Assembly (NCBI GenBank): GCA_050253335.1
Contig: JBFWJG010000045.1
Location: 1-18,941, forward strand
Reading direction: 5' to 3'
DNA length: 18,941 bases
From: Deferribacterales bacterium
Lineage (GTDB): Bacteria; Chrysiogenota; Deferribacteres; Deferribacterales; Geovibrionaceae
This document shows positions 1 to 18,941 of the stretch, piece after piece. Both the position numbers and the translations under genes were made by a program. Position 1 is the stretch's first letter. Each line of letters opens with the position of its first letter. The notes under the pieces are model-generated. The model ran no database searches, was not told where the DNA came from, and saw nothing but the letters and a program-made list of their open reading frames with translations.

Positions 1-3
1 AAA

Positions 4-95
4 GCCAAATTCTCCATCCGTGGGAATTTGGCATACACGTTCGCGCCGCATGAAATGCGGCTTCACTACGCGCGGCGGGTTCCCTCATGGGAACC
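4..95 (-). repeat. Three-hairpin GGA element (family A), copy A1
   Basis: Read on the - strand: hairpin ggttcc-CATGAG-ggaacc, linker cgccgcgcgtagtgaa, 17-nt hairpin gccgcat-ttc-atgcggc, linker gcgaacgtgta, hairpin gccaaattccc-ACGGAT-ggagaatttggc. Same layout as the copies at 301, 2429, 2789, 6056 and 8667. Confidence 0.85.
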
Positions 96-132
96 ATATC
101 TTTTCTGCCTTCGCTTAAAAACAAAAAAGTAT

Positions 133-245
133 ATATTTGCATAAATCCTCCCCAGCCCTCCTTTAACATAAAGGAGGGTGTTTTGCTTTTAACTGCAATA
201 CTTCCGCCTTTAACAAAGGGAAATAGAGGGGGATTTTGCAGATAT
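133..245. repeat. Nested palindromic (cruciform/REP-like) element
   Basis: Outer inverted repeat atatttgcataaatcctcccc...gggggattttgcagatat encloses two hairpins: ccctccttta-aca-taaaggaggg (156-178) and ccttt-aac-aaagg (207-219). Confidence 0.7.
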
Positions 246-300
246 GAACAAGCCTGTTGCTATGTTTGCCATGAGTTTGGCGCTCCCGTCTGTTTTGACA

Positions 301-396
301 ATCCAAAATTTGCCGTCCCTGGAAATTTTGGATACACGCTCGCGGCAGGTGAAACCTGCCTTCGCTGCACACGGTGCGCTCCCATCCTTGAGAGCG
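301..396 (-). repeat. Three-hairpin GGA element (family A), copy A2
   Basis: - strand: cgctctc-AAGGAT-gggagcg, caccgtgtgcagcgaa, ggcaggt-ttc-acctgcc, gcgagcgtgta, tccaaaatttcc-AGGGAC-ggcaaattttgga. Confidence 0.88.
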
Positions 397-550
397 TTTT
401 TGTTTTCAGCGTCACTGCGGGGAGCAGAGTGACGCGGCAGTCCCGTTTCCTGCATTAACCGCATCAGGCTGATATTACCTTCCTGCGTAATCACAAAATG
501 CTATTTTCATCACAGCTTAAATCCTTTATGCGTATAGCTTAAAAAACCAC

Positions 551-579
551 TTGACAGTGCGGAGCTCAACTCTTATTCT
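551..579 (+). promoter_or_regulatory. Sigma70-type promoter of the hrcA-grpE-dnaK-dnaJ operon
   Basis: TTGACA (551-556), 17-bp spacer, TATTCT (574-579), immediately upstream of CIRCE. Confidence 0.85.
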
Positions 580-583
580 TTAT

Positions 584-610
584 TTAGCACTCTTTAAGGT
601 TGAGTGCTAA
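584..610. promoter_or_regulatory. CIRCE operator (HrcA binding site)
   Basis: Exact TTAGCACTC-N9-GAGTGCTAA directly upstream of hrcA. Confidence 0.98.
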
Positions 611-650
611 CAATACTGACAGGATATTGATAAAACAGGTAAAGCTTGAA

Positions 651-1679
651 ATGCTGAACGAAAGGGAAGAGTCGGTACTCAGAATTATCGTTGAGGAATA
701 CATAAAGACCAGCGAGCCCGTCGGTTCCCGCTATATCTCAAAAAGCGGGCCGCTGCAGCTGAGCGCCGCATCCATACGCAACATAATGAGCGACCTTGAA
801 GAGAAGGGGTATCTCACCCAGCCGCATACTTCCGCCGGGCGAATCCCTTCCGACAACGGTTACCGCTATTACATAGACAAGCTGGTGGTTTTCGGCTCAC
901 CGGACAATGACATAATCTCCTCACTTCAGGAAGGCTGCCAAACCACCAGCGTTAACAGCTTCTTACAGCATTTCAGCCGTAAAATGGGCACACTGACCAA
1001 CGCAGTGGGCTTCGTTGTTGCGCCCAAACTGAACACAATGCACCTGAAACACATAGAATTTTTACAGTTTAACGCATACACGGTTCTGGCTGTAATAGTC
1101 ACCAAATCCGGCATTGTGCATAACCTCATGCTGGAGATGGAAAAACCGGTGGAGAAAAGCGACCTCACAAGGGTGAGCAACTACCTGAACCAGCACTTCG
1201 GCGATAAATCGCTGGGCGAGATAAAGACACACATACTCAGCGAGATGCAGGACAGAAAGGAGCACCTCGACAAGCTTTTTGAAAGGGCGTACACCCTCGG
1301 CGAGAGGGTTTTTTCCGTTGAGAACTTCGGGCATGAGATATATCTGGAAGGGACTTCAAACGTTCTGGATATGCCGGAGTTCAGAGATGTCCAGAAAATT
1401 AAAGAGATATACAGAATGTTTGAGGAAAAGCACTTCATCAGCGAAATACTGGACAAGTGCATGACCGAGAGCGGAGTGCAGATCTTTGTGGGCTCAGAAA
1501 TAGGCAAGGAGGAGATAAACGAACTCGGCCTTGTCTCCAAAACCTACTCCAGAGGCGGCAAAGTGGTGGGCAGCCTCGGCATAATAGGCCCGAAGAGGAT
1601 GAGCTACCCCAAGGTTGTCTCCATTGTGGACTGCACATCGGAGATCATAACCAAAATGCTCAACAGGCTTTCTGAATAA
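651..1679 (+). CDS. hrcA: Heat-inducible transcription repressor HrcA
   Basis: Motifs MLNERE..L..IVEEYI.T.EPVGS, SAASIRN.MSDLEE.GYL.QPHTSAGRIPSD.GYRYY and GIIGPKRM.Y. Start placed at ATG 651 (caggt SD-like at 636-640) because the TTG at 600 lies inside CIRCE. Confidence 0.97.
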   Translation: MLNEREESVLRIIVEEYIKTSEPVGSRYISKSGPLQLSAASIRNIMSDLEEKGYLTQPHTSAGRIPSDNGYRYYIDKLVVFGSPDNDIISSLQEGCQTTSVNSFLQHFSRKMGTLTNAVGFVVAPKLNTMHLKHIEFLQFNAYTVLAVIVTKSGIVHNLMLEMEKPVEKSDLTRVSNYLNQHFGDKSLGEIKTHILSEMQDRKEHLDKLFERAYTLGERVFSVENFGHEIYLEGTSNVLDMPEFRDVQKIKEIYRMFEEKHFISEILDKCMTESGVQIFVGSEIGKEEINELGLVSKTYSRGGKVVGSLGIIGPKRMSYPKVVSIVDCTSEIITKMLNRLSE

Positions 1680-1703
1680 GTAATAAATGACAAGAGGATA
1701 TAG

Positions 1704-2246
1704 ATGAATTCGGACGAGAAAAAAACTTTGGATGAACAGGCGGCGGAAAACTGTGCTGCGGAGGAACCTGCGGCGGAGAAGAGCGAGCTTGAGCTTCTGA
1801 AGGAAGAGAACGAAGCTCTCAGAAAACAGGCGGAGGAAGCGAAAGGGGATGCCCTCAGAGCAATTGCGGATGCCGATAACTTCCGCAAGCGCATGGCGAA
1901 AGAGGCGGAGGACAGAATAAAATTCGCAGGCACGAAGATACTGGAAAGCTTGCTCCCCGTGCTGGACAACCTCGAAATGGCTCTTATGCACGCTGAGGGG
2001 GACAACCCACTGAAACAGGGTGTGGAACTCACTCTTAAACAGATGCTTGAGACTCTGGGCAAAAACGGGCTTGAAAAGATCGCGCTGGAAACCGGAGCAG
2101 AGTTTGACCCCGCATTCCACGAGGCGCTCATGCTGGATAATACGGATGAATACGGAAACAACTGCGTTACCATGATTCTCCAGAACGGCTACACCCTCAA
2201 CGGCAGAGTGATACGCCCTGCTAAAGTTAAGGTAAATAAGAAGTAG
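1704..2246 (+). CDS. grpE: Nucleotide exchange factor GrpE
   Basis: Motifs LRA.AD.DNFRKR, LLPVLDNLE.AL, FDPAFHEA and GY.LNGRVIRPAKV.V; SD gagga; located between hrcA and dnaK. Confidence 0.97.
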   Translation: MNSDEKKTLDEQAAENCAAEEPAAEKSELELLKEENEALRKQAEEAKGDALRAIADADNFRKRMAKEAEDRIKFAGTKILESLLPVLDNLEMALMHAEGDNPLKQGVELTLKQMLETLGKNGLEKIALETGAEFDPAFHEALMLDNTDEYGNNCVTMILQNGYTLNGRVIRPAKVKVNKK

Positions 2247-2280
2247 ACCACTCTCTTAGGGAGTGCGTGTCTGATACCAA

Positions 2281-2414
2281 ACACACCCATGGATGGGTGC
2301 GTGGAGTGCGCAGCACAGCGAATGCGAGCAGCGCAAACGGAACCAGAGCAGCAAGGAGCTTTGCTCCGCAGGCTGCGAGTGAAAAAAAACTACAGGAAGT
2401 ACGTTTTTTTGAAC
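2281..2414 (+). repeat. Multi-hairpin GGA element (family D), copy D1
   Basis: caccc-ATGGAT-gggtg; a cgcagc...gctgcg-closed domain containing tgcg-agcag-cgca and gagca-gc-AAGGA-gc-tt-tgctc; then A8-c-tac-AGGAA-gta-c-g-T7. Near-identical to 2507-2640 and 2652-2774. Confidence 0.92.
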
Positions 2415-2428
2415 CAAGATCAGAAAGA

Positions 2429-2506
2429 GGCACACTGATGTGCCGACGCCGTGCGCAGCGAAGGTTTGCTTTGCAAACCGCGAGCGTGTACCGGAATCTG
2501 ACAGGA
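2429..2506 (+). repeat. Family A element, copy B1 (3'-truncated at the AGGA loop)
   Basis: Identical to 2789-2866, but stops after ccggaatctgacAGGA and joins D2. Confidence 0.9.
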
Positions 2507-2640
2507 ACACACCCATGGATGGGTGCGTGGAGCGCGCAGCACAGCGAATGCGAGCAGCGCAAGCGTAACCAGAGCAGCAAGGAGCTTTGCTCCGCAGGCT
2601 GCGAGTGAAAAAAAAGTGCAGGACGCAGCTTTTTTTGAAC
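2507..2640 (+). repeat. Family D element, copy D2
   Basis: Direct repeat of D1 at offset 226; the last hairpin carries compensatory changes (g-tgc-AGGAC-gca-g-c). Confidence 0.92.
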
Positions 2641-2651
2641 TAACATAAGAC

Positions 2652-2774
2652 GGATGGGTGCGTGGAGCGCGCAGCACAGCGAATGCGAGCAGCGCAAGCG
2701 TAACCAGAGCAGCAAGGAGCTTTGCTCCGCAGGCTGCGAGTGAAAAAAAACTACAGGAAGTACGTTTTTTGAAC
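2652..2774 (+). repeat. Family D element, copy D3 (5'-truncated at the first GGA loop)
   Basis: Identity to D1/D2 begins at GGATgggtgcgtgg; offset 135 from D2. Confidence 0.92.
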
Positions 2775-2788
2775 CAAGATAAGAAAGA

Positions 2789-2881
2789 GGCACACTGATG
2801 TGCCGACGCCGTGCGCAGCGAAGGTTTGCTTTGCAAACCGCGAGCGTGTACCGGAATCTGACAGGATGTCCAGATTCCGGT
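2789..2881 (+). repeat. Family A element, copy B2
   Basis: ggcac-ACTGAT-gtgcc, cgccgtgcgcagcgaa, ggtttgc-ttt-gcaaacc, gcgagcgtgta, ccggaatctg-ac-AGGAT-gt-c-cagattccgg. Confidence 0.9.
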
Positions 2882-2928
2882 GATAAGGACGGATTAAATA
2901 AGTAAAAGATATATCAGGAGGCATTTAT

Positions 2929-4851
2929 ATGAGCAAAGTAATCGGTATAGACCTCGGTACGACAAACTCGGTCGTGGCCATAATGGAAGGCGGTCAGCCG
3001 AAAGTTATCGCAAATGCGGAGGGCATGAACACAACTCCCTCTGTTGTTGCATTCACGGATTCAGACAGACTTGTGGGTCTGCTTGCGAAAAGACAGGCGA
3101 TCACTAACCCCGAAAACACGGTTTTCAGCATTAAAAGGCTTATCGGACGCAAGGTTGACGCTCCTCAGGTTGCTAAGGCGAAATCAGTTCTCCCCTACAG
3201 CATTGTCCCTTCCGACAACGGCGATGCGTGGGTTCAGGTTAAGGACAAGAAATTCGCTCCGCCCGAAATCTCCGCTATGATACTCCAGAAGCTGAAAAAA
3301 ACAGCGGAGGACTACCTCGGCGAAACCGTAACGGACGCTGTTGTAACTGTTCCTGCCTACTTTAACGATGCTCAGCGTCAGGCGACAAAGGATGCGGGCA
3401 AAATTGCGGGGCTTAACGTTCTCCGTATAATAAACGAACCCACGGCGGCGGCTCTCGCTTACGGTCTGGATAAAAAGCACGATGAAAAAATCGCGGTCTA
3501 TGACCTCGGCGGCGGTACTTTCGATGTGTCTATCCTCGAACTCGGCGACGGCGTTTTCGAAGTTAAGTCAACCAACGGTGACACATTCCTCGGCGGTGAC
3601 GACTTTGACATGCGTATAGTGGAATTCCTCATCGACCAGTTTAAAAAAGAAAACGGAATCGACCTCAGAAACGATAAAATGGCGCTTCAGAGGCTTAAAG
3701 AAGCCGCTGAAAAAGCCAAGCATGAGCTTTCAAGCTCAACAGAAACGGAGATCAACCTTCCGTTCATCACCGCAGACCAGACAGGCCCCAAGCACCTTGT
3801 GGTGAAAATGAACAGAAGCAAGCTGGAATCCCTCGTTATGGATCTGGTTGAAAACTCCCTTGAACCCTGCCGCAAAGCCCTTGCGGATGCCGGTCTCAAG
3901 GCGTCTGACATTGACGAGGTTATTCTTGTCGGCGGTATGACGAGAATGCCCCTTGTTCAGCAGAAGGTTAAGGCCTTCTTCGGCAAAGAGCCCCACAAAG
4001 GCATCAACCCCGATGAGGTGGTTGCTGTCGGTGCGGCTATTCAGGGCGCGGTTCTCAAAGGCGATGTGAAGGATGTTCTTCTTCTTGACGTAACACCCCT
4101 TTCACTCGGCATTGAAACCCTCGGCGGCGTGATGACAAAAATCATCCCCAGAAACACCACAATCCCCACAAGGAAAAGCCAGGTGTTCACAACCGCTGCG
4201 GATAACCAGACTTCAGTTACCATCAGCGTCTTCCAGGGAGAGCGTGAAATGGCTGCGGACAACAAATCCATCGGGCGTTTCGACCTTGTAGGTCTTCCTT
4301 CCGCTCCCAGAGGGCTCCCTCAGATCGAGGTTACATTCGACCTTGACGCAAACGGCATACTGAACGTTGCCGCTAAGGATCAGGGAACAGGCAAGGAACA
4401 GTCCATCAGGATAACACCCAGCAGCGGTCTTTCCGATGAAGAAGTCGATCGCATGGTTAAGGACGCCGAACTCAACGCTGATGCCGATAAGAAGAAAAAA
4501 GAGCTTGTGGAAATCCGCAATCAGGCTGACACTCTTATCTACAGCACGGAAAAATCCCTCGCCGACCACGGGGATAAGCTTGACGAAGCAACCAAAAACA
4601 ACATAGAATCCGCCAAGGAAGAGCTTAAAGCTGTTCAGGGCGGTGAAGATGTCGAGGCTATAAAAGCCGCTGTGGAAAAACTCACCGAAGCTTCTCACAA
4701 GCTCGCTGAAGTTATCTACAACGCTGCCCAGCAGCAGAATGCGCAGGGTGACGCAGGCGCACACCAGCACACTGAAGAACCCTCAGCATCCGCAAAAGAC
4801 GAAAACGTAGTCGATGCGGACTTCGAAGAAGTAAAAGACGATAAGAAATAA
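2929..4851 (+). CDS. dnaK: Molecular chaperone DnaK (Hsp70)
   Basis: Motifs [39 protein letters not shown] and C-terminal [11 protein letters not shown] aggagg. Confidence 0.99.
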
Positions 4852-4864
4852 CATAACTTATAAG

Positions 4865-4890
4865 AAGGGAGCCGTAACAGGCTCCCTTTA
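4865..4890 (+). terminator. Stem-loop after dnaK (weak intrinsic terminator or mRNA stabiliser)
   Basis: 9-bp stem aagggagcc-gtaaca-ggctccctt with only a short U run. Confidence 0.65.
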
Positions 4891-4931
4891 ACTTCCTTCC
4901 CAAATAACAGCCTTTTTACGGGGATAAGTCA

Positions 4932-6053
4932 TTGAGCAGAGATTATTATGAGATCCTTGGCGTAAATAAGAACGCCTCGGAAGCAGAAATCAAAAAAGCC
5001 TACCGCAAACTGGCGATGGACTACCATCCCGACCGCAACCCGGGCAACAAAGAAGCCGAAGAAAAATTCAGAGAACTCTCAGAAGCATACGAAGTGCTGA
5101 GCGATCCGCAGAAGAGAGCGCAGTTTGATCAGTACGGCCGTGTTTTCGACAACAACGGATTCTCCGGAGGTTCCGGCGGATTCAGCGGCGCAGGAGCGGA
5201 AACCATTTTCGAGGAGTTCTTCGGCGATGTATTCGGCGACTTTTTCGGCTCCGCGGGACGCTCACGGAAGAAAAGCCGCCCCACCAGAGGGGGGGACATC
5301 AAACTCCGCCATGAAATAGAATTTGAACAGGCCGTTTTCGGCTGTGATATAGAAGTAAGCGTGCCCCGCATTGTGGAATGCACCAAATGCGGCGGAACAG
5401 GCGCGGAGGACGGCGGCATAGACACATGCGCCACATGCCGCGGAACAGGCGTTATCCAGAACAGGCAGGGGCTTTTCGCCATAACCACCACATGCTCATC
5501 ATGCGGCGGAACAGGCAAGGTCATAAAGAATGTCTGCAAGGAATGCAAAGGCGAAGGCGCAAAACGCATCCATAAAAAACTCAGCGTAAAAGTTCCCGCA
5601 GGAATAGAAGACGGCATGACAATCAGAATCAGCGGCGAAGGCAACCACGGACGCAACGGTGGGCCGGCGGGCGATCTTTATATAGCTGTAACTGTCAGGG
5701 AACATAAATTCTTCCGCCGTGACGGAAGGGACATCTATCTGGAACTTCCCGTGTCCGCCGTGGATGCAATGCTGGGTAAAACCATCGAAATTCCCACACT
5801 GGAAGGCAAAGAGGAAATAAAAATCAAGCCCGGCTCCCAGCCCGGAGATGTCATAACCCTCAAAGGAAAAGGCATAGCCGATGTTCAGGGCTACGGCGTG
5901 GGGAACCAGTACATAGAACTCAAGGTTATCATCCCCACCAAACTCACTAAAAAACAGAAAGACCTGCTGGCAAAATTCGAGGCGGATTCCAACGAAGACA
6001 CCTACAAAACCGACAGATCCCTGTTTGATAAAATAAAGGATTTTTTCGGGTAA
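4932..6053 (+). CDS. dnaJ: Molecular chaperone DnaJ
   Basis: J domain with HPD, G/F-rich region and four CxxCxGxG zinc repeats; TTG start. Confidence 0.98.
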
Positions 6054-6207
6054 AACATCTTCACGGATGAAGATGCGCCGTGCGGAGCGAAGACTTGCCC
6101 TGCAAGGCGCGAGCGGTTCAGGCGAACCGCAGGACGCAGGTTCGCCGATATTAAGTTGATAAAATAAAGGATTTTTTCGGATAATACATCTTCACGGATG
6201 AAGATGC
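6025..6207 (+). repeat. 52-bp direct repeat (6025-6076 and 6156-6207) duplicating the dnaJ 3' end plus a GGA hairpin
   Basis: ttgataaaataaaggattttttcggRtaaWacatcttcacggatgaagatgc; 2 mismatches; offset 131. Confidence 0.93.
6056..6146 (+). repeat. Family A element, copy C
   Basis: catcttc-ACGGAT-gaagatg, cgccgtgcggagcgaa, gacttgc-cct-gcaaggc, gcgagcggttca, ggcgaacc-gc-AGGAC-gc-a-ggttcgcc. Confidence 0.88.
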
Positions 6208-6224
6208 TTGGCTAAAAATTTGGT

Positions 6225-6365
6225 TTTTTGGGAAGAGTTTGAGAAACCGTTTTTTCCCATAAAAAAAGGGTTTCTCATGAGCTTTTTATCAATAAAGTAA
6301 GAGTATTATAGCTTTACGGGGAAACTTTTTGTAAAAAGCTTTCCCCATACCCCTTCAAAAATTTT
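6225..6365. repeat. Inverted pair of AT-rich palindromic REP-like units
   Basis: + unit: tttttgggaagagtt followed by hairpin tgagaaacc..ggtttctca (6240-6277). - unit: tttttgaaggggtat followed by hairpin ggggaaa(g)cttttt..aaaaagtttcccc (6318-6346). Confidence 0.65.
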
Positions 6366-6402
6366 AAACTGCTTCGCAAAGATTCAGCAGTGAGGTATTT
6401 AT

Positions 6403-7785
6403 ATGTCCAAACTCAGTGCGGCAAGGCTCAAGGTAAAGAATGACAGTCTGGTGGATGAGTTCAACGCGTCTATTCATTTCGACAAGCGTTTGTACCGTCA
6501 TGACATAAAGGGCAGCATAGCTCATGCTGAGATGCTCGCTTCATGCGGTATTCTTACTGCGGAAGAGGCTGATGCGATTAAGGGCGGTCTTCTTGCTGTT
6601 CTCGGTGAGATAGAGTCCGGCGGTTTTGTTTTCCGTACTGAGGACGAGGACATCCACATGGCGGTTGAGAAGCGTATGACGGAGATAGTGGGCAGTGTGG
6701 GCGGAAAGCTTCATACAGCCCGCAGCAGGAACGATCAGGTTGCTGTGGATGTGCGCATGTATCTCCGTGAGGAGATTGAGGTTATCACGGGCTACATGGC
6801 GGAGCTTGTGAAGACTCTGACAGATAAGGCGGAGAAGCACTTAGGCGTACTTATGCCCGGCTACACTCATTTGCAGACGGCGCAGCCTGTCCTTGTTTCC
6901 CACTGGCTTATGGCGTATGTACAGATGTTCCGCAGGGATCACGGCAGGCTGGCGGACTGTGCGGAGAGGATGAATTTTTCCCCGCTGGGTTCAGGAGCCC
7001 TTGCCGGAACGACATTTGCGATAAACCGTGACATGACGGCGGCGAGCCTCGGGTTTACCGCACCAACTGAGAACAGTCTTGATTCGGTGAGCGACCGTGA
7101 TTTTGCTCTGGAGTTTCTTTCCGCGGCTGCCATATGCCAGATGCACCTTTCAAGATTCTCGGAAGAACTGATAATTTTCTCCACATCGGAGTTCGCGTTC
7201 ATAGATTTAAGTGATGACTTCTGCACGGGCAGCAGCATAATGCCTCAGAAGAAGAATCCGGATATGCCTGAGCTGATCAGGGGCAAGACCGGGCGCATGT
7301 ACGGCAACCTTGTGAGCCTGCTCACTACTATGAAGGGACTGCCCCTTGCATATAACAAAGATATGCAGGAGGACAAGGAGCCGCTTTTCGACTCTGTGGA
7401 CACGCTCAAGGCTTCCCTGCGCATATTCATTCCCATGATAGAGAAGATGGGCATAAACGCTGAAAAAATGACGAAAGCGGCGAAGCTCGGCTTCTCCACC
7501 GCCACTGATCTGGCTGACTATCTTGTGCGCAAGGGGATGCCTTTCAGGGAGGCGCACCATGTGGTGGGTTCCGCTGTGGCTTTTGCACTGGATAAGAGGG
7601 CTGACATAAGCGAACTGACGCTGGCGGAGCTTAAATCCTTTTCCGAAAAGATAGATGATGATATATATTCATACATCACCCCTGAAGCGTCCGTAAGCAG
7701 CAGAAAGGCGAAGGGCGGCACTGCCGGGGAATCCGTAAAGGCGCAGATAGAAAGCGCGAGGAAGTTTCTGGATGAGGTTTTATAA
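6403..7785 (+). CDS. argH: Argininosuccinate lyase
   Basis: Motifs [27 protein letters not shown], the fumarate-lyase signature [12 protein letters not shown] and [10 protein letters not shown]. Confidence 0.98.
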
Positions 7786-8659
7786 ATATATCCTGACACT
7801 TATTGCTGTTCTGGCTCTGTTCTCAGGCTGCGGCAAGAAGACCGACCCTGTTGTGCTCACTGAGGCCGTTCCTGCTCCGGGTGAGAATCTGCGTATTTTC
7901 AACAATGATCAGGGCGTGGTTATCCGCAATGCGGACAAGCGTTTTGCTGTTAAGGTGCAGAGGGCGGTTTTTGACCCTTCCTGCGGATGCCTGACGGACT
8001 ATGCGGATATAACCGAAATTCCGCCGTCCACCGCCTTTGTGGATGATAATGTCACTGCGGATGTGCGCTATGTTTACAGCATCGTTGCTCTGCATCCGGT
8101 TTACAACAACAGATCCCAGCCTGTGAAAAAGGCTGTTATATATGCCAAGCCGGTTAAAATAACCGATGTGCAGATAAAGGAACTCGCAGGGGACAGGTTC
8201 GCATTCACCCTTAAAGCGGACAGACCCTATGAGCGCTTCGAGGTTTTCATAGACGGCGGGCTTGAGCTCCGCACCTCAAGGGAAAGCTTCGAGGTGAACA
8301 TGGAAGGGAAGGAAAACCGCACCGTTACCATGTATCCTTTTGACAAATACGGCAACGCAGGCGAGGAGAGGATTGTCCGCCTCGCTGTGAAGCAGGTTGT
8401 TCCCAGAGCGCCTTTCGGCTTCAGAAGTGTTTACGGGAACGGAACACTGACCCTTTCATGGGATGAGCCGGAAGGGGCGTGGCTCTATAATGTTTATATA
8501 ATGAAGGGCGGAAACTACTCATTTCTGGCAAAAGTTGATGTGCCCTTCTTCATGTACTCCGTGGGGCAGAACACCACGGACTGCCTGAAGTTTGCTGTTT
8601 CATCAGCAACAGACGGCAGCGAATCCGACAGAACGGAATACGAGGCGTGCTGGCCCTGA
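7772..8659 (+). CDS. Lipoprotein with fibronectin type III-like beta domains
   Basis: Signal peptide with lipobox LFSG-C followed by GKKTDP; FN3-like motifs (FVDDNV...YVYSIVA; P.AP.G....[10 protein letters not shown]....YNVY). Overlaps the argH end by 14 nt. Confidence 0.75.
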
Positions 8660-8666
8660 TTTAATA

Positions 8667-8759
8667 ATCCTGAATTTCCCTCCATGGAAATTCAGGATAC
8701 ACGCTCGCGGCAGGAAAAACCTGCCTTCGCTTCGCACGGCGGAACTCCATCCGTGGAGT
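8667..8759 (-). repeat. Family A element, copy A3
   Basis: - strand: actcc-ACGGAT-ggagt, cgccgtgcgaagcgaa, ggcagg-ttttt-cctgcc, gcgagcgtgta, tcctgaatttcc-ATGGAG-ggaaattcagga. Confidence 0.88.
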
Positions 8760-8805
8760 GTTTCTGTTGAGAGGCAAGAGTATCTGGCTGTCCTGTTTTT
8801 CCTGC

Positions 8806-8834
8806 TTGAAAAACGGACATGCGCTATATATAAT
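8806..8834 (+). promoter_or_regulatory. Sigma70-type promoter of the TPR-folE2-ankyrin unit
   Basis: TTGAAA (8806-8811), 17 bp, TATAAT (8829-8834). Confidence 0.7.
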
Positions 8835-8917
8835 TTGTGACTTTTCCCTGCTCTTTTGAAAAAGCAGGTTGTTTTAGGAAAAAGTAAAAAAGATTTTTCA
8901 TACAGGTCGGTGTTTTT

Positions 8918-9637
8918 ATGTTTACTATTCTTATTTCCGTCAGTGCGTCAGCTCTCCTTGCCATAGGGATTTATGCCCTGACCTACAACATCTGGTGGTC
9001 GCTCACCGTGGCAGTTCTGGGTATCATCGCCGTAAACTTCTTTCTGGGCAGGCATTTTCTTAACAAGCTCAAGGAACTTTTCGGCAGTGTGGAAAAGGAC
9101 CTCCGCGCGGGAAGATATGAGAAGGCAATAGAGCGCCTCAAAGAGGGGTACAAATACTCCAACTGGCAGTTCTTCGTAAAAGAGCAGATCAACGCTCAGA
9201 TAGGCATAATCCTCTATTCCACCAAAAAGCTTGATGAGGCGGTTTCCTACCTTGAGAAGGGGTTTGACAAAAACTGGCTCTCCATGAGTATGCTCGCCGC
9301 TTCCCAGTACAGGGCGAAAGAGACTGAAAAAGCGCTCAAGACCCTTGAGTCCGCTGTAAAAGGATCGCCTAAGGAAGGATTTGTCTACAGCTTCTACGCG
9401 TGGATGCTCAGCGGAAACGGAGACGATTCAAAAGCAATAGAAGTGCTGAACAAAGGGTTTAAGAAATGTCCGCTTGATGAAAAGCTTGAGGCGAACCTTG
9501 AGGCGCTGAAAAACGGCAAGAAGATAAAAATGGAGAGATACGGCAACGTATGGCTTCAGCTTCAGCTTACAAAAGTTCCCGAAGGCGCAAAACCTTACCA
9601 GCAGTTCATAGCCAACCAGCGCATTAAGAGAAGGTAA
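8918..9637 (+). CDS. Membrane-anchored tetratricopeptide repeat protein
   Basis: Two N-terminal hydrophobic helices, then TPR-like helices (YEKAIERLKEG, LDEAVSYLEKG, KALKTLESAVK, KAIEVLNKG). Confidence 0.75.
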   Translation: MFTILISVSASALLAIGIYALTYNIWWSLTVAVLGIIAVNFFLGRHFLNKLKELFGSVEKDLRAGRYEKAIERLKEGYKYSNWQFFVKEQINAQIGIILYSTKKLDEAVSYLEKGFDKNWLSMSMLAASQYRAKETEKALKTLESAVKGSPKEGFVYSFYAWMLSGNGDDSKAIEVLNKGFKKCPLDEKLEANLEALKNGKKIKMERYGNVWLQLQLTKVPEGAKPYQQFIANQRIKRR

Positions 9638-9640
9638 TAA

Positions 9641-10420
9641 TTGAGAGACATTCAGAACGAAAAAGATGCCCGCAATATCAGCATTGATAAGGTGGGCATC
9701 AAAGGGATAGTTTATCCCGTTATTCTTGATGATAAAAAGAAGGGACGTCAGCACACCAACGCCTCTATCAGCATGTATGTTCAGCTTCCGCAGGACTTTA
9801 AGGGAACCCATATGTCCCGCTTTGTGGAAATTCTCAATGACCACAGGGAGAATATGGGTATATCCACCGTCTGGACTATCCTTGAGGAGATGAAGAGACG
9901 CCTCGGCTCAAGCGAATCCCACATAGAGCTTTTCTTCAAATATTTCGTAGAAAAAGAGGCTCCGGTATCGGGGCTTACCTCAATGATGGACTACACCTGC
10001 GAATATTACGCCACGCTCACAGACACCGAGCGGGACTTTGTTCTCTGTGTTAAAGTGCCGGTGATGACCCTCTGCCCCTGCTCAAAAGAGATAAGCGAGT
10101 TCGGCGCGCACAACCAGAGAAGCATAATAAGCGTCAAGGTGCGCTTTAAAAAAATGCTCTGGATTGAGGAACTTGTGGAAATAGCGGAATCCTCCGCCTC
10201 CTCCCCCGTTTATCCTCTGCTGAAGCGTGAGGACGAGAAGTATGTCACGGAGCATTCATATATGAATCCGGCTTTTGTGGAGGATGTGGTGCGCAACGCC
10301 GCGGAAAAGCTCATGGCGGATAACAGAGTCATCTGGTTTGAGGTTTCAAGCGAAAACTACGAGAGCATCCACAACCACAGCGCCTACGCCGTCATAGTGC
10401 GTGACAAACGCGCCCTGTAG
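9641..10420 (+). CDS. folE2: GTP cyclohydrolase IB (FolE2)
   Basis: Motifs DIQ..KD.R.I.IDKVGIK, KGTHMSRF, TLCPCSKEIS..GAHNQRS, LLKREDEK.VTE, FVEDVVR and ESIHNHSAYA. Confidence 0.96.
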   Translation: MRDIQNEKDARNISIDKVGIKGIVYPVILDDKKKGRQHTNASISMYVQLPQDFKGTHMSRFVEILNDHRENMGISTVWTILEEMKRRLGSSESHIELFFKYFVEKEAPVSGLTSMMDYTCEYYATLTDTERDFVLCVKVPVMTLCPCSKEISEFGAHNQRSIISVKVRFKKMLWIEELVEIAESSASSPVYPLLKREDEKYVTEHSYMNPAFVEDVVRNAAEKLMADNRVIWFEVSSENYESIHNHSAYAVIVRDKRAL

Positions 10421-10452
10421 ACAATTTTCTCATAAACAGCTATAGTTAATCC

Positions 10453-11286
10453 ATGAAGCTGTTTTTCCGGATCCTTCTCGGTATTGCCATTGTAATCACT
10501 GCTCTTCTCTTTGCGGACTCCATGAGGGAGCAGCCGCTGATGGGGCAGTTTCTGAGCGAATACATTGTGCCGCTCAAGAACAGGCTTACGGTGTTCGGCT
10601 CCGCGGAAGAAGACAACGAGGCACCGCAGACAGAGAATCCGGCTTTTCCCCCTTCTGAAAATTTCACATCCGTCCCCGAAGATGAACCCGAAGCTTTGCC
10701 CGAGCCCGGCGGGAGAGAATCCCCACTGACAGATGCCCTCCGTAGAGGCGATCTGGATGAGGTGAGCAGGCTGGTTCAGAACGGCGAAAGCATCAACAGC
10801 ACAGATATTCTGGGCAATACCCCTCTTGTCTACGCCATAACTGGAGGCAATGCGCGTGCGGCGGAGCTTATGCTTATGCACGGCGCAGACCCCGACATAA
10901 AAGACTATGAAGGCAGAACGCCGACTCACAAGGCAGCTAGAAGAAACAGAGAGCAGATAATACGCCTGCTCATAGAAAGGGGAGCTGATGTGAACGCGGC
11001 GGACAACGAAGGCGTAACACCGCTGATGCTCGCCGTGAGATACGGTTTTCATGAAATAATAGTGGATCTGATTAAGAGCGGCGCCGATGTGAACAGGGCG
11101 GACGCAAACGGCTTTACCCCGCTTATGTATGCCGCGCAGTACGGGAATGTAGACGGCGCTGCGGCTCTGATCGCCTCCTCTGCGGATACCATGACTGCGG
11201 ATGCCTACGGACGCTCAGCCCTTGATCTGGCTAAGGAATACGGCCACGAGAACATAGCAAACCTGCTTGTCAGGAACATGCAGTAG
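10453..11286 (+). CDS. Ankyrin repeat protein with N-terminal signal/anchor and Pro/Glu-rich linker
   Basis: About 6 ankyrin repeats (G.TPL..A...G......L...GADVN) after a hydrophobic N-terminus. Confidence 0.9.
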   Translation: MKLFFRILLGIAIVITALLFADSMREQPLMGQFLSEYIVPLKNRLTVFGSAEEDNEAPQTENPAFPPSENFTSVPEDEPEALPEPGGRESPLTDALRRGDLDEVSRLVQNGESINSTDILGNTPLVYAITGGNARAAELMLMHGADPDIKDYEGRTPTHKAARRNREQIIRLLIERGADVNAADNEGVTPLMLAVRYGFHEIIVDLIKSGADVNRADANGFTPLMYAAQYGNVDGAAALIASSADTMTADAYGRSALDLAKEYGHENIANLLVRNMQ

Positions 11287-11287
11287 G

Positions 11288-11797
11288 CTAAAAGCCTGCG
11301 GTCAGCCCCTTCCATGTCTCGAACACAGCGATAATCCCCAGAACAATCTTCATCCCTGTTCCTATGAACCTGCCCGTGAAAGTGGCGAGACCCCGTTTAA
11401 GAGCCGTTCTGTGGTCGGAGAATTTGAAATACTCGTACAGATAAGTTCCCAGAAACGCGCCGAGGAAAGTTCCCGGAACTGCGCCAATGCCCAAGAGGAC
11501 GCCCGCTCCGAAAAGCCCGCCTATGAGTGAGCCGATGACAGAGGCGAAGAAGCTCATGTTGGACACGCCGTATTTTTTTCCCACAAAGTATGACGCGGCA
11601 AGCTCAACAGCCTCGCCTGCGGCCACAAGCAGAAGAACTGTGTAAAAAACATTCCAGTCCATATGACCGGACAGCGCCCAGAAAAGAGGGATGAGAAGCA
11701 CGGCGATATTCCCCGGAAGCCCGAGGAGATTGACAAGTACAAACAATATCTGCACCCCGACGGAAGCGAGGGCTAAAAGCTCATACTCTGGGCTCAC
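11288..11797 (-). CDS. DUF456 (YqgC-like) membrane protein
   Basis: Hydrophobic; LPG motif, KKYG.S, G..IGG.FG and G.FLGAFLG.YLYE pattern. Confidence 0.75.
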   Translation of the reverse strand: MSPEYELLALASVGVQILFVLVNLLGLPGNIAVLLIPLFWALSGHMDWNVFYTVLLLVAAGEAVELAASYFVGKKYGVSNMSFFASVIGSLIGGLFGAGVLLGIGAVPGTFLGAFLGTYLYEYFKFSDHRTALKRGLATFTGRFIGTGMKIVLGIIAVFETWKGLTAGF

Positions 11798-12558
11798 AGC
11801 GCTATTTTCCTTATGACGGTTTCACGGGGGAGATACATGGCCTCAACGCAGAAGTTCTCCCGGCAGAAAGCGGAGTATTTATCAAGAAGCTCATACGAGT
11901 TGTTTTCGTGGCTCACATGGGCGAAGACCACCTTTTTCAGTCCGTTCCGGCTGAGGTGTCCCACAGTGTTCAGCGCGTCCTTGTTGGAGAGATGCCCCTT
12001 GTGGGATGTGATGCGGCGTTTGAGGTATTCCGGGTATGAACCTTCGGCGAGGAGTTTTTCCTCATAGTTCGATTCCAGTATGACCGATTCCGCCTCGCCG
12101 AGATGTTCCAGAATGTATGTTCCCGCCACTCCGAGGTCAGTTGCCATGGCGATTTTTTTGCTGCCGAAGTCAAAGCGGAAGGCGAACGGCTCGTGTCCGT
12201 CATGGGTGATGGAGAAAGGGGTCACAGAAAAATCTTCAAGCTCATAGAGGAAATCAGGGTCGATTATCATAAATCGGCTTACGTCAAACCCCTTTCTTTC
12301 AAGTTCGCCTGCTGTTCCCTCGCTGGTGTAGACGGTTGGTTTAAGCTTATTTATAAATGGCTTGAGCCCTTTTATGTGGTCGTTGTGCTCATGGGTGAGA
12401 AAAAGGCTTATCCTCTTTGAGCTTATATCGGTTTCGCTCAGGGCGTCCGCAACATTTTTATACGCCGTGCCTGCGTCTATGAAAACAAGGTTGTCCCCGT
12501 GCTCAATGCAGCAGCAGTTTCCGGAACTGCCGGAGGCAGCGACATTCAGAACAGGCAT
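11794..12558 (-). CDS. MBL-fold metallo-hydrolase, YycJ/WalJ-like
   Basis: Motifs ASGSSGN, IDAG, THEHNDH (HxHxDH), HD..EP, TDLG, LESNY, YP.YLK.RI....GHLSN and H.S.ENN. Confidence 0.88.
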   Translation of the reverse strand: MPVLNVAASGSSGNCCCIEHGDNLVFIDAGTAYKNVADALSETDISSKRISLFLTHEHNDHIKGLKPFINKLKPTVYTSEGTAGELERKGFDVSRFMIIDPDFLYELEDFSVTPFSITHDGHEPFAFRFDFGSKKIAMATDLGVAGTYILEHLGEAESVILESNYEEKLLAEGSYPEYLKRRITSHKGHLSNKDALNTVGHLSRNGLKKVVFAHVSHENNSYELLDKYSAFCRENFCVEAMYLPRETVIRKIAL

Positions 12559-13133
12559 CAGATGATCCCCTCATATTTTCTGGTGAACTGGTATGCCTCA
12601 AGCATGAATATTGTGACAAGGGCAGAGACAATGAGCAGGACATGATCCCCCCCTGTGAGGACGTAGATCCAGAAAAAAGTTATAAGCAGGCGGACAGACA
12701 GACTTCCGGAGGGTTTCGCAAGTCCGCGCACTCCGAAGGTGTTTACCCCGAAAGTCTCGCGCCCTGCGAAAAGCAGGAGATAAGCCGCGAGTATAAGCAG
12801 GATGATGAAGCCTGTCTGTATATAAATATCCTCACTGGCAAGGAAATAGAGCAGAAAAGGGTAGGCGGCAACGAAGAGGAACACGCCTGTTATTATCAGG
12901 AGCGGTTTTATCAGCGCGGTTGATAAAAAGCGTGCGACAGGGCGGCCGAAGGAGATCTCCTGCTCAACATAACCCCTTGAGAACAGGACAAAAACAGCGG
13001 CAAAGACAGTGCTTGTTCCGTCAATGTAGCCTAAGGAGAAAGAGAGAAGGAGCGCCCAGAAGGGGAGGCGCGAGAATATGAAGGCCAGTGTGAACAGCGG
13101 CTTGCGGGCAAAATAATAAAGCAGGCTCCGCAT
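12558..13133 (-). CDS. Hypothetical integral membrane protein
   Basis: 191 aa with several hydrophobic segments; start and stop codons overlap both neighbours. Confidence 0.7.
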   Translation of the reverse strand: MRSLLYYFARKPLFTLAFIFSRLPFWALLLSFSLGYIDGTSTVFAAVFVLFSRGYVEQEISFGRPVARFLSTALIKPLLIITGVFLFVAAYPFLLYFLASEDIYIQTGFIILLILAAYLLLFAGRETFGVNTFGVRGLAKPSGSLSVRLLITFFWIYVLTGGDHVLLIVSALVTIFMLEAYQFTRKYEGII

Positions 13134-15682
13134 TATTTCTCCGACATTTTTTTCAGTCTGGCAAGGGCGTTCAGCGCCTCGACAGGGGTCATGTTATTTA
13201 TATCCATGCTTCTTAATTCGTCCAATGCGGGGCTGTCCTCAAATATAAGCATCTGCTGAACAACTTTTTCCTGCCTTATTTTGCTCTGGGAGAGCTTAGG
13301 CGTTCCGTCAGTGCCGAATTCATTCTTTTCAAGCTTTGAGAGAACCTCGTAGCCTCTGTCTATCACATAACGGGGGAGTCCCGCAAGCTTGGCGACATGT
13401 ATTCCGTAGCTTCTGTCCGCAGTGCCTCTTATGACCCTGCGCATGAAGATGACCTCATCGTTCCATTCCCGCACTTCGGTTGTGAGGTTCACCGCCCCGC
13501 GGAGGGAGGAGGGGATGTCCGTAAGTTCGTGATAGTGGGTGGCAAAGAGAGTCTTCGCCTTCACTTTTTCCAGTATATATTCAGCGACTGACCACGCTAT
13601 AGAGATACCGTCGAAGGTGGATGTGCCTCTGCCTATCTCATCAAGGATGATCAGCGATTTGTCAGTGGCGTTGTGGAGAATGTTGGCTGTTTCCGTCATC
13701 TCCACCATGAATGTCGACTCGCCGCCGGCGAGGTTGTCGCTTGCGCCCACACGGGTGAATATTCTGTCCAGAAGGGGAATCTTCGCCTCCGCCGCGGGCA
13801 CGAATGAGCCCGCATGCGCCATCAGCGCCACAAGAGCCGTCATGCGGAGGTATGTGCTTTTGCCCGCCATGTTCGGCCCCGTTATGACAGCCATGCGCGA
13901 GTCATCAGAATTAAGGTAGAGATCGTTCGGCACATAGTTGTCCGTGATGTTCTTCTCCACCACGGGGTGGCGGCCTTCTCTTATGTCTATCTCTTCGAAT
14001 GAGCCTACCTGCGGGCGGACATATCTGTTCTTCACTGCGGCTTCCGCCAGTGAGGAGAGGCAGTCAATCTCGGAAACGGTTTCGGCCGAAGTGCGTATCA
14101 TTCCGCTGTAATTCGCCAGAGTGTCGCGCACCTGTGTGAAGAGGGCGTATTCCAGCTCACCCAGACGCTCCTCGGCGTACACCAGCTTTGTCTCAAGCTC
14201 CTTGAGCTCAGGAATGGTGAAACGTTCGGCGTTGACCAGAGTCTGTTTGCGGTCGTAATACTCCGGCACACGCTCAAGGTTGGATTTGGAGATTTCTATA
14301 TAGTAGCCGAACACCTTGTTGTATTTCACTTTAAGAGTGCTTATGCCGGTTTTTTTCTTCTCTTCGGTTTCGATGCGCAGAAGGTGGGTGCGGCTGTCCT
14401 TTCTCAGAGCCTTGAGTTCGTCCACGTTTTTATCATACCCTTCGCGGATTATGCCCCCCTCCTTTATGTTCAGGGGTGGTTCATCCACTATGGCGGCGTC
14501 AATTACGCTGTATATCCCTTCAAGAGCGTTGAACGCTTCGCCGGTTTCCGTCAGGTGCGGACTGCCGGATGAAATGAGCAGTTCTTTTATCTTCGGGAAT
14601 GAAATCACGGAGCTTTTCAGCCACACAAGGTCTCTGGGACTGCACCTTCCTGCGAGGAGGCGGGCGGTGATGCGCTCCATGTCGTACACGGTTGAAAGCG
14701 CCTCAAACAGGGCGTTGCGCAGTTCGCTCTGGGTGGAGAGATACTCCACTATCTCAAGACGACGGAGAATACTCTCCTTGCTGCGCAGGGGATAACGGAG
14801 CCAGTTTTTCAGGAGGCGCGCACCCATTGATGTCCGGCAGAAGTTCAGGACTGAGAAAAGGGTGTTCCGCTCGCTTCCGTCCTGAGAATTCTCCACAAGC
14901 TCAAGGGTTTTCACCGCTATGGAGTCAAGATGAAGCCTGTTCTCCGGAGCGAGGGTGACAGGATATTTCAGCTTAACATCAAGCATCAGATTCTTAGTGT
15001 ATGTGAGGAGGAGGGCAATCGCCTTGAGCCAGCCTTCCCCGTCAATCCCGAGTGATTTTTCGCTGGCTGCGCTGTAGTGTTCCAGCACCCTGCGTCTTGC
15101 GGTGTCCGCTCCGAAGGATGCGTCTATGACAGAGACAGGGCGGCTGAGGCCTTCCTGCTCTTTATTGCTTATCACTTCTGCGGGTTTCCACCTGCCTATG
15201 ATGTCGTTAATGTCTGAAGGGGCGCATTTCTCAAGGAAGATCTGCCCGGTTGATATATCCGCTGCTGCGGCGAAGATCTCTGCCTTCTCAGCCCAGAGCA
15301 CGGCGACAAAGTTGTTCGAGGCGGAGTTAAGCCCTTCGTCCTCAAGGATTGTGCCGGGGGTGACCACACGCACAACGCCTCTTTTCACTATCCCTTTGGC
15401 GCTTGCCGGATCTTCAAGCTGTTCGCAGATAGCAACATTCTTTCCCGCTTTTATGAGTTTCAGAAGATAAGGCTGATAGGAGTGGTAAGGGATTCCGCAC
15501 ATGGGTACGCCGTCCCCCCTGCTGGTGAGGGCTATGCCCATTATTTTCGAAGCGGTCTGTGCGTCCTCAAAGAACATTTCATAAAAGTCGCCCATTCGGA
15601 AAAACAGTATGGTCTCGGGATAATTATCCTTTATTTCACCGTACTGCTTCATCATCGGGGTGGTTTTCTGCGGTTTTTCCAA
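13133..15682 (-). CDS. mutS: DNA mismatch repair protein MutS
   Basis: Motifs TPMM.QY, FRMGDFYEMF, Walker A GPNMAGKS, SDNLAGGESTFMVEM, DEIGRGTST and ATHYHEL; TTG start. Confidence 0.98.
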   Translation of the reverse strand: MEKPQKTTPMMKQYGEIKDNYPETILFFRMGDFYEMFFEDAQTASKIMGIALTSRGDGVPMCGIPYHSYQPYLLKLIKAGKNVAICEQLEDPASAKGIVKRGVVRVVTPGTILEDEGLNSASNNFVAVLWAEKAEIFAAAADISTGQIFLEKCAPSDINDIIGRWKPAEVISNKEQEGLSRPVSVIDASFGADTARRRVLEHYSAASEKSLGIDGEGWLKAIALLLTYTKNLMLDVKLKYPVTLAPENRLHLDSIAVKTLELVENSQDGSERNTLFSVLNFCRTSMGARLLKNWLRYPLRSKESILRRLEIVEYLSTQSELRNALFEALSTVYDMERITARLLAGRCSPRDLVWLKSSVISFPKIKELLISSGSPHLTETGEAFNALEGIYSVIDAAIVDEPPLNIKEGGIIREGYDKNVDELKALRKDSRTHLLRIETEEKKKTGISTLKVKYNKVFGYYIEISKSNLERVPEYYDRKQTLVNAERFTIPELKELETKLVYAEERLGELEYALFTQVRDTLANYSGMIRTSAETVSEIDCLSSLAEAAVKNRYVRPQVGSFEEIDIREGRHPVVEKNITDNYVPNDLYLNSDDSRMAVITGPNMAGKSTYLRMTALVALMAHAGSFVPAAEAKIPLLDRIFTRVGASDNLAGGESTFMVEMTETANILHNATDKSLIILDEIGRGTSTFDGISIAWSVAEYILEKVKAKTLFATHYHELTDIPSSLRGAVNLTTEVREWNDEVIFMRRVIRGTADRSYGIHVAKLAGLPRYVIDRGYEVLSKLEKNEFGTDGTPKLSQSKIRQEKVVQQMLIFEDSPALDELRSMDINNMTPVEALNALARLKKMSEK

Positions 15683-15699
15683 GGTTTAGTCCTTCAGTT

Positions 15700-16731
15700 T
15701 TATAAATAAGCAAGAGTTCCGGTCGAACCGCATCCGGCGCATATATCGGCATAGTTTCCGTGCTCTGCCCCGCAGTCCGCGCATCTGTATAAGGGGCGTG
15801 CTTTGAAGTAGGTGCCCAGAAGCTCGTCTTCAAGTATTTCCGCATATGCGGCGGCAAGCGCGGCGGGGAAGCTGTGTCCGGCGGCGCATATGGAGATAAT
15901 GCTTTTCGCCTTGTCCGCTTCGTTTTTCCGGGCGTGGTAGCGGGCTGCATATATATAGAAAGGCACGTTGGCGGAGCCTGAGTTTATCTTTTTCATCACT
16001 GAGTTGAAGAGAGCGCCCATGTCGGAGTGCGCATAATAGAACTCCTCAAGAATGTTCATATGTTCTGTGCACCTCGGGAGCTCGTTCTTAATAATCTCGT
16101 CGCAGAGTGAAAGCCCTTTGGAGCGTTTCCCCTCGAGAAACAGAAGGTTCGCCTTCTCTGCCTTTGCCTCAAAGAATGAGGGGTCGCAGTTTTCGGCATA
16201 GGTGAGGAGCTTTATGGCCTGTGATCTGTCCCCGTCAGTGTCCTTGGATGCGGCAAACCAGCATCTGGCGGCTTTTTTCAGATATGCCTGTTCAAGCTTG
16301 GCATATTTTTTATAGAGCTCCGCCGCTTCCTTAAAATGACCCGATTTCTCAAGTGCATATGCACGGAAAGGGATAAGCGCAATATTCTCTTTTTTGATTA
16401 AAAATAAGAAGCCGGAATCAGCCTTCTCCGTGAGGAGAAGAACACTTTTGTAGTCCTCTGCGGCGATGCAGTCCTTTATGAGCTCACGAACCGCGGTTTG
16501 GTGCATAAGCGCAGAGAGATCATTTTTTTCAAGAATGCTTTTGTGAATCCGTTCGGCTTTATGGTGCTCGCCCTTGTCTCTCAGCAGGCTTCCGGTGACG
16601 ATATAAGCATCAACCGCTTCTATATCAGAGGAGGCCAGAGCCTTGAGGCTCGCTAACGCCGCCTCTGTGTCTCCGTCAGCCAGTTTCAGCAGTGCTTCCG
16701 CCCTGAGAGCCTGCAGATCCGCACTTTTCAT
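15700..16731 (-). CDS. LapB/YciM-like TPR protein with C-terminal rubredoxin-type metal site
   Basis: G.LLRDKGE..KA.RIH, TPR helices and C-terminal YRCADCG-x9-CAGC; directly downstream of a LapA-like gene. Confidence 0.78.
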   Translation of the reverse strand: MKSADLQALRAEALLKLADGDTEAALASLKALASSDIEAVDAYIVTGSLLRDKGEHHKAERIHKSILEKNDLSALMHQTAVRELIKDCIAAEDYKSVLLLTEKADSGFLFLIKKENIALIPFRAYALEKSGHFKEAAELYKKYAKLEQAYLKKAARCWFAASKDTDGDRSQAIKLLTYAENCDPSFFEAKAEKANLLFLEGKRSKGLSLCDEIIKNELPRCTEHMNILEEFYYAHSDMGALFNSVMKKINSGSANVPFYIYAARYHARKNEADKAKSIISICAAGHSFPAALAAAYAEILEDELLGTYFKARPLYRCADCGAEHGNYADICAGCGSTGTLAYL

Positions 16732-17042
16732 CAGATCTCCTTTGAAGAATTTTCGTTAAAGGGGAGACTGCGGAGCCTTTTTATTTCGTCCTCTCCGGTC
16801 TTCACCTTCTTTTTCAGCTTCCTGATTTCCCCTGTGAGCTTAACTCTGTCAAAGAAGTAAAGCGTGGAGGAGAGCACAAGGCCGACCACCATTGATGCGA
16901 TGATTACAAGAAAAAGCGGCATTTTCACCGCCGGAGAATTGAAAAAGTAGGTGACTTCCACCTGCTGAACATTCATAACCGCAAAAACAACTACCACCGC
17001 GATTATGATCAGCTTGATCGTGTTGCTGATTATTTTCATCAT
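16731..17042 (-). CDS. LapA family (DUF1049) membrane protein
   Basis: TM helix, FAVMN.Q.V.V.YF, PLFLVI..S..VG, then a basic coiled coil. The start may be the second ATG at 17039. Confidence 0.85.
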   Translation of the reverse strand: MMKIISNTIKLIIIAVVVVFAVMNVQQVEVTYFFNSPAVKMPLFLVIIASMVVGLVLSSTLYFFDRVKLTGEIRKLKKKVKTGEDEIKRLRSLPFNENSSKEI

Positions 17043-17545
17043 TCCGCCTCGCTTCTGAAGCCCTCAAGCAGGTTAGCGTAAGTGACCTCTATATGTTCGG
17101 ATATTACCTTCATCTCCCCTACAACGGGCATGAAGTTTGTGTCCCCGACCCAGCGGGGAACTATGTGAAAGTGCAGGTGCGCGTCTATTCCCGCCCCTGC
17201 GGCCTTGCCTATGTTGAAGCCGGTGTTGAAGCCGGCGGGGTTCATGGCTTTTTTCAGCACCCTCATGGCAAGCTGGGAAAGCTGCATTATCTCAAGCATT
17301 TCCTCATCATCCAGATCCTGAAAGTCCCCGGTGTGCTTATAGGGCGCCACCATGAGGTGACCGTTGTTGTAAGGGAAAAGGTTCATAATTACAAACGCTT
17401 TTTTCCCTCTGTGGAGGATAAGGTTCTCCCTGTCAGCATCTGCCGAGGGTTTCTCGCAGAAGATGCAGCCCTCGCTTTTTCCGAGTCCGCTTATGTATGA
17501 CATGCGCCAAGGCGCCCACATTCTTTCTTTCTGTTCTTCAGCCAC
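17039..17545 (-). CDS. HIT family nucleotide hydrolase/phosphorylase (Ap4A-type)
   Basis: Motifs WAPWRM.YI, CIFC, NLFPYNNGHLMV.PY.H, G.AAGAGI and HLHFHIVPRW.GD.NF; GTG start. Confidence 0.93.
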   Translation of the reverse strand: MAEEQKERMWAPWRMSYISGLGKSEGCIFCEKPSADADRENLILHRGKKAFVIMNLFPYNNGHLMVAPYKHTGDFQDLDDEEMLEIMQLSQLAMRVLKKAMNPAGFNTGFNIGKAAGAGIDAHLHFHIVPRWVGDTNFMPVVGEMKVISEHIEVTYANLLEGFRSEAE

Positions 17546-18286
17546 TTAACCAACCTCCGCAGATTTGAGAACTTCGCCCAGAAAACCGCTGATCACCAGA
17601 TCCGCCATTGAGTCATAGGGTGTGGGCATTCTGTTTATTATAACAACTTTCGCGCCCGCTGACTTCGCATATCCGGGAAGCATGGCCGCAGGCATTACCG
17701 AAAGTGATGAACCGGCGACTATGAACAGGTCGCAGTTCATGGAATCTTTCACTGCATTGTCCATCACGGCGGGGGGGAGCATCTCGCCGAAGAAAATTAC
17801 GTTCGGCCGCATAACTCCGCCGCAAACGGGGCATTTGGGAGGATTTTCCCCTTTTGAGAATATGCGGAAAACCCTTGAGGTCGCCATCTCCTCCTCACAG
17901 CGCATACAGCGGGAGGTCATAAGCGAGCCGTGGAGCTCATGCACCTTTTCCGAGCCTGCCTTCTGGTGCAGTCCGTCTATGTTCTGGGTGATTACGCTCA
18001 GCACTTTTCCTTCCGCCTCACGTTTTGCTATGAAGGCATGGGCAGTGTTCGGCATTGCGTTTCTGAAAACATCAAACAAAGGCGCGAAGAATGTATAAAA
18101 CTTTTCGGGATTAGCGGTGAAGGAATCTATATTGAGATAGTCGTCAGATGCGAGGTTAGCCCAGAGCCCTTTTCCCGGCGTGCGGTAATCCGGTATTCCG
18201 CTTTCCGTGCTTATGCCTGCTCCGGAAAAGAAAACCGTTCTCTCTGACCGGCTTAAAAGGGTTTTGAGCTCAGCTATGCAGTCCAT
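17546..18286 (-). CDS. cobB: NAD-dependent protein deacylase (Sir2/CobB family)
   Basis: Motifs GAGISTESGIPDYR, TQNIDGLHQKAG, ELHGS, CxxC/CxxC, RP.V.FFGE and GSSL.V.PAA. Confidence 0.92.
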   Translation of the reverse strand: MDCIAELKTLLSRSERTVFFSGAGISTESGIPDYRTPGKGLWANLASDDYLNIDSFTANPEKFYTFFAPLFDVFRNAMPNTAHAFIAKREAEGKVLSVITQNIDGLHQKAGSEKVHELHGSLMTSRCMRCEEEMATSRVFRIFSKGENPPKCPVCGGVMRPNVIFFGEMLPPAVMDNAVKDSMNCDLFIVAGSSLSVMPAAMLPGYAKSAGAKVVIINRMPTPYDSMADLVISGFLGEVLKSAEVG

Positions 18287-18291
18287 CTGTT

Positions 18292-18320
18292 TTTATATCA
18301 AATATCCGTATCGCAGGCAA
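18292..18320 (-). promoter_or_regulatory. Candidate sigma70 promoter immediately upstream of the sirtuin gene
   Basis: - strand TTGCCT-N17-TATAAA with a TGn extension; the -10 box ends 5 nt before the ATG. Confidence 0.4.
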
Positions 18321-18350
18321 TTTATATGTTTTCAGCGGGACAGGGGTTTT

Positions 18351-18941
18351 TCAGCCTTTTTTGTCCTTTTCAAGATTTTCGGCGCACTCACACTCGCTCA
18401 CAACGGGGAAGCGGACGCGGAATATTGTGCCCTGACCTTCCTCTGAATCAAAGGAGATTGTCCCGCCGTAGTTTTCTATGAGCTGCTTCACAATGGTGAG
18501 TCCGAGCCCCGTTCCGTTGTGCTTTGTGGTGAAATATTCGGTGAAGAGGTGCTGTTTCGCCTCCTGCGGGATGCCTTCGCCGTTGTCTATGAAGTCAAAC
18601 TCAACAAAGCCGCCGTCAAGACGGGCGGTCAGTGTCACTTTTCCGCCCTGTTTGTGCTCAACGGCTTCCACGGCGTTGCGGAGAATATTGATGAAGATCT
18701 GCTCTATGTGCACAGGGGTTGCCTTTATGCAGCCGAGGTTTTTATCTGTCACTGTCTCGAAGGGGACATCAGCCCATTTAAGCAGTGTCCGCTCCACATA
18801 AAGGGCGATTCGCTCTATGAAGTCGGCAACGTCTATGCACTCCAGCTTATCGTTCCCCACGCGGGAGAATTTCAGGGTCTGGTCTATTATGTCTCTTATG
18901 CGTTCGGCATCCTTGAGGATTTTCTCGGTGTAGGCCTTGGT
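18351..18941 (-). CDS. Sensor histidine kinase, C-terminal part (5' end lies outside the window)
   Basis: Frame is open to the window edge; N box QIFINILRNAVEA, G1 DNGEGI, F box LFTEYFTTK and G2 GTGLGL. Confidence 0.92.
   Translation of the reverse strand, partial: TKAYTEKILKDAERIRDIIDQTLKFSRVGNDKLECIDVADFIERIALYVERTLLKWADVPFETVTDKNLGCIKATPVHIEQIFINILRNAVEAVEHKQGGKVTLTARLDGGFVEFDFIDNGEGIPQEAKQHLFTEYFTTKHNGTGLGLTIVKQLIENYGGTISFDSEEGQGTIFRVRFPVVSECECAENLEKDKKG

What the first reader, a model, noticed from the sequence alone, without database searches (positions are those of the whole stretch)
4..8759. Dispersed ~92-nt element conserved in structure rather than sequence, with CsrA-type GGA loops at both ends
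Seen in sequence: six copies (4-95 -, 301-396 -, 2429-2506 +, 2789-2881 +, 6056-6146 +, 8667-8759 -) share one layout: hairpin 1, linker CRCCGYGYGNAGYGAA, hairpin 2, linker GCGARCGTGTA (gcgagcggttca in copy C), hairpin 3. Hairpin 2 is always 17 nt although its arms differ: gccgcat/atgcggc, ggcaggt/acctgcc, ggtttgc/gcaaacc, gacttgc/gcaaggc. The stems of hairpins 1 and 3 are largely unrelated between copies, yet their loops stay AAGGAT, ACGGAT, AGGGAC, AGGAT, AGGAC or ATGGAG (degenerate in A1, B1 and B2 hairpin 1). Established: a GGA in a hairpin loop is the CsrA/RsmA recognition motif, and REP-type elements are mobilised by HUH transposases acting on folded ssDNA. Inference: a structured non-autonomous mobile element or modular RNA under selection on its fold, possibly spreading paired CsrA sites. 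BLAST would largely miss it because only the linkers are conserved. I cannot say whether it has been described.
Basis: partly seen in the sequence, partly recalled or inferred. Interest (0 to 1): 0.85.

Follow-up and report, generated by a model that had tools for sequence, protein, structure and literature searches.

The report
Mobile twin-GGA hairpin repeat, Deferribacterales
The six repeats are real copies of a small folded mobile element, present over a hundred times per genome and related to known but unexplained bacterial repeats; it carries regulator-like binding loops at both ends and copies a variable stretch of neighbouring DNA when it lands, although no enzyme that moves it was found.

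Summary
Real. A ~95-nt four-hairpin element occurs 118 times (exact core) in this genome and 86-264 times in three congeners. Divergent copies occur in two Deferribacterales families; none were found elsewhere. Hairpins 1 and 3 carry CsrA-type loops. Its tandem-GA stem shows the same three arm pairs as TwoAYGGAY (RF01731), but there is no basal stem and no Rfam hit. It is a rearranged relative of the TwoAYGGAY/YPAL repeats, a class this scan has met in other genomes.

New here is the insertion footprint. In 21 of 73 loci the upstream flank is repeated after the element (shuffled mean 0.17). The repeat is 14-74 nt long and starts about 10 nt past hairpin 3, at a TGA/TGGA target (20 of 31, background 12%; motif chosen after seeing the data). 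Arrays are head-to-tail only, and sites vary between close relatives.

The HUH/REP idea is not supported: no Y1 transposase in the five high-copy genomes and no inverted doublets. IS110, IS4/5 and IS1634 enzymes are also missing there, and reverse transcriptase from four of five. CsrA binding, expression and the mobilising enzyme remain untested.

The parts
4..97 (-). Element copy A1: H1 97-78 (degenerate loop), core 77-38, H3 34-4; at the contig start
   Evidence: (83.6 bits)
301..396 (-). Element copy A2: H1 396-377, core 376-337, H3 333-301
   Evidence: (95.6 bits); G024 keeps only an H3 remnant at this spot
2233..2246 (+). Last codons and stop of grpE; left copy of a degenerate 11-14 nt target duplication whose right copy is at 2895-2905
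   Evidence: G025 has the motif once and no element; read by eye
2280..2414 (+). Second family (F2), copy 1: same GGA end hairpins, longer middle with its own covarying hairpin
   Evidence: 37.1 bits
2427..2505 (+). Element copy B1: H1 loop degenerate, H3 cut after its loop by an F2 copy
   Evidence: (63.7 bits)
2506..2640 (+). F2 copy 2
2652..2774 (+). F2 copy 3, 5'-truncated inside the H1 loop
2787..2893 (+). Element copy B2: H1 2787-2806, core 2807-2846, H3 2850-2881, tail to about 2893
   Evidence: (99.9 bits)
6025..6055 (+). Left copy of the duplicated flank X (3' end and stop codon of dnaJ)
   Evidence: family D11
6056..6155 (+). Element copy C (6056-6146) and tail; starts 2 nt after the dnaJ stop
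   Evidence: (82.1 bits); filled in G026, absent in G024
6156..6207 (+). Right copy of X plus a second H1 (96% identical to 6025-6076)
   Evidence: family D11
8667..8761 (-). Element copy D between convergent 3' end of ORF 7772-8659 and the start side of ORF 8918-9637
   Evidence: (102.1 bits); absent in G025 and skipped by one contig of run X2

Best explanation
A non-autonomous mobile repeat of the twin-GGA (TwoAYGGAY/YPAL-like) kind, specific to part of the Deferribacterales. Anatomy (shown): H1, a 7-bp stem with an ANGGAN loop; a 3-bp mini-hairpin; a tandem-GA stem capped by H2; H3, an 11-bp stem with a bulged GGA hairpin; and a ~10-nt tail. No terminal inverted repeats. Insertion (footprint shown, steps inferred): two staggered cuts 14-74 nt apart, one at a T(G)GA target. 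The cut end pairs over 2-4 nt with the tail end and copies the GGA strand. The 5' end joins the second cut, sometimes through 4-10 nt of microhomology to the H1 arm. The result is X-element-X. Later events (inferred): unequal recombination between the X repeats makes head-to-tail arrays or deletes the element, and exchange between copies shuffles H1, H2 and H3. At RNA level (inferred): most copies lie in sense behind a gene, so transcripts display a pair of CsrA-type loops. CsrA binding plus the hairpins would protect the RNA ends and may titrate CsrA. The enzyme is unidentified, and whether the template is RNA or single-stranded DNA is open.
For: Covariation: 86.8% of cells paired vs 63.0% shuffled, 24 of 31 pairs with two-sided change, 0 of 500 shuffles as high. 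Linker pairs R1-Y7 G-C 120/A-T 6 and Y12-R37 C-G 121/T-A 7 of 129. The arm pairs AGCGA/GAGCG, AGTGA/GAACG and AATGA/GAATG also occur in TwoAYGGAY seed rows. CsrA-type loops in both H1 and H3 in 91 of 128 copies, none in H2. X-element-X in 21 of 73 own loci vs shuffled mean 0.17, and 10 of 41 G024 loci vs 0.03. At 30 junctions the tail is 7-18 nt (17 at 9-11) and X is 14-74 nt. TGA/TGGA at the X start in 20 of 31 vs 12% background. At one locus the H1 5' arm equals native coding sequence of the neighbouring gene (L254-L256). Occupancy, copy number and H2 type differ between genomes whose flanks are 76-99% identical. Sense bias 29 vs 8 between co-directional genes, p 7.5e-4; 2 of 58 loci between divergent genes vs 207 of 806 background gaps. 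YPAL has variable 3-26 bp duplications and no TA ends (PMC2229807).
Against: No enzyme found. Reverse transcriptase PF00078 is absent from G000, G024, G026 and G027, and four RT loci of family members have no copy nearby. G-T pairs are rare in the stems (16 vs 1231 Watson-Crick; A-C 9), against roughly 30 of 445 in tRNA stems, which points to DNA-level palindrome upkeep. 52 of 73 loci show no detectable duplication (>=12 nt needed), and about 4 of the 21 positives start inside H3 and are doubtful. The TGA motif was chosen after seeing the data, and one locus is counted twice. Several right-hand X copies run 18-23 nt into H1, which fits a decayed second copy rather than a plain target duplication. 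csrA is in 57 of 65 class genomes, so its presence does not discriminate. Strand bias is confounded with replichore (G026: 100+/45- in the first half). Expression was not shown.
Confidence: 0.62

Rival explanations
1. The repeats arise without a true insertion footprint. An element inserted cleanly; hairpin-induced slippage or rolling-circle read-through then duplicated [flank+element] in tandem, and the downstream copy decayed, leaving X-element-X(+partial H1). Stems are kept perfect by template switching in DNA.
For: Right-hand X often continues 18-23 nt into H1; remnants of decayed copies at L170, L173, L176, L196; very few G-T pairs; arrays all head-to-tail.
Against: At the MntR-like locus the right X is intact coding sequence running into the gene body, which would need insertion inside the gene followed by exact repair. 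At grpE-dnaK the element-free allele is X-R contiguous. A fixed tail and a TGA bias are not expected from random slippage. No Y1 or Y2 HUH gene found (the Y2 control was silent).
Confidence: 0.2
2. Domesticated regulatory RNA module: a CsrA-binding 3'-UTR stabiliser or sponge kept by host selection, with mobility incidental.
For: Exact CANGGANG/CAGGANG loops; sense bias; one site retained across genera (L223/L227); one contig of depth 2327 carrying an element variant in run X2; the same idea was proposed for TwoAYGGAY.
Against: Copy number runs from a few to 264 among csrA-positive kin; sites are polymorphic between close genomes; flanking genes show no common function (read by eye); the high-depth contig is one run of four, and contigs cannot show RNA level.
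Confidence: 0.1
3. REP/REPIN-like element moved as folded single-stranded DNA by a RAYT/IS200-type HUH transposase.
For: Stable folds also as DNA; low G-T content; intergenic, gene-3' location.
Against: Y1_Tnp in 0 of 5 high-copy genomes, including a one-contig genome with 264 copies; 0 of 38 multi-copy loci inverted; long variable duplications; no gene repeatedly flanked by copies: 4 genes flanked on both sides, none nuclease-like (read by eye).
Confidence: 0.08

Closest known systems
TwoAYGGAY RNA motif (Rfam RF01731; PMC2864571 supplement 5; PMC4333381; bioRxiv 10.64898/2026.09.22.753630)
   Same: 7-bp ANGGAY hairpin first, bulged GGA hairpin second, tandem-GA stem with the same three covarying arm pairs; multi-copy, variable copy number, CsrA binding proposed and mobility unresolved (passages).
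   Different: No basal stem; the tandem-GA stem is capped by a non-GGA hairpin and the second GGA hairpin stands separately; extra mini-hairpin; head-to-tail arrays instead of 68% divergent doublets; best RF01731 score in the genome 22.4 bits vs 43.
YPAL/RU-2 repeats of Yersinia (seen through PMC2229807 and PMC2759123; the primary paper PMC1636318 is not held)
   Same: Non-coding, no TA termini, no true terminal inverted repeat, variable target duplication, empty/filled sites, linked to upstream transcripts; the printed RU-2 sequence shows two GGA hairpin loops (by eye).
   Different: ~95 nt open chain of hairpins vs ~168 nt; duplications here 14-74 nt (shorter ones not searched) vs 3-26 bp; fixed 3' end and T(G)GA target not mentioned in the passages seen; no sequence alignment was made.
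CsrB/RsmZ-type sponge sRNAs
   Same: Hexaloop and pentaloop GGA hairpins (consensus recalled; PMC4333381 passage says such motifs occur in pairs).
   Different: Two sites per unit at about 80 dispersed loci, not one gene with many sites; only a weak RsmZ score in a relative (23.8 bits vs 44).
REP/REPIN-RAYT and TIR-type MITEs
   Same: Short, palindromic, intergenic, more than 100 copies.
   Different: No RAYT/Y1 gene, no inverted doublets, no terminal inverted repeats, variable long duplications.

Membership tests
TwoAYGGAY (RF01731) | Two hairpins with AYGGAY-type terminal loops | tested here: met
   CANGGANG or CAGGANG in H1 98 of 128 and H3 114 of 128, both 91 of 128; loops are ANGGAN, looser than AYGGAY
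TwoAYGGAY (RF01731) | The two hairpins adjacent on a common basal stem | tested here: not met
   About 44 nt with two further hairpins lie between them; flank complementarity 3.42 vs shuffled 3.46 +- 0.09, n=116
TwoAYGGAY (RF01731) | Tandem-GA stem | tested here: met
   G13.A36 129/129, A14.G35 121/129, covarying closing pairs; same arm variants in seed rows; but capped by a non-GGA hairpin
TwoAYGGAY (RF01731) | Rfam gathering score | tested here: not met
   1 hit, 22.4 bits vs 43, E 0.67, in own genome; no hit in window 1-9500 or in 10 relative loci
YPAL/RU-2 | Variable-length target duplication | tested here: met
   21 of 73 loci vs 0.17 shuffled; 14-74 nt
YPAL/RU-2 | No terminal inverted repeat | tested here: met
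   No flank complementarity above shuffle
YPAL/RU-2 | Empty and filled orthologous sites | tested here: met
   (joints 2254>2850 and 8655>8796)
YPAL/RU-2 | Co-transcription with the upstream gene | tested here: inconclusive
   Sense bias 29 vs 8; RNA-library contigs cannot show strand or level
YPAL/RU-2 | Sequence homology to the 168-nt unit | not tested
   Only the loops were compared by eye with the printed table
REP/REPIN-RAYT | Associated RAYT/Y1 HUH transposase | tested here: not met
   0 of 5 high-copy genomes
REP/REPIN-RAYT | Inverted doublets | tested here: not met
   0 of 38 multi-copy loci have mixed orientation
TIR-type MITE | Terminal inverted repeats and fixed-length duplication | tested here: not met
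CsrB/RsmZ sponge sRNA | Binding to CsrA | not testable with these tools
   csrA present in a flgL-fliW-csrA cluster (gene names read from the translations, recalled); no binding data
CsrB/RsmZ sponge sRNA | Stand-alone transcript with own promoter and many GGA sites | not tested
   No promoter scan run; each unit has two sites

The most novel reading that the evidence does not exclude
A bacterial SINE-like element. A ~105-nt processed RNA, clamped at both ends by CsrA and trimmed to ~10 nt past hairpin 3, is copied into staggered chromosomal nicks by target-primed synthesis using a host enzyme or an unrecognised reverse transcriptase. This would explain the fixed 3' end, the T(G)GA target, the variable 14-74 nt duplication, the 5' microhomology and the sense bias, and might apply to the whole TwoAYGGAY/YPAL class.
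Probability: 0.2. Interest if true: 0.88.

Novelty: new variant of a known kind. Interest (0 to 1): 0.57.

Why it matters
Twin-GGA repeats (TwoAYGGAY, YPAL) are widespread, and a 2026 preprint leaves the link between their mobility and regulation unresolved. This family offers hundreds of copies in small, apparently transposase-poor genomes, and a measurable junction rule: fixed 3' end, T(G)GA target, variable duplication. That rule can be checked at once in the other families and narrows the possible enzymes. If CsrA binds, up to ~260 paired sites per genome would also tie a selfish repeat to a flagellar FliW-CsrA circuit.

Tried and rejected
GNA DNA mini-hairpin idea for the GCGNAGC linker (motif recalled): the N is free (A42 C40 G27 T20), but variants give only wobble there and true compensation in other pairs, so it was dropped.

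Partner-gene searches: Y1_Tnp; GIY-YIG, only a UvrC-sized hit in the own genome; RVT_1 (loci checked); IS1634 NF033559; IS110; Y2_Tnp (nothing rang in controls, so absence is not shown); DDE_Tnp_1. None tracks the high-copy genomes. The own assembly has no contig under 2.6 kb, so short IS contigs may be missing; G026 is one contig. Other IS families (IS3, IS256, IS30, TnpB) and integrases were not searched.

Wider distribution: exact pattern in viral contigs 0; blastn of one copy against plasmids and phages, no match. Absence outside the order is therefore not proven.

Stop-codon targeting: 12 of 54 sense loci start <=3 nt from a stop; p 9e-10 against a per-base null but p 0.22 against a per-gap null, so inconclusive. 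Replichore bias could not be separated from gene orientation.

Expression: four metatranscriptome runs of one study, contigs only. One contig of depth 2327 in X2 carries an element variant; the matching locus has no obviously high-expression neighbour or Rfam RNA. Inconclusive.

First junction analysis was confounded by repeats after the last copy and was replaced.

Literature searches that gave nothing on this family: 0 papers; off-topic; guessed genus name, listing only.
Full report
Setting. The window is contig C45 of a 2.58-Mb, 142-contig genome, 48.9% GC. It carries hrcA-grpE-dnaK-dnaJ-argH. Named records that hold the same element are Deferribacterales.

Observation. The six copies are real. 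The exact core occurs 118 times, with a 17-nt hairpin 2 in 110. Allowing one substitution per linker gives 144, and a profile search gives 182 hits, 143 near full length. One copy at the end of C2 probably duplicates window copy A1 through contig overlap. The exact core is in 6 of 65 class genomes: 118, 109, 86 and 264 copies in the four genomes of the own genus, 3 and 4 in two of a sister genus; the backwards control is 0 in these. A covariance model from 18 copies hits 29 of 65 genomes: all 16 of the own family, 13 of 21 of family f7, and none of seven other families (only 60 candidates scored per genome). I inspected 34 such hits from 10 genomes; most have the same order of parts (by eye). 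G027, of another genus, has 246 CCAHGGADGG sites against 29 in the control and carries longer and shorter versions with the same two end hairpins. The own genome has a second family, F2, with 20 blastn hits.

Structure. The element is therefore four hairpins in a row. Flanks show no basal stem (3.42 vs 3.46 shuffled). On the 18-row alignment 86.8% of cells pair against 63.0% shuffled and 33-48% slid, and 24 of 31 pairs change on both sides. This control is not tree-aware, and H3 is misregistered for the one-base-longer class. H1 and H3 loops match CANGGANG or CAGGANG in 98 and 114 of 128 copies, both in 91; H2 never has GGA (consensus recalled). G-T pairs are rare: 16 against 1231 Watson-Crick and 9 A-C over distinct stems, versus a rough 30 of 445 in tRNAs. 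Over 80 loci H1 and H2 types are unlinked (p 0.20) and H2-H3 are weakly linked (p 0.005), so modules are shuffled.

Context. 81 loci, 38 multi-copy, none of mixed orientation. Between co-directional genes 29 are sense and 8 antisense (p 7.5e-4); 19 are between convergent and 2 between divergent genes (background gaps; genes are my own crude ORF calls). This cannot be separated from replichore bias. Closeness to stop codons depends on the null used.

Mobility. The grpE-dnaK gap segment is 62 nt in G025 (no element), 136 in G024 (lone H3), 637 in G026 (two F2) and 723 here; dnaJ-argH is filled here and in G026 and empty in G024. I took 40 stretches around listed G024 copies (G024 has 109). Eighteen had no colinear ortholog, 15 were filled in both genomes and 7 lacked an intact core here; about 4 of these 7 hold remnants or variants. 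Among the 15, copy number differs in 9 and the H2 arms in 6 (counted by eye).

Insertion footprint. In 21 of 73 own loci the DNA just upstream of H1 is repeated right after the last copy (30 shuffles: mean 0.17, maximum 2). About 4 of the 21 start inside H3 and are doubtful. G024 gives 10 of 41 against 0.03. Pooling own, G024, G025, G026 and named loci, and keeping junctions with tails of 3-18 nt, gives 30 distinct junctions. Tails are 7-18 nt, 17 of them 9-11, while X is 14-74 nt. Without that filter, 35 of 41 junctions have median tail 10 (SD 5.7) and median X 40 (SD 16). The native target has TGA or TGGA at the X start in 20 of 31 against 12% (p 8e-12). The motif was chosen post hoc, one locus is counted twice, and part of the GA signal is overlap with the tail end; the T before it is not from the tail. 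At the other junction the right X often stops within a few bases of H1, sometimes shares 4-10 nt with the H1 arm, and sometimes includes all of H1. At an MntR-like gene the right X, including the 7 nt equal to the H1 arm, is native coding sequence; G025 has no element there but may keep a tail remnant.

Enzyme. None found. In the five high-copy genomes Y1, IS110, IS1634, DDE_Tnp_1 and Y2 profiles give 0 (the Y2 control was silent). RVT_1 hits only G025, in a tRNA-adjacent island with no copy nearby. GIY-YIG is a UvrC-sized protein only in four of the five, with one extra short hit in G024. csrA sits with fliW but is in 57 of 65 genomes.

Expression. Four RNA-library runs of one study, contigs only, cover the region at low depth. 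One X2 contig of depth 2327 carries an element variant; X3 and X4 show the short grpE-dnaK allele. This does not show transcription.

How it works. Shown: fold, copy number, polymorphic sites, X-element-X geometry, module shuffling. Inferred: staggered nicking with primed copying of the GGA strand, recombination between X repeats, CsrA binding. A fixed 3' end, target motif at the duplication start, variable duplication and 5' microhomology are the signature of target-primed insertion in eukaryotic retroelements (recalled). A ~10-nt tail also matches where 3' exonucleases stall before a stem (recalled). Against an RNA route stand the missing reverse transcriptase and the low G-T content.

Comparison. 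TwoAYGGAY seed rows show the same first hairpin, bulged second hairpin and arm variants (PMC2864571: search listing and supplement 5 parts 201-202). PMC4333381 (6 passages) proposed CsrA binding for it. The 2026 preprint (outline, abstract and 12 passages; supplements closed) reports up to 202 copies, divergent doublets and unresolved mobility. The present element fails the basal-stem and score tests, so it works like but is not a member of RF01731. YPAL is the behavioural match: variable 3-26 bp duplications, no TA ends, empty and filled sites (PMC2229807, 4 passages; PMC2759123, 12 passages; PMC3184786, passages; the primary paper was not held). Searches showed no description of this family or of the junction rule; most subscription journals are not covered. 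This scan has noted TwoAYGGAY-like repeats in at least eight other genomes and variable gene-end duplications in an archaeon; I did not test those notes.

Verdict. A real, previously uncatalogued variant of the twin-GGA mobile repeats. The class is known; the measurable insertion footprint without a detectable enzyme is the part worth following. Interest 0.57.

Noticed in passing
window 584-610 (+): Inverted repeat TTAGCACTC-N9-GAGTGCTAA upstream of hrcA, the CIRCE operator (name recalled); kept in G024 and, with changed spacers, in G025, G026 and G023.
   Followed up: no
window 115-280 and 6214-6378: Two other dispersed palindromic repeat families, each with many blast matches in congeners; a third, CGTC-type REP-like, lies near 410-445. 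Several repeat families cluster in the same gaps.
   Followed up: no
G000:C50:8700-9010: Three tandem, partly decayed copies sit between rplA and rplJ, directly before the rplJ ribosome-binding site, where an L10 leader is usual.
   Followed up: no
G027 (L143-L167): Independent expansion of longer (106-nt spacing) and shorter (66-nt spacing) elements with the same GGA end hairpins and different middles.
   Followed up: partly
L234 (G048): Copies lie between tRNA genes in a family-f7 genome.
   Followed up: no
L224 (G031): One copy lies 47 nt behind a 97-aa GIY-YIG-like gene; a single case, not seen elsewhere.
   Followed up: partly
G000 C5, C12, C13, C17, C30, C43, C67, C89 arrays: A recurring dimer class with 91-96 nt period in which the second copy lacks most of H1 and is joined at the same register, despite different H2 and H3 modules.
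   Followed up: partly
L257:3029-4531 (G025): 500-aa reverse transcriptase in a tRNA-adjacent island, probably defence-type; unrelated to the element.
   Followed up: partly
run X2, contig joining window 2807-2851: Contig of depth 2327, against 2-15 for neighbouring genes, carrying an element variant like own C29:483; not seen at such depth in the other three runs.
   Followed up: partly
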